From Candidatus Spyradocola sp. (GTDB lineage Bacteria > Bacillota > Clostridia > Christensenellales > UBA1750), in NCBI GenBank assembly GCA_034113365.1, contig JAXEXP010000034.1, positions 11,345-75,344 of the forward strand: a DNA stretch of 64,000 nucleotides. The letters run 5' to 3'. The stretch's first letter is position 1; every line of letters starts with the position of its first letter. This document shows positions 1 through 64,000 of the stretch, one piece after another. The position numbers and the translations under genes are program-made. The notes beneath the pieces were generated by a model, which saw only the letters and a program-made list of their open reading frames with translations, searched no databases and was not told where the DNA came from.

Positions 1-256
1 GCGAGATGACCAGGAACTGGAAGGTGTTCTTGATGGCGTTCCAGAACGCGGGGTCCTGGAAGGCCTTGATGTAGTTGTCCAGCCCGATGAACTGACCGGG
101 CAGGTTCACGATATCCACCTTAAAGAAGGATACGAAAAAGCCCAGTATGATCGGGTAGTACTTGAACATCGCAAAGCTGATGACGGCGGGCACGAGGAAG
201 AGCCACGGCACGACGTCCCGCTTGATGATGTCCCTGCTGATTCTTTTTCTGTTCAC
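1..256 (-). CDS. ABC sugar-transporter permease, N-terminal part (gene continues past the left edge)
   Basis: My own reverse-complement translation from GTG at 256 gives VNRKRISRDIIKRDVVPWLFLVPAVISFAMFKYYPIILGFFVSFFKVDIV...AFWNAIKNTFQFLVIS. This is a typical MalF/UgpA-type permease N-terminus and first TM helix. It lies directly downstream of the binding-protein gene. It is absent from the ORF track because it has no stop inside the window. Confidence 0.7.
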   Translation of the reverse strand, partial: MNRKRISRDIIKRDVVPWLFLVPAVISFAMFKYYPIILGFFVSFFKVDIVNLPGQFIGLDNYIKAFQDPAFWNAIKNTFQFLVIS

Positions 257-300
257 GTCTCTTCCCCCTCATTCCACAATGCTTGCCCTGTTTAGAAACC

Positions 301-330
301 GAGGGCAGGCAGGTTGCCCTGCCTGCCCTC
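301..330 (-). terminator. Intercistronic stem-loop between the binding-protein and permease genes (partial terminator or mRNA stabiliser)
   Basis: Perfect 13-bp inverted repeat, gagggcaggcagg / cctgcctgccctc, with a 4-nt loop. It lies between the SBP stop (361) and the permease start (256). There is no strong U-run on the minus strand, so it is more likely a processing or stability hairpin than a full terminator. Confidence 0.55.
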
Positions 331-360
331 TTGTGCCGGACCTGTCAAAGGCAGGCTTTT

Positions 361-1830
361 TTACGGCTTTCTGTACGCATCGGGGAAGTCGGTGTAGAGC
401 TTTTCAGCGCATTCGTCAAGCAGCGCCTGCGCCTTTTCGCGGGTGCAGTTGGGATCGCCCAGGATCTCCTGGAAGGGCGCCACGATGTAGTCCTTCAGGG
501 AGTTCCACTCTGCGCAGTAGGGCTCGGGGCGGGCCACCGCGTTCAGCGCCGCGAACTCCTCTTTCCAGTGCTCGGGCCAGTTGGTGGCGTAGGAGTACTT
601 GACCTCGACCAGGTCCTGACGGCAGGAGGGCTTGGGGTCGATGAGGTTGAGCTCATTCTCCAGCTCCCAGTACTCGCGCAGGAAGGCCTCGTCGTAGGAG
701 ATCAGGTTCAGGATGTTCCAGCAGGCGTCCATCTGAGCCTTGGTGGCCTGGGGGTGCATGGTCCAGGTCTCGCCGCCGGCGAAGCCGACCGCGTCAGCCG
801 CCGTCGCGCCGGGGATCGGGATGACGCCGAAGTCCTCCTGCTTGGCGTCGTAGGCAGCCAGCTTCTCAGCGTCCAGAGAGGTGGGCAGGCCCCAGCCGTA
901 GCAGGCGTAGCCGACGGTCATGTTGGCCATGTAGTCGGAGTAGTTCTCCAGCAGGTCGGTCTGGGTGCACTCGTACTTGTAGACCAGGTCGTGCATGTAC
1001 ATGATGGCGTCGACGCCCTTTTCCTGGTTGAAGCCGATGGAGTAGGTGCCGTCGTCATTGGGGATGACCATCTCGCCGCCAGCGGACCACACCCAGGGGG
1101 TCAGCGGCCAGGCGCAGTAGTCGGAGCCCAGCAGCGTGTAGCCAAAGCGCGGGACGTCCTTATCGGTCAGGCTCTGCGCCAGCGTGCCGAACTCTTCCCA
1201 GGTCTGGGGCACGTTTTCGGTGGAGCCGCCGCCCGCCTCGATGGCGGTCTTGTTGTAGAGCATGCCCATGATGTAGGGGCCGTAGGGCACTGCGTACCAG
1301 TGGCCTTCGTCGTCATGCAGCGCGTCCTCGATGGAGGGGTTGACCTTGCCTTCGTTGCGCAGGTCCCAGTTGACCACGTACTCGGTGATGTCGGCGATGG
1401 TGCCGTTGCGCATACGGGTCTGGATGTCAACGAAGGGCAGCGAGTTCCACAGCGTGGGGCCGTCGCCGGACATCAGGAGCTTGTCGTACTGCTGACGGTA
1501 GTCCGTGCCGGGCGCCATGCGGGTCCACTCGATCTCGTAGTCGGGGAAGGTGGTCTCTACCTTTTCCTTCAGGAATTCGAAGCGGGTCTTGACCGCGTCG
1601 GAGTCGTCGTCCTGAGGCAGCATGTAGAGTTTGAGCTTGACCTTTTCACCGGAAGCAGCGGGCTCATGGGCGGGCTCATCGGCGGGCTCGTCGGCGGGAG
1701 CGTCGGCAGCGGGAGCCTTGGTGGGGTCCGCAGCAGGCGAATCCGCGGCCGGAGCCTTGGCGCAGCCGCCCAACACGGCCACCAACATGACCAGCGCGAG
1801 GATCAGAGCAACCAACTTCGTCTTTTTCAT
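361..1830 (-). CDS. Extracellular solute-binding lipoprotein of an ABC carbohydrate transporter
   Basis: The ORF-track protein has an internal ATG at 1830 preceded by AAGGAG. The N-terminus MKKTKLVALILALVMLVAVLGGC is a lipoprotein signal peptide with a lipobox. An Ala/Pro/Asp-rich linker follows, then a family-1 SBP-like body. A permease gene follows on the same strand. Confidence 0.9.
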   Translation of the reverse strand: MKKTKLVALILALVMLVAVLGGCAKAPAADSPAADPTKAPAADAPADEPADEPAHEPAASGEKVKLKLYMLPQDDDSDAVKTRFEFLKEKVETTFPDYEIEWTRMAPGTDYRQQYDKLLMSGDGPTLWNSLPFVDIQTRMRNGTIADITEYVVNWDLRNEGKVNPSIEDALHDDEGHWYAVPYGPYIMGMLYNKTAIEAGGGSTENVPQTWEEFGTLAQSLTDKDVPRFGYTLLGSDYCAWPLTPWVWSAGGEMVIPNDDGTYSIGFNQEKGVDAIMYMHDLVYKYECTQTDLLENYSDYMANMTVGYACYGWGLPTSLDAEKLAAYDAKQEDFGVIPIPGATAADAVGFAGGETWTMHPQATKAQMDACWNILNLISYDEAFLREYWELENELNLIDPKPSCRQDLVEVKYSYATNWPEHWKEEFAALNAVARPEPYCAEWNSLKDYIVAPFQEILGDPNCTREKAQALLDECAEKLYTDFPDAYRKP

Positions 1831-1950
1831 ACTTCCATCTCCTTTTCCTACCATTCGCGCACCGGTTTTCTCAAGCCCGTTCCTCCACCGTTCTTAACAA
1901 AACCGGTTCGCTTGTTAACTTTATGCTAACACGCGGACAAAGGAGATACA

Positions 1951-2181
1951 ATGTTCATTTCTGCGACTTTATCAACAATATTGACGCCATTTTTGAGGAT
2001 ATGTTTTCTTCTCCTCACAACAAAATTGATTTTCAACATAATTTTCAGCATTTGGAAAATTGCGCAGTTTTACCGATTTTTCTGCAAATATACTTTTTAT
2101 AATATAAAGCATGTGTTTCAATACACACAAATAATAGAGTTCAACCTTAGAAAATCTGTTGATTTTTACAATATCTTGTGA
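1951..2181 (+). CDS. Possible small hydrophobic protein (76 aa) encoded inside an AT-rich intergenic region
   Basis: A 76-codon stop-free frame lies in very AT-rich DNA, where stop codons should be frequent. The ATG is preceded by AAAGGAG with a spacing of 5-6 nt. The N-terminal ~45 aa are hydrophobic (MFISATLSTILTPFLRICFLLLTTKLIFNIIFSIW). I recognise no family. It could instead be regulatory DNA. Confidence 0.3.
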   Translation: MFISATLSTILTPFLRICFLLLTTKLIFNIIFSIWKIAQFYRFFCKYTFYNIKHVFQYTQIIEFNLRKSVDFYNIL

Positions 2182-2343
2182 TATACTGCAAATGAAGGAA
2201 TCAAATCAAAAAGCAAACGTTATGACACCCGTTCTCGCATTTTTGATTTCTTCATTATCAAAATCGTGATTATTGGCATACTTCGCATCCGCCGCGCATA
2301 TATCGTATTGTATACATATAATTTTTACAAAGGAGGAGTTCTT

Positions 2344-3243
2344 GTGAAGCTGCACATTCAACACCGCCTGTCCGAGGCCAGTGTGACCTGGGGCGACTTT
2401 CTGCGCCTGGGCACCATTTCGCACCTGCAGCTGCAGGACGAATCCTTTGCCTATACGCTGCGCGCACAGCCGGAGTATCTGCTGCTCTACCTGCCCGAGG
2501 GCGACCTCTACCTGGTGCGCAACCGCGCCGAGTCCACCTACACTGCGGGCAGCATGGTGCTGCTTCCGCCCGAGGAGGAGTATCACCTGCACTTTCCCGG
2601 CCCGGCGCGCACCTCCGCATGGTGGATCAGCTTTTCGGGCTACAGCGTCACGCGCCTACTGACGGATTCCGGCCTGAGCAGCCGCCCCGTGTTCCAGCTG
2701 CCGCCCGAGGCCGAGCTCTCCTATCATTTTGACGGCATCCTGCGCCTGTCCATGCCCTCCTCGGCGGACCCGCGCTGTGTGGCGCTGGGCTGCATGGGGC
2801 TGTTTCTGCAGCTGCTGGCCGCCGTGATGCCCTACACCCAGCAGCAGCGCCGCGCCGAGCCCGCCTTGGCAAGACCCCGCGCGGGCACGGGCCGCACCAA
2901 GGCCACCGACCTTGCCGTGCAGCAGATCCAGAGCGACCTTGCCGCGCCGCTCAACGTCGAGCAGCTCGCCCACAGCCTGCAGCTGAGCCCCTCGCACTTC
3001 ATCCGCTGCTTCAAGGCGCAGATGGGCTATTCCCCGCTGGCCTACCAGACGCGCCTGCGCATGGAGCGCGCCAAGGACCTGCTGCGCGGCACCACGCTGC
3101 GCGTCAGCGAGATCGCCGCCAAGGTGGGCTACCAGAACCCCATGTACTTTTCCTCCACCTTCAAAAAGCACGCCGGCATGACGCCGCTGGAGTACCGCGA
3201 GCGCTTCCTCTCTCCCTCGCGCGAGAGCATGCAGCTGCTTTAA
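2344..3243 (+). CDS. AraC-family transcriptional regulator (cupin-like N-domain plus C-terminal HTH)
   Basis: GTG at 2344 follows AGGAGG with a 7-nt spacer. The C-terminal 100 aa show the AraC HTH signature (LAHSLQLSPSHFIRCFKAQMGYSPLAYQTRLRMERAKDLL...GYQNPMYFSSTFKKHAGMTPLEYR). Confidence 0.85.
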   Translation: MKLHIQHRLSEASVTWGDFLRLGTISHLQLQDESFAYTLRAQPEYLLLYLPEGDLYLVRNRAESTYTAGSMVLLPPEEEYHLHFPGPARTSAWWISFSGYSVTRLLTDSGLSSRPVFQLPPEAELSYHFDGILRLSMPSSADPRCVALGCMGLFLQLLAAVMPYTQQQRRAEPALARPRAGTGRTKATDLAVQQIQSDLAAPLNVEQLAHSLQLSPSHFIRCFKAQMGYSPLAYQTRLRMERAKDLLRGTTLRVSEIAAKVGYQNPMYFSSTFKKHAGMTPLEYRERFLSPSRESMQLL

Positions 3244-3344
3244 GCCCCGCGCCGGCAGGATAAACGCGCCGCCCCGTCGAATGATATAGCCACAAGCACA
3301 TTGCGGCTTTTTTGCTGCTGACATACAGAAAAGGAGAGATGCAC

Positions 3345-5345
3345 ATGGCCCTGTTTGTCAACGATCATGGCGTTCTCAAATGCCGTTTTCTGGGCGAAAA
3401 CCTCTGGCTGCTGCCCTGGGGCAAGGACGCGCTGCGCGTGGTGTCCCGGCCCATGAGCGAGCCCGAGCTGCCCGCCTGGGCGCTGCTCGAGCCGCAGCAC
3501 ACCGATTCCCTCATCGAGATCACCGAGCGCTGCGCCACCATCGCCGTGGGCAAGATCAGCGCCGTCGTGCGCCGCATGGACTGGCCCGACCGCCTCGAGA
3601 TCACCTACTACAACCAGCGCGGCGAGGTGCTGCTGGCCGAGCGCCCCGGCACCGGCGCGCTCAACATCCAGCCCCGCTTCTTCAAGCCCATCGTCGCGGG
3701 CGATTTCAAGCTCACCGTGGGCTTTGCCGCCGACGACGACGAAAAGCTCTACGGCATGGGCCAGTACCAGCAGGACGTGCTCAACGTCAAATACTCCACC
3801 TTTGAGCTTGCGCAGCGCAACTCGCAGGCCAGCGTGCCCTTCGTGCTGTCCAGCAAGGGCTACGGCTTCCTGTGGCACAACCCCGCCATCGGCCGCGCCT
3901 GCTTTGGCAAGAACCTGATGGAGTGGGTGGCTGACAGCACCAAGCAGATGGACTACTGGATCTGCGCGGGCGACACCCCCGCCCAGATCGAGGCCGCCTA
4001 CGCCGATGCGGTGGGCCACGCCCCCGCCATGCCCGAGTACGGCCTGGGCTTCTGGCAGTGCAAGCTGCGCTACTGGAACCAGGAGCAGCTGCTCTCCGTC
4101 GCGCGCGAGTATCACCGCCGCGGAATCCCGGTGGACGTGATCGTGGTGGACTTCTTCCACTGGCCGCACATGGGCGACTTCCGCTTTGACGAGGAGTTCT
4201 GGCCCGACCCCAAGGCCATGGTGCGCGAGCTGCACGAGATGGGCATGGAGCTGATGGTCTCCGTCTGGCCGCAGATCTCGCTGCTGTCCGAGAACTACAA
4301 GGAAATGGACGAGGAGGGCTACATCGCAAGATGCGACAAGGGCATGAACTGCCAGATGCGCTTTGTCAACGAGGACGCGATGTTCTTTGACGCCACCAAC
4401 CCCCACGCCCGCAAGTACCTGTGGAGCAAGATCAAAAAGAACTACTACGACAGCGGCATCAAGGTGTTCTGGCTGGACGAGGCCGAGCCCGAGTACGGCA
4501 CCTACGACTTTGACAACTACCGCTACTATTCCGGCACCGTCGCCCAGACGGGCAACCTCTACCCCCAGTGCTACGCCCGCACCTTCTACGACGGCCAGAA
4601 GGCCGAGGGGCAGGACAAGGTGGTCAACCTGCTGCGCTGCGCGTGGGCAGGCTCCGCCAGATACGGCGCGCTGGTCTGGTCGGGCGACATCCATTCCGAC
4701 TTTGCCACGCTGCGCCGCCAGGTGTGCGCGGGCCTCAACATGGGCATCGCGGGCATCCCGTGGTGGACGACGGACATCGGCGGCTTCAACGGCGGCGACC
4801 CCACCGACCCCGCCTTCCGCGAGCTGATCGTGCGTTGGTTCCAGTGGGGCCTGTTCTGCCCCGTGATGCGCCTGCACGGCAACCGCGTGCCCGACGAGCG
4901 CGTGTTCCGCGCGGACGGCACCGAGTGCCTGCCCTCCGGCGCGGCCAACGAGATCTGGTCCTTCGGCGACGAGGCCTACGAGATCATCAAGAACCTCATC
5001 GACTTCCGCGAGACCATGCGCCCCTACACCCGCGCCCTGATGGAGCAGGCCTCCCTGGCCGGCGCGCCCGTGATGCGCACCATGTTCTTTGAGTTCCCCG
5101 ACCAGCCCGCGTGCTGGGAGCTGCGCGACCAGTACATGTTCGGCCCCGACGTGCTCGTCGCCCCCGTGCTCGACGCCGGCGCCGCCACCCGCACCGTCTA
5201 CCTCCCCGCAGGCGCCGACTGGACGGACCTCCACACCGGCGAAACCTTCTCCGGCGGGCGCACCGTCACCTGCGACACGCCGCTTCAGACCATCCCCGTG
5301 TTCCTCAAGGACCACACCCATCCCGACTGGATCGGCAAGATCTGA
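3345..5345 (+). CDS. Glycoside hydrolase family 31 (alpha-xylosidase/alpha-glucosidase-like), no signal peptide
   Basis: GH31-type motifs are present: GIPVDVIVVDFFHW, KVFWLDEAEPE, WSGDIHSDF, RWFQWGLFCPVMRLHG. The ATG at 3345 was chosen from the MHMALF options because of the upstream AAGGAG. The start could instead be 3339. Confidence 0.88.
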   Translation: MALFVNDHGVLKCRFLGENLWLLPWGKDALRVVSRPMSEPELPAWALLEPQHTDSLIEITERCATIAVGKISAVVRRMDWPDRLEITYYNQRGEVLLAERPGTGALNIQPRFFKPIVAGDFKLTVGFAADDDEKLYGMGQYQQDVLNVKYSTFELAQRNSQASVPFVLSSKGYGFLWHNPAIGRACFGKNLMEWVADSTKQMDYWICAGDTPAQIEAAYADAVGHAPAMPEYGLGFWQCKLRYWNQEQLLSVAREYHRRGIPVDVIVVDFFHWPHMGDFRFDEEFWPDPKAMVRELHEMGMELMVSVWPQISLLSENYKEMDEEGYIARCDKGMNCQMRFVNEDAMFFDATNPHARKYLWSKIKKNYYDSGIKVFWLDEAEPEYGTYDFDNYRYYSGTVAQTGNLYPQCYARTFYDGQKAEGQDKVVNLLRCAWAGSARYGALVWSGDIHSDFATLRRQVCAGLNMGIAGIPWWTTDIGGFNGGDPTDPAFRELIVRWFQWGLFCPVMRLHGNRVPDERVFRADGTECLPSGAANEIWSFGDEAYEIIKNLIDFRETMRPYTRALMEQASLAGAPVMRTMFFEFPDQPACWELRDQYMFGPDVLVAPVLDAGAATRTVYLPAGADWTDLHTGETFSGGRTVTCDTPLQTIPVFLKDHTHPDWIGKI

Positions 5346-5358
5346 TTTAGCACAAAAA

Positions 5359-5402
5359 GCCCCCGCAGCGCGGAGCCTTCCATGCTGCGGGGGCAATTTT
5401 TC
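5359..5402. terminator. Bidirectional intrinsic terminator between convergent GH31 and oxidoreductase genes
   Basis: An 11-bp GC-rich stem, gcccccgcagc ... gctgcgggggc, is followed by aattttttcg on the plus strand and preceded by an A-run that supplies the U-run for the minus strand. Confidence 0.8.
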
Positions 5403-5419
5403 GTCTATTTCGGCGAAAA

Positions 5420-6526
5420 TCAATCCAGTATGCCGTGGATGGGGTTGTTGTACATGGGCGCGCTGCGCTCGTAGTGCGTGGTCAGCTCGATGTAGCGGTT
5501 CTGCTCGCTGGCCTTCTCAAAGCCCGTCATGATCTCCAGCGCGTGCAGCGTCTGCTTGTAGCTGGCGCGGAAGTCGCGGCCGTCGGTCAGCGCCTTGGCC
5601 ATGTCCGCCAGACCCAGCGCGCGGCTGTTTTCCTTGTAGTCGAACAGCAGCGGCATGTCCATCACCTCGCCCTGCTCGGGGCGCAGCAGCTTGATGGGTC
5701 CGCCGAAGGTGTTGGGGTCGGGGCAGATCAGCGTGCCCTTGGTGCCGTAGATCTCCAGGCGCGCCTGGCCCTGGTTGTAGACGTCAAAGGTGGTAAAGAT
5801 GGTACCCACCGCGCCGCAGTCAAAGTCCATGATGCCCGTGACATAGGTGGGCACGTCCACGGTGATGTCGGTGCCGCGCTTGGGCGCGCTGGTGATGGTG
5901 CGGTGCTCGAAGGTGCGCTTGGTGCGCCCCATCAGGCCCTTGACGCCGCCCAGCAGGTTGATCAGCGCCGTCACATAGTAGGGCCCCATGTCCAGCATCG
6001 GGCCGCCGCCGCGCTTGTAGTAGAACTCGGGGTCGGGATGCCAGCCCTCGTGCCCGCGGCAGATCATGAACGCCGCGCCGCCCACCGGGTCGCCGATGAA
6101 CCCGTCGTCGATGAGCTTGCGGCAGGTCTGGATGCCCGCGCCCAGGAAGGTGTCGGGCGCGCCGCCCAGCAGCAGGCCCTTGCTCTGCGCCAGCTCCACC
6201 AGCTCCTTGCCCAGCTCAAAGGTGGCCGCCAGCGGCTTTTCCGAGTAGACGTGCTTGCCGGCCTCCAGCGCGGGGCGGGTCACGCCGTAGTGCTCGTCGG
6301 GCCGGGTCAGGTTGAGTATGATGTCCACCTGAGGATCGTTGAAGGCCTCGTACATGTCGGCGTAGACGTGCGGCACATGCCACTTTTCCGCGGCCTTTTC
6401 CGCCTTCTCGCGCACCAGGTCGCACACGCCCACCAGCTCGATCTCGTGGAAGGTCTCGGTGATGTTCTTCAGATAGATCCCGCTGATGTCGCCCGTGCCG
6501 ATCATCGCGATCTTGACAGTCTTCAT
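5420..6526 (-). CDS. Gfo/Idh/MocA-family NAD(P)-dependent oxidoreductase
   Basis: N-terminal Rossmann motif MKTVKIAMIGTGDISGIYLKN, an EKPLA motif (YSEKPLAATF) and the typical C-terminal alpha/beta domain. The gene lies 26 nt downstream of the ThuA gene. Confidence 0.9.
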   Translation of the reverse strand: MKTVKIAMIGTGDISGIYLKNITETFHEIELVGVCDLVREKAEKAAEKWHVPHVYADMYEAFNDPQVDIILNLTRPDEHYGVTRPALEAGKHVYSEKPLAATFELGKELVELAQSKGLLLGGAPDTFLGAGIQTCRKLIDDGFIGDPVGGAAFMICRGHEGWHPDPEFYYKRGGGPMLDMGPYYVTALINLLGGVKGLMGRTKRTFEHRTITSAPKRGTDITVDVPTYVTGIMDFDCGAVGTIFTTFDVYNQGQARLEIYGTKGTLICPDPNTFGGPIKLLRPEQGEVMDMPLLFDYKENSRALGLADMAKALTDGRDFRASYKQTLHALEIMTGFEKASEQNRYIELTTHYERSAPMYNNPIHGILD

Positions 6527-6552
6527 TGGCTTTATCTCCTTTTTTGCGCGTT

Positions 6553-7281
6553 TTAGTACATCTTTGCGGTGTTCTCGAACCGCTCGGTGGTAAGCCCGTG
6601 CTTAACGGCGTACTCCTTGCCCTGCGCCGCCCACAGCATGCCGCGCTCCATCAGCGCCTCGGCGTTGGGCGACTTTTCAAACACGTCGTCGTGATGGCCC
6701 AGCGAGTTGTAGAACACGCGGCCGTTGCCCCAGAACTTGGTCCACGCCACCGGCATGTCCACCGGCTTGTTGGAGATGTGGTAGTAGGGCACGATGGGGA
6801 AGCGCGTGGTGGCCAGCACCTCAATGGAGGGGTCCACGTGCAGGTAGTAGTGCTCGGAGCAGACGTGGAAGTCCTCCAGCCCCTCCACGATGGGCGAGGA
6901 GCCGTGCCGGATGTTGACGGTGTAGTCGATGCCGTCTCCGCCGGGGTGCGACACCCACTGCCCGCCGGTGATGAACTGCCACTCCGTGTCGTTGCGGAAG
7001 GAGTCGCACATGCCGCCGTGGCAGCCCGCAAGACCCACGCCCGCGCCCACCGCCTTGGACACGTTCTGCACATACTCGTGCTTGATCTCGCCCATCGTCC
7101 AGCACGCCACGATCAGATCCAGCTTCTTGAGCGCCTCCGCGTCCGCAAGCACGTCCAAAGTGTCCGCGATCTCGCAGGTGTACCCGTGCTTTTCCATCAG
7201 CCGCGCAAAGCGCTTCGAGGTCAGCTGCGGCTCGTGTCCGTCCCAGCCGCCCTGCACGATCAATACCTTCTTTTCGGTCAT
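6553..7281 (-). CDS. ThuA-domain protein (trehalose-utilisation-like, class-I glutamine amidotransferase-like fold)
   Basis: VLIVQGGWDGHEP near the N-terminus, then GQWVSHPG and RVFYNSLGH. These are typical ThuA-family blocks. The gene is paired with a Gfo/Idh/MocA gene, as in ThuA/ThuB loci. Confidence 0.8.
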   Translation of the reverse strand: MTEKKVLIVQGGWDGHEPQLTSKRFARLMEKHGYTCEIADTLDVLADAEALKKLDLIVACWTMGEIKHEYVQNVSKAVGAGVGLAGCHGGMCDSFRNDTEWQFITGGQWVSHPGGDGIDYTVNIRHGSSPIVEGLEDFHVCSEHYYLHVDPSIEVLATTRFPIVPYYHISNKPVDMPVAWTKFWGNGRVFYNSLGHHDDVFEKSPNAEALMERGMLWAAQGKEYAVKHGLTTERFENTAKMY

Positions 7282-7411
7282 CGCAAAAAGCCTCCCATAT
7301 ATTTGATTTTGTGGTTGGATTCTGCTTGTAGGATAGCACAGTCTGTGTTAAAATTCCTGTCAGAAACGCAATGCAAAACTCCCATTTATTGCGGTTTGCC
7401 GGAGGTAGCCC

Positions 7412-8197
7412 ATGTTCGTACAGTACGAGGACCGCGCCTTCCCCTACAGCGCCAGCGTCAACGACGATCTGACGTTCCTGCTCCATCTGCACCGCCAGGC
7501 CGAGCTGATCTATGTGCTGGACGGCTGTATCGAGATGACGGTGGACGCCCACACCCAGCTGCTGCACGCGGGCGAGCTGGGCTGCGCCTTCCCCAACTGC
7601 GCCCACAGCTACCTGACGCGCACCCACAGCCGCGTGGTGATGGTGATCTTCGACGCGCCTTACGCGGGCGACTGCGCGGGCACGCTGCTCACCCAGCGCG
7701 CGGTGTTTCCCTACCTTGCCGCCTCCGACGTCGACGAGGACGTGCGCTACCTCGCGCCCAAGCTCACCCGCCCCATGGACACGCGCCTGCTCAAGGGCTA
7801 CCTGCAGGTGATCTGCGCGCGCCTGTTCGAGCGCCTGCGCCTCGAGCCGCGCCGCGCCGCCGACGACAGCGACTGGACGCACCGCGCGCTGACCTACCTA
7901 AACGAGCACTTCACCGAGGACATCTCCCTCGACGACCTCGCCCGCCACTTAAGCATCAGCAAATACCACCTCAGCCGCACCTTTCCCGAAAAGATCGGCT
8001 GCGGCCTCAACGCCTACCTGCACTCTCTGCGCGCCGACCACGCCGCCCAGCTGCTCGCCTCCACCGACCTTTCCGTCACCCAGGCGGGCTTTGACAGCGG
8101 CTTTTCCTCGGCCTCCACGTTCTTCCGCGTGTTCCAGGCCCAGTACGGCCTCAGCCCCCGCGCCTACCGCGCCGCCCGCCGCGCCCAGGGCCAGTGA
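7412..8197 (+). CDS. AraC-family transcriptional regulator (cupin N-domain plus HTH)
   Basis: C-terminal HTH blocks LARHLSISKYHLSRTFPEKIGCGLNAYLHSLRADHAAQLL and GFDSGFSSASTFFRVFQAQYGLSPRAYR. The gene is divergent from the ThuA operon. Confidence 0.85.
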   Translation: MFVQYEDRAFPYSASVNDDLTFLLHLHRQAELIYVLDGCIEMTVDAHTQLLHAGELGCAFPNCAHSYLTRTHSRVVMVIFDAPYAGDCAGTLLTQRAVFPYLAASDVDEDVRYLAPKLTRPMDTRLLKGYLQVICARLFERLRLEPRRAADDSDWTHRALTYLNEHFTEDISLDDLARHLSISKYHLSRTFPEKIGCGLNAYLHSLRADHAAQLLASTDLSVTQAGFDSGFSSASTFFRVFQAQYGLSPRAYRAARRAQGQ

Positions 8198-8414
8198 TTT
8201 TTGTGCCTCCAAATCACCGGCTTAACACTGCCTCTCGCACCACTTCCACCGGCATCACGAAAGTGACCATGTACCGATGCTTCCCTTCTCCAGCGCTTTC
8301 CTATTGTTGCATCTTCCTGGATTCTTGCTTTGTCAAAACTTACAAAGAAAACGAGGTTTCTACTCATAGCGATCAGCTTTCCGGAACCCCGCTCAAAGCG
8401 AGGTTTTCTTTTGA

Positions 8415-8459
8415 CAAAAAGAGCCGCAGCCCCCGCGTCCAAACGGACGCGGGGGCTGC
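8415..8459 (-). terminator. Intrinsic terminator downstream of the GH2 gene
   Basis: A 15-bp stem, gcagcccccgcgtcc aaac ggacgcgggggctgc, is followed on the minus strand by CTCTTTTTGTC. Confidence 0.8.
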
Positions 8460-8465
8460 CCGCAT

Positions 8466-10766
8466 TCAATCCAGTTCCAGCTCCGCCTGCGCATGCAGTC
8501 CGCCGCCCTCGCAGCAGACGCGCACCGTGCCCCGTCCCTTCTTGCGCACCACCAGCAGCAGGCGGCCGCGGTCGGCCGCAGCCTCGCCGCGGGTGTAGTT
8601 GGTGTCGCTCCTGGGGTCCGCGCCGCCCAGCGCCGCCAGCGCCGCGCCCTGCACCTGCACCCGCACGCGCTGGGCAAAGTCCGGCACCACGCGTCCCTGT
8701 CCGTCCACCGCCTCGATGCGCAGGAAGCGGAATTCGCCGCCATAGGAGGGCTCCGCCGTCACGCGCAGCGCCTGCGCAGGGCCGGTGGTGCATAGGCTCG
8801 TCCGTCCCAGCTCCACGCCCGCCCTGCGGGATACCGCCGTCAGCTTCCCGGGCCGGTAGACGACCTCCAGCTCCGTGCGGTAGTCCTTCACGCCGCCGCG
8901 CGCCACGCTCCTGCCGTCCAGCAGCAGCTCCACCTCGTCGCCCGCGCTGTACACCGTCACGCGGACGGGCTTTCCGTCAAAGCCCTGGAAGTTCCAGCTC
9001 TCGATCAGGTCCGCCCAGCCCCAGGCCGACAGCGTCTCCTCCTGCCCAAAGTGCGCGGGATGCTGCACCGCCAGGTAGGGCTGCACCCGCCCCGACCACA
9101 CAAAGTCCCGGTAGTGCGACTGCGGCCGCTTGTCCCCGCAGATATCGATGTCGCCGCAGTTGGCGATGTGCCAGGGGTAGCCCGCGGTGCCGCCCTGCGC
9201 CTGCTGCGCGCCGAACGCGCTGCGCCCCAGGCCCGATTCGCCCAGGTAATCCCACGCCGTCCACACAAAGTCGCCGATGACCTGCGGATTGCGCAGCACG
9301 GCCTCCCAGTTCTCCCTTGCCTGCATCGGGAAGGACTCCGTGCCGCACATCACGCGCTGTGGGAAGAGCGCGCCGTCCTTTTCATAGCGCTCCAGCAGGT
9401 AGTTGTACCCCACCACGTCCAGCGCCGACGCGAAGTCCTCCGAGCGCGTCGCCCAGAAGTCCTTGCCCGCGCCCACCGACTTTGACGAGTTGAGCGCCAG
9501 CTCCGCCATGTCGCTGTCCTCAAAGAAGTTGCACAGCGCGTTGGCCACGGGCCGCGTCCCGTCCAGCCCGCGGACAAAGTCCGCCAGCCTGTGCGACCAG
9601 GCCGCGCCGTCCGACGCGCCGCTGCGCTCGTAGATCTCGTTTCCCGTGGACCAAAGGATCACGCTGGGATGGTTGCGGTCGCGCGTGACCATCGCCGTCA
9701 GCTCCCCCTGCCACTCGCCCTCGAAGAACAGGTGCTCGTCGTAGGGCCGCTTGCCCTCGCGCCACACGTCAAAGGCCTCGTCCATCACATACATCCCCAG
9801 CTCGTCGCAGGCGTCCAGCAGCGCGGTCGAGGGCGGGTTGTGCGCGCAGCGGATGGCATTGAACCCTGCCGCCTTCAGCTTTGTGACCCTGCGCCGCTCG
9901 ATCTCCGGCGCGCTGACCGCGCCCAGCGGCCCGTTGTCGTGGTGCACGCAGCCGCCGCGCAGCTTGACCCGCTCCCCGTTGATGCGCAGGCCATGCACCG
10001 CGTCCACCGCGATGGTGCGCAGCCCCACACGCGTGCGCACCACGTCCCGCACGCACCCGTCCTGCGTCACCGTGGTCACCAACGTGTACAGCCAGGGCCG
10101 CTCCGCCGTCCACAGGCGCGCATCGGGCACCTCCAGCTCGCCGTCCCCGCCGCGCGCGACGGCCTTCCCCTCCGGGTCGAGCAGCTCGTGCGCCACGCAG
10201 CCGCCCTCCCCGAGGCATTCCGTGCGCACGCACAGCACCGCACGGCCCGCCTGCGCCTCCTTCGTCCAGACCTGCACGCCCCGCGGCGCCACGCAGGGCA
10301 GCGGCGCGGTGAGCAGCTCCACCCCGCGGTACAGCCCCGCGCCCGTGTACCAGCGCGACGCGGGCAGCATCGCGCAGCTGGTGGTGATGTGGATCCAGTT
10401 GACGCCCTCGTGCACACGCCCCGTCAGCTCCACCAGAAAGGGCGAATACCCGCCCTTGTGCTGGGCGACCAGCTGCCGGTTCACGCGCACCTCGCTCAAG
10501 CGGTACGCGCCGTCCACGGAAAGGTACACCGCGCCCTCCGCCTCCTCGCGCGTCAGCTCCACGTCCTTCTGGTACTGCCCGAACCCGCCCGGATACCAGC
10601 CCTCCGCCTGATCGCCGGGGCTGTTCGGATCGCGTTCAAACGCGATGCGGAAATCGTGCGGCAGATCCACGCGCTCCGCCTGCTCTGCGTCCATCCTGCG
10701 CGACACCCACTGCGGCGCCCTGTCCGCCCGGAACAGCCAGTCCTCATGGATGCTTCTCGTCCTCAT
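8466..10766 (-). CDS. Glycoside hydrolase family 2 (beta-galactosidase/beta-glucuronidase-like), no signal peptide
   Basis: GH2 blocks are present: GGYSPFLVELT, FNAIRCAHNPPS, RNHPSVILWSTGNEI (acid/base Glu region) and WTAWDYLGES. Confidence 0.88.
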   Translation of the reverse strand: MRTRSIHEDWLFRADRAPQWVSRRMDAEQAERVDLPHDFRIAFERDPNSPGDQAEGWYPGGFGQYQKDVELTREEAEGAVYLSVDGAYRLSEVRVNRQLVAQHKGGYSPFLVELTGRVHEGVNWIHITTSCAMLPASRWYTGAGLYRGVELLTAPLPCVAPRGVQVWTKEAQAGRAVLCVRTECLGEGGCVAHELLDPEGKAVARGGDGELEVPDARLWTAERPWLYTLVTTVTQDGCVRDVVRTRVGLRTIAVDAVHGLRINGERVKLRGGCVHHDNGPLGAVSAPEIERRRVTKLKAAGFNAIRCAHNPPSTALLDACDELGMYVMDEAFDVWREGKRPYDEHLFFEGEWQGELTAMVTRDRNHPSVILWSTGNEIYERSGASDGAAWSHRLADFVRGLDGTRPVANALCNFFEDSDMAELALNSSKSVGAGKDFWATRSEDFASALDVVGYNYLLERYEKDGALFPQRVMCGTESFPMQARENWEAVLRNPQVIGDFVWTAWDYLGESGLGRSAFGAQQAQGGTAGYPWHIANCGDIDICGDKRPQSHYRDFVWSGRVQPYLAVQHPAHFGQEETLSAWGWADLIESWNFQGFDGKPVRVTVYSAGDEVELLLDGRSVARGGVKDYRTELEVVYRPGKLTAVSRRAGVELGRTSLCTTGPAQALRVTAEPSYGGEFRFLRIEAVDGQGRVVPDFAQRVRVQVQGAALAALGGADPRSDTNYTRGEAAADRGRLLLVVRKKGRGTVRVCCEGGGLHAQAELELD

Positions 10767-11600
10767 GTGCTTTCCACTCCCTCTGTATCTTTTCTATGCG
10801 AGCGCATTTTGGCGCCCATTCTCCTGCGCACCCAGTCCGCCGCTGCGCGCTGCGCCGCCGCGCACGCCGCCACAAACAGCAGGTACGCCAAGCTGATCAA
10901 AGCCTCCAGACCGCCGCCAACAATCAGCTGGAGCAATATAAACAGAAACTCGCACAGCAGCATCATCACGTCCTGCAGCACGATCACCCGCCGGACGTCC
11001 TCCTTCACCGGCCCGAACAGCCAGCCAAAAAAGCACTCCGCCGCGAGCCGCACCAGATAATACAGCGCAAACCAGTGCAGCGGTGCGCGCGTCACAAACC
11101 CTATTGCCTGCGCAACGCCCACGCCCCACGCGATCACGCCCGTCGCCGCCATCAGCGGCCCCTGCACGACCATGCGCAGGCGGAACCCCTCCCGCGGCCC
11201 GCGCCGCCAGCACACCGCGCACCCGATCAGGTGCGGGACCAACAGCGCCGCCAGCACCGCGCCGCTCACCCAGTCCACCAAAGCGTCTTCGCCAAACGTG
11301 GTGCTCCAGTAATACCCCTGCACCGCCGCCATGATGCCGCACTGCACGCCGACGTGCCACGACGCCGTCCGCGTGTACCAGCCCTTCCCCGTGCAAAGCG
11401 CCTCCGCGGCGATCAGCAGCACGCCAAGCGCCGTCATGACCAGCAGGTATACCCACTCCCACTCCGGCAGCCAGGTCCTGTCCACCCCCCCAGAACATCC
11501 AGGCATTGAACAGCAAAATCATCAATAGATCGATCCCAACGCCCACCGCAAGCGTGCGCACCATCCCGCTGTCCCGCAGCCGCTTCCAGAGCTGTTTCAT
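10763..11600 (-). pseudogene. Polytopic membrane protein gene whose frame is broken at a C7/G7 homopolymer (frameshift, phase variation or sequencing error)
   Basis: ATG at 11600 follows GGAGG with a 7-nt spacer and encodes MKQLWKRLRDSGMVRTLAVGVGIDLLMILLFNAWMFWGG. At the G7 run (plus-strand C7, 11485..11491) the hydrophobic frame moves to the 10763..11506 ORF (VDRTWLPEWEWVYLLVMTALG...). The total length of 838 nt is one base too many for a single frame. The stop overlaps the GH2 start by 4 nt. Confidence 0.6.
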
Positions 11601-11757
11601 TGTCACGCCTCCATTCGCAATAGAATTTCCACACAACCACCGTCTTTTCCTTTTCTCTGCCCGGCAAAGTAACATTCCGGCGACAATGTATATGGCATTC
11701 TCCCCTGCGCCGTGTTATGATATATCATCAGCAGCAAATCGCACAGGAGGGTTCTGT

Positions 11758-13131
11758 ATGGATCAGCTCGTCAACCTCTGGGTCACCGATCAGCAAGGTC
11801 ATCGCCTCACCCCGCTCCCGCCGCAGGCCATGCGCTATGTCAACACCGACGTGCTGGAAAGCCCCAACCACACCGGTGACGTTGAGGGCGCCATCGTCAA
11901 TCTCCACGACGCCGTGAAATACCAGACCGTCGGCGGCATCGGCGGCGCGTTCACGGACGCCTCGGCATCACTATGGATGCAGATGCCCCCCGACCGCCGT
12001 CAGGAGCTGATCCGCGCCTACTTCGACCGCGAGACCGGCATAGGCTACACGTTCGGCCGTCTCTCCATCGGCAGCTGCGATTTCTCCACCGATGACTACA
12101 CCTATGTCGACGAGGGCGACGCCACCCTTTCCACCTTCACACTCGCGCACGACCGCCAGGCCGTGTTCCCCATGGTCAAGGCCGCGCAGCAGTACGCCGA
12201 CCTCACGCTGATGGCCTCCCCCTGGTCGCCGCCCGCGTACATGAAGACCAACCACAGCCGCATCGGCGGCCACCTGAAAAAAGACTGCTACCCCCTCTGG
12301 GCGCGTTACCTGCGTAAATATGTGGACGCATGCCGTCAGGAGGGCATCGCCATAAGCCTACTCTCCATCCAGAACGAGCCGCGCCATCACCAGATCTGGG
12401 AGTCCTGCCTCTACACCCCCGACGAGGAGATCGCGTTTCTCGGCGTACTGGGTGAGGCGCTGCAGGGTTCCGGCACCCGCATACTCTGTTACGACCATTG
12501 CCGCGAGCGCGTGTTCGAGCGCGCCGCGGCGATCCTGGGCTCCGGGAACGGCAAGTATTGCGACGGCATCGCGCACCACTGGTACTCCGGCGATCACTTC
12601 GGCGAGCTGCGCGCCTTCCACGCGGCCTACCCGGACAAGCTGAGCGTCGCCAGCGAGGGCTGCTGCGTCGTGCCGGGCAGCGGCATCAAGCCCGAGCTCG
12701 ACCTCCCCTTCGCTGAAAAATACGCCCACGACCTATGCGGCTGCTTCCAAAACGGCCTCAACAGCTACTGCGACTGGAACCTGCTGCTCGACGAGCACAA
12801 CGGCCCCTACCACAACCGCGACGGCCGTCCCTGCAGCGCTGAAGCCCCGGTCTACTTCATCCGCCAGACCGGCGAGCTGCTCTACCGCCTCTCCTACTAC
12901 TACATCGGCCACTACAGTAAATTCGTGCGCCCCGGCGCCCGCGTCATCGCCTCCAGCTCCCACCACCCTGACCTCGAGACTGTCGCCTTTCAAAACCCCG
13001 ACGCCTCCCTTGTCTGCGTGCTCCTCAACCGCACCGCCGCGCCCCTCCCCTGCACCCTCCGCCACAACGGCTGCATCGTCCCCATCACCCTCCAGTCCCA
13101 CTCCATCGCCACCGCCGTGATTCCTCAGTAA
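11758..13131 (+). CDS. Glycoside hydrolase family 30 (glucosylceramidase/O-glycosyl hydrolase 30-like), no signal peptide
   Basis: ATG at 11758 follows AGGAGG. GH30 blocks are present: GGIGGAFTDASA, ASPWSPPAYMKTN, SIQNEPRH (acid/base Glu) and SVASEGC (nucleophile region). Confidence 0.85.
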   Translation: MDQLVNLWVTDQQGHRLTPLPPQAMRYVNTDVLESPNHTGDVEGAIVNLHDAVKYQTVGGIGGAFTDASASLWMQMPPDRRQELIRAYFDRETGIGYTFGRLSIGSCDFSTDDYTYVDEGDATLSTFTLAHDRQAVFPMVKAAQQYADLTLMASPWSPPAYMKTNHSRIGGHLKKDCYPLWARYLRKYVDACRQEGIAISLLSIQNEPRHHQIWESCLYTPDEEIAFLGVLGEALQGSGTRILCYDHCRERVFERAAAILGSGNGKYCDGIAHHWYSGDHFGELRAFHAAYPDKLSVASEGCCVVPGSGIKPELDLPFAEKYAHDLCGCFQNGLNSYCDWNLLLDEHNGPYHNRDGRPCSAEAPVYFIRQTGELLYRLSYYYIGHYSKFVRPGARVIASSSHHPDLETVAFQNPDASLVCVLLNRTAAPLPCTLRHNGCIVPITLQSHSIATAVIPQ

Positions 13132-13156
13132 CCCCCGCCCCAATCCCAATCAGCCA

Positions 13157-13203
13157 AAAACGCACACAGAGCGATGCAAAACTCGCCCCGTGTGCGTTTT
13201 CAT
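13157..13203. terminator. Bidirectional terminator between convergent GH30 and the rlmD-operon tail
   Basis: Stem aaaacgcacaca ... tgtgtgcgtttt with a long loop. It is flanked by an A-run and a T-run, so either strand would read a U-tract after the hairpin. Confidence 0.6.
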
Positions 13204-13212
13204 TCCCAAAGC

Positions 13213-13617
13213 TCACCGCATCAAAAGCCACTCTTTGGCCTTTTCATAATCCCGGAAGAATTGCATTACAGCGCAGGATTCTGCCCGTATCCGGTCAAAC
13301 AGTTTCCGTTCCTTCCGCCCCACGCCGACAAATGCGATCATCAAAAACCGCTTGGGGCACTGCAGAATCCCGTCCACAATCTGCGCCGCGATCCGCTCCG
13401 TCACGGCAGTCTCATCCAAATTGACGATCATATAGGAAGAAACCGACGGCCGCCCGAACGTACTGCGATCCTCGCGAAATTTCCCGATCACTTCCTCTTC
13501 CATTTCGCCCATGCCGTCCAGATGCTCGCACCATATACTCCCGCCGTGATAGTTCAGCTCAAAGGACTTCTTCTCAATCCCGGCCCGCTCCTTCTCATTC
13601 ATCCGCTCCATGCGCAT
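13213..13617 (-). CDS. Hypothetical protein (134 aa), possibly STAS/SpoIIAA-like
   Basis: ATG at 13617 follows GGAGG and overlaps the upstream stop (TGATG). The C-terminal part, FLMIAFVGVGRKERKLFDRIRAESCAVMQFFRDYEKAKEWL, resembles STAS_2-type domains by eye only. Confidence 0.55.
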   Translation of the reverse strand: MRMERMNEKERAGIEKKSFELNYHGGSIWCEHLDGMGEMEEEVIGKFREDRSTFGRPSVSSYMIVNLDETAVTERIAAQIVDGILQCPKRFLMIAFVGVGRKERKLFDRIRAESCAVMQFFRDYEKAKEWLLMR

Positions 13618-14474
13618 CAGTCCTCCACAAAGCAAAATTGGGAATGTGCGCGGCTGCGCCTGCGGATGGGCACGGGCGGGCTGTCCTCATCTCCCGCGAT
13701 CTCCTCGTCCCCGTCATAATCCCTGCAGCGCCAGCTGATATAATATCCCTTCTCATCGATCTGGAACCGGTAGACCCGCCGCTTCATCAGACAGCGCTCC
13801 TCCAGCGGCGTGCTGCCCGAAAAGAAGCTGTCCGGCGGCTCACAGTAGAGCACGCGCCTCTCGTCCGCCCCGGTCAGCAGACCCGCCTCATAGTCATACG
13901 CCGCATCGTACAATTCGCAGGCCTGACTGCGCTCCGGGTGCCTCGCGTCGTAGAGTATATACAGGCTGGCGTAATGCAGAATGCGCCTGTCATCGCCATA
14001 ATCGCACACAAATATGCTGTAGGGCTCCTTCAGCCTGCAGTTGAACCGATACCCCACGGCCTGCTTCTCCCCATAGGAAACAAACGTGACCTCCCTCACG
14101 TTCTGACTGCTCCCGTGCTTCACCACCCGCAGCCTTTTCTCCGCGTCAAACCCATACAGCAGGTCTTCCCAGCTGTCCACGTCTGGCTCCCGGATCAGCC
14201 TGCCCCGGCGCACGCCGCCCACGGTGAGGTCGGAGATCGGGTCCGGGTCCAGCGCGCCCAGCCCCACGCCCTGATACCCCGTGCAGCCCCGCCAATACGC
14301 GACGCGCGGCATGCTCCCCTTGCTCAGCACGTCGTACGCCCCATCCATGCGCAGCAGCCGGTTCAGCAGCTCCTGCGTGCGCTCCAGCAGATAAACCTTC
14401 GCCGCAGCGTGCTCCGCCGCGTCCTGACCCAGGTAGAACGCCCCCGCGTTCGCATAATCCAAAGCCTTCTGCAC
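13617..14474 (-). CDS. Hypothetical protein (285 aa), no family recognised
   Basis: Clean ORF with ordinary amino-acid composition (MQKALDYANAGAFYLGQDAAEH...). Its G+C looks lower than the flanks by eye. It is tightly packed between the two neighbouring genes. Confidence 0.6.
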   Translation of the reverse strand: MQKALDYANAGAFYLGQDAAEHAAAKVYLLERTQELLNRLLRMDGAYDVLSKGSMPRVAYWRGCTGYQGVGLGALDPDPISDLTVGGVRRGRLIREPDVDSWEDLLYGFDAEKRLRVVKHGSSQNVREVTFVSYGEKQAVGYRFNCRLKEPYSIFVCDYGDDRRILHYASLYILYDARHPERSQACELYDAAYDYEAGLLTGADERRVLYCEPPDSFFSGSTPLEERCLMKRRVYRFQIDEKGYYISWRCRDYDGDEEIAGDEDSPPVPIRRRSRAHSQFCFVED

Positions 14475-14486
14475 GATCCAGCTCCC

Positions 14487-15014
14487 CTATTTGCGCGTTT
14501 CCTGCTCGTACTTCTCGTCGAACGCGGCGCGAAGCATCGCCCGCCCCTCGCGCGGCAGCACGTTCAACAGCTTTTCATAGGTCTTTCGGCGGTATTCAAT
14601 GGGAATGACCTCGCTGGTATTCGGCACGTTGTTGATGTGCGACAGCTCGTAATTCGACAGTATCTTCGTGGAAAACACAATATACGGCACCGGCACGCAG
14701 ACGTGAATATAATACGCCGGGTAGATGTGCAGGCTCCTGTAAGGCACCAGCGTCGCCTTGCGAAACGGCGCGCGGTGGATCAGCCCCTCCGGCGTAAACT
14801 CAATGTTGGCATACCATTTGGGGGCGGCCAGCAGACAGGCACCGATCCAGCCGATTGCCAGCACGCCGCATGAAATCACTCCTCCCAAACCTCCACCGCC
14901 CATATAGTATATGAACGAAAGCCCACCCACCACCAATAACGTAAGGATGATCGACGCTATAGCCAGTCCGCGGTTCGTAAACATCCTCAGATTGTCATTC
15001 TTCGTGTTTTTCAT
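14487..15014 (-). CDS. Membrane protein (175 aa): two N-terminal TM helices plus a ~100-aa soluble domain (bacterial PH/DUF304-like architecture)
   Basis: This is the C-terminal portion of track ORF 14487..16001, starting at MKNTKNDNLRMF. The ATG at 15014 overlaps the rlmD stop (ATGA). TM segments are GLAIASIILTLLVVGGLSFIYY and GVISCGVLAIGWIGACLLA. The G+C looks lower than rlmD by eye. Confidence 0.7.
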   Translation of the reverse strand: MKNTKNDNLRMFTNRGLAIASIILTLLVVGGLSFIYYMGGGGLGGVISCGVLAIGWIGACLLAAPKWYANIEFTPEGLIHRAPFRKATLVPYRSLHIYPAYYIHVCVPVPYIVFSTKILSNYELSHINNVPNTSEVIPIEYRRKTYEKLLNVLPREGRAMLRAAFDEKYEQETRK

Positions 15015-16378
15015 ATTGCTCTCCTTTCCATCAACGCCACACACTCCACCTCGCCCGTCCACGGGAACATGTCGCAGGGCCGCAGCGCGCGCAGCGGATA
15101 GCCCAGCTCTGCCAGCCGCTTTGCGTCGCGGGCGAGCGTTGCGGGGTTGCAGGAGACGTACACGATGCGCCGGGGTGCGCTGCGCGCCACGGCCTCCAGC
15201 ACCGCGGGCTCGCAGCCCTTGCGCGGCGGGTCGAGCACCGCCACGTCCGGCCGCAGCCCGTCCTCCACCAGCCGGGGCAGCACGTCCTCGCACGCCCCCG
15301 CGAGGAACTCCGCGTTGCCCACGCCATTGCGCGCGGCGTTCTCTTTTGCGTCGCGCACCGCGTCGGGCACGATCTCGATGCCCACCACGCGCCCCGCCTT
15401 GCGCGCCATGCACAGCCCGATGGTGCCCGCGCCGCAGTAGGCGTACACCACCGTCTCCCCGCCCGACAGCGCCGCGAACTCCAGCGCCTGCGCGTACAGC
15501 CGCTCGGTCTGCACGCGGTTGACCTGATAGAACGACAGCGGCGACAGCCGGAACCGCAGCCCCATCAGCTCGTCCTCCAGCCGCTCCTTCCCAAAGAGCA
15601 GCCTGTTCTTGCGCCCCAGTATCTCCTGCGTCGCCCGGGGATTGACGTTCTGCACCACGCTCTCCAGCCCCGGCACCGCCGCCCGCAGCGCCGCCACCAG
15701 CGCATCCTTTGCCGGCAGCGCCTCTCCCGCCGTCACCACGACCGCCATCACGCCGCCCGTGCGGTTCGTCCGCACCATCAGATGCCGCACGATTCCCCGC
15801 CGGGCGCGCTCGTCGTAGGGCGCAACGCGCCTCTCCCGCATCCAGCCCTCCACCGCCGCAGCCGCCGCACAGGCCTCCTCCGTCTGAAGCAGACAATCCG
15901 TCGCGGGCGCCAGCGCATGCGTCCCGCGCCCGACAAACCCCAGCCGCGGCTGCCCCGCAACGCTGCCCGCGCGGAACACCGCCTTGTTGCGGTAGCGCCA
16001 CGGCGTCTCCATGCCCAGTATGGGCAGCATCTCAAAGCCCTGCTGACCGCCCACGCGCCGCATCAGCTGCTCCACCTGCCCGCTCAGCGCCTGCCCATGC
16101 GCCTCATAATCCATGAACTGCATGCTGCACCCGCCGCAGCGCCCCGCGTGCGGACAGACCGGCTCCACCCGCCGCGCCGAGGGCGTCAGGATCTCCTCGA
16201 CCTGCGCCCGTGCGTACCGCGGCTGCACCTCCGTCACCCGCGCCCGCACGCGCTCGCCGGGCAGCGTCTGCGCCACAAACACCGTCAGCCCCTCGTGCAC
16301 CGCCACACCGCTGCCCGCGTCGCCCGCGCGCACGATGTCCAGCTCCAGCCTCTGCCCCTTTTTCAGCGGATATTCCAT
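15011..16378 (-). CDS. rlmD: 23S rRNA (uracil-5)-methyltransferase, RumA/RlmD type (TRAM + [4Fe-4S] + SAM-MTase)
   Basis: N-terminal TRAM-like domain, cluster cysteines CPHAGRCGGC, SAM motif DAYCGAGTIG-like (VYAYCGAGTIGL), DPPRKG and YVSCNPATLARD. The start was taken at MEYPLKKGQ (16378). Confidence 0.85.
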   Translation of the reverse strand: MEYPLKKGQRLELDIVRAGDAGSGVAVHEGLTVFVAQTLPGERVRARVTEVQPRYARAQVEEILTPSARRVEPVCPHAGRCGGCSMQFMDYEAHGQALSGQVEQLMRRVGGQQGFEMLPILGMETPWRYRNKAVFRAGSVAGQPRLGFVGRGTHALAPATDCLLQTEEACAAAAAVEGWMRERRVAPYDERARRGIVRHLMVRTNRTGGVMAVVVTAGEALPAKDALVAALRAAVPGLESVVQNVNPRATQEILGRKNRLLFGKERLEDELMGLRFRLSPLSFYQVNRVQTERLYAQALEFAALSGGETVVYAYCGAGTIGLCMARKAGRVVGIEIVPDAVRDAKENAARNGVGNAEFLAGACEDVLPRLVEDGLRPDVAVLDPPRKGCEPAVLEAVARSAPRRIVYVSCNPATLARDAKRLAELGYPLRALRPCDMFPWTGEVECVALMERRAI

Positions 16379-16441
16379 CTCTGCCTGCGCTCCTTTACAT
16401 TTCCTCACCCGGGCGGTATAATGGCCGTGACAAAACCGGCC

Positions 16442-17410
16442 TCAGTCGCCCGTAAATCCGGCGTCCCCCAGCACGCGCACCGTGCCGTCGTCCCGCACCA
16501 GCACCGCCGCGCACTCCGGGTATTCCTCCCGCAGCAGCACTTCCGCCCGCTCCTCGCCCATCACGAACAGCGCGGTGGACAGCGCGTCCGCCGTCAGCCC
16601 GTCGGGCGCCAGCACCGTCGCCGACGCGATGCCGCTGCGCGCGGGATACCCCGTCTGCGGGTCCAGGATGTGGTGATACCGCACGCCGTCTACCTCAAAA
16701 TACCGCTGCGCGCCCGAGGAGGTCGCCACCGCGCGGCTGCCCGCAAACGCTACCGTGCCCACGGTGCCCTCGCCCCGCGGGTCCTCAATGGCCACCACCC
16801 AGGCGCTGCCGTCTGGCTTGCCCCCCAGCGTCAGGATGTTGCCGCCCAGGCTCAGCAGCGCGCACGTCACGCCGCGCGCCCGCAGCGCCTCCACCGCCTC
16901 GTCGCCGATGGCGCCCTTTGCCACCGCGCCCAGGTCGATGGACACCGCCTCCGCCGTGACCACGTCGCCCTCGATCGCGATGCGCTCCATGCCCCTGCGG
17001 CGCAGCGCCTCGTCGATCTGCGCCTGCTGCGGCACGCGCGGGCTGTCGCTCTTATAGTCCCACAAATCAGATACCGCCAGCAGCGTCACGTCCAGCGCAC
17101 CCGCCGTCTCCCGGCCGATGGCAAGCGCACGACCCAGCACCTGCGCCGTCAGCGCGTCCACCTGCACGGGCTGCCCGCCCGACGCATTGAGCGCCGAAAT
17201 GTCGCTGCCCTCGCGGTGCGCCGACAGCAGACGCTCGCATGCGTCGATGCGCGCCAGCGCCGCCTCCGCGTCCGCCTCGTCCCCGCCGGAAAAGATCTTC
17301 ACCGTGATCTCGGTATCCAATGCAAAGCTGCCCGCCTGCACCGTGCGCTGCCCGCACCCCGCGCAGCCCAGCAGCAAAAGCGCCAGAAACAGCGCCGCGA
17401 TCCTCCTCAT
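16442..17410 (-). CDS. apbE: FAD:protein FMN transferase (ApbE family) lipoprotein
   Basis: MRRIAALFLALLLLGCAGC is a lipoprotein signal peptide. An ApbE-like body follows (DVTLLAVSDLW, AKGAIGDEAVEAL, ATSSGAQRYF, HHILDPQTGYPA). The start could be 17428 instead of 17410. Confidence 0.82.
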   Translation of the reverse strand: MRRIAALFLALLLLGCAGCGQRTVQAGSFALDTEITVKIFSGGDEADAEAALARIDACERLLSAHREGSDISALNASGGQPVQVDALTAQVLGRALAIGRETAGALDVTLLAVSDLWDYKSDSPRVPQQAQIDEALRRRGMERIAIEGDVVTAEAVSIDLGAVAKGAIGDEAVEALRARGVTCALLSLGGNILTLGGKPDGSAWVVAIEDPRGEGTVGTVAFAGSRAVATSSGAQRYFEVDGVRYHHILDPQTGYPARSGIASATVLAPDGLTADALSTALFVMGEERAEVLLREEYPECAAVLVRDDGTVRVLGDAGFTGD

Positions 17411-17495
17411 GCCGTCATTTCCTTTCATTTCGCGGTCTTTCCGCTGCAACTAGCCTACCCCATCCGTGCAATTCTGTCAACGAGGAATGTATTCT

Positions 17496-17855
17496 ATGAA
17501 AAAAGGCGATCTCGTGATCCTCGCGCTGGCGCTCGTGCTGGCCGCGCTGCCGCTGCTCCTGCTGCTGCCGGCAGACGCCGCCCCCGCCCAGGTCCTCGTG
17601 CGCCAGGACGGCCAACTGCTGCGCGCGCTGCCTCTGGACGCCGACTGCACGGTGGAATTTGCCACCGAGCACGGCACAAACGTGGTGGAGGTCTCGGGCG
17701 GGACCGTGCGCATCACCCACGCCGACTGCCCCGACGGCACCTGCATGCGCATGGGCCCCATCCGCCGCACGGGCGAGACGCTGGTCTGCCTTCCCCACCG
17801 CCTGATCGTCGAGATCACCGGCGCAGCCGAATCCGTCGACGCCGTGACGAGGTGA
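17496..17855 (+). CDS. NusG domain II-containing small membrane-anchored protein (DUF1312-like)
   Basis: MKKGDLVILALALVLAALPLLLLL anchor followed by NVVEVSGGTVRITHADCPDGTCMRMGPIRRTGETLVCLPHRLIVEI, which is the typical NusG-II block. The gene is divergent from apbE. Confidence 0.72.
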   Translation: MKKGDLVILALALVLAALPLLLLLPADAAPAQVLVRQDGQLLRALPLDADCTVEFATEHGTNVVEVSGGTVRITHADCPDGTCMRMGPIRRTGETLVCLPHRLIVEITGAAESVDAVTR

Positions 17856-17860
17856 CCGCC

Positions 17861-18367
17861 ATGAAAAAGCCCTCCGCCCGCTCCCTCGTGCTCGGCGCGC
17901 TGCTGGCCGCCTGCGCGCTGCTGGTCAGCTATATCGAGTCGCTCTTTCCGCTGCCGCTTCCCCTGCCCGGCGCCAGGCTGGGCCTGTCCAACGCCGTGGT
18001 GCTGCTCGCGCTGCTCACGCTGGACGTCCCCACCGCGTTCTTCGTGCTCATCACCAAAGTACTTCTCAGCGCGCTGCTGTTCGGCACGCCCGTCTCGCTG
18101 CTGTACGCCGCCGCGGGCGGCCTGCTCTCCTTGGCCGCCATGGCTGCGCTCAACAACCGGCACAGCGTCTCCCCCATCGGCCAGTCCATCGCCGGCGCGG
18201 TGCTGCACAACCTCGGTCAGACGCTCGTCGCCGCGGCGCTCACCGCCACGCCGCGCCTGCTGCTCTACTTCACGCCCCTTGCGCTGCTCTCGCTGGTCAC
18301 CGGCGCGCTCTCCGGATTCATCGCAGGCCTCTGCGCCCGCCGCCTGCGCATCCTCACCCGAACATAG
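17861..18367 (+). CDS. Gx transporter family membrane protein (heptaprenyl diphosphate synthase component I-like)
   Basis: Only the last 507 nt of track ORF 15782..18367 look coding: MKKPSARSLVLGALLAACALLVSYIESLFPLPLPLPGARLGLSNAVVLLAL... The product is polytopic. The start is 6 nt after the NusG-II gene stop. Confidence 0.72.
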   Translation: MKKPSARSLVLGALLAACALLVSYIESLFPLPLPLPGARLGLSNAVVLLALLTLDVPTAFFVLITKVLLSALLFGTPVSLLYAAAGGLLSLAAMAALNNRHSVSPIGQSIAGAVLHNLGQTLVAAALTATPRLLLYFTPLALLSLVTGALSGFIAGLCARRLRILTRT

Positions 18368-18426
18368 GCTCCCAGGACGGAACGAGGCCCCCGCCGTGCA
18401 GGCAGGAGCCTTGTTTTCCTTTTCCG

Positions 18427-20265
18427 TCAGTCCGGCACGCGCAGCGCGCGCATGGCGTTCAGAATCGCCAGCACCGCCACGCCCACGTCGGCGAATACCG
18501 CCAGCCACATGTTGGCATGGCCCGTCGCGCCCAGCACCAGCACCACGGCCTTGACGCCCAGCGCGAACACGATGTTCTGCATCACGATGCGCATGGTCTT
18601 GCGCGCGATGCGCATCGCCGTGGCGATCTTGAGCGGATTGTCGTCCATCAGCACCACGTCCGCCGCCTCGATGGCCGCATCGGAGCCCAGCGCGCCCATC
18701 GCAATGCCGATGTCCGCCCGGGACAGCACCGGCGCGTCGTTGATGCCGTCGCCCACAAAGGCCAGCTTGCCCTTGCCGCCCAGCAGCGCCTCCACGGCCG
18801 TCACCTTGTCCCCGGGCATCAGCTCCGCCCGCACCTGATCGATGCCCAGCTGCTGCGCCACGCTGCGCGCCACCTCGGCCCGGTCGCCGGTCAGCATCAC
18901 GGTGCGCTTAACGCCCGCGGCCTTCAGCGCGTCGATGGCCTGCTTGGCGTCCTTTTTCACCACGTCCGAGATCACAATGTGCCCCAGATACTGCCCCTTT
19001 CGCGCCACGTGCACGATGGTGCCCACGTTTTCGCACGCCGGGGCCGCCACGCCGATGCGCGCCATCAGCTTGGCATTTCCCGCCCAGATCGTCTCGCCTT
19101 CAAAGTCCGCCTTCACGCCCTCGCCCGCGATCTCCTCCACGCCGCCGACCTGCGCGCGGTCGATGCTCTCCTCGCACGCGCTGCGCAGCGACTGCGCAAT
19201 GGGGTGATCCGACCAGCTCTCCGCCGCGGCCGCAAGGCGCGTAAGCTCCCGCTCGCTGACGCCCTCGGGATGCACCGCCGTCACGCGGAAGGCGCCCTCG
19301 GTCAGCGTGCCCGTCTTGTCAAACACCACCGTGTCGCACGAGGCCAGGCTCTCCAGATAGTTGCTGCCCTTGACCAACACGCCCTTTTTCGACGCGCCGC
19401 CGATGCCGCCAAAGAAGGACAGCGGCACCGAGATCACCAGCGCGCACGGGCAGGAGATGACCAGGAACGTCAGCGCCCGGTAGATCCAGTCGCTCCACTG
19501 ACCGTGGAAGAGCAGCGGCGGGATCACGGCCAGCAGCACCGCCGCGCCCACCACCGCGGGCGTGTAGATGCGCGCAAACCGGGTGATGAAGTTCTCCGTG
19601 CGCGCCTTTTTGCTGCTCGCGTTCTCCACCAGGTCGAGTATCTTGGCCACAGTGGACTCGCCAAAGGGCTTGGTCACGCGCACGCGCAGCAGACCGCTCG
19701 TGTTGACGCAGCCCGAGGAGATCTCGTCGCCCACGGCAACGTCGCGGGGCAGCGCCTCGCCGGTGAGCGCCACGGTGTTCAGCGCGCTGTGTCCCTCCAC
19801 GATCACGCCGTCCAGCGGCACCTTTTCGCCCGCCTTGATCACGATCTCGTCGCCCACCTGCACCTCGTCGGGGTCCACCTGCATCAGCTCCCCGTCGCGC
19901 TCGATGTTCGCGTAATCCGGCCGGATGTCCATCAGCGCGGCGATGGACTTGCGGCTCTTGCCCACCGCGTAGCTCTGGAACAGCTCGCCCACCTGGTAGA
20001 ACAGCATCACCGCCACAGCCTCCGCGTAATCGCCCACGAAGAACGCGCCCACTGTCGCGATGCCCATCAGGAAGTTCTCATCCAGCATCTGCCCGCGGAA
20101 GATGGAGCTGATCGCCTCCCACAGCACGTCCCAGCCGATCAGCGCGTAGGGAATCAGGAACACCGCCAGCCGCAGCCAGCCCTCCACGGGCAACAGCGCC
20201 GCCGTGACCAGCAGCGCCAGGCTGACCAGTATGCGGATCAGCGTCCGCTTTTGCTTTCTGCTCAT
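18427..20265 (-). CDS. Heavy-metal translocating P1B-type ATPase (Cd/Zn/Co-type), lacking a fused N-terminal metal-binding domain
   Basis: SCPCALVISVP (CPC transport motif), DKTGTLT phosphorylation site, MLTGD, GDGINDAP. The protein begins directly with TM helices. Confidence 0.9.
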   Translation of the reverse strand: MSRKQKRTLIRILVSLALLVTAALLPVEGWLRLAVFLIPYALIGWDVLWEAISSIFRGQMLDENFLMGIATVGAFFVGDYAEAVAVMLFYQVGELFQSYAVGKSRKSIAALMDIRPDYANIERDGELMQVDPDEVQVGDEIVIKAGEKVPLDGVIVEGHSALNTVALTGEALPRDVAVGDEISSGCVNTSGLLRVRVTKPFGESTVAKILDLVENASSKKARTENFITRFARIYTPAVVGAAVLLAVIPPLLFHGQWSDWIYRALTFLVISCPCALVISVPLSFFGGIGGASKKGVLVKGSNYLESLASCDTVVFDKTGTLTEGAFRVTAVHPEGVSERELTRLAAAAESWSDHPIAQSLRSACEESIDRAQVGGVEEIAGEGVKADFEGETIWAGNAKLMARIGVAAPACENVGTIVHVARKGQYLGHIVISDVVKKDAKQAIDALKAAGVKRTVMLTGDRAEVARSVAQQLGIDQVRAELMPGDKVTAVEALLGGKGKLAFVGDGINDAPVLSRADIGIAMGALGSDAAIEAADVVLMDDNPLKIATAMRIARKTMRIVMQNIVFALGVKAVVLVLGATGHANMWLAVFADVGVAVLAILNAMRALRVPD

Positions 20266-20269
20266 GGCT

Positions 20270-20488
20270 TTACACCAGTATCCTGCAGTCCGGCTCGATC
20301 TTCCGGCAAGCCGCCGCAGCCTTTTTCATGATCTCGTCCAGCTTTTCCTCCGCGCAGACGATGGTCAGCTTCTGCATCATGAAGTTGACGGAGCACTCCT
20401 CCACGCCCTCGATCTTGCGGATCGCGTTCTCCATCTTGGCCGCGCAGTTGGCGCAGTCCAGATCCTGCATCTTGTATACCTTCTTCAT
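20270..20488 (-). CDS. Stand-alone heavy-metal-associated (HMA) domain protein
   Basis: ATG at 20488 follows GAGAGGAG. MKKVYKMQDLDCANCAAKMENAIRKIEGVEECSVNF is an HMA fold with a CxxC (CANC) site, as in CadA-type N-domains. The stop is 4 nt before the ATPase start. Confidence 0.8.
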   Translation of the reverse strand: MKKVYKMQDLDCANCAAKMENAIRKIEGVEECSVNFMMQKLTIVCAEEKLDEIMKKAAAACRKIEPDCRILV

Positions 20489-20509
20489 GGCGGATCTCCT
20501 CTCTCGCTC

Positions 20510-20561
20510 ATATGAGCATCTGTTCATATATTATGATATTCTCATCCTCTGGATTTGTCAA
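20510..20561 (-). promoter_or_regulatory. Sigma-70-type promoter plus inverted-repeat operator of the HMA/ATPase operon
   Basis: On the minus strand: TTGACA (plus 20556..20561), a 17-nt spacer, then TATCAT (20533..20538). An imperfect palindrome ATATGAAC-AGAT-GCTCATAT (20510..20529) follows, just upstream of the RBS. This layout resembles ArsR/SmtB-type operators. Confidence 0.55.
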
Positions 20562-20610
20562 GCCTTTGCGCAGATTTTTCCGAAATTTACATAAAGAGGT
20601 GTCCGCGCGC

Positions 20611-20639
20611 TTGCCGCCGGGCGGCTTTTCCACTATAAT
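20611..20639 (+). promoter_or_regulatory. Sigma-70-type promoter of glyA
   Basis: TTGCCG (20611..20616), a 17-nt spacer, then TATAAT (20634..20639). It lies about 55 nt upstream of the glyA ATG, which has an AGGAGGG RBS. Confidence 0.6.
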
Positions 20640-20696
20640 GAACCAAAGCGCACCGCGCTTTTAAGCGAACGCAACACAACAGGAGGGAATAACGCC

Positions 20697-21941
20697 ATGT
20701 TGGATCTGAAACTGGTCGCGGCGACCGACCCCGAGGTCGCATCCGCGATGGAGCAGGAGCTGGGCCGCCAGCGCGACCACCTCGAGCTGATCGCCTCGGA
20801 GAACTTCGTCTCCCCCGCGGTCATGGCCGCCATGGGCAGCCATCTGACCAATAAATACGCCGAGGGCTACCCCGGCAAGCGCTACTACGGCGGCTGCCAG
20901 TACGTGGACGTCGTGGAGGACCTGGCCCGTCAGCGCGCCTGCGAGCTGTTCGGCGCGGAGCACGCCAACGTGCAGCCCCATTCCGGCGCACAGGCCAACC
21001 TGGCGGTCTACTTTGGCCTGCTCGAGCCCGGCGACACCATTCTGGGCATGAACCTCTCCCACGGCGGCCATCTGACGCACGGCTCGCCCGTCAACATGTC
21101 GGGCAAGTACTTCAACATCGTGCCCTACGGCGTCAGCGAGCAGGACGAGCGCATCGACTACGACGAAGTCCGCCGCCTCGCGCTGGAGCACAAACCCAAG
21201 CTGCTGCTCGCCGGCGCGTCGGCCTACCCGCGCATCATCGACTTTGAGCGCCTGGGCGCCATCGCCAAGGAGGCGGGCTGCCTGTTCATGGTGGACATGG
21301 CGCACATCGCGGGCCTCGTGGCCGCGGGCCTGCACCCCAGCCCCGTGCCCTACGCCGACGTCGTGACCACCACCACCCACAAGACGCTGCGCGGCCCCCG
21401 CGGCGGCCTGATCCTGTGCCGCAAGCAGTACGCCAAGAAGATCGACAGTGCCATCTTCCCCGGCACGCAGGGCGGCCCGCTGATGCACGTCATCGCCGGC
21501 AAGGCGGTGTGCCTCAAGGAGGCCATGACCCCCGAATTCAAGGCCTACCAGCAGCAGATCGTCAAAAACGCCGCCGCCATGGCGGACGAGCTGACCCGTC
21601 AGGGCCTGCGCCTAGTCTCCGGCGGCACCGACAACCACCTGATGCTCGTGGACCTGTCTGCGCTGGACGTCACCGGCAAGGAGCTGGAAAAGCGCCTGGA
21701 CGCCGCGCACATCACCGTCAACAAAAACACCATTCCCTTTGAGACCAAATCGCCCTTCATCACCTCAGGCATCCGCGTCGGCACCCCCGCCGCCACTTCC
21801 CGCGGCATGAAGGAGCCGGAAATGATTCGCATCGCCCAGTGGATCGCCCGCCTGGCCAAAGAGGGCGACAATGCCATCGACGAGGTCAAAGCCGGCGTGC
21901 TTGCGCTGTGCGAGCAGTTCCCCCTCTACCCCGAGGTGTAA
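20697..21941 (+). CDS. glyA: Serine hydroxymethyltransferase
   Basis: Full-length SHMT with [32 protein letters not shown] and the PLP-lysine block [14 protein letters not shown]. Confidence 0.97.
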
Positions 21942-21963
21942 CTTCCCGTCCTTCGTTCTCCTC

Positions 21964-22006
21964 AACAAGCCATTTTGCCGTCCCGGTGTAATGGCTTGTT
22001 TTCTCT
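21964..22006 (+). terminator. Intrinsic terminator of glyA
   Basis: Stem aacaagccatt ... aatggcttgtt followed by ttctctc. Confidence 0.7.
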
Positions 22007-22062
22007 CTGCATCCCTACCATCATTACTCCCGCTGAGAATTTCACAGAAGGGGCCGTGATCT

Positions 22063-22830
22063 ATGGATTTCGGTACAGCAACGCAAGCAATTTGTCAAAA
22101 TACACTTGGCGTCTGCCCTGAAGACCTCTGTGAATCCGTGCTGCTCTCGCCCGGTTGGACTCCTGATCGGCTGTTTGCACCAGACACGTTGCGTCCGCTC
22201 ACGGATTTCTCTCCGCTGCACGGCTATAGACTCTGGAACGTAGAGGACGGCGCAAAGCGCTTTACCTATCTACGCGCGGGTTTTGGCGCCCCGATGGTTC
22301 TGGACGCCGTGTATCTGCTCCGCTACACACCCTGCAAGCGCATAATGTTCGTAAGCTCCGGCGGCGCGCTGAGCTCATCCATGCGCGTGGGTGATCTACT
22401 GCTTCCGGAAATCAGCGCAAGCGGAGACGGTGCCAGCCGGTACTTACAGAAAGATTTACTTGCCGATACCTTTGGCGAGATCCAACGCCCCGACTCCAAA
22501 CTGTTTCAACGCCTTTATTCCACCGCCAGCCGTCTCTGCGCACAGCAAAACGTTGCCCTGCATCTGGGCTGCACCTTCTGCGTTGACACGATTGCCGCTC
22601 AACAAGCTCACATCCCGCATATCCGCAGCATGGGGTATAACAGTCTGGACATGGAATCTGCCGCTGCATTCAAAGCCGCTCGCCAGGCGGGTATTGCCAT
22701 ATCGGCAATTCTGCTCATTTCAGATACGCAGGAGCAATCATTGTCCGCAGGTCGCAGCGAACAGGACGCAGCATATCGGAGACGTGTGCGCAGTGTTACG
22801 CTCCCCGCAATCCTGAATGAAGTGCTGTAA
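22063..22830 (+). CDS. Nucleoside phosphorylase-superfamily (PNP/UDP-1 fold) protein
   Basis: RAGFGAPMVLDAVYLL, IMFVSSGGAL, VGDLLLP and the C-terminal NSLDMESAAAFKAARQAGIAISAILLISD block are typical of PNP/uridine-phosphorylase-like proteins. The G+C looks lower than the flanking genes by eye. Confidence 0.65.
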   Translation: MDFGTATQAICQNTLGVCPEDLCESVLLSPGWTPDRLFAPDTLRPLTDFSPLHGYRLWNVEDGAKRFTYLRAGFGAPMVLDAVYLLRYTPCKRIMFVSSGGALSSSMRVGDLLLPEISASGDGASRYLQKDLLADTFGEIQRPDSKLFQRLYSTASRLCAQQNVALHLGCTFCVDTIAAQQAHIPHIRSMGYNSLDMESAAAFKAARQAGIAISAILLISDTQEQSLSAGRSEQDAAYRRRVRSVTLPAILNEVL

Positions 22831-22864
22831 AAGTCTGTTGCCGCACAAACTCTTCCGTACAATA

Positions 22865-22905
22865 AAACCGCATCCGAACGGTTCCGTCCGGATGCGGTTT
22901 TGTTT
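22865..22905 (+). terminator. Intrinsic terminator after the PNP-like gene
   Basis: Stem aaaccgcatccg ... cggatgcggttt followed by tgttt. The hairpin sequence is related to the one at 23551..23595. Confidence 0.75.
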
Positions 22906-22988
22906 AATATAATCAGGTGTTCCAAAAAGCGGTGAATAGATGTATAATAAGTCCAAAGACAATCGGCATTTATTAAGGAGGGAAAACG

Positions 22989-23381
22989 ATGGATAAAGAA
23001 TGGGAAAGATTATATGAAGAAGCGATGAGTGTTTTGAACCCCCATGATGTTTCAAATAAAATGTGGGTAGGAAGTGTGGCCTCTGCCGTACTCACAATAA
23101 AAGGTAATATTTACAAGGGTATATGTATTGATACTGATGGCTCTATTGGAATGTGTGCCGAAAGAAATGCTTTATCAACAATGCTTACATATGGCGAAAG
23201 TGAGATTAAAAAAGTGGTTTCGGTATACAAAGATGGAAATGTAATTCCGTCTTGCGGCATTTGCAGAGAATTTATGATGCATTTAGGCGGAGATGTGGAG
23301 AATATTGAAATTCTATTGGATAAAGACGGACGAACAAGTAAATTGATTGATTTGATGCCCGAATATCCACGACACAAATAA
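22989..23381 (+). CDS. Cytidine deaminase-fold zinc enzyme (cytidine/blasticidin-S deaminase-like), 130 aa
   Basis: CAERNA (Zn/Glu motif) and SCGICREF (second Zn motif, Ser in place of the usual Pro) at homotetrameric-CDA spacing. The RBS is AAGGAGGG. The gene is strikingly AT-rich relative to the rest of the window. Confidence 0.78.
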   Translation: MDKEWERLYEEAMSVLNPHDVSNKMWVGSVASAVLTIKGNIYKGICIDTDGSIGMCAERNALSTMLTYGESEIKKVVSVYKDGNVIPSCGICREFMMHLGGDVENIEILLDKDGRTSKLIDLMPEYPRHK

Positions 23382-23458
23382 ACTTGCCTTTATCGAAATG
23401 ACATAAAACATTTTCTTTCCAATATTTGGGGCAGTGTCAGCTAAAGAACGCCCAAAGT

Positions 23459-23516
23459 CCTTCCCCCGCTAGAGGGAAGGTGGCAAGCCGAAGGCTTGAC
23501 GGATGAGGGGCCCCCC
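23459..23516 (+). repeat. Divergent copy (R1) of the three-hairpin intergenic repeat family, read in the sense of the upstream deaminase-like gene
   Basis: ccttcccccgctagagggaagg-tg-gcaagccgaaggcttgac-ggatgagg-ggcccc. It has the same order of three hairpins and the GATGAGG linker as the reverse complements of R2-R4, but different stem sequences. Confidence 0.6.
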
Positions 23517-23545
23517 ATCCACACTCCTCCCGCCTGGAAGCGCTA

Positions 23546-23595
23546 TGCAAAAAACTGCGCATCTGAACGCTTTTTCCGTCCGGATGCGCAGTTTT
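23546..23595 (-). terminator. Intrinsic terminator of gyrA
   Basis: Minus strand: AAAACTGCGCATCCG ... CAGATGCGCAGTTTT followed by TTGC, i.e. a stem of about 13 bp plus a U-run. It lies 8 nt past the gyrA stop. Confidence 0.8.
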
Positions 23596-23602
23596 ACTTT
23601 AT

Positions 23603-26209
<2,607 letters not shown>

Positions 26210-26224
26210 ATCTGTCTCCTTGCG

Positions 26225-28141
<1,917 letters not shown>

Positions 28142-28155
28142 TCATTTCACCTCGT

Positions 28156-28407
28156 TTATGCTGATCCGCTCTCCACGCGTTTGCGCAGCGTCTGCGCCGA
28201 AATGGGCGATAAAAAAAACATGCGGCGCGGGCCGGCAGCGGTGACGACCAGGGATTTGACCTCCTGAGCGCCCACGCGCTGTACGCTTCCGCCGCTCTCC
28301 TGCGCCGAAAGCGCCTGCTCCACCAGCTCCGGATGGGCGCGCGCATCCAGCACGGCAACGATGGAGGAAAGCGGAACAAACGCATCGCAGCCGATGTGCA
28401 GAATCAT
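28156..28407 (-). CDS. DUF370 protein (RemB/YaaB-like) upstream of gyrB
   Basis: The 83-aa product MILHIGCDAFVPLSSIVAVLD...KSLVVT... matches the RemB/YaaB pattern and its conserved position immediately 5' of gyrB in Firmicutes. The RBS is AAGGAGG. Confidence 0.78.
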   Translation of the reverse strand: MILHIGCDAFVPLSSIVAVLDARAHPELVEQALSAQESGGSVQRVGAQEVKSLVVTAAGPRRMFFLSPISAQTLRKRVESGSA

Positions 28408-28445
28408 GGCCGGCCTCCTTGCCGCAGAAATTTTTCTACTTATAT

Positions 28446-28454
28446 ATTATATCA
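28446..28454 (-). promoter_or_regulatory. Extended -10 element (TGATATAAT) of the remB-gyrB-gyrA promoter
   Basis: The reverse complement of attatatca is TGATATAAT. It sits in an AT-rich 140-bp gap about 40 nt upstream of the remB-like ATG. I found no convincing -35. Confidence 0.45.
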
Positions 28455-28503
28455 GATTTTTGTATTGATTGAAAGCAATGGGACATGATTTAACAAATGA
28501 ATT

Positions 28504-28540
28504 ACGCACCGTGCGGCACAAACCCCTCCGCACGGTGCGC
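28504..28540 (-). terminator. Terminator hairpin after the NUDIX gene
   Basis: A 12/13-bp stem, acgcaccgtgcgg ... ccgcacggtgcgc, lies 9 nt past the stop. On the minus strand it is followed by AATTCATTTGTT, a weak U-tract. Confidence 0.55.
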
Positions 28541-28548
28541 AACGTCCA

Positions 28549-29163
28549 TCATTTTTCGTTTTCCCAAAGCATTTCCACTGCCTGACAGAGTATTTTTCCG
28601 TGGTCAAACGCCAATCCCTGCTGCCGCACGAGCGTACAGACCGTCTGCCCGCCAAAGGGCGACGCCGTCCGCTCCACGGCGCATTCCGCAAACAGCGACT
28701 CTCCGCCGCCGGTCAGCATCAGCTGCAAGCGGCCCTCCCGGCGCTGCACCGCCACGTCGAACCAGCGCGCATCCGCCGCATCGTCGCCCGCCTGCGCGCA
28801 TGCTGCGCCGCCCTCCAGCAGCGCCGCATAGGGCTGCGTCATGGTCCAGCCGCGCTTGTCGCGCCCCGGCGTGCTCACCAGCGGCAGGGGATAGAGCGCA
28901 AGACCCTGCACGTGCGTCTCCTCAAAGAGCTCCCTTGCGGCGGCCTGCCGCGTGGTCTCCCGGGGCTCCACAAAGCCGCCGGGGAGCGCCCACAGACCCA
29001 GGCAGGGGTGCCCCGCGCGGCGCACCAGCAGCGCCTGCAGCGCCCCCTGACGGCGCGCCAGCACCACAAGATCCACCGTCACCGAAGGGCGTGGATATTT
29101 CCCCGGCGTGTACTGCGCCAGAAATTGTTCCTCCGTCAAGCCGTTTTTGTCCCGCAATTCCAT
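28549..29163 (-). CDS. NUDIX hydrolase
   Basis: Nudix box GGFVEPRETTRQAAARELFEETHV (GX5EX7REUXEEXGU). Confidence 0.85.
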   Translation of the reverse strand: MELRDKNGLTEEQFLAQYTPGKYPRPSVTVDLVVLARRQGALQALLVRRAGHPCLGLWALPGGFVEPRETTRQAAARELFEETHVQGLALYPLPLVSTPGRDKRGWTMTQPYAALLEGGAACAQAGDDAADARWFDVAVQRREGRLQLMLTGGGESLFAECAVERTASPFGGQTVCTLVRQQGLAFDHGKILCQAVEMLWENEK

Positions 29164-29267
29164 GCGTCATCCCTCCTTTTTGCCACCCCATGATACCGCC
29201 AAACCGGCGAAACCGCAAGCCGGACACGCCGCAAAAGGGCGGCTTTTTCCGCAAAAAACGCGCTGCA

Positions 29268-30818
29268 TTATGCCCCGAACGCATCAAAATCCGCCGCATC
29301 CGCCCCCGAAAACGCCTCGTTTACGGGCCTGTCCAGCACCAGTTTGACCACCGAAACGAGGGTGTTTTCCGCCTGATTTTCCACCCGAACGGCGCGCATT
29401 TCCCCCTGCTTTGCAAGCGTGACGCGGCCTCCGGTGAGGCACTGCGCGCTGCGCACGGCATACCCGCCCGCGGGCAGGCGGAACCCCTTCCGCTCCTCCC
29501 CGAGAAGCAGCGCATAGAGCGCATCGCCCCTCCAGGTGAAGCCGCCGCGGTCCATGTCGTTGCGCAAAGGGCCGCCGTTCGTGTCGTAGATGGCCTCGCC
29601 ATAGCGCTCCAACCAGCGGCCCACCGCAAGCAGGCATTGGGCATGCGCCGGGTCTATGGAGCCGTCGGGGCGGGGACTGACGTTGAGCAGCAGGTTGCCG
29701 CCGCCCGTCACCACGCGCGTGAGCAGGGCCAGCACCTCCTCGGGGCTGCGCAGGCGGCCGTCCGGCGTCCAACCCCAGGTCTCCGACAGCGTGTCGCAGG
29801 TCTCCCAGGGGTGCTGCGGGTCGAACGCGCCCACAACGCGCTCGGGCGTGGTGTAGTCGCCGCAGCGGCGCATGCCCAGGCGGTTGTTGACGACGATGCC
29901 GGGCTGGGCCTCGCGCACCATCGCGTCCAGCTCGGCTTCGCCCCAGAAATCCTCCACAATGGGGCGCTGCATCCAGCCCTCGGGCTGCATCCGCGCGGGG
30001 TCGAGCTGCTGCAGGTCGCAGCCGTGCGCCAGCCAGAAGTCCTCGCCGCCGTCGTACCACAGGATGTCGATGGGGCCATAGCCCGTGACCAGCTCGCGCA
30101 CCTGTTCATGGCACTGCGAACGCATGGCAAGCGCGCTGCGGCGGTACATCTTCGGGTGGAAGAAGCCCTCGCAGCGCCAGTCCATGGGCGAATAGTACAG
30201 GCCCGTCCACAGCCCGGCCGCGCGGCAGCCCTGCACGTAGTCGCGCACCAGGTCGCGCCCGGCGGCTGCCTGCATCACGGTGAAATCGCCGATGGAATGC
30301 GCGCTGTCAAACAGGCAGAAGCCGTCGTGGTGGCGGGTGGTGAGCACCATGTACTTCATGCCCGCGTCCCGGGCCAGCTGCGCAAGCGCGGCGCCGTCGA
30401 AGCGCTGCGCGGTGAGCTGCGCGGCAAGCCGTGCGTAGTCATCCTTGTCGATGGGCTCGTTGAACATGGCCCACTCGCCGCGGCCCAGCACGGAATACAG
30501 GCCGTAGTGCAGGAACATGCCGAACTTCAGACCGCGCCACTGCTCGACCCTCGTCTCTTTTCTCATGGGATGGGTCCCTCCTTTGCCATAGGAGCCGCGC
30601 ATGGCGCACAGGCGGGCGTCCTGACTGCCGCCCAGCAGCTCCTGCGGCGGGCAGTCCAGCGCTGCAGCCAGGCGCTCCACCGTCTGCAGGTCGGGCACGA
30701 CGCGCCCCGTCTCCCACTTGCTGACCGCCTGCTTGGAGACGAACAGCGCGCGCCCCAGCGCAGCCTGCGTCATCCCGCGCGCCCTGCGCCTCTGCCGGAT
30801 CCTCTGCCCAATGTCCAT
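29268..30818 (-). CDS. XRE-family HTH domain fused in frame to a GH29 alpha-L-fucosidase (the fucosidase may also start internally at 30566)
   Basis: The N-terminal 70 aa, MDIGQRIRQRRRARGMTQAALGRALFVSKQAVSKWETGRVVPDLQTVERLAAAL, form a Cro/C1-type HTH. From residue ~85 GH29 blocks appear: LKFGMFLHYGLYSV, GEW, KYMVLTTRHHDGFCLFDS, IDILWYDGG. An internal ATG (30566) is preceded by AAAGGAGGG. Confidence 0.75.
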   Translation of the reverse strand: MDIGQRIRQRRRARGMTQAALGRALFVSKQAVSKWETGRVVPDLQTVERLAAALDCPPQELLGGSQDARLCAMRGSYGKGGTHPMRKETRVEQWRGLKFGMFLHYGLYSVLGRGEWAMFNEPIDKDDYARLAAQLTAQRFDGAALAQLARDAGMKYMVLTTRHHDGFCLFDSAHSIGDFTVMQAAAGRDLVRDYVQGCRAAGLWTGLYYSPMDWRCEGFFHPKMYRRSALAMRSQCHEQVRELVTGYGPIDILWYDGGEDFWLAHGCDLQQLDPARMQPEGWMQRPIVEDFWGEAELDAMVREAQPGIVVNNRLGMRRCGDYTTPERVVGAFDPQHPWETCDTLSETWGWTPDGRLRSPEEVLALLTRVVTGGGNLLLNVSPRPDGSIDPAHAQCLLAVGRWLERYGEAIYDTNGGPLRNDMDRGGFTWRGDALYALLLGEERKGFRLPAGGYAVRSAQCLTGGRVTLAKQGEMRAVRVENQAENTLVSVVKLVLDRPVNEAFSGADAADFDAFGA

Positions 30819-30920
30819 GCCGTTCACGCTCCCTTTATCCCTAGCGTACCGTGCGGCGGCGGCGCTGTCAAGCCCGGGAAGGTCTCCCGTTGGTTGACCG
30901 CATTTTCTCCCGCAGCGCGG

Positions 30921-30950
30921 CACAAAAAAGCCCGGGGGATTCCGGGCTTT
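30921..30950 (-). terminator. Intrinsic terminator after the C39-like peptidase gene
   Basis: Minus strand: AAAGCCCGG AATCC CCCGGGCTTT followed by TTTTGTG. Confidence 0.75.
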
Positions 30951-30973
30951 GGGATGAAAACAGCAGCCTTCTG

Positions 30974-31570
30974 CTATTGTTCCAAGACGATATAGGTATT
31001 CTTTTTGCAGATCCCCGTTTCCAGCATGGCTTCAAATTCGCTTTCCGACAGCACCCGGTTGTAGTGCGGTTCATCCGCATTGACATAAGCCCTCAGCGAG
31101 TCCGCCGCGTAGATATTCTCTTCATCATATCCTACGATCGGCAGATAGTGATAATAGCTTTCCTGCGGCGACGTTTTTACAAATGCGATCACCGGCACGC
31201 CCCTGCTCAGGGCGTGCTTTATCTGCATGACCGTTCCGCTGCACAGCCTTGCTTTGCAGCCGCTTTCCTGCAAATACTTCACCAGATTTTCAGGCGAAAC
31301 CGTTCCGTCCGTGTTTTTATAGGGATTATGCTGATATAGTGTCAAACCATCGGCTTCTTCGCCCATGCTTCTTAAGACATACGCTGCTGCATAGCCTGAG
31401 CACTCGTATCCGGATTGATACTCGATGTGATTGTCCGCTGTGATCATGTACTCTTTGGGCGTGCTGAGCAAAACATACAGGTTCATCGTCAGGAAAGCCA
31501 GAATTAGGATCCCAACAACGCCTGCGACGCATTTGACGATTCTATTTCCCGCTTTTTTCGATAGAGTCAT
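30974..31570 (-). CDS. Membrane-anchored papain-fold cysteine peptidase, C39-like (Peptidase_C39_2/BtrH-like)
   Basis: The N-terminal TM helix is VKCVAGVVGILILAFLTMNLYVLL. The candidate catalytic Cys is in YECSGYAAAYVLRS and the candidate His in YHYLPIVGYDEEN, with C39-like spacing. The assignment is by eye only. Confidence 0.6.
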   Translation of the reverse strand: MTLSKKAGNRIVKCVAGVVGILILAFLTMNLYVLLSTPKEYMITADNHIEYQSGYECSGYAAAYVLRSMGEEADGLTLYQHNPYKNTDGTVSPENLVKYLQESGCKARLCSGTVMQIKHALSRGVPVIAFVKTSPQESYYHYLPIVGYDEENIYAADSLRAYVNADEPHYNRVLSESEFEAMLETGICKKNTYIVLEQ

Positions 31571-31591
31571 TTCCGCCTCCGCATGGTTTTT

Positions 31592-32038
31592 TCACAGATT
31601 CAGGATCATACCGGCGAGCATGACCACTGTCAACGATAACGAAAACGCGATGCCTATGCCCGTAATGATCATCTGGCCCCTGTTTCTGACCGTCCTGATC
31701 TGAAAAACCATCGATGCGATCCCGACGATCCATCCAAAGAGCGGCGGAAAGGATAAATAGGTCAGCACGCTTGCCCTTATGCGCAGAGCATTTCCTCTTT
31801 CCGAGTTAGTTTGCGGCTCGATCTCGTTCTTCTCTATCTCATCCTTCAGAAGATAGTCCAGTGAACAGTTGAATAGCTTGCTGAGCATAATGAGCTTCTC
31901 CGTATTGGGATAGACGCTGTCGAGCTCCCATTTGGAAACAGATTGCCTGGACACCTGAAGGATCTCTGCAAACTGCTCCTGTGTCAGATTGTTGTCCCTT
32001 CTTATTTTCGCTATTTTTTCTCCGACCGTCATTTTCAT
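31592..32038 (-). CDS. Membrane-tethered XRE-family transcriptional regulator (N-terminal HTH, C-terminal TM helices)
   Basis: MKMTVGEKIAKIRRDNNLTQEQFAEILQVSRQSVSKWELDSVYPNTEKLIMLSKLFNCSLDYLL is a Cro/C1 HTH. The C-terminus carries TM segments LTYLSFPPLFGWIVGIASMVF and MIITGIGIAFSLSLTVVMLAGMIL. The stop is 21 nt before the peptidase gene. Confidence 0.8.
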   Translation of the reverse strand: MKMTVGEKIAKIRRDNNLTQEQFAEILQVSRQSVSKWELDSVYPNTEKLIMLSKLFNCSLDYLLKDEIEKNEIEPQTNSERGNALRIRASVLTYLSFPPLFGWIVGIASMVFQIRTVRNRGQMIITGIGIAFSLSLTVVMLAGMILNL

Positions 32039-32291
32039 TAACCTCCGATCCTTTTCTTGACCTGATCCTACCAAATCACAGGCTTGGAATCCAGATAATC
32101 CAAGTTGCATCCTGACTATCCTGCGTTACATAAGCGAATACAAGAACATTCACGGCAGTTCAAGCTGCTGTGAATGTCAACTGCCTTGTGGACGCCTTTG
32201 CTTCCGTTCGGGCATATAGCGGTTCGGGATCCAATGCGGAGCGCAGGGCAGCGGATTCTCGGCGGCGCAGGACGGTCTTTGGGCGCGAGCG

Positions 32292-32783
32292 CTATCCCAG
32301 CTTTGCCATGTAGTATTCGTCCAGGTACCTGCCGTCGGCAAAAATGGAGTTTCGCCTGACGCCCTCGATTCGGAAGCCGCTTTTCGTATACAGGCGAAGC
32401 GCGGCTTCGTTTTCGCAGATCACTGTCAGCTCCAGGCGGGTGATGTGCGTTTGCCCGGCCCAGGCGTCCAGCCGCTTGAAAAACTCCGTGCCGATCCCCT
32501 GACCGCGGTAGTCCCGCAGGATGCCGACGACGATATACGCCGTATGCGCGATGCGGCGCTGCCTGCCCCTTTGCGCGGAGATGTACCCCACGAGGCGGTG
32601 TTCCGTTTCGGCGGCGAGAAGAAAGTCGTCCCTCTGGGAATCCCGGATGACGGACCGGACCTGTGAAAGGTCCCTCGTCCTTTCGCCCGGCTCGTACAGC
32701 ATGTACTCCGTCTCATGGTCCAGCCGGTCCATCAGCGCCCAGAACCGCTCGGCGTCCTCATGGGACAAATTCCTGTACTCCAT
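32292..32783 (-). CDS. GNAT-family N-acetyltransferase
   Basis: The acetyl-CoA motif is ILRDYRGQGIGTEFFKRL. The start was taken at MEYRNLSHEDAERFW. Confidence 0.85.
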   Translation of the reverse strand: MEYRNLSHEDAERFWALMDRLDHETEYMLYEPGERTRDLSQVRSVIRDSQRDDFLLAAETEHRLVGYISAQRGRQRRIAHTAYIVVGILRDYRGQGIGTEFFKRLDAWAGQTHITRLELTVICENEAALRLYTKSGFRIEGVRRNSIFADGRYLDEYYMAKLG

Positions 32784-32883
32784 CTGTTTTTCCTGCCTAT
32801 TTCCAAAGAATACCGCAAAAATGCGAAACACGGCCGGTATGGAAAACGCCCGAACGGTTTCGTCCGGGCATTCTTTGCATCGT

Positions 32884-33300
32884 TCAGAATTCGGGGCTTC
32901 GCGGGCTTTCCCTGCGGCAGGCTTCCACTACCCCCACGATGAGATACCCGATCAGCAGCGCGGACACGGGCAGCGTGCCCGCCATGTCCACGGCGGTGAC
33001 GGTCATGCCGAGAATGTAAAACGCCAGACAAAGCCAAGCATGCACCGCGATGCTGATCAGGCGCGCCGCGATCACCGCGCCCCGGAAGGCATGATTGGCG
33101 GCGGGCCGCTCGCACGCCCACAGCAGGCCAACCAGGACGAACTCAGCAATCATGAGCATCGTGGGCCCCTTCACTGCAAAGGTTGTCGCCTGAACCTCGC
33201 GCAGCATCTGCCTAACGACGGAGGCCAGATAGGTGGCGGCGTTGCACAGCAGGGCATAGAGCAGGTAGAGCGTGGTGCCCACGCGGGTAGGCTGTGTCAT
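32884..33300 (-). CDS. Hypothetical membrane protein (138 aa, about 4 TM)
   Basis: GGAGG lies 7 nt upstream of the ATG. The hydrophobic segments look ordinary. No family recognised. Confidence 0.6.
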   Translation of the reverse strand: MTQPTRVGTTLYLLYALLCNAATYLASVVRQMLREVQATTFAVKGPTMLMIAEFVLVGLLWACERPAANHAFRGAVIAARLISIAVHAWLCLAFYILGMTVTAVDMAGTLPVSALLIGYLIVGVVEACRRESPRSPEF

Positions 33301-33405
33301 GGGTGAGCCTCCTGTTCTGCGGTCGTGAGGGATGTCTCATCGGATGCCTATGGGAAGCGGTTTCCGCACATGGGGAGATTGGTGCAGGGAGGCGTTATTG
33401 CAGGG

Positions 33406-33699
33406 CTACTCTTCGTCGTCCTCGAACTCGACGGCCTCGAGGTACTTGGCGTAGAGCTCGTTGAGCAGCTTTTCGTCGTCGACGCCCTGGTAGACGTCGT
33501 CCTCGCCGTCCTTGCCCGGGATGATCTCCAGGAAGATCAGCGCGTTTTCGTCCTCATCCTCGCCATAGTCGATGCCCTGGATGGGGATGAGGCACACGTA
33601 CTCGCGGTTCTTGTGCATGACCGTGACCACGTGCTCAAACTGCACGTCGTTGCCGTCCTCGTCGGTGAGCACGACGATGTTGTCCATTTCTTCCGTCAT
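33406..33699 (-). CDS. DUF1292 family protein
   Basis: IVVLTDEDGNDVQFEHVVTVMHKNREYVCLIP ... acidic tail. This is the typical DUF1292 sequence and sits in the typical position after ruvX. Confidence 0.85.
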   Translation of the reverse strand: MTEEMDNIVVLTDEDGNDVQFEHVVTVMHKNREYVCLIPIQGIDYGEDEDENALIFLEIIPGKDGEDDVYQGVDDEKLLNELYAKYLEAVEFEDDEE

Positions 33700-33702
33700 G
33701 GG

Positions 33703-34146
33703 TCATTCCTCCTTATCATAGCGCGCGGGGTTCTGCATGTAGGTTTGCAGGATGAGCACCGCGGCGACTTTGTCGACGTAGGGCTTGTGGTTCTTGCGGC
33801 GCAGGCCGCCGTCCTGCAGCGCGAGGTGGGCGCTGGCGCTGGTGAGGCGCTCGTCCACGTAGCGGATGGGCAGGCCGGTATGGGCGTGGAGCGCGTCGCC
33901 GAAGTCGCGGGTGTCGCGCGCCTGCTGGCCTTCGGTGCCGTCCATGTTGCGGGGCAGGCCGAGGACAAAGGCTTCGGCTTTGCGGTCGGAAGCGATCTGC
34001 GCGATGTGGGTCAGGTCGTTCTGGAGGCCCCTGCGCGTCCAGGTCTCGATGGCCTGGGCGGTGATGCCCAGCGCGTCGCTGCCCGCGACGCCGATGCGCA
34101 CGCTGCCCACGTCCAGCGCGACCACGTTTTTTGCCATGCTGTTCAC
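33703..34146 (-). CDS. ruvX: Holliday-junction resolvase-like pre-16S rRNA nuclease RuvX/YqgF
   Basis: VVALDVGSVRIGVAGSD, LGLPRNMDGTEG, DERLTS, VDKVAAVLILQ. Confidence 0.9.
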   Translation of the reverse strand: MNSMAKNVVALDVGSVRIGVAGSDALGITAQAIETWTRRGLQNDLTHIAQIASDRKAEAFVLGLPRNMDGTEGQQARDTRDFGDALHAHTGLPIRYVDERLTSASAHLALQDGGLRRKNHKPYVDKVAAVLILQTYMQNPARYDKEE

Positions 34147-34204
34147 CTAAAAAAACGCGCGCCCAAGCCAAGGCCCGACGCGCGCCCCTTTCGATAGGAT
34201 GTGT

Positions 34205-34465
34205 TTACTGGTCCTCTTCCAGCACGTAGGAGCGGACGAGCTCCTCCAGCAGCTCATCGCGCTCAAGCTGGCGGATGAGGTAGCGGGCGTTGCCGTAGCT
34301 GGTGATGTAGGTCGGGTCGCCGGAGAGCAGATACCCGACGATCTGATTGATGGGGTCGTACCCCTTTTGCTTGAGCGAATTGTAGACGCTCATCAGAATG
34401 TCGTGCGCGTTCATGGACACTGCGTTATCCAGCTTAAAGCGCATCGTATCGTTGAACTGATCCAT
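34205..34465 (-). CDS. IreB-family regulatory phosphoprotein (UPF0297/DUF965)
   Basis: Only the last 86 codons of track ORF 34205..34906 were used: [12 protein letters not shown]...[44 protein letters not shown]. Confidence 0.85.
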
Positions 34466-34566
34466 GCCTCGTGCCCCTCCCTCTCTGGTATCAAAATCAT
34501 TATACACTATCGGGGCGCGGAATTCAAACCCTTTATGCCGAAGTGTCTCATAATGCGGTTCAACTG

Positions 34567-35595
34567 TCAGGTTTCCAGTCTCGCATCGCGCAAGGCGCGC
34601 AGCGCGGCGCGCAGGGAGACGGCGGCGGGCACAGCGTAGAACATGCCGGGCAGGCCCGCGATCCAGCCGCCCGCGATCAGCGAGAGCACGACAAGGGCGG
34701 GGTGCAGGCTGGCCATTTCGCCGATGAGGCGGGGAGAGACGAACAGGCCCTCGATCTGCTGGGCGGCAAACACCACCAGCACGCCGCCCAGCACCGCGGG
34801 CAGGCCGCGGCCCGCGCAGAACACCACGATGGGGATGGCGCCCAGCCAGGGGCCAAAGTAGGGGATGAGGTTGCACAGCATCATGGTGGCGCCCAGCGCC
34901 AGCCACGAGGGAATGCCGAGCAGCAGCAGGCCAAGGCCCGTGAGCGTGCCGGTGACAAAGGACACCATCAGCTGGCCGGCGACGTAGGCGCCCACCGCGT
35001 CGCGCACGGACAGGCCCACGCGCAGCACGCTGCGGCGCGCGGAGCTGGGGATGAGGCGGGTGAGGAAGGAAAACAGGCGGCGCTTGTCCCGGAGCATGTA
35101 GAAGGCGAGCACGGGGGCAAACACCAGGTAGCCCAGGCTGCTGACGCCCTTTGCAAAGGTGACGAGGCGGTCCATCAGGAACTGCGCGCCGGCGTCGAGC
35201 AGGCGGGCGGCCTGGGCGCGCAGCACGGTGACGGCCTCGTCGGGCAGGCCCGCTCTGCCCAGCGAAGCGGTCATGCGCGTCAGCTGCTCACCAAAGGATT
35301 CCACCAGCTGGGGCGCGGCCTGGGCCAGCGCGGTGAGCTGACGGGACAGCGCCGGCACACCAAAGAACAGGAAAGCAGCCAGCGCAAGTGCGGCCGAGGC
35401 AAAGGCCAGGGCAGCGCAGGGGCCTTGCGCCAGGCGGGTATGGCGGCGGTAGAAGCGGGAAAGGGGGTCGAGCAGGTAGGCCAGCGTGCCCGACACAAGC
35501 AAAAGCAGGGCAATGCGCCCCAGTACCTTCCGAAGAAGCACCGCAAGCGCAATGCCCGCAAGCAGCAGCAATGCTCTTTTCCATCGCGTGGTCAT
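34567..35595 (-). CDS. AI-2E family transporter (PerM/UPF0118)
   Basis: A 342-aa polytopic protein with the typical C-terminal block [16 protein letters not shown] ... FVSPRLIG. Confidence 0.82.
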
Positions 35596-35778
35596 CTACA
35601 TTCTTTTTTCCAGCATGGGGGCGACCTTTTTGACCATGCGCTTGCCGCGCTTGACCGCGTGCCGCGCCATGCCGCGCCCCTGCGGACAGGCCAGCACCGC
35701 CGCGGTGACCGCCGCCGCGCCCGCGACCATGCCCATGACCATGCCCACGCCCAGATAGGACTTTCTCAACAGAAACAC
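35596..35778 (-). CDS. Possible small membrane protein (60 aa)
   Basis: GTG at 35778 lies 11 nt after AAAGGAGG. There is one TM helix (GVGMVMGMVAGAAAVTAAVLA) and a basic tail. The stop abuts the AI-2E start. Confidence 0.4.
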   Translation of the reverse strand: MFLLRKSYLGVGMVMGMVAGAAAVTAAVLACPQGRGMARHAVKRGKRMVKKVAPMLEKRM

Positions 35779-35824
35779 CCTCGATTCCGCCTCCTTTGCT
35801 CGTCGACCGGGAAAGATGAGTTCA

Positions 35825-36304
35825 TCAGGAGCAGGCCGGAGGGGATGGCTCCTCCCCGGCTTCCTCCGTCACGGCCACCACGCCGTCGGGCCGCATTGTG
35901 AAATCCCGCACCCGGATGCGCCCGCGCGAAAAGTCGTCCACAATGCCATGGGAGACCTCCAGCGCGAGCACGCGGCCGCTGCTCTCCTCCACAAACGCGT
36001 CCGTCACCCAGCCCAGGCGCTCGCCCGACGTGGACAGCACGGTCAGGCCGATGGCGTCCTCCTGATGGCGGACGGCTGCGGGCGGCTTTTCCACGGCGTG
36101 CACCGTCACCGTCACCTCGCCCCACAGGGCGATATTGCCGAATGAGACGAAGCGCTTTTTGCGGAACAGGCCGCGCAGCCGCAGCAGCAGGCCCTGTGCG
36201 TCCTGCCCGTCGGCGCTCAGGCAGACCCGCTCGACGAACCCCAGCCGCCGCCCCGTTTTTTCCGTGACGGCGACAAGGCCCGCGATCTTCGATATGCGTT
36301 TCAT
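35825..36304 (-). CDS. PRC-barrel domain protein (YlmC/YmxH-like, two PRC-like halves)
   Basis: Starting at MKRISKIAGLVAVTEKTGRRLGFVERVCL, with a second half LSTSGERLGWVTDAFVEESSGRVLALEVSHG. Confidence 0.65.
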   Translation of the reverse strand: MKRISKIAGLVAVTEKTGRRLGFVERVCLSADGQDAQGLLLRLRGLFRKKRFVSFGNIALWGEVTVTVHAVEKPPAAVRHQEDAIGLTVLSTSGERLGWVTDAFVEESSGRVLALEVSHGIVDDFSRGRIRVRDFTMRPDGVVAVTEEAGEEPSPPACS

Positions 36305-36349
36305 GCACATCTCCCTTTTTGCAAGCAGTGCGTTCTTCACTGGACATAA

Positions 36350-36395
36350 ATTGCCCCGCTTTGCGGCCGCTCATGCAGCCAGAAAGCGGGGCAAT
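36350..36395 (-). terminator. Hairpin downstream of nifU
   Basis: A 13-bp perfect stem, attgccccgcttt ... aaagcggggcaat, with a 20-nt loop. On the minus strand it is followed by TTATGTCC. Confidence 0.5.
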
Positions 36396-36425
36396 GCCCA
36401 GTTTTATGAAATTTGATGGGGGAGC

Positions 36426-36845
36426 TCAGTCCTCGTCGTGCTCGACGTCGGGCTTGGTAAAGCCCTCGGGCAGCGGGATGTTGTTCTTGTTGAAGTAGTC
36501 CTCCAGCGCCTCTTTGAGCGCCTGCTCGGCCAGCAGCGAGCAGTGCATCTTGACGGGGGGCAGGCCGTCCAGCGCCTCGGCAACGGCCTTGTTGGTCAGC
36601 TTGAGCGCCTCCTCGATGGACTTGCCCTTGACCATCTCGGTGGCCATGGAGGAGGTGGCGATGGCCGCGCCGCAGCCGAAGGTCTTGAACTTGACGTCGG
36701 TGATGATGCCGTCCTCGATCTTGAGGAAGATGCGCATGATGTCGCCGCACTTGGGGTTGCCCACGGTGCCCACGCCGTCGGCGTTCTCGATCTCGCCCAC
36801 GTTGCGCGGGTTGGTGAAGTGATCCATTACCTTCTCAGAATACAT
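36426..36845 (-). CDS. nifU: Fe-S cluster assembly scaffold (NifU/IscU N-domain type)
   Basis: HFTNPRNVG, GNPKCGD, FKTFGCGAAIATSS, KMHCSLLAEQAL. Confidence 0.92.
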   Translation of the reverse strand: MYSEKVMDHFTNPRNVGEIENADGVGTVGNPKCGDIMRIFLKIEDGIITDVKFKTFGCGAAIATSSMATEMVKGKSIEEALKLTNKAVAEALDGLPPVKMHCSLLAEQALKEALEDYFNKNNIPLPEGFTKPDVEHDED

Positions 36846-36883
36846 AAATTGCTCTCCTTGCCTGTATCGTGCGTTATGATGGC

Positions 36884-38068
36884 TTACTGCTTCTTGGAAA
36901 CGTAGTCGGCGTACAGCGGGGACATGGAGCGCAGGCGCTCGACGATCTTGGGCAGCTGCTCAAGCACGTAATCGACGTCCTGCTCGGTGTTGTCGCGGCC
37001 CAGCGTCAGGCGCAGGGAGCCGTGCGCGATCTCGTGCGGCAGGCCGATGGCCAGCAGCACATGGGAGGGGTCCAGGCTGCCCGAGGTGCAGGCGGAGCCG
37101 GAAGAGCCTGCGATGCCCACCATGTCCAGCGACAGCAGCAGCGACTCGCCCTCGATGAAGCGGACGGAGACGTTGACGTTGCCGGGCAGGCGGCGGGTGG
37201 GATGGCCGTTGAGGCGGGAATCGGGGATCTTTTCGAGGATGCCCTGGATGAGGCGGTCGCGCATGGCGGTCAGGCGGGCGTTCTCCTCCTGCTGCTCGGC
37301 GGTGATCATCTCGATGGCCTTGCCCATGCCCACGATGGCGGGCAGGTTCTCGGTGCCGGCTCTACGGCTGCGCTCCTGTGCGCCGCCCTCGATGAGGTTC
37401 TCCAGGCGCACGCCGGAACGGACGTACAGCGCGCCCACGCCCTTGGGGGCGTAGAACTTGTGGCCCGACATGGACAGCATGTCCACGTTCATGGCCTTGA
37501 CGTCCACCGGGACGTGGCCGATGGCCTGCACGGCGTCGGTGTGGAAGAGCACGCCATGCTTCTTGCAGACCGCGCCGATCTCGGCGATGGGCTCGATTGT
37601 GCCGATCTCGTTGTTGGCCATCATGATGGAGACGAGGATGGTCTCGGGGGTGATGGCGGCCTCGACCTGCTCGGGCGTGACCAGACCGTACTCGTCGACG
37701 GGCAGGTAGGTGACGGTAAAGCCCTCTTTTTCCAGCGCCTTGCAGGTGTGCAGGATGGCGTGGTGCTCGATGGCGGTGGTGATGATGTGGTTGCCCTTGG
37801 CGCGCAGCTGATGCGCGGTGCCCTTGAGCGCCCAGTTGTCGGACTCGGAGCCGCCGGCGGTGAAGAAGATCTCCTCCTTCTTGGCGCCGATGGCGGTGGC
37901 GACCTGCGTGCGCGCCTTCTCCAGCGCTTTTTTCGCCTCGCGGCCGAACGCGTGCACGGAGCTCGGGTTGCCGTAGGTTTCGGTCATGATGGGCAGGACC
38001 TCCGCCGCCACCTCGGGGCGCACGCGCGTGGTCGCCGCATTGTCCAGATAAATTCTCTCCATATTCAT
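36884..38068 (-). CDS. nifS: Cysteine desulfurase NifS
   Basis: IYLDNAATT, the PLP-lysine block SMSGHKFYAPKGVGALY and the catalytic loop AGSSGSACTSGS. The start could be 38062 or 38068. Confidence 0.92.
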   Translation of the reverse strand: MNMERIYLDNAATTRVRPEVAAEVLPIMTETYGNPSSVHAFGREAKKALEKARTQVATAIGAKKEEIFFTAGGSESDNWALKGTAHQLRAKGNHIITTAIEHHAILHTCKALEKEGFTVTYLPVDEYGLVTPEQVEAAITPETILVSIMMANNEIGTIEPIAEIGAVCKKHGVLFHTDAVQAIGHVPVDVKAMNVDMLSMSGHKFYAPKGVGALYVRSGVRLENLIEGGAQERSRRAGTENLPAIVGMGKAIEMITAEQQEENARLTAMRDRLIQGILEKIPDSRLNGHPTRRLPGNVNVSVRFIEGESLLLSLDMVGIAGSSGSACTSGSLDPSHVLLAIGLPHEIAHGSLRLTLGRDNTEQDVDYVLEQLPKIVERLRSMSPLYADYVSKKQ

Positions 38069-38098
38069 ACATCCTCCGGCCATTGATCGGCCTGTAAA

Positions 38099-38545
38099 TT
38101 ATTTCTTGCTGGTTCCCTCGTGGCAGCGGCTGTCCGCGCAATCGGCGCAGACGTCGTTGAGCATGTCCTGCAGCGTGATGCTGTCCATCAGGTCGTTGAC
38201 GCCCCGGTGGATGCGCAGCCACAGCGCGTGCATCGCGCAGCCCTCGGAGTTGGCGCAGGGCTCGGTGATGCAGTCCGTGGCGGCAAGGGGGCCTTCCACG
38301 GCCCGCAGGATCGCGCCCACGGAGATATCCTTCGGCTCGCGCGAGAGCGTATAACCGCCTTGCGCGCCGCGGATGGACAGCACCAGCCCCGCCTTGCGCA
38401 GCGGCGCGATCAGCTGCTCCAGATACGCCTCGGGAATGGACTGCCGCTCCGCGATGCACTTGACCGACTGCGGCGCCTGTCCGTAGACGCACGCCAGGTC
38501 GTACATCGCCCGCACGCCGTACCTTCCCTTGGTGGACAATTTCAC
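38099..38545 (-). CDS. Rrf2-family transcriptional regulator (IscR/CymR-like)
   Basis: (V)KLSTKGRYGVRAMYDLA is the canonical Rrf2 N-terminus, and three cysteines (CITEPCANSEGC) could bind a cluster. The GTG at 38545 is preferred over the upstream ATGs. Confidence 0.82.
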   Translation of the reverse strand: MKLSTKGRYGVRAMYDLACVYGQAPQSVKCIAERQSIPEAYLEQLIAPLRKAGLVLSIRGAQGGYTLSREPKDISVGAILRAVEGPLAATDCITEPCANSEGCAMHALWLRIHRGVNDLMDSITLQDMLNDVCADCADSRCHEGTSKK

Positions 38546-38748
38546 GTTCCCGATGCTCCCTTCAAGCTGTTCGATCATTCCCGACAAAAATTATCGGGTT
38601 TTTCCGTTGACTATATTATCACCACCGCAGGCGGCTGTCAATCACCAATCCGATTAAAATTATAAGAAATACAAAGACTTCACAATTTCCGTCAAGCGCG
38701 GCGGGGCGGGATGTGGTATGCTGATTGTGCAAGGAGGGGGGAGCGAAT

Positions 38749-39585
38749 ATGGATCCATCCGCAAAAGCGGCTGCGGCGCGCATGAAGGCCTTCATCGACG
38801 CACATCTGGAGCAGCCCGTCACCCTGCAGCAGCTGGCCGCGGCCGCCGGCTACTCGCCAACCCATTGCATCCGCATATTCCGCGAAGCCTTCGGGCAGAC
38901 GCCGGTGGCCTATCTGCGCGCGCAGAGGCTGGACGGCGCTGCCTGCGAGCTGGCGCGCACCGCAAGGAGCGTCACCGCCATCGCGCTGGACTTCGAGTTC
39001 GGCTCACACGAGGGCTTCACCCGCGCTTTTGCCCGGCATTTCGGCAAAAGCCCCGCTGCGTTCCGTCAACGCGTGAAAGGAGCAAACAAAATGACCGCAA
39101 AGACATTGCCGATCTTCATTCAGATCCTCGACCGGCCCGCGCGCAAGGCCATCGTAAAGCGCGCAAAGACCGCAGACGAATACTGGTCCTACTGCCAGGA
39201 GGCGGGCTGCGAGATGTGGGAGGTGCTGGGGAGCATCCCCGGGGCGCTGCAGGAGCCCAGCGGCATGTGGCTGCCCGCACACCTCGTGCCCGAGGGGACG
39301 TCTACCTATGTGGCGGGCGTGGAGGTGCCCGCGGACTACGCAGGCCCGCTGCCCGAGGGCATGGAGCTGATCGAGCTGCCGCCCTGCCGGATGATGCTGT
39401 TCCAAGGCCCGCCCTACGACGAGGACGACATGGGCGACGCCATCGGCGCGATGTGGGACGCCATCGACGCCTACGACCCGACGGCCGTGGGATACGCGTT
39501 CGCGCCGGAGCTGGCGCCGCGGCAGCAGTATTCGCCCCAGGGCGACCGCGGCTACATCGAGCTGCGCCCGGTGCGCGAGCTGTAA
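38749..39585 (+). CDS. AraC-family regulator with a C-terminal GyrI-like effector-binding domain
   Basis: The N-terminal HTH pair is LAAAAGYSPTHCIRIFREAFGQTPVAYLRAQRL ... GFTRAFARHFGKSPAAFR. A GyrI-like half of about 160 aa follows. The RBS is AGGAGGGG. Confidence 0.82.
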   Translation: MDPSAKAAAARMKAFIDAHLEQPVTLQQLAAAAGYSPTHCIRIFREAFGQTPVAYLRAQRLDGAACELARTARSVTAIALDFEFGSHEGFTRAFARHFGKSPAAFRQRVKGANKMTAKTLPIFIQILDRPARKAIVKRAKTADEYWSYCQEAGCEMWEVLGSIPGALQEPSGMWLPAHLVPEGTSTYVAGVEVPADYAGPLPEGMELIELPPCRMMLFQGPPYDEDDMGDAIGAMWDAIDAYDPTAVGYAFAPELAPRQQYSPQGDRGYIELRPVREL

Positions 39586-39600
39586 AAGGGCACAGAAAAG

Positions 39601-39632
39601 AGGCCTTTCCGGTTGGAAGGGCCTATTTTCTG
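39601..39632 (+). terminator. Terminator hairpin after the AraC/GyrI gene (first copy of a duplicated hairpin)
   Basis: aggcctttcc ggtt ggaagggcct followed by attttctgt. The outer acagaaaa/ttttctgt sequences extend the stem. Confidence 0.65.
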
Positions 39633-39790
39633 TATCGGAAGCGATTTTTCTTCGACAAACGTTTCAGGCACGGATGAAGGAGCGTGTTGATCTGCCTTTA
39701 TTTGCCCTAACGTACAGAAAATCACTCCTTAGCGGGTACACGCCCCTTCCTGCATCCCTGAACAGTTTTTACCCTTTTTTGACAGTCTGA

Positions 39791-39815
39791 GAGGCTTTCC
39801 GGTTGGAAGGGCCTC
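39791..39815. repeat. Second copy of the ctttccggttggaagggcct hairpin, just past the comEC stop
   Basis: gaggctttccggttggaagggcctc. The 20-nt core is identical to 39605..39624. Confidence 0.7.
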
Positions 39816-39819
39816 TTCT

Positions 39820-41985
39820 TTACGGTTGGCCGGTGAAGAGCTGCTGCCAGGGCGTCGGTGGGGAATAGCCCTGCGCGGTGCAGCCATCGGGGGTGATGCG
39901 GACGGTGACCGCGCCGCATTCGTCCGTGCGGAATATCTGCGCGCCGGAGGCTGCGAGGCGGTCCAGCACCTCGGGGCGGGGGAAGCCGTAGCGGTTGGGC
40001 GTGCCGACGGAGAGGACGGCGAGCTCGGGCGTGGTTTGGGCGAGCAGCGCGTCGGAGGTGGCGGTGGCGCTGCCGTGGTGGGGCACCTTGAGCACGTCGC
40101 AGTCGGGCAGGGCGAGCGCGGCCTCGGTGCGGGCGGAGATGTCGCCGGCAAACAGCAGCGTGCGGCCGGCGCAGTCCACGCGCAGTACGAGGGAGTCGTC
40201 GTTCTCCTGGCCCTCGCGGACGGCGGCGGGCGAGAGCACCGTGACGGTGAACGCATCCGCGGTGAAGGCGTCGCCCGCGGTCAGCTCGAGTATGGGGATG
40301 TTCTTCTCCTGCGCGGCGGCGAGTGCGGGCTCCAGGCCCTCCCAGCTCATGCCGCGGGGCACCATCACCGCGCCGACGGGCACGGTTTGCAGCAGGTGCT
40401 CCAGACCGCCCGCATGGTCGCCGTCGGCATGGGTGAGCAGCACGGCGTTGAGGGAGCGGCCCTCGCCCTGCATATAGGAGACGGCGGCGCTGCCCGTCCA
40501 GCCGGTATCCACGAGCAGCGCGGCGTTTTCGGAGCGCAGCAGCGCGCTGTCCGCCGTGCCAACGGAGAAGAAGGTGACGGTGGGCGTTTGGCGGCGGTCG
40601 AGCTCGCCCGGCAGCCAGAGGAGCAGGGAGAGCGCCGTCGCGCACAGGATGCCTGCGGCCAGCGCGATGCGCCTGCGCCTGGCAAATTCCATAAAGTAAG
40701 GCGAGCAGAGGAACAGCAGGCCCACAAAGCACACGAGCACGAACACGGGCGGCGAGGCGGCGTCCATCTGCGCGAAGGGGACGTCTGCGACCGTCTCGCA
40801 CAGCAGGGCGAGCAGGCGCAGCAGCAGGCGGGCGGCGAAGGCCGGGGCGGCAGCCAACGCGGGACAGACCATGTGCAGCAGCAGCGCGGGCAGGCCCAAC
40901 ATCACCGCGCCCGCGGCAAGCGGCACGGCCAGCAGGTTGGTCAGCAGCGAGAGCAGGTTGACGGTATGGAACACGTACAGCTGCACGGGCAGCACGCCCA
41001 GCTGCGCGCTGATCGACACCGCGATAGCGCTGCACAGAAAGGCGGGGATGCGCAGCTTTTTGAGCGCCGCCTGGATGCGGCCGCACAGCAGCAGGATGCC
41101 CGTCACCGCGCCGACGGACATCAGAAAGCCGGCGCGCAGCACCTCGGTGGGGCGAAAGGCGAGCGCGGCGAGGATCGCGGCGGCAAGCGCGGTGGGGCCG
41201 TCGGGCTTGCGGCCGAAGCGGCGGGCGGCAAGGCCCATGCCCAGCATCACCAGCGCGCGCAGCACGGAAAACGCGGACTCGGCAAGCAGTGCATAGCCGG
41301 ACAGCAGCGCCATGGTCAGCAGGATCTGCGGGAGAGAGTTTTTGCGCATCCAGCCCAGCAGCAGCGCGGCGAGCGCGGCCACAAAGCCCACGTGCAGGCC
41401 GGACACCGCCAGCAGGTGCGCGGCGCCGCTGCGGCGGAAGGCCTGCTGCTCCTCGTCGGTCAGCCCGTCCTCCTCGCCCAGCAGCAGAGCGGAGGCCAGG
41501 CCGCTCTCCTCCGGCCAGAGCGCTGCGATGTGCGCCTGGGCGGAGCTACGCAGGGCTGCGCGCAGCGAAAAGGGTGCGGCGGCGCTGTGGGCGTCGAGCG
41601 CGCCGGAGCAGCGGTAGCGCACGCCGTCGGAGAGGAACCAGTAGCGCTCGTCCCAGCCATGCGGGTTTGCGGGCGGGGACAGCGGCTGCAGCGTGACGCG
41701 GGCGCGCACCGCCATGCCCGCAGCCAGCACATGGCCGCAGGGTTCTGGCTCCATCAGCACGTTGCCGGGGCGGAGCGTGCCCTCGCCGGTTGTAAGCGTG
41801 ACATCGGTGAGGAACAGGCGGTCGCCGTCCACGCGGGAGACGGTGGCGGTCAGCTCGCCCGAAAGGGGCTCCGTGGGCAGGGAAGCCAGCGCGTCAAAGC
41901 TGTACGCGGTACAAAACAGCAGCGCGGCAAGGGCCAGCCACACCAGCGGCCGCCCCGGTTTGCATTTGATTGCCCGAACGCGCAT
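39820..41985 (-). CDS. comEC: DNA internalisation competence protein ComEC/Rec2 (with a C-terminal metallo-beta-lactamase domain)
   Basis: Polytopic competence domain (AHLLAVSGLHVGFV), C-terminal MBL motif LLTHADGDHAGG and VPHHGS. Confidence 0.9.
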   Translation of the reverse strand: MRVRAIKCKPGRPLVWLALAALLFCTAYSFDALASLPTEPLSGELTATVSRVDGDRLFLTDVTLTTGEGTLRPGNVLMEPEPCGHVLAAGMAVRARVTLQPLSPPANPHGWDERYWFLSDGVRYRCSGALDAHSAAAPFSLRAALRSSAQAHIAALWPEESGLASALLLGEEDGLTDEEQQAFRRSGAAHLLAVSGLHVGFVAALAALLLGWMRKNSLPQILLTMALLSGYALLAESAFSVLRALVMLGMGLAARRFGRKPDGPTALAAAILAALAFRPTEVLRAGFLMSVGAVTGILLLCGRIQAALKKLRIPAFLCSAIAVSISAQLGVLPVQLYVFHTVNLLSLLTNLLAVPLAAGAVMLGLPALLLHMVCPALAAAPAFAARLLLRLLALLCETVADVPFAQMDAASPPVFVLVCFVGLLFLCSPYFMEFARRRRIALAAGILCATALSLLLWLPGELDRRQTPTVTFFSVGTADSALLRSENAALLVDTGWTGSAAVSYMQGEGRSLNAVLLTHADGDHAGGLEHLLQTVPVGAVMVPRGMSWEGLEPALAAAQEKNIPILELTAGDAFTADAFTVTVLSPAAVREGQENDDSLVLRVDCAGRTLLFAGDISARTEAALALPDCDVLKVPHHGSATATSDALLAQTTPELAVLSVGTPNRYGFPRPEVLDRLAASGAQIFRTDECGAVTVRITPDGCTAQGYSPPTPWQQLFTGQP

Positions 41986-41989
41986 GGCG

Positions 41990-43405
41990 TCAGCGGCCCA
42001 GATACCGCGCGCAGACGTACTGCCCCTGCGCGGTCAGCGCCCAGCCGTCCTCCACCTGCACGACCTCCACCACGTCGCCGCGGTGCAGCAGGCCGGTGCG
42101 CGGGGCGGCGGTGGACGGGGCCTGCCGCACGTTGAGATTGCGGCACAGCACGGTCATGCGCTGTATCGGCCCGCAGACGGTGATCTTCGCGGAGGCGGCG
42201 TCGTACACGCGGCCGCCGAGGGTGTAGCGCGCGGTGAGATAGGCTGCGCCGGGCTGTACGCCGATGACGGCCTTGCCGGCGGTGACGTCCAGCACCTGCG
42301 CGTCCGTGCCGGGGCCGGGCAGCAGCTCGAGGCGGCCCGCGGCATTGGTGCGCACCGGCTCGCCCGTGGCAACGCCCAGCACGATGGGCTCCAGCACGCC
42401 GCCCACGGGCAGCGTGTACGCGCTCTGTTCAAAATAGATGCCCTTGGGGTCGACCGGCGGCACGTCGAAGCGCTGCACCAGCGTCAGCTCCGGCGAGCGG
42501 TACAGCGCATCCTCCGTTTCTACGCAAAACGCCACCTTCCGGTGGCGCAGGGGATCGGCGGCGGCGTCCAGCAGGTATTCGGCACGGCTTTGCTCCAGCC
42601 GGCATTCCTCTTCCAGGTGCAGCGCGGCGCTCTGTCCCGGCTGCGCGCAGGCGGTCTGCCCGGCCCAGGCGATGACGGTGAACGGGGCGCCGTTTTCATC
42701 GGAAAAGGTGATGCGCACGCGGGGCTCGCCCACGGCGGTGGCGGGGTGGTCGAGGTAGATGCGGCCGCCCAGCAGGTAGGCGTCGACGTTCTGCCCGTCC
42801 AGCGCGGCGATGCGCAGCACGCGCTCCTGCTTGTATTCATGGGTGTTTTGGAGCACGACGGTGATGTGGGCGGTCTCGGTGACGCGCACGCCGTCCAACA
42901 CCGCCTGCACGCGCACGGCATAGTCCGCCGTGCCGCCTTCTTTGGTGAGCAGTATGGGGAAAACGGCGCAGTACAGGCCGTCCAGGTTGGCGTTCTGCCA
43001 GCCGATGGCCTCGCCGTAGGCGGCGCCCTCCGGCGCGGCGACGGGCTGCCCGTTGACGGTGAGCACGACCTGGTCGGGGTCCTGGATGGAGGCGAGCTCC
43101 TCCCCGAAGCCGTCCACCGTCACCAGCGCCACGGGCGCATCCTCTTCAAAGCGGCCGACGCACTCGGGCGTCTCCTGCTCAAAGTCGTATTCGTATTCGA
43201 CCTGCGCGGTATCTGCGATGCGGCCCGAGGTGCGGGTCTGCTTCACCACGGTGTACTTGCCGTTGATGCTGGTGACCAAATCGATGGAGCTGACGCGCAG
43301 GCCATAGGAATCCCGGGTGACGGACAGCGCCGTTTCAGCGCGCACGGAAAGGAGCGGTCGGAGCAGCAACAGGGTCAGCATGAGGAGCGCAGCCGTTCGT
43401 TTCAT
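41990..43405 (-). CDS. Secreted protein with a C-terminal SH3b-like domain
   Basis: Starts at MKRTAALLMLTLLLLRPLLSVRAETA (signal peptide) following AGGGGG. The C-terminus NVRQAPSTAAPRTGLLHRGDVVEVVQVEDGWALT resembles bacterial SH3. The stop is 5 nt from the comEC start. Confidence 0.65.
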   Translation of the reverse strand: MKRTAALLMLTLLLLRPLLSVRAETALSVTRDSYGLRVSSIDLVTSINGKYTVVKQTRTSGRIADTAQVEYEYDFEQETPECVGRFEEDAPVALVTVDGFGEELASIQDPDQVVLTVNGQPVAAPEGAAYGEAIGWQNANLDGLYCAVFPILLTKEGGTADYAVRVQAVLDGVRVTETAHITVVLQNTHEYKQERVLRIAALDGQNVDAYLLGGRIYLDHPATAVGEPRVRITFSDENGAPFTVIAWAGQTACAQPGQSAALHLEEECRLEQSRAEYLLDAAADPLRHRKVAFCVETEDALYRSPELTLVQRFDVPPVDPKGIYFEQSAYTLPVGGVLEPIVLGVATGEPVRTNAAGRLELLPGPGTDAQVLDVTAGKAVIGVQPGAAYLTARYTLGGRVYDAASAKITVCGPIQRMTVLCRNLNVRQAPSTAAPRTGLLHRGDVVEVVQVEDGWALTAQGQYVCARYLGR

Positions 43406-43453
43406 CCGGATTCCCCCTTGAATCATGTTATGAAGTTGTAAATTTACGCTTTT

Positions 43454-43482
43454 AGAATAACATATTTTATTATAATTGTAAA
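43454..43482 (-). promoter_or_regulatory. Sigma-70-type promoter of the SH3-protein/comEC operon
   Basis: Minus strand: TTTACA (plus 43477..43482), a 17-nt spacer, then TATTCT (43454..43459), within an AT-rich gap. Confidence 0.5.
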
Positions 43483-43524
43483 GAGTTTTTTGGGGGATAA
43501 ATACCGGATCTCTGCGCCTTTGGG

Positions 43525-44694
43525 CTACTGCGGGAGGGTGAGGGAGGCCATGCCGTTCAGCGCGCACAAGCGCTGTGCGGTCTCCTCGATGCCGCGCAAA
43601 AGGGCGGGGGTCTGCCGGACGCCGGGCTCCAGCCATATATTTCTGACGCTGAGCGCGCGGGTTTTGCGGTCGCACACCGGCTCGATGCGGCCCACCAGCT
43701 GCTCGCCGCGCAGTATGGGCAGCGTGTAGTAGCCGTATTTGCGTTGGGCAGCGGGGGTGTAGATCTCCCAGCGGTAGGCAAAGCCGAACAGCGCCTGGAT
43801 GAGGCTGCGGTCCCACATCATGCAGTCCAGCGGGGCGAGGAACTCGGTGCGCGGGGCGTAGGCGTGGCCGGAGCGCACCTCGTCCAGCAGAGGGGCGTCG
43901 GCGGTGAGGCAATACAGCGGCTGGGCGATGCCCTCGACCTGCACGGGCAGGATCGTGCCGTCCCGCTCCAGCGCGGCAAAGGCGGCGCTGCGCGCGGCAG
44001 CCTTGAGGTCCAGGCCGAGAAAGGCGTCGGAGGGCTTGTCCCAGAGCAGACCGATCGCGCCGATGCGGCGGGCGACGCGCCATTTCGTGTGCTCTGCATC
44101 GTCGGGAATGGGATCGGGCGCGGAGAGCAGCGCAGGCGGCAGGCAGTCCCGGGCGCGGGCATAGAACTTGTTGGCGCCCTCCTTGTGGTGGATGACCAGC
44201 TCGCCGCGGAAATAGAGGGTTTCCAGCACTGCGCGGGACAGGCGCGTATCCGACCAGTACCAGTCGGCGCGGCCCTCCAGCTCGATGTCGCGGCTGGACA
44301 GCGGACCGCGGGCGTCCAGCTCGTCCAGCACGCGCTGGGCGGCGGCGTCCACCTGCTCGCGGGAGCGCGAGGCATGCGCCCAGTAGTCGCGCATGCGGGC
44401 GAAGTACGGCCAGACTTCCGTGGGGAGTATGGCCAGCTGCTTGTCGAAGTAGTCGATCAGGGCGCGGTCGCGGTAGAGCAGGTCGTCCAGCATCTGCTTG
44501 CGATAGCCGCCGACGCGGGCGTTGAGCGCCAGGTCGGCATTGCGGCCGCAGACGTCAATGGGATCGAACTGCACGCAGCCCGCCTGCCGGACGTAGGCCA
44601 GCGCGCCCGCCTTGCCGCGGAAGATGTGGCCGCCCAGCAGCCCGTTCTTGCGCAGCACGAAGCGGCGGGCCTGGCGGTTGGTGAGCGTCAGCAT
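43525..44694 (-). CDS. Winged-helix DUF1006 protein (YcaQ/AlkZ-like DNA glycosylase family)
   Basis: LRKNGLLG, VRQAGCVQFDPIDVCGRNADLAL, LIDYFDKQLAILP, YTPAAQRKYGYYTLPIL. These are typical YcaQ/AlkZ blocks. Confidence 0.78.
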   Translation of the reverse strand: MLTLTNRQARRFVLRKNGLLGGHIFRGKAGALAYVRQAGCVQFDPIDVCGRNADLALNARVGGYRKQMLDDLLYRDRALIDYFDKQLAILPTEVWPYFARMRDYWAHASRSREQVDAAAQRVLDELDARGPLSSRDIELEGRADWYWSDTRLSRAVLETLYFRGELVIHHKEGANKFYARARDCLPPALLSAPDPIPDDAEHTKWRVARRIGAIGLLWDKPSDAFLGLDLKAAARSAAFAALERDGTILPVQVEGIAQPLYCLTADAPLLDEVRSGHAYAPRTEFLAPLDCMMWDRSLIQALFGFAYRWEIYTPAAQRKYGYYTLPILRGEQLVGRIEPVCDRKTRALSVRNIWLEPGVRQTPALLRGIEETAQRLCALNGMASLTLPQ

Positions 44695-44793
44695 CGGGGG
44701 ATCGCCTCCTTTTCTTCAGTATACAGCAGGAACTGCGACAGCGGGGCGTCGCAGTTCCCTAAATAGGTAATGTTCATGTGGATGGTTTGATTC

Positions 44794-44860
44794 GGTGCGT
44801 CTGGGGCGGACTGACACCTCATCAGTCGCTGCGGCGACAGCTTCCCCTCAAGGGGAAGCC
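44794..44860 (-). repeat. Copy R2 of the three-hairpin intergenic repeat (3' of the GRE gene)
   Basis: Plus strand: GGTG-17nt-CACC tcatca GTCGC-tgcg-GCGAC ag CTTCCCC-tcaa-GGGGAAG cc. Confidence 0.8.
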
Positions 44861-44915
44861 TGAGGATGTCTGCCGTTATTGTTTGCGTGAGACAGCTCCT
44901 GCCATATGCGCCTTT

Positions 44916-46943
44916 TTACACGCCGTAGGTGGTGCGGCGGATGATCTGATCCTGATAGGCCTTATCCAGCTGGACGAAGTGGCCGCTCCAGCCCCAGACG
45001 CGCACGATCAGGCCGCGGTGCTGCTCGGGGTGCAGCTGCGCGTCGATCAGCTTATCGCGCGAGACGGCGTTGAGCTGCAGCTGGTGGCCGCCCAGCAGGT
45101 TGAAGGAGCGCACGAGCTGCGCCACCTTCTCCAGGCCCTCGGGGTGGGCAAACACGGTGTCGTGCATCTCCAGCGTCAGCGGGCCGCCATTGATGGTGCG
45201 GGACAGCGACGGGCGCGCCATGGCCGAGACGACGGACAGGGGGCCTGCGTCGCGCAGCGTGAGCGAGGGGGAGAAATTGGCGGAGAGGGGCTCGCCGGCT
45301 CTACGGCCGTCGTAGGTCGCGCCGAGGGAATCGGCGTGCCAGAGGTAGTACATCGCGGAGCCGGTGCCCGCGCGGAAGATGCCGCCCCGCTCGTTGCGAA
45401 GCGGCGCGACGGCGTCGGCAAAGGCGTTGAGCAGCGCGTCGGCGAGGGGCTCGCATTCCTCGTCGCGGCCCAGCTTGGGCGCGGTCTCGCGCAGGGCGTG
45501 CAGCAGCTCGGGCGCGTCGGCGAAGTCTGCGGCGACGGCGGCCTTGAGCGCGGCGGGGGCGATGGATTTTTCCTCATAGACCAGCTTGCGGACGGCGGCG
45601 AGCTGATCCACCGCGGTGGCGGTGCCGGTGCCGTGCAGGCCGTAGTTGTTGTAGGTCGCGCCGAGGGAGATATCGCGGCCGAGGCGGACGCTGTCGGACA
45701 TGAGCACGCTCTGGTAGGGGGCGGGCTCCATGAACAGGTTTTTGACGCCGTCGGCGACGGCGGCAGCTTCGCTTGCGATGTTCTCGCGGACGCGCTGCAT
45801 CAAATGGTCGAAGTCCGCGCAGGCGTCCAGCTCCTCGTCCAGCGTGCGCTTGACGACGCCGGCGAGAGAGACTGCGCCGATGTTGGGGATGTCCATGCCG
45901 GTGCCGGGGATGATGAACTCCCAGCAGGCGGCCACGACGTAGTTGCGGGCGTCCTCGGGCGCATAGCCGAGGTTGATGAGCGCGGGGATGACGACGTCGT
46001 CGTTGGCGTACTGCGGGAAGCCCAGGCCCTGGCGGGTGAGCTCGGTGGCCTTGCGGTAGAGCGCCATCGGGGTGTTTTTGTCCACGCGCAGGTTGATCTT
46101 GGGGTCGATGCGGCGGTTGGCAAGGCTGGCCTCCAGGCAGAGGTAGGTCAGGTCGTTGACGGCGCTGTTGCCCTGGCGGTCGCAGCCGCCCAGCATCAGG
46201 CTCTGGCCGTTGTCGCCCTGCTGCATGCCGATGTACAGGTCGCTGTCGCGGTTGAAGGAGAGGAAGAAGTCCTCCAGCAGCTCCAGCGCGGCCTCGCGGG
46301 TGAGAACGCCCGCGGCGACGTCCTTTTCATAGTAGGGGAGCATGTACTGGTCGAAGCGGCCGACGGTATTGTGATAGACGTTGCTCGCCCACAGGCAGAA
46401 GTGCAGCAGGCGGAAGGTCTTGAGCGCGGCGGCAAAGTCGTGCGCGCCGTTACGGACGGCGTCGGAGAGCGCGGCGTCCTCATAGCGGTCGGCATAGGCA
46501 AGGACGGCGTCGATGACGGTGACGGCGGCGCGGTTGAAGTCGGGATCGCCTACGTTTTCCGCGAGATTGCGCTGCGCCTGCTCGCGGCGGGGCATGAGGC
46601 CGCCCTGCAGCACGCCCTTCCAGTCGGAGGAGATGTTGCACACGCGCCCCTGCTCGTGGACGTAGTGGCCGGCGGTGAGTTTTTCCTTCTCGCCGGGGGC
46701 GTAGAGGTCGGGGAAGGCGGGCAGCGTACGCCAGCAGGGGATGGCCGTCCCCTCGCAGCGGATGATGCGCTCCTCCTGCAAAAAGAGCTGCAGGCGCAGC
46801 GCGGCGCGGGTGACGAGCGGCAGCTGCGGGTTCTGGATGCGCGCGGCGAGCTCGGCCCAGCGTTCGTCGGAGAGGGGCTGCCGCCATTGATGATGCGCCT
46901 GCCGGTTCAGCATGTCCCGCAGGACGTCCAGTTTTGCACTCAT
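44916..46943 (-). CDS. Glycyl-radical enzyme, short atypical PFL-fold protein (675 aa), substrate unknown
   Basis: C-terminal glycyl-radical domain GGHQLQLNAVSRDKLIDAQLHPEQHRGLIVRVWGWSGHFVQLDKAYQDQIIRRT and Cys loop NYVVAACWEFIIPG. The start overlaps the activase stop (ATGA). Confidence 0.85.
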   Translation of the reverse strand: MSAKLDVLRDMLNRQAHHQWRQPLSDERWAELAARIQNPQLPLVTRAALRLQLFLQEERIIRCEGTAIPCWRTLPAFPDLYAPGEKEKLTAGHYVHEQGRVCNISSDWKGVLQGGLMPRREQAQRNLAENVGDPDFNRAAVTVIDAVLAYADRYEDAALSDAVRNGAHDFAAALKTFRLLHFCLWASNVYHNTVGRFDQYMLPYYEKDVAAGVLTREAALELLEDFFLSFNRDSDLYIGMQQGDNGQSLMLGGCDRQGNSAVNDLTYLCLEASLANRRIDPKINLRVDKNTPMALYRKATELTRQGLGFPQYANDDVVIPALINLGYAPEDARNYVVAACWEFIIPGTGMDIPNIGAVSLAGVVKRTLDEELDACADFDHLMQRVRENIASEAAAVADGVKNLFMEPAPYQSVLMSDSVRLGRDISLGATYNNYGLHGTGTATAVDQLAAVRKLVYEEKSIAPAALKAAVAADFADAPELLHALRETAPKLGRDEECEPLADALLNAFADAVAPLRNERGGIFRAGTGSAMYYLWHADSLGATYDGRRAGEPLSANFSPSLTLRDAGPLSVVSAMARPSLSRTINGGPLTLEMHDTVFAHPEGLEKVAQLVRSFNLLGGHQLQLNAVSRDKLIDAQLHPEQHRGLIVRVWGWSGHFVQLDKAYQDQIIRRTTYGV

Positions 46944-47782
46944 CTTACCATGACCTCCATATTGAGCTCCTCGAAGGGAGCGGTGTAGACGTTGGGTTCG
47001 CGCTCGGTGTCAAACTGCGGATCGTAGCGCATGGACAGGCCGTCGTACTTGGCGCCGGCCGCGCGGTTGTAGCGCAGCAGCTCCACGCGCTGAAGGGCTT
47101 TGGCGTCCCGGGCGAGCTGCGCGGTGGCGCGCAGGTTGTCGGGCGTGTCGTTGACGCCGGGGATGAGGGGGATGCGCAGTATGAAGGGGATGCCGGAGCT
47201 GCACAGCCAGCGGAAATTGCGCAGGATCAGCGCATTGTCCACGCCCGTCCAGCGGCGGTGCTGCTCGGGGTCGGTGTGCTTGACGTCCATCATGACCAGA
47301 TCCATGCTGCGGCAGAGGGATTGGAAGGTCTCCTCGGGGCCGTGGCCGCAGGTCTCGATGGCGGCGTGGACGTCGGGGAGCAGCGCGCGGATCTGCTGCA
47401 CGAACTCGGCCTGCAGCAGCACCTCGCCGCCGGAGAACGTGACGCCGCCGCCGCTCATGCGCAGCAGGCGCGCGTTCCTGCGCACGCGGGCGGCGACCTG
47501 CTCGGCGGTCATTTCCTGCCCGGCGATGCGGATGCAGCCCTGTGGGCAGACGGGCACGCACGCGCCGCAGGCGACGCAGCCCTCCGGGTGGGGGCAGACG
47601 CGCTCGCACGCGCCGCAGTGCACGCACAGCGCGCGGCTGACGCTCCGCTGCGGGCGAACGGACAGCCCCTCGGGGTTGTGGCACCACCGGCAGCGCAGCG
47701 GGCAGCCCTTGAGGAACACCGCGGTGCGGATGCCCGGTCCGTCGTATACGGCGAACTCCTCGATGTCAAACACGATGCCCAT
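46940..47782 (-). CDS. Glycyl-radical enzyme activating protein (radical SAM)
   Basis: GCPLRCRWCHNPE (CX3CX2C) plus two ferredoxin-type clusters, CVHCGACERVCP and CVACGACVPVCP. GGGVTFSGGE follows. Confidence 0.9.
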   Translation of the reverse strand: MGIVFDIEEFAVYDGPGIRTAVFLKGCPLRCRWCHNPEGLSVRPQRSVSRALCVHCGACERVCPHPEGCVACGACVPVCPQGCIRIAGQEMTAEQVAARVRRNARLLRMSGGGVTFSGGEVLLQAEFVQQIRALLPDVHAAIETCGHGPEETFQSLCRSMDLVMMDVKHTDPEQHRRWTGVDNALILRNFRWLCSSGIPFILRIPLIPGVNDTPDNLRATAQLARDAKALQRVELLRYNRAAGAKYDGLSMRYDPQFDTEREPNVYTAPFEELNMEVMVR

Positions 47783-47884
47783 AATTTCTAATACCCCGTT
47801 TTTTCCATTTTCAACCTTACTGTTTTATATGTACCCTATATTACGAGTCTTGTCAAGGTGATTTTGTGCGCAAAGGGTTATGTT

Positions 47885-47945
47885 GGTGCTGGACGGACAC
47901 CTCATCAGTCGCCTGCGGGCGACAGCTTCCCCTCAAGGGGAAGCC
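47885..47945 (-). repeat. Copy R3 of the three-hairpin intergenic repeat (between the oxidoreductase terminator and the activase gene)
   Basis: Plus strand: GGTG-9nt-CACC tcatca GTCGCC-tgcg-GGCGAC ag CTTCCCC-tcaa-GGGGAAG cc. Confidence 0.8.
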
Positions 47946-47971
47946 TAATGAAGCCGCATCCCGTTGTTTTC

Positions 47972-48005
47972 AGCTAAAAAAGGGAGGCACGGCGGCCTCC
48001 CTTTT
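47972..48005 (-). terminator. Intrinsic terminator of the Gfo/Idh/MocA gene
   Basis: Minus strand: AAAAGGGAGGC CGCCGT GCCTCCCTTTT followed by TTAGCTG, giving a run of six U in total. It starts 15 nt past the stop. Confidence 0.8.
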
Positions 48006-48019
48006 GCTGTTATTTGGGT

Positions 48020-49000
48020 TTAGAACTTGACTTCGCGGCGCTCGCGGTCGGCGATGTAGGCGTTCTCCATCAGCGCGGTGAGCATGCGGCCCTCCTGCAC
48101 GCCGTAGCGCACGGGGCCGCCGTAGAGGATGGCCTCGACCCACTGGCGGGTGGGGTGGGGCAAGGCTTCGGGCAGCTTGGGCACGACCCAGCCGTCGGCC
48201 AGGTGCTTCTGGGTGTCCAGGGTCTTGATCTTGATGTCGTTATCGATGGCCAGGATCACGCCCTTGGTGCCGTAGACCTCGAAGATCTGGGGGCACATGG
48301 GCGAGACGAGCGAGGTCTCGGACACGGCGATGGCGCCGTTCTCGAACTCGATGGTGGAGATGGTGTTGTCCTCGACGGCGTGGCCGGTCTTGTTGTTGAA
48401 CATGGACTGGATGCGCGTGGGGTTGCCCAGCATCCACGCGGACAGGTACATAGGATGCGCGCCCAGGTCCATCATCGCGCCGCCGCCGGTGGTCTCGGGG
48501 TCGTACCAGTAGTCGGGCAGCCAGCCGGCCAGCGCGCCGTCGTGGCAGTTGCGGCAGCGCAGCACGGTCACGTCGCCCACCAGGCCGGACTCGATGGCCT
48601 GCTTGATGTAGAGGAACTTCGGCCATGCGCGCTGGGGCAGCGAGATGGTGAAAATGATGTTGTTCTCCTCGACGGCCTTGATGACCTCGTCGCAGTCGGC
48701 GACGGTCAGGCACATCACCTTCTCGGTGTAGATGTGCTTGCCTGCCTTGGCGCACTTGATCATGACGTCCTTGTGCATGTTGGTGGGGGTATCGATGCAG
48801 ACGGCATCGACGTCGGCGCGGGCGAGCAGCGTGTCGAGGTCGGCCTCGAAGTCCACGCCCATCTCATCCGCCCAGGCCTTGCCGCGGATGGGATCCTCGT
48901 CCCAGACGCAGGTGATCTTGACGTCGTCCATCTTGTTGAAATAGCCCGCGTATTCGGTCGCGTGCACATGCCATTTGCTGAGCATTGCCACATGAAGCAT
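48020..49000 (-). CDS. Gfo/Idh/MocA-family oxidoreductase
   Basis: Gfo/Idh/MocA blocks include HIYTEKVMCLT (EKP-like) and a C-terminal dimerisation domain. The N-terminus lacks a clean GxGxxG motif but the overall pattern fits the family. Confidence 0.82.
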   Translation of the reverse strand: MLHVAMLSKWHVHATEYAGYFNKMDDVKITCVWDEDPIRGKAWADEMGVDFEADLDTLLARADVDAVCIDTPTNMHKDVMIKCAKAGKHIYTEKVMCLTVADCDEVIKAVEENNIIFTISLPQRAWPKFLYIKQAIESGLVGDVTVLRCRNCHDGALAGWLPDYWYDPETTGGGAMMDLGAHPMYLSAWMLGNPTRIQSMFNNKTGHAVEDNTISTIEFENGAIAVSETSLVSPMCPQIFEVYGTKGVILAIDNDIKIKTLDTQKHLADGWVVPKLPEALPHPTRQWVEAILYGGPVRYGVQEGRMLTALMENAYIADRERREVKF

Positions 49001-49091
49001 AGTGATGATCTCCTTTTTCCGTTCTGTGGGTTTGCCGGGTCTTTACACGGATATTATCAACGATTTTCGGTGCATTGTCAATAATAAAGAA

Positions 49092-49123
49092 GGGAAGGGA
49101 CGCGAAAATGCGTCCTCTTCCCT
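49092..49123. repeat. Hairpin repeat A, copy 1 (gggaagggacgc-gaaaat-gcgtcctcttccc)
   Basis: An almost identical 32-mer recurs at 49421..49452. Each copy abuts an agcctgtc/gacaggct arm. Confidence 0.75.
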
Positions 49124-49420
49124 CAGCCTGTCAAAAAACAGGCATGTGCTCCTTGGGGATGCATGAAGGGGCCGCAGCCCCTTCATCTTCAATCCGCAGG
49201 CGGGGGCGTGTACCCCGCCGAGGAGCGATTTTCTGTAAGTTAGGAAGAATAAAGATGGATGGCTTCTCTTTTCCATCCGTTTCCAAACCATTTGCAGATG
49301 GAAAATCGCTTCCGATACAGAAAAATTCGTGTGCGGCTAAGCCGTGCGCGAATTTTTCTGCAATTCGAAAAAGATGAGGTTTCATCTTTTTCGAGCCTGT
49401 CGACTTTGTCGACAGGCTAA

Positions 49421-49452
49421 GGGAAGGGGCGCGAAAATGCGTCCTCTTCCCT
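49421..49452. repeat. Hairpin repeat A, copy 2
   Basis: gggaaggggcgcgaaaatgcgtcctcttccc, one mismatch from copy 1. It lies 12 nt past the amidohydrolase stop. Confidence 0.75.
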
Positions 49453-49463
49453 TTGTGTTGGCG

Positions 49464-50375
49464 TCACAGCGGCTTGGGGGCCTGGCCTGCGAAGGCGCGG
49501 AAGTTGTCGGCGGCGATCTTGCGGATGACCGGCTCGGGCAGGTCGAGGCCGCGGGACCAGATGGAGCCGAAGTTCTGCACGGGGCCGCTGCCCAGCATGC
49601 TCAGCGCGAGGGTGAGCGCGTTGGGGCCGTCAAAGGCGTCGCCCATGTCGGTATCGGTGCCCAGCTGGATGCGGTCCTGATACTTGAGGAAGAAATCCCG
49701 CCAGCCGGAGAGGTCGCGCTCGAAGTGCTCGTACATCTCCACGCCGGGGGTGATGTCCAGGCGGACGTTTTCGTAGGTATCCAGTATGCGCTCGGCGTGG
49801 GCGCGGTCGTCGCCGCAGAAGTAGAGGTGCGCAAGGCAGGCGTGGAGCCTGGGATGGCGCTGCAGCACGCGCTCGGTGACGGCGTACAGCTCCTCCAGCG
49901 CAGGGTAGCCGCCGTCGCCGTAGAACCAGCCGCAGCGGAACGCGAACTCGGGCGCCTGATCGCGGTGCCAGAAGGCGGCCGGATCGCCCACGTGCCACAG
50001 CACGGGGGTGCCGGTGCGCTCGAGGTAGTCGAACATGGGGTCAAAGCGCGCGTCGGACAGGTCGACGCCCGTCTCCCTCCAGACGGTGGGCTTGGTCTCG
50101 ATGAGCTTGATGCCATCGGCGCCCCTGTCCAGCCAGTAGCGGACGTGCGCGGCGTAGTCGCCGCAGGGGTGCGTAAGGCCCGCAAAGAAATAGGCGCGGG
50201 TGGGATCGGCGCGCTTGACCGCGAGGCACTGCTCGTTGTTGGTCGCACCGCCGAAGGAGCTCATGCAGGAAAGGCTGAGGATGGCATAGGCGCTGTAGCC
50301 GCGCGCACGGGCGCAGTCGGTAAACCAGTTCTCGGGGAAGTATTTGGTGTGCATGTGGCCGTCGATGATGTTCAC
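49464..50375 (-). CDS. Amidohydrolase-2 type TIM-barrel metal-dependent hydrolase
   Basis: A GTG start at 50375, 10 nt after GGAGG, gives VNIIDGHMH (the HxH metal motif at the N-terminus). Later blocks include PVLWHVGDP and DRIQLGTDTD. The upstream part of the track ORF was discarded. Confidence 0.72.
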   Translation of the reverse strand: MNIIDGHMHTKYFPENWFTDCARARGYSAYAILSLSCMSSFGGATNNEQCLAVKRADPTRAYFFAGLTHPCGDYAAHVRYWLDRGADGIKLIETKPTVWRETGVDLSDARFDPMFDYLERTGTPVLWHVGDPAAFWHRDQAPEFAFRCGWFYGDGGYPALEELYAVTERVLQRHPRLHACLAHLYFCGDDRAHAERILDTYENVRLDITPGVEMYEHFERDLSGWRDFFLKYQDRIQLGTDTDMGDAFDGPNALTLALSMLGSGPVQNFGSIWSRGLDLPEPVIRKIAADNFRAFAGQAPKPL

Positions 50376-50465
50376 GCGCCGTTCACCTCCGAAGATGATA
50401 TTTAGCCTATTATAGCGCCGAAGCGGCGCGATTGCAAGAACAAGCGAATCAAAAGCGCACCATGT

Positions 50466-50510
50466 AACAAAAACGCACAGCTGCGCGCTGAGTGCATGCA
50501 GCTGTGCGTT
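50466..50510 (-). terminator. Intrinsic terminator of the large GH2 gene
   Basis: A 13-bp perfect stem, aacgcacagctgc ... gcagctgtgcgtt. On the minus strand it is followed by TTTTGTTAC (the U-run is five U counting the last stem bases). Confidence 0.85.
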
Positions 50511-50576
50511 CCGTATCATGCGGAGTCTGGGAAAGAGATCAGACGCAAAGGCTTATTGAGGAAAGCTCACACCGGC

Positions 50577-53579
<3,003 letters not shown>

Positions 53580-53654
53580 TCACGCTCTCATTGTGCCATG
53601 CCGCGCGCGCGCCGTCAATGTGACTTTGTACTGTGCGTATGAAATTTTGTTGGG

Positions 53655-53963
53655 TCAGCGGCCGCGCTTCCACTGCGCCGCGCGCCGGAGCCAGCCCAGC
53701 AGCTCCTCGTCCGCCTGCTCCGGGCTCTCCAGCCGCAGATGGTGCGTAAAGCGCCCGGGGTAGGGCTCGGAGACGGCGTACAGGCGCGGGGAGTCGATGC
53801 GCTCATTCAAAAAGATGGAAAGCCCGAGCTTTTTGCTGCTGACCGGGTAGAGCGCGGCATAGGGGTGGCCGCCGCAGCGAAGCGAGATCTGCGATTTCTG
53901 CTGCACGACCTCGGTTTCGGGCAGGGCCTGCAGGATCTTCATCAGGACGGGGCAGGGATCCAT
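53655..53963 (-). CDS. Hypothetical protein (102 aa), possibly DUF5655-like
   Basis: The ATG is 3 nt after the GH43 stop. The composition is ordinary. The family guess is by eye only. Confidence 0.45.
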   Translation of the reverse strand: MDPCPVLMKILQALPETEVVQQKSQISLRCGGHPYAALYPVSSKKLGLSIFLNERIDSPRLYAVSEPYPGRFTHHLRLESPEQADEELLGWLRRAAQWKRGR

Positions 53964-53966
53964 GGA

Positions 53967-55433
53967 TCAGTTCTGCCCCTCGTAGGTAAAGTGCGCAAAG
54001 CGGGCGGGGGCTGCGCATCTGCGGCCGTTGCCGGTGGCGTACAGGCCCAGCATCACGCCGGTAAAGGAGTTGGGCGTGGCCTCGGTGGAGAGGAACTGCG
54101 TAAGGCCCGTGCACAGCGGCTGGCCGTTGCACCAGAAGGTGTAGGTCAGCTTATCCGCCGTGACCTGCAGCGCGACCTCGCCTGCGGGCGCGGGGATGTC
54201 GGCGGCGAGCATCTCCATGTCGCCCACGATGCGGCGCACCTGCACGCGGCGGCCCTGCGCGGTGCGGGTCAGGTACAGCTCATAGTGCGTGCGCAGGTTG
54301 TAGAAGGTGGTGATGCCCGCCTCCTCATGCAGGCGCGGCTCGAAGTCCACGGATGTTTCGCAGCGCATGTCGAAGTGCTGCTGGCGGCGCAGCAGGATGG
54401 TGGGGTTATAGGCGTTCAGGTTCTCGGGCGTGCCGTGGAGCAGCAGGCCGTTTTCGGTGAACTGCACGCGGTCGCCGTTGGGCTCACGCAGCGTGACCCA
54501 CTCCAGGCTCTGGGAGGAGAAGTCGGTGGTGGCGGGGATCTGCGGCACGGGCGCTTCGGGGAGGTTGACGTCGCCCTCGAGCGGGCAGGTGCCGATGTAG
54601 GGGAAGCCGTCCTCCCAAGTGACGGGCGCAAGGTAGGTCTCGCGGCCGAGGTGATGGAAATAGCCCTGCGTCATGCGGAAGGCGAGGAACACGGCGTACC
54701 AGTCGCCATTCTGGGTCTGGACGAGGTCGGCGTGGCCGGTGGCCTGGATGGGCATGTCCATCTGGGTGTTGCGGTTGGTGAGGATGGGGTTGCGGGGGCT
54801 GGGCTCCCAGGGGCCATAGGGCGAGGCGGAGCGCGCGATGGTCTCCATGTGGCCGTACTCGGTGCCGCCCTCGGCGATCATCATGTAGTACATGCCGTTG
54901 ATCTTATACAGGTGCGGCGCTTCGGGGTAGCGGCCGCCCATGCCCGTCCAGGTCTTGACGGTAGGGACGAGCTTAACGCCGGTGGCGGGGTCGATCTCGC
55001 ACAGCGACATGCAGCCGTCGCCGTTGGAGACGAAGTAGACCTTGCCGTCGTCGTCAAAGAACAGCGACGGGTCGATGCCGCCCTGATCGACGTAGATGGG
55101 GTCGCTCCACTCGCCCGCGGGGTCGCTCGCGGTGACGTAGAAATTGCCGCCGCAGGTGACGTTGGTGGTGACCATGTAGAACAGGCCGTCGTGGTAGCGG
55201 ATGGTGGGGGCGTAGATGCCGCCGGAGGGCTCGGCGTCCTGCAGCGGAAGCTGCGAGGGGCGGGTCAGGCAGTGGCCGATCTGCTCCCAGTGCACGAGGT
55301 CGCGGCTGTGGAACACCGGCACGCCGGGGAAGAACTCAAACGTGGAGGTGACCAGATAATAGTCCTCGCCCACGCGGCAGACGCTGGGGTCGGGGTAGAA
55401 GCCGGGGATAATGGGGTTGGTAAAGTGCGTCAT
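53967..55433 (-). CDS. GH43 beta-xylosidase/alpha-L-arabinofuranosidase-like enzyme, no signal peptide
   Basis: NPIIPGFYPDPSVCRVGEDYYLVTSTFEFFPGVPVFHSRDLVHW, APHLYKINGMYYMMIAEGG, and a C-terminal beta-sandwich domain. Confidence 0.9.
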   Translation of the reverse strand: MTHFTNPIIPGFYPDPSVCRVGEDYYLVTSTFEFFPGVPVFHSRDLVHWEQIGHCLTRPSQLPLQDAEPSGGIYAPTIRYHDGLFYMVTTNVTCGGNFYVTASDPAGEWSDPIYVDQGGIDPSLFFDDDGKVYFVSNGDGCMSLCEIDPATGVKLVPTVKTWTGMGGRYPEAPHLYKINGMYYMMIAEGGTEYGHMETIARSASPYGPWEPSPRNPILTNRNTQMDMPIQATGHADLVQTQNGDWYAVFLAFRMTQGYFHHLGRETYLAPVTWEDGFPYIGTCPLEGDVNLPEAPVPQIPATTDFSSQSLEWVTLREPNGDRVQFTENGLLLHGTPENLNAYNPTILLRRQQHFDMRCETSVDFEPRLHEEAGITTFYNLRTHYELYLTRTAQGRRVQVRRIVGDMEMLAADIPAPAGEVALQVTADKLTYTFWCNGQPLCTGLTQFLSTEATPNSFTGVMLGLYATGNGRRCAAPARFAHFTYEGQN

Positions 55434-55452
55434 GGCGTTTTTCCTCCAGTAT

Positions 55453-56034
55453 TTATTTTGCGGTCAGATCGCGGTATTTCTGTTTGTTATTCTCGGTGTA
55501 ATCCACAAGGAGGTCGGGCTTGATGTCCTTGAGCTTGCGGATGACAGCGTCGATGCGCCCGGCCTGCAGGAACACGCCCTGTGTTTTGCCATTTGCCAGT
55601 CCGAAGTGCAGTGCGGGCTGCGAGCCGAACACGTCCTGCTGCCACACCCAGAGCACGTCCTGCGTGCGGGCGGCGAAGTTGACTGCCCCCTCGTGGTAGA
55701 GCACATAGTCTTCCCCCACATAGAAGCCCGAACCCGTCATGCGCTGCTCCAGTGCGCGGCGCGCGGCCTCCGGATCGGCGCTGGATGCGATGAGGTCGCG
55801 GTAGGGCTTTGCCTGTGCGCACGCCAGCATACGATACAGAAGAACCCCTGCGGCGATCAAGCAGAGCAGACCCAGCGCGCTGACCATGTACACGAGCCAT
55901 GCGCCCTCTGCCAGCAGCGCGGTGCGCAGCGGCGGTGCGATCACGATCAGCAGAAGCAGTATTCCCAGCGCGGCAATGCCCAGTGCACGCCCCCGAAGTG
56001 CCTTGACGGCATCCTGTGAAAACCGTTCAAACAT
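55453..56034 (-). CDS. Hypothetical membrane protein (2 TM plus a ~110-aa C-terminal domain)
   Basis: ATG at 56034 lies 7 nt after AAAGGAGGA. TM segments are ALGIAALGILLLLIVIAPPL and WLVYMVSALGLLCLIAAGVLLY. Confidence 0.6.
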   Translation of the reverse strand: MFERFSQDAVKALRGRALGIAALGILLLLIVIAPPLRTALLAEGAWLVYMVSALGLLCLIAAGVLLYRMLACAQAKPYRDLIASSADPEAARRALEQRMTGSGFYVGEDYVLYHEGAVNFAARTQDVLWVWQQDVFGSQPALHFGLANGKTQGVFLQAGRIDAVIRKLKDIKPDLLVDYTENNKQKYRDLTAK

Positions 56035-56047
56035 ATTCATTCCTCCT

Positions 56048-56845
56048 TTAGTCGGCCTGAGCGAGTTTTTCCTCCGACGAAGCAATGTGCGCGCGGATGG
56101 CGGGCTCGTGGCGCTGCACGAAGTCCCAAGCAGATTCCATGAAGACCTCGGGCTGGCCGGGGGTAAAGAGACGGTGCAGGTGGTTAAGCAACGGGGCGCC
56201 GTCCAGCGTCAGGTCGTAAAAATAAGGGTAGATGCAGCCGCCGTTTTCCGGCTCGAAGTAGGGGTCGAGCGCACGGAGGGTGGGGTGGCTGAGGTAGCAT
56301 TCCACCACCATCTCGCTCAGGATCCACTTGAGGTGGGGCGTGTCGTAGTCTGCAGGGCTGTCGTGGAAGTGCTGCTGCCAGACGGAGAACCAGACGAAGT
56401 GCGTCATCTCGTGCAGCGCAATACCCATCGCGCCGCGCTCGCTGTTGCGCCAGAACACGTCGAAGGCGCGCTGGTCGAGGAAGCGGGGGCAGACGCTGTT
56501 CAGCGCGATGCGGCCCTGCATGTCGTTCAGCTGCCCGGACAGGTCGCGGCCGAACAGCTCGGAAAAGGCGTCGTTGATGCGCGGCTCATTGTCCTGCCAA
56601 TGGGTATTGTAGGCGTCGAGCTTTTGATTCAGCTCGGGCAATATGGATTCGTAGGTGGGACGCAGGGTCTGGGCGTAGTAGTCGCGGCGGGCGGGCAGGT
56701 CGAGCGCGTCGGCGCGGGACTTGTCCAGCTCGGAATAGAAATAGAACAGCGAACTGCGCCAGAACTCGCTCTGCTCGCCTGTCTCAAAGAGCATGATGCT
56801 GTCGAGCGAGTAGTCGAAGCCGGGGTTTATGTAGTGAAGGCGCAT
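56048..56845 (-). CDS. Hypothetical cytoplasmic protein with an HExxH motif (putative zinc-dependent hydrolase)
   Basis: Starts at MRLHYINPGF following GGAAAGGAG. The single HEMTH motif lies in GAMGIALHEMTHFVWF. No family recognised. Confidence 0.6.
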   Translation of the reverse strand: MRLHYINPGFDYSLDSIMLFETGEQSEFWRSSLFYFYSELDKSRADALDLPARRDYYAQTLRPTYESILPELNQKLDAYNTHWQDNEPRINDAFSELFGRDLSGQLNDMQGRIALNSVCPRFLDQRAFDVFWRNSERGAMGIALHEMTHFVWFSVWQQHFHDSPADYDTPHLKWILSEMVVECYLSHPTLRALDPYFEPENGGCIYPYFYDLTLDGAPLLNHLHRLFTPGQPEVFMESAWDFVQRHEPAIRAHIASSEEKLAQAD

Positions 56846-56870
56846 GAAAGCTCCTTTCCGGGGGAGTGCG

Positions 56871-57053
56871 GGTGACGGACACCTCATCAGTCGCCTGCGG
56901 GCGACAGCTTCCCACTCCGCACCGAATCAGCCGTTCCGGCTGCTCCGGTGTTCCGGTCGGCTTATTCGGAATAAACAGTCCACAGGACTGTTTATTCCGA
57001 AACGCTCGACCTTCAGGGCTTCGCCCCTCCGGGTGAACCATCAAGGGGAAGCC
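56871..57053 (-). repeat. Copy R4 of the three-hairpin repeat, with a ~127-nt nested palindromic insertion in hairpin 2
   Basis: GGTG-5nt-CACC tcatca GTCGCC-tgcg-GGCGAC ag CTTCCC [56914..57040 insert] tcaa GGGGAAG cc. The insert contains the perfect palindrome ggaataaacagtcc-acag-ggactgtttattcc and the arms ccgaatcagccg/cggcttattcgg. Confidence 0.8.
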
Positions 57054-57098
57054 AAAGGATGCTCATCGCTTTTAGCTGCATAGATTTGGGGTGTGCGG

Positions 57099-58058
57099 TC
57101 AGTATTTCATTTCGCGGTTGACCGCGCCAGGGAGGGGTTTGCCGTTGAGGTAGGCGCGGAGGTTTTCGGCGAACCACTCGGCGTGCTTCTGCTTGCTGGC
57201 GCCAAGGCCGGAAATGTGCGGGGTGATGAGCAGGTTGGGGCAGTCCCACAGGGGATGATCGGCGGGCAGCGGCTCGGGGTCGGTGACGTCCAGGCCGGCG
57301 GCGGCGATGTGGCCGGAGCGCAGGCCCTCCATCAGCGCGTCGGTGTTGAGTATGGAGCCTCTGCCGATGTTGACGATCACCACGCCGTCCTTCATAAGCT
57401 TTACGCGGCGGGCGCCCAGCAGGTTCCTGGTATAGGGCGAGCCGGGCAGGCAGATAAGCACGATGTCGGCGGCGGGCAGCAGCGCGTCCAGGCCGTCGTC
57501 GCCGGTGTAGATGGCCTCGTAGGGGTCAAAGGGGGCGCAGGGGTGCAGCTTGTAGCCCAGCACATGCGCGCCCATCGCCTTGCAGATGCGCGCGGCGTTG
57601 TTGCCGATGTCGCCCGTGCCCAGGACGGCAACGGTCTTGCCGTTGACGTTGCCCAGCATGGGGAAGGCGCGCCACTGCTTGTCCTTCATGTTGTTCACGG
57701 AGGGGCAGATGCCGTGCAGCACCGCCATCAGCAGCGCGATGACATGCTCGCCCACGGCGTCGGCATACACGCCCGCGCCGTTGGAGACGGGGAGGGAGCT
57801 GCCGTGGCAGCGGTCCACCTCGTCGATGTAGCCGTCGATGCCTGCGGAGATGGTGTGGATGTACTTTACGTTTTTTGCCTGGGAAATCTGCGACTTGTCG
57901 CCGTAGTTCATCAGCACTTCGGCCTTTTCCATGATTTTGGCGGGCACCTTTTCGCCGCGGGGGTAGGAATGGATGGTCAGCTCGGGGAACTGCTCCCGCA
58001 GGTAAGCCATGGGGCCGGGGCCGAGGTCGCAACCCACCACACAGATTCTTTCGCTCAT
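57099..58058 (-). CDS. D-isomer-specific 2-hydroxyacid dehydrogenase family protein
   Basis: NAD motif VAVLGTGDIGNNAARI, catalytic-region blocks IVNIGRGSILNTDAL and AAGLDVTDPEPLP, and ITPHISG. Confidence 0.88.
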   Translation of the reverse strand: MSERICVVGCDLGPGPMAYLREQFPELTIHSYPRGEKVPAKIMEKAEVLMNYGDKSQISQAKNVKYIHTISAGIDGYIDEVDRCHGSSLPVSNGAGVYADAVGEHVIALLMAVLHGICPSVNNMKDKQWRAFPMLGNVNGKTVAVLGTGDIGNNAARICKAMGAHVLGYKLHPCAPFDPYEAIYTGDDGLDALLPAADIVLICLPGSPYTRNLLGARRVKLMKDGVVIVNIGRGSILNTDALMEGLRSGHIAAAGLDVTDPEPLPADHPLWDCPNLLITPHISGLGASKQKHAEWFAENLRAYLNGKPLPGAVNREMKY

Positions 58059-58122
58059 GGTTCTGTCCTCCCGTTTTTTATATTTATATAATCTATTTTG
58101 AGGGATGATTTTTTGAAGGGGA

Positions 58123-59664
58123 TCAGGAATTGCACAGCAGGAAGGCGTCGATGGAGTCGGTCAGCGCGGCCCAGGCGGCCTGCACGATGTTCGGGGAGAC
58201 GCCCACGGTGCCGAAGGTGTGCTCGCCGTCGGTGGAGCGGATGTAGACGCGCACGCGCGAGGCGGTGCCGCCGTCGTCCACCACGCGGACCTTGAAGTCC
58301 ACCAGGCGCAGGCGCTGCACCTGCGGGTAGAAGATGGTCAGCACGCGGCGCAGCGCGAAGTCCAGCGCGTTGACGGGGCCGTCGCCCTCGGCGGCGGTCA
58401 GCTCGATCTTGTTGCCCACGCGCACCTTGAGGGTGGCCAGCGTGCAGGTGACGTCGTCGGGGCGCTGGCAGAACACCTGAAAGTCCAGCACCTCGTAAAA
58501 GCTCCTGTGCTTGCCCAGCTGGCGGCGCACCATGAGCTTGAAGCTGTCCTCCGCGTCCTCGAACTGGTAGCCCTCGAACTCCATCTGCTTGAGCTTGCTG
58601 CAGATGTGGTCCACGATGGGGTCGTCGCGGTCGATGGAGGGGTCCACGGCGTGGATGAGGGGGAGGATGCTGTTGCGCCCGGCCAGGTCGGACACCACGA
58701 AGGCGCGCGCGTTGCCCACGGCGGCGGGGGAGATGTGCTCAAAGGTGCGGGAGTTCTTCATCACGCCGTCGATGTGCATGCCGCCCTTGTGGGTAAAGGC
58801 GCTGCGGCCGACGTAGGGCATGCGGCTGTCGAGCGTAAGATTGGCGACGGAGCTTACGAAGTGGGAAAGCGAGGTCAGCTCCGACAGGTGAGGGAAGCAG
58901 TCCACGCCCATCTTGAGCACGAGGTTGGGAATGACGCAGCAAAGGTCGGCATTGCCGCAGCGCTCGCCCAGTCCGTTGACCGTGCCCTGCACCAGCACCG
59001 CGCCCATGCGCACGGCGGTCAGCGAGCAGGCGACGGCCACGCCGCTGTCGTTGTGGCAGTGGATGCCCACGCAGCCGGGGAATTCCTTGACGACGGCCTT
59101 TACGGTGTTGCGGATGTCCTCGGGCAGTGTGCCGCCGTTGGTGTCGCACAGCACGAGGTAGGCAGCGCCCGCATCCCGTGCGGCGCGCAGCGTCTCCATC
59201 GCATAGCGCGGGTTGGCGGCATAGCCGTCGAAAAAATGCTCCGCGTCGAAGAACACCGTCTTGCCCGCGGAGGTCAGGAAGCGCACGGATTCGGAGATCA
59301 TGTTGAGATTCTCCTGCAGCGTGGTGCGCAGCACGTCGGTGACGTGGAAGTCCCAGCTCTTTCCGAAAATCGCGACATGCGAGCAGCCCACGTTGGCAAG
59401 CACGTTCAGCCCTGCGTCCTCGTGGGCGCGCACGCCCACGCGCCTTGTGGAGCCAAAGGCCACAAGCTGCGCGTTTTTGAGCCGCACATTGCGCATGCGC
59501 TCGAACAGCTCGGCGTCGCGCGGGTTGCTTGCGGGGTTGCCCGCCTCGATAAAGTGCATGCCCACCTCGTCCAGGCGGCGGATGAGCTGCTCCTTGTCCT
59601 GCAGCGAAAAGGTTACGGACTGGCCCTGCGCGCCGTCGCGCAGCGTGGTATCGTAGATGTACAT
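58123..59664 (-). CDS. cimA: (R)-citramalate synthase (LeuA/CimA family with a C-terminal LeuA_dimer regulatory domain)
   Basis: MYIYDTTLRDGAQGQSVTFS, IGIHCHNDSGVAVA, FTHKGGMHIDG. The 513-aa length and N-terminal pattern fit CimA better than LeuA. Confidence 0.82.
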   Translation of the reverse strand: MYIYDTTLRDGAQGQSVTFSLQDKEQLIRRLDEVGMHFIEAGNPASNPRDAELFERMRNVRLKNAQLVAFGSTRRVGVRAHEDAGLNVLANVGCSHVAIFGKSWDFHVTDVLRTTLQENLNMISESVRFLTSAGKTVFFDAEHFFDGYAANPRYAMETLRAARDAGAAYLVLCDTNGGTLPEDIRNTVKAVVKEFPGCVGIHCHNDSGVAVACSLTAVRMGAVLVQGTVNGLGERCGNADLCCVIPNLVLKMGVDCFPHLSELTSLSHFVSSVANLTLDSRMPYVGRSAFTHKGGMHIDGVMKNSRTFEHISPAAVGNARAFVVSDLAGRNSILPLIHAVDPSIDRDDPIVDHICSKLKQMEFEGYQFEDAEDSFKLMVRRQLGKHRSFYEVLDFQVFCQRPDDVTCTLATLKVRVGNKIELTAAEGDGPVNALDFALRRVLTIFYPQVQRLRLVDFKVRVVDDGGTASRVRVYIRSTDGEHTFGTVGVSPNIVQAAWAALTDSIDAFLLCNS

Positions 59665-59679
59665 TCTATCTGTTTCTCC

Positions 59680-60221
59680 TCATCCAAGCAGCGTATTGAG
59701 CGCGGCGTGCACCAGCAGCGACGACGACCAGCATCCCGTCCTGCCGCGCACAGCGCCCGTGATCAGCCCATAGACCAGCCCCACGGCGGGCTTGGTCAGC
59801 GCCATGCACTGACCCGCCCCGAGCGCGCCCAGTATCTAGCCAATGTGCCAAAGCGAAAACAGCCCCGCGCTGATCCACACGGCCGCCCAGCCGCGCAGGC
59901 CGATGCGTTCCAGCCGATCGAACCACCAGCCATGGGGAAGATCAGCTTCTCAAATAGCGGCGGCCCCTTTATGCCCTGCGTGTAGTTGTCCGGCGAGGCG
60001 AGGAGCAGCACGGCGAGTACATAGCCCCGTGAAACGCGCCAGGCAGGAAGTGCAGCCCGATGCCTTTTTTGCGGCACAGCAGAAAGCATGCGGCGGTCAG
60101 CAGCGCCATGCCGGCCATGGAGATCCTCTTCTCCCCAAAGGCGTCGGGGGAGAGCAGCGCGCCGGGGGCGGGCTTCCACAGCAGGAGCAGCGTCTGCGCC
60201 AGAGTGGGTTTTCTCTGTCAT
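59680..60221 (-). pseudogene. Decayed CPBP-family (CAAX/Abi-like) intramembrane protease gene
   Basis: My own three-frame reading finds TLAQTLLLLWKPAPGALLS...MAGMALLTAACFLL in frame 2 and PLFEKLIF in frame 1. Frame 3 reads HGWWFDRLERIGLRGWAAVWISAGLFSLWHIG*ILGAL...LLVHAALNTLLG and contains an in-frame TAG. CPBP motifs 2 (FxxxH) and 3 (HxxxN) are intact, motif 1 is damaged (EK for EE), and there are at least 2 frameshifts. Confidence 0.6.
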
Positions 60222-60226
60222 AAAGC

Positions 60227-60760
60227 TCAGTATTCCGGCAGCGCCATGGTGCCGCGGATCTCGGTAAACGGCCAGGCGACGAACAGCACACGGCCGTAGA
60301 TATAGTCCTTGGGAATGGGGCCCAGCTGGCGGCAGTCAAGCGAGACGGGGCGGTTGTCGCCCATGACGAAGATCTCGTCCTGCCCGATCTGATAGGGGCC
60401 GTAGTTGTAGTCGTCGTGGCGGGTGAGGTAGTTTTCCTCAAGCGGCTCGCCGTTGATGTAGACGGTGCCGTCGATCACCTCCAGCGTCTCGCCGGGCAGG
60501 CCGATGATGCGCTTGACGTAGAGCTTGCTGGTCTCGTCGTAGTGGCAGGTGATGATCTCGCCGCGCTGGGGCTCATTGAGCCGATAGTGCAGGCGGGAGA
60601 CGCCGGTGATGTTGTTGGTGTGGAAGGTGTCCAGCATGCTGTCGCCGTCCACGCGGGCGAAGGTGAACAGGTAGTTGTGGATGAGCAGCGCCACGACCAC
60701 CGGGATGATGATGGTCAGCGCCCACTCGACGATCTCCTTGAGAACCTTGTTTTTAATCAT
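60227..60760 (-). CDS. lepB: Signal peptidase I
   Basis: N-terminal TM helix, catalytic Ser in VDGDSMLDTF, catalytic Lys in YVKRIIGLPGE, and GDNRPVSLDCR. Confidence 0.9.
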   Translation of the reverse strand: MIKNKVLKEIVEWALTIIIPVVVALLIHNYLFTFARVDGDSMLDTFHTNNITGVSRLHYRLNEPQRGEIITCHYDETSKLYVKRIIGLPGETLEVIDGTVYINGEPLEENYLTRHDDYNYGPYQIGQDEIFVMGDNRPVSLDCRQLGPIPKDYIYGRVLFVAWPFTEIRGTMALPEY

Positions 60761-60781
60761 ACATAAATCCTTTCTGCGTCG

Positions 60782-61330
60782 TCAATCGGTCAGGAAGTGC
60801 GCCTGACCCAGCGGGAAGAACACCGCCACCACGCGGCCGACGATCATGTCGCAGGACAGCGCGCCCTCGCTGCGGGAGTCGTGGGAGTTGGCGCGGTTGT
60901 CGCCCAGCACGAACACGCAGCCCTCCTCCACGGTATAGGGGCCGAAGTCGTCGCGGCAGGGGTAGGAGACGTAGTCCTCCTCCATCGCCTGGCCGTTGAC
61001 GTAGGTGACGCCGCCGGTGATCTCGATGGTGTCGCCCGCCAGTGCTGCGATGCGCTTGACAAAGTAATCGCGCGAACCGGGGTAGCGGCAGATGACCACC
61101 ATGCCCCGCTGCGGCTCGTGCAGGTGGAAGTAGGTCTTGTCCACCGCGACGACCTGGCCGGACTGCAGCGTGTCCATCATCGAGGGGCCCTGCACTGTGG
61201 TCAGCGAAAACACGTAAGCGCGCACCAGCAGTGCCGCCAGCAGCACCACGGCAAGCTCCGCCAGCCAGCGCGCGATCTCCCTGCGCTGCAAACGAATCCG
61301 CTCGGCCCGGCGTTCCATGCGGGTGGGCAT
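60782..61330 (-). CDS. lepB: Signal peptidase I (second tandem paralogue)
   Basis: VQGPSMMDTL, FVKRIAALAGD, GDNRANSHDSR. Confidence 0.9.
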   Translation of the reverse strand: MPTRMERRAERIRLQRREIARWLAELAVVLLAALLVRAYVFSLTTVQGPSMMDTLQSGQVVAVDKTYFHLHEPQRGMVVICRYPGSRDYFVKRIAALAGDTIEITGGVTYVNGQAMEEDYVSYPCRDDFGPYTVEEGCVFVLGDNRANSHDSRSEGALSCDMIVGRVVAVFFPLGQAHFLTD

Positions 61331-61530
61331 TATTCTTCCTCCGGCACGTCTTTGCCCAGATGTTTTTTCATTCTCTTTTCAAACTCGGGGCGCTCCAACA
61401 TCACGATGCGGCCGCAGCCCTTGCACTTGATCTTGATATCCGCGCCCACGCGGATGACGACCCAGCGGTCGCTGCCGCAGGGATGCTTCTTTCGGGTCTG
61501 GATCAGATCCCCCAGCGCGAGCTCTATCAT
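61330..61530 (-). CDS. DUF951 family small protein
   Basis: The last 66 codons of track ORF 61330..61704: MIELALGDLIQTRKKHPCGSDRWVVIRVGADIKIKCKGCGRIVMLERPEF. The RBS is AGAGGAGG. The stop overlaps the lepB start. Confidence 0.8.
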   Translation of the reverse strand: MIELALGDLIQTRKKHPCGSDRWVVIRVGADIKIKCKGCGRIVMLERPEFEKRMKKHLGKDVPEEE

Positions 61531-61661
61531 CCCGACGCCTCCTCTTTGCAGGGTTATTTCCCCTCCATTATACCATGCTTTTACACGCCATGCACCACCA
61601 AATGCACAGAAAGCTCCGCCCCCGCGGCAAAAAACCGCGAAAGCGGAGCCCATCCCGGCCC

Positions 61662-62066
61662 TTACAGCCGGCCCGGCACCGATGCGTGCAACCCGCAGAC
61701 CCAAAAGCGCCCGTCCCTGCGCCGCAGCTGGGCGGACAGCCGCAGGGGCCTGCCCTCTGCCTCGCCCTGGTACAGCATGCGGATCTCGCCGCTGACGAGC
61801 ACATGGTCCCGCCCGTAGCTGTCGCAGTTCATGCTGTCAAAGCTCAGGCGGCAGGGCTTTTTGTCGCCCGAAAAATCGCTGCGCACCACCTGCTCGAACG
61901 CCTGCGCGCCGAAGGCGGTCTTTCCCGCGCTCACGCCGATGAAGTGTATCTTTTTATCGGCGAGGCGCAGCACCGCGCCCACGTCGCGCCGCACCAGATA
62001 GGCGTCCATCATCTCGATCAGTACGCCCAGCGCCTCGGCCTCGTTTTCGTCGTGTATCACGTGCAT
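61662..62066 (-). CDS. Hypothetical protein (134 aa), possibly NTF2/SnoaL-like fold
   Basis: Ordinary composition with a GAGGAAGG RBS. The fold guess comes only from length and from the pattern LVSGEIRMLY...RLSAQLRRRDGRFWVCGLHAS. Confidence 0.5.
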   Translation of the reverse strand: MHVIHDENEAEALGVLIEMMDAYLVRRDVGAVLRLADKKIHFIGVSAGKTAFGAQAFEQVVRSDFSGDKKPCRLSFDSMNCDSYGRDHVLVSGEIRMLYQGEAEGRPLRLSAQLRRRDGRFWVCGLHASVPGRL

Positions 62067-62156
62067 GCCTGCTCACCTTCCTCTTTCCGGAAACTTTTCC
62101 GCGCTATTTTAACGCACGTTCCAGAGAAAATCAATGGCGTCAGAGGCATTTTCAGT

Positions 62157-63116
62157 TTACTTTTTTGTTATTTGACTGTAATAAAATATTTCCAGCAATC
62201 GCTCCATCTCGCCGCGGCGGGGCAGAAGCATGCGCCAGGCGGCGGGGATGCTGCCCTCGCCCCAGGCTATACCCGCCAGGGAGCCGGCCACGGCGGCTGT
62301 GGTGTCGGTGTCGTCGCCCAGGTTCACCGCGGCGAGCGCGCAGTCGCGGAAGCTGCGGGCGTTGTTGAGGCAATACAGCGCGGCCTGCAGCGTGTGCACG
62401 ACGTAGCCCGAGGAGGCGATGGCGGCATCGGGCAGCGCGCAGAAGGCGTCCACGTCCGCCAGCAGCGCGTAGTGCTCCAGCTCGGGCTCAAGGTCGGTGC
62501 CAAGGCAGGCGCTGACGGCGTCGAGCACGCCCTCCTGCGTCGCGGAGCGCACGCTGCGGCCCGCCAGCAGCGCGCAGACCACGCCCACATAGATCATGCA
62601 GGCGATCTGCGAGCGGGGGTGGGCATGCGTGACGGCGGAGGCCTGCCGGACGAGCTGCGCGCTGTTGCTGCGGAACACGGGCGTGCCCTGATGCAGGTAG
62701 AGATAATAGGCGACGGGCAGCATGCGCATCAGCGAGCCGTTTCCGTTGTCACGCTCGCCCCGGCCGCCGCACAGCAGCGCGGGCATGCCGCCGCGGTAGC
62801 GCGAAATGGCCTGCTCCGTGGCGATGCCCACGTCGAACACCTCGCCGTAGGGCCAGTATTCGCCGCCGCGCCACCTGGAAAAGCAGAGCATCATGTCCTC
62901 GGGGTCAAAGCCGCCGGCCAGGCTGTCCAGCGCGGCCAGCGTCATGCCCGTGTCGTCCGACCAGGTGCCGGGGGGCTGGCTGTGCGTGCCCCATCCGCGC
63001 ATATCGGTGACGGGATCCTTTTTCAGCCGGCTTCTTTCGCAGAACTCCACCGGCACGCCCAGCGCGTCGCCCGTGGCAAGGCCGAGCAGTCCGCCCCGCA
63101 TCTTATCCAGCAGCAT
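62157..63116 (-). CDS. ADP-ribosylglycohydrolase family protein
   Basis: MRGGLLGLATGDALGVPVEF, TWSDDTGMTLA, GNGSLMRMLP, GYVVHTLQAALY, GDDTDTTAAVAGSLAG. The start (MLLDK) lies 7 nt after GGGAGGA. The long N-terminal extension in the track was discarded. Confidence 0.85.
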   Translation of the reverse strand: MLLDKMRGGLLGLATGDALGVPVEFCERSRLKKDPVTDMRGWGTHSQPPGTWSDDTGMTLAALDSLAGGFDPEDMMLCFSRWRGGEYWPYGEVFDVGIATEQAISRYRGGMPALLCGGRGERDNGNGSLMRMLPVAYYLYLHQGTPVFRSNSAQLVRQASAVTHAHPRSQIACMIYVGVVCALLAGRSVRSATQEGVLDAVSACLGTDLEPELEHYALLADVDAFCALPDAAIASSGYVVHTLQAALYCLNNARSFRDCALAAVNLGDDTDTTAAVAGSLAGIAWGEGSIPAAWRMLLPRRGEMERLLEIFYYSQITKK

Positions 63117-63290
63117 GTGCATATCCTCCCGCAGCATTTTTGCGTGAAAAAACCAACGGTACTCCTTACAAATTCGCGCTGCGCGCCGCAATTCCTTTTT
63201 TACTTGACAGCGCGCGGACGCACTTATATAGTAAGGAGTAGAAATAAAGGCGGGCGGGAGCATCGCCCGGACGGAAAGGAACGGCAGAAA

Positions 63291-64000
63291 ATGGATATAA
63301 AGCAGAGCATTATTTCCTGGGCACAGGCGCACGAGCGCGAGTACCTGGAGGACTTGAAGGAGCTGATCGCCATCGACTCGGCGCGCGGCGAGGCCAAGCC
63401 CGGCATGCCCTACGGCGAGGGCTGTGCGGCTGCGCTTGCCAAGGCGCAGGAGCTGCTCGCAAAGCGCGGCTTTGACACGGTGAACCATGACAACTACGTC
63501 ATCACTGCGGACCTGAACGAGGGCGAGACGGAGCTGGGCGTGCTGGCGCACCTGGACATCGTGCCCACGGGCGACGGCTGGAAGCTGCCTCCGCTTCAGA
63601 TGCGCGAGGACGAGGAGAAGATCTACGGCAGAGGCACCGCGGACGACAAGGGCCCCGCGCTTGCGGCGTTCTACGCGATGCGCGCGGTGCGCGAGCTGGG
63701 CATTCCGGTGAGCAAAAACTGCCGTCTGATCCTGGGCTCGGACGAGGAGTGCGGCTCCTCGGACATCCGCCACTATTTTGAAACCAACCCCGTGCCGCCC
63801 AAGACGCTGTCTCCCGACGCGGACTACCCGGTAATCAACATCGAAAAGGGCGGCCTGCACGCGGATGCTACGGCGGAGTGGGAACCCGAGGACGTGCTGC
63901 CGCGCATTGCGTGGATCGACGCGGGCATCAAATTCAACGTGGTGCCGGCGCGCTGCAGCGCCAAGGTGCTGGGCATCGGCCCGGCGGAGCTTTCGGGTTA
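63291..64000 (+). CDS. M20-family dipeptidase (PepV/Sapep-like), N-terminal 236 codons (runs off the right edge)
   Basis: My own translation: MDIKQSIISWAQAHEREYLEDLKELIAIDSARGEAKPGMPYGEG...GVLAHLDIVPTGDGW...IYGRGTADDKGPALAAFYA. The frame stays open to the window end, so it is absent from the ORF track. Confidence 0.85.
   Translation, partial: MDIKQSIISWAQAHEREYLEDLKELIAIDSARGEAKPGMPYGEGCAAALAKAQELLAKRGFDTVNHDNYVITADLNEGETELGVLAHLDIVPTGDGWKLPPLQMREDEEKIYGRGTADDKGPALAAFYAMRAVRELGIPVSKNCRLILGSDEECGSSDIRHYFETNPVPPKTLSPDADYPVINIEKGGLHADATAEWEPEDVLPRIAWIDAGIKFNVVPARCSAKVLGIGPAELSG

Follow-up and report, generated by a model that had tools for sequence, protein, structure and literature searches.

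A compact glycyl-radical enzyme and its activase in Candidatus Spyradocola sp., from a widespread clade with a candidate role in C–O cleavage of carbohydrates

We have analysed a stretch of 64,000 nucleotides from Candidatus Spyradocola sp. (contig JAXEXP010000034.1 of assembly GCA_034113365.1), referred to here as the window, which carries on its minus strand a gene pair encoding a glycyl-radical enzyme (GRE) and its activase. Both ORFs and their motifs were borne out as the original prediction had described them. The features are as follows:

48020..49000, minus strand: NAD(P) sugar oxidoreductase of the Gfo/Idh/MocA type (PF01408, PF22725, PF02894), directly upstream of the pair
47972..48005, minus strand: intrinsic-terminator-like hairpin (GGGAGGC-N6-GCCTCCC, then T6) that closes off the Gfo/Idh/MocA gene upstream of the activase
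47891..47945, minus strand: repeat copy R3, two-hairpin unit GGCTTCCCC-TTGA-GGGGAAGC-TGTC-[GCCCGCAGGC]-GACTGATGAGGTG, in the spacer that separates the terminator from the activase gene
46940..47782, minus strand: GRE-activating radical-SAM enzyme (activase), 280 aa (TIGR02494, PF04055, Fer4; motifs read from the translation)
44916..46943, minus strand: short PFL-fold GRE, 675 aa (PF02901 and PF01228; AF2 model; Foldseek)
45918..45926, minus strand: Cys loop C340-W341-E342 (CXE motif), aligned with C433-V-E435 of glycerol dehydratase (GD) and with CVE of propanediol dehydratase (PD) and PflD
44982..45002, minus strand: Gly loop R648-V-W-G651-W-S-G654 (RVWGWSG), within PF01228, aligned with RVAGYS of GD, PD and PflD
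44808..44860, minus strand: repeat copy R2, 56 nt past the GRE stop and upstream of an AlkZ-like gene
56873..56913, minus strand: the repeat core for a third time, 9 kb away and preceding an unrelated gene, its 5' arm being different

The activase stop overlaps the GRE start in an ATGA junction (46943..46940), and the GC3 of both ORFs (0.92-0.93) is similar to that of nearby genes. The long plus-strand ORF at 44778..46988 is no gene but the kind of antisense shadow commonly seen in high-GC DNA. In the activase, a CX3CX2C SAM cluster (C27-x3-C31-x2-C34, CPLRCRWC) is accompanied by two ferredoxin-like CX2CX2CX3C clusters (C53..C63 and C69..C79), and the protein scored 275.4 bits with TIGR02494, the general PFL2-type activase model (cutoff 174.35), against 163.6 bits with the BssD activase model (cutoff 496.45). 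The terminator proposed to separate the oxidoreductase gene from the pair is real, with an analogous hairpin and T-run at the equivalent position, in a 65-nt spacer, of the related locus L084, whose GRE is 75% identical. The order of the Gfo/Idh/MocA gene upstream of the pair is repeated in L084 and in L037, and this oxidoreductase, whose top NCBIfam match was inositol 2-dehydrogenase at 111.9 bits, below the cutoff of 355, is context for the pair and possibly part of the same pathway. Carbohydrate genes occur elsewhere in the window, namely GH2 (two copies), GH31, GH43 and GH29.

Domains, loops, a dedicated activase and the predicted fold establish that the 675-aa protein belongs to the PFL-like glycyl-radical enzyme superfamily. 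PF02901 matched residues 163-527 (3e-76) and PF01228 residues 556-657 (1.6e-15), both above the gathering score. The AF2 model (pLDDT 88.8, pTM 0.90) retrieved GD, PflD, PD and CutC in Foldseek with TM scores of 0.80-0.85 at 20-26% identity. The Cys loop VVAACWEFIIPG includes C340 and E342, predicted to be the thiyl-radical cysteine and the general-base glutamate, while the glycine loop LIVRVWGWSGHF includes G651, the glycyl-radical site as predicted from the pattern RVxG[FWY]S. The CXE motif is common to every characterised GRE 1,2-eliminase and isomerase, in which its glutamate hydrogen-bonds a substrate hydroxyl and acts as general base (PMC13450708); by its C340-W-E342 motif, the enzyme described here would be grouped with these eliminases and isomerases.

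Relatives of this GRE are encoded by at least 523 GTDB species from several phyla, and the clade is common in gut and rumen metagenomes; Bacterium 1XD21-13 and Spirochaetia bacterium MS499-40 are among the organisms that carry one, which would bring experiments within reach if these two are strains in culture. Across the 72 full-length members, which span 626-698 aa, 151 positions are conserved at ≥97%, C340-W-E342 and RVWGWSG included. An activase is present at 82 of 84 GRE loci, the two exceptions both being cut at a contig end, and it adjoins the GRE in 81, immediately upstream in 76 and immediately downstream in five; in L033 it lies ~490 nt upstream. No close homologue with a known substrate was found, the best solved structures (GD, PD and PflD) being 24-26% identical, and literature searches for this short-GRE clade returned no paper. 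The claim of a genuine short GRE with its activase and without a characterised close homologue stands, and it withstood the three refuting conditions set for it, the other two being that the pairing is kept in relatives and that orthologues are not longer (635-687 aa in a first set of homologues, 626-698 aa among the full-length members). The best explanation of these sequence data would be an intact, functional and chromosomally encoded pair, an oxygen-sensitive radical enzyme with its activase, from a widespread clade never studied experimentally.

The NCBIfam equivalog models left the GRE far below every cutoff. The glycerol/propanediol dehydratase model TIGR01774 (PFL2-3 subfamily) gave 300.9 bits against a cutoff of 678.2, and pyruvate formate-lyase (TIGR01255) 41.7 against 994.2, A339-C340 standing in place of the Cys-Cys pair. 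The equivalogs for YbiW/PflD, HypD, CutC, HpfG/HpsG, HPAD and IAD gave 148-260 bits against cutoffs of 1000-1150, and the BSS large-subunit model did not match the GRE. PFL, GD/PD, HypD, CutC and the sulfonate lyases were ruled out as assignments by model cutoffs together with active-site residues.

The nearest sequences and structures were those of GD, PD and the sugar-phosphate C-O lyase PflD. With GD of C. butyricum (1R8W/1R9D) and PD of R. inulinivorans (5I2A/5I2G) the GRE shares the PFL-like barrel (TM 0.80-0.84), the Cys-x-Glu loop, the RVxG[aromatic]S glycine loop and an adjacently encoded activase of the PFL2 type that bears two auxiliary clusters. However, it is ~110 aa shorter and 24-26% identical, ~90 of the missing residues being on the N-terminal side of the first barrel segment that is conserved (query 162 = GD 252). 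The sequence alignment places Y190, H191, G246 and N354 at GD positions H281, S282, Y339 and D447, which we take to be the pocket positions that contact glycerol, and these replacements are family-invariant. Together with an invariant polar stretch, Q241-Q-G-D-N-G-Q-S248, they would fit a larger polyhydroxylated ligand. Two further residues, K282 and R524, are family-invariant and cationic where GD, PD and PflD carry neutral residues, an exchange that might point to a negatively charged substrate, for example a phosphate, a sulfonate or a carboxylate. The YbiW/PflD 1,5-anhydrohexitol-6-phosphate C-O lyases ('GRE isomerases'; 8ID7, 8YJO, 8ID0), the only characterised GREs acting on sugars, also possess the CXE motif, and PflD shows a comparable similarity (E = 3e-69, TM 0.84-0.85). 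Nevertheless, identity to this group is 22-26%, the NF007437 score is 257 against a cutoff of 1109, and the pocket-lining segment reads GFPTGYT in PflD but QQGDNGQ here.

The pair had been called an orphan, with no neighbour pointing to a substrate. This description holds within the window, where no transporter, kinase or aldolase lies beside the pair, but not for the family, as sugar transporters and regulators near relatives point to an imported monosaccharide. A sugar transporter occurs within ~7 kb at 32 of 79 loci, often directly upstream and co-oriented in the order SBP-permease-permease-ATPase-(LacI)-activase-GRE, while Bacteroidales show an MFS-activase-GRE layout with a sugar-porter MFS. 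The importers are ribose-type (CUT2) ABC systems or sugar-porter MFS proteins, accompanied by LacI (25 of the 79 loci) or AraC (10) regulators, and the co-located binding proteins are of a generic ribose-/allose-binding type. Enzyme genes recurring across the same loci encode aldose 1-epimerase (8), MDP-1-type sugar phosphatase (6), a FucI-like isomerase (6), FGGY kinase (5) and class II aldolase (4), in addition to DUF4867 (4); many loci hold a transporter, a regulator and the activase-GRE pair, and nothing more. PDB searches with a co-located 844-aa GH-like protein and with the FucI-like isomerase gave no match, and a co-located 752-aa protein is only distantly alpha-galactosidase-like. Sugar genes are frequent in these saccharolytic genomes, and part of the co-localisation may be background. 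Transporters were found at 26 of 42 loci of a distant clade and at 6 of 37 of the window's own clade; with an ABC system at so few loci of the latter, the sugar link is indirect for the gene in the window. In E. coli, the YbiW substrate comes in phosphorylated via the PTS. The importers near the relatives described here are ABC or MFS systems instead, so the sugar would arrive unphosphorylated.

Considered together, these data favour, at slightly better than an even chance, an eliminase or isomerase that cleaves a C-O bond by radical chemistry in a carbohydrate of monosaccharide size. The radical mechanism is inferred by analogy, every CXE-type GRE serving as precedent; that the substrate is a carbohydrate, and that the bond cleaved is C-O and not C-S or C-N, are inferences as well. 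The activase, using SAM and its [4Fe-4S] cluster, would take the C-alpha hydrogen of Gly651 and so leave the 675-aa enzyme with a stable glycyl radical. The radical would then move to Cys340, whose thiyl radical might abstract the hydrogen at a carbinol carbon of the substrate while Glu342 deprotonates the hydroxyl on that carbon. The resulting ketyl radical could expel the adjacent oxygen-linked group, giving dehydration if water leaves or isomerisation if the leaving group is a ring or ether oxygen, and the product radical would regain a hydrogen from Cys340. Candidate substrates range from plain sugars and sugar alcohols to anhydro-, deoxy- and O-substituted sugars, with phosphate esters of any of these as further candidates. 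In relatives the substrate would be brought in by the CUT2 ABC or sugar-porter MFS systems. The product might then feed into central metabolism or be processed by the isomerase, kinase and class II aldolase.

A bolder proposal, which we advance tentatively and rate below an even chance, is that the clade comprises the first GRE whose direct substrate is a free monosaccharide delivered by a transporter, for instance an alditol or a sugar in anhydro, deoxy or O-alkyl form. Under this proposal, the C-O cleavage (less likely C-S) would lie beyond non-radical anaerobic enzymes and open a new anaerobic carbohydrate-entry route in more than 500 species, and the trimmed N-terminus may change the canonical GRE dimer. 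Whenever a function has been newly assigned to a GRE, an anaerobic pathway of ecological or medical weight has come to light, as in the cases of choline to TMA, hydroxyproline, isethionate to H2S and anhydroglucitol. A 2026 review of the superfamily notes that whole clades are so far without experimental validation (PMC13450708). The present clade appears a good target, being large, tightly conserved, cross-phyla, compact and repeatedly tied to monosaccharide importers, features from which a concrete, testable substrate short-list follows and which suggest that anaerobic sugar catabolism includes a radical step so far overlooked. If true, this would represent a new carbohydrate-entry route for Clostridia, Bacteroidales and Spirochaetes in gut, rumen, digesters and sediments.

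Two other substrate classes, both of which we regard as unlikely, deserve consideration. The enzyme could be a compact dehydratase of small diols (glycerol, 1,2-propanediol or ethylene glycol) working on reduced C2/C3 end-products of sugar cleavage and not on the sugar itself, for example on propanediol from lactaldehyde made by an isomerase/kinase/aldolase route. GD and PD are indeed the top sequence and structure matches, the CXE motif is present, and some loci combine a fucose-isomerase-like gene, an FGGY kinase and an aldolase, the type of pathway that gives lactaldehyde or glycolaldehyde. Against this reading stand the low identity to GD and PD, the subthreshold TIGR01774 score and the replacement of all GD substrate-contact positions. 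Likewise, aldehyde dehydrogenase, alcohol dehydrogenase and microcompartment shell genes are absent among the conserved neighbours, sugar transporters being found near the pair instead, and at many loci the pair accompanies a transporter and a regulator alone.

An equally low probability is given to the cleavage of C-S or C-N bonds, or to action on an anionic sugar derivative. The enzyme might then, for example, desulfonate a sulfosugar or its C3 product directly, or carry out a sugar-phosphate reaction like that of YbiW/PflD. The only NCBIfam match of the co-located isomerase is the sulfoquinovose isomerase SftI, DUF4867 corresponds to the SftX family of sulfoglycolysis clusters, and the invariant K282 and R524 could bind an anion. 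Moreover, an MDP-1/HAD sugar phosphatase gene follows the GRE gene in Bacteroidales, a parallel to E. coli, where the HAD phosphatase gene ybiV is next to ybiW. The SftI match, however, reached 110 bits, far under its cutoff of 700, and no sulfoquinovosidase, sulfite exporter or sulfite reductase was detected among the conserved neighbours. Models of the HpsG, HpfG and IslA type scored lower than the dehydratase models, and comparison with PflD, which carries Asn and Thr at the positions of K282 and R524, revealed no shared anion site. In addition, the largest DUF4867 cluster occurs in non-sulfo aldose/ketose contexts (PMC11968277).

The repeat copies that flank the pair had been read as a bracket around a cassette. 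Both copies were confirmed, in one shared orientation, although their framing of the pair describes position and not function. The core GACACCTCATCAGTCGC is found three times in the window (44813, 47896 and 56878) against 0.19 expected, a count reached in none of 100 shuffles. R2 is identical in L083, a 97% orthologue, and a diverged variant with compensatory stem changes occupies its site in L084. The latter locus (GH2, two extra genes, amidohydrolase, Gfo, activase, GRE, AlkZ) lacks R3 in the equivalent spacer upstream of the activase. Since this syntenic orthologous locus has no upstream copy, the repeats are not cassette borders; possession of the repeat at one site and not at the other is compatible with insertion. 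It is very improbable that the pair is a mobile two-gene cassette with the direct repeats as its limits, or that the enzyme is what truncation has left of a longer GRE, despite the co-oriented copies on either side of the pair and a length ~110 aa below that of characterised GREs. The element recurs at ≥120 unrelated, intergenic metagenomic sites, its third copy in the window lies 9 kb away, and no transposase or integrase was detected among 45 window ORFs scanned with Pfam. As for a remnant, it is rejected because the relatives are all of similar length, with strong conservation from residue 46 onward.

More likely, the repeat is a dispersed two-hairpin REP/MITE-like intergenic element. Like REP, REPIN and MITE-like repeats, it is short (~50 nt), hairpin-forming, intergenic, dispersed and often present in inverted pairs, an inverted variant occurring within 120 nt in 44 of 113 cases; its stems covary and are kept by compensatory changes. 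It differs from them in an invariant single-stranded CUGAUGAGGUG segment and in having no identified transposase. A hammerhead ribozyme, prompted by CUGAUGAG, was discarded given that no permutation shows the GAAA/stem III arrangement, sequences 3' of GGUG are not conserved and no Rfam family matched even at E <= 10. A riboswitch or leader was discarded on the same Rfam result, on the unrelated nature of the downstream genes and on the many copies in inverted pairs.

Finally, membership in the short-GRE class of E. coli YjjI/YjjW, suggested by the unusually short putative GRE of both systems and by the activase encoded next to it, was refuted at the sequence level and carries a negligible probability: TIGR04040 did not match at E <= 0.01, BLASTP against YjjI, a DUF3029 protein of 516 aa without detectable similarity to the GRE subunit described here, gave E = 4.9, and the activase scored 143.6 against the TIGR04041 cutoff of 250.2 but 275.4 with the PFL2-type model, its 31% identity to YjjW being an ordinary level for GRE activases.

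The activase and glycyl-radical enzyme (GRE) form a real, intact pair, laid out in the window as follows:

46940..47782, minus strand: activase, 280 aa, with radical-SAM motif C27-P-L-R-C31-R-W-C34
44916..46943, minus strand: GRE, 675 aa, with PF02901 at residues 163-527 and PF01228 at residues 556-657
47972..48005: terminator hairpin GGGAGGC/GCCTCCC followed by T6, at the end of the upstream Gfo/Idh/MocA gene
44808-44860 (R2), 47891-47945 (R3) and 56873-56913, minus strand: copies of a repeat also found at metagenomic sites L085-L204

The translated activase ORF additionally carries two ferredoxin-type motifs (C53xxC56xxC59xxxC63 and C69xxC72xxC75xxxC79), and its stop codon overlaps the GRE start within ATGA. 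In the GRE, residues 163-527 correspond to PF02901 profile positions 247-637 of 647, the Cys loop reads VVAAC340-W-E342-FIIPG and the Gly loop LIVRVW-G651-WSGHF. The ORFs, motifs, ATGA overlap, terminator and co-oriented repeat copies of the original prediction were thus all confirmed in the sequence. GC3 of both ORFs (0.92-0.93) resembles that of neighbouring genes; a 736-aa plus-strand ORF across the pair is a high-GC shadow and not a gene. The activase scored 275.4 bits with the general GRE-activase model TIGR02494 (curated cutoff 174.35), and all its scores with the substrate-specific activase equivalogs of NCBIfam lay below cutoff.

Among solved structures, the nearest to the GRE by sequence were propanediol dehydratase (PD, 6e-71), glycerol dehydratase (GD, 7e-70) and E. 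coli PflD (3e-69), in alignments beginning only at about query residue 165, equivalent to about residue 255 of these enzymes; the N-terminal helices form the dimer interface of GREs (PMC13450708). An AlphaFold2 model (pLDDT 88.8, pTM 0.90) superposed on GD, PflD, PD, CutC, HypD and HplG with TM scores of 0.80-0.85 at 20-26% identity, values similar enough throughout to place the modelled enzyme roughly equidistant from all enzymes of the Cys-x-Glu (CXE) type, whose motif every 1,2-eliminase and isomerase shares (PMC13450708). The NCBIfam equivalogs HypD, PflD-type, HpfG, CutC, HpsG, IAD, HPAD and PFL gave 42-260 bits against cutoffs of ~1000 or more, and the PFL2-3 subfamily model 300.9 against 678.2. 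None of the characterised PFL-like GREs in a 2026 superfamily review is both ~650 aa long and sugar-transporter-linked (PMC13450708). The suggestion of undescribed chemistry stands; the proposed kinship with YjjI/YjjW was abandoned, there being no TIGR04040 match and a BLASTP E value of 4.9 against YjjI.

This clade is large, compact and uncharacterised. Among 5.8 billion proteins searched, thousands of GREs matched; the best 120 matches were all 635-687 aa long, 62-97% identical and named only generically as 'pyruvate formate lyase family'. The enzyme is not the orphan that it had been supposed to be: when one genome per GTDB species was scanned, at least 523 species encoded relatives, with identities of 58-68% in Clostridia (Christensenellales, Oscillospiraceae) and 47-53% in Lachnospiraceae, Bacteroidales (Prolixibacteraceae, Maribellus, Paludibacter, Tannerellaceae), Spirochaetia and Brevinematales. 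The 72 full-length members measured 626-698 aa (median 688), and 151 positions were conserved in at least 97% of them, including the Cys and Gly loops and the signature blocks YHNTxGRxDQ, QQGDNGQS, IDPKINLRV, GLGFPQY and NGGPxTxE. Of 84 loci, 82 had an activase homologue, immediately upstream of the GRE in 76, immediately downstream of it in five and ~490 nt away on the upstream side in L033; the remaining pair of loci are cut off at a contig end. Relatives are of similar length, bear generic names and keep the activase pairing; the GRE is not truncated, and none of the three grounds envisaged for rejecting the original prediction materialised. At one Ruminococcaceae locus (L080, UBA3451) the family is represented twice: two oppositely oriented activase-GRE pairs, at about 3-12 kb, are no more than ~10 kb apart.

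The pair lies in a chromosomal, saccharolytic region containing gyrA/gyrB, SHMT, ComEC, two copies of GH2, GH31, GH43, GH29, two Gfo/Idh/MocA genes and ThuA. On the upstream side its immediate neighbours encode a Gfo/Idh/MocA oxidoreductase and Amidohydro_2 protein, on the downstream side an AlkZ-like glycosylase; none of the three identifies a substrate. L084, whose GRE shares 75% identity, repeats this gene order except that two further genes separate GH2 from Amidohydro_2; L037 repeats it in part. Located 37 kb from the GRE, a cluster at 2266-8197 (AraC regulator, GH31 enzyme, Gfo/Idh/MocA oxidoreductase, ThuA, second AraC) resembles 3-keto-glycoside (ThuA/ThuB-type) sugar oxidation loci. 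The minus-strand ORF at 29268-30923 joins an N-terminal Cro/C1-type HTH (residues 38-96) to a GH29 alpha-L-fucosidase domain (residues 124-443), which reflects an unusual fusion unless the start was called too far upstream.

The sugar link appears at the family level. In 79 GTDB loci, whose ORFs were called and clustered and the recurrent clusters annotated, a sugar transporter occurred within ~7 kb in 32 (26 of the distant clade's 42 loci and six of the 37 from the window's clade), in many cases co-oriented and directly upstream of the activase (AE) and GRE. A LacI regulator was nearby in 25. The order in Bacillota and Spirochaetes is binding protein (SBP)-permease-permease-ATPase-(LacI)-AE-GRE, the SBPs (for example L081:1940-2947 and L001:4186-5106) being CUT2 ribose/allose-binding-like, while Bacteroidales show a divergent AraC, mutarotase, GH36- or GH57/38-like protein, sugar-porter MFS, AE, GRE and MDP-1-type phosphatase. 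Recurring across phyla were a FucI-like isomerase (six loci), FGGY kinase (five), class II ketose-bisphosphate aldolase (four) and DUF4867 (four). The isomerase, an FGGY xylulokinase-like kinase, the aldolase and sometimes DUF4867 make up an uncharacterised module (L076 of Bacterium 1XD21-13, L079 of Spirochaetia MS499-40, L081, L055, L044, L027, L077), which shares loci with the GRE pair in Spirochaetes, Clostridia and Bacteroidales; its isomerase has no Pfam match and weak similarity to SftI. DUF4867 is the SftX family; its largest network cluster has PF02952 isomerases together with FGGY kinases as partners, in aldose/ketose pathways that are unassigned (PMC11968277). These transporters, regulators and enzymes therefore point to an imported monosaccharide-sized carbohydrate, indirectly so for the window's own gene, and give a widespread, tractable clade a testable substrate class. 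On one Clostridia contig (L001:1-1344), the LacI/ABC/AE-GRE operon is closely preceded by genes for an MtaB methanol:corrinoid methyltransferase and a DeoC aldolase, an arrangement compatible with methanol- or deoxysugar-yielding chemistry, though far from evidence of it.

HMMER alignments, in which the GD numbering was checked, revealed family-invariant replacements at positions that bind glycerol in GD:

GD H281: Y190 in the window GRE family
GD S282: H191
GD Y339: G246
GD D447: N354
GD S375: K282
Gln of GD and PD, Thr of PflD: R524

A polar, invariant stretch (Q241-Q-G-D-N-G-Q-S248) surrounds pocket positions. From the alignment only, we read the pocket as roomier and rich in hydrogen bonds, and it may include an anion-binding element. 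The proposed cycle is modelled on that of all CXE GREs: the activase would generate G651• and the radical would pass to C340-S•; the C340 thiyl radical would take hydrogen from a carbinol carbon of the substrate, and E342 would deprotonate the hydroxyl. The vicinal C-O bond would then be cleaved, with loss of water or with ring/ether opening as in the 1,5-anhydrohexitol-6-phosphate lyases YbiW/PflD, and C340 would give the hydrogen back, leaving a deoxy-keto or deoxy-aldose product for kinase/aldolase steps. We also keep open two alternatives: the enzyme could be a lyase whose substrate is an anionic or sulfonated derivative of a sugar, or it could dehydrate small diols at a step after aldolase cleavage.

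R2 and R3, which had been thought to frame a cassette, belong to a dispersed REP/MITE-like element and lie in the two spacers by chance: L084 lacks the copy upstream of the activase, bearing a compensatory variant at the R2 site, and the element occurs at at least 120 metagenomic sites (71 distinct cores among the matches listed), with human-gut assemblies among the contig names. R2 is unchanged in L083, a 97% orthologue. On the gene-sense strand the unit reads GGCUUCCCC-UUGA-GGGGAAGC-UGUC-(variable hairpin)-GAC-UGAUGAGGUG, or, as a two-hairpin intergenic element, GGCUUCCCC-UUGA-GGGGAAGC-UGUC-(covarying hairpin)-GACUGAUGAGGUG. With a search pattern fixing the outer parts only and leaving the inner stem unconstrained, that stem covaried: both sides had changed in 50 cells, where shuffles gave 17 ± 5 and 0 of 500 reached the observed value. 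The 5' hairpin was present in 106 of 121 units and an inverted variant within 120 nt in 44 of 113; the single-stranded tail CUGAUGAGGUG is invariant. Rfam held no matching family, and a hammerhead reading does not fit. A variant at 56835-56935 (minus strand) and L084:9680-9760 has (CACCGGA...)UUCGGUGCGGA(A/G)U in place of the 5' hairpin; its window copy is predicted to form an outer stem (UUCGG/CCGGAA, GGAGUG/CACUCC) that runs up against the next gene's ribosome-binding site, GGAAAGGAG, and the listed ORF start, 56887, has probably been placed too far upstream. A separate minus-strand hairpin at ~44720-44765, GAACUGCGAC-N-GUCGCAGUUC and then UGUAUA(C/A)U, is conserved at L084:9753-9800; at both places it lies just 5' of the AlkZ-like gene's ribosome-binding site, and it may be a leader or regulatory structure.
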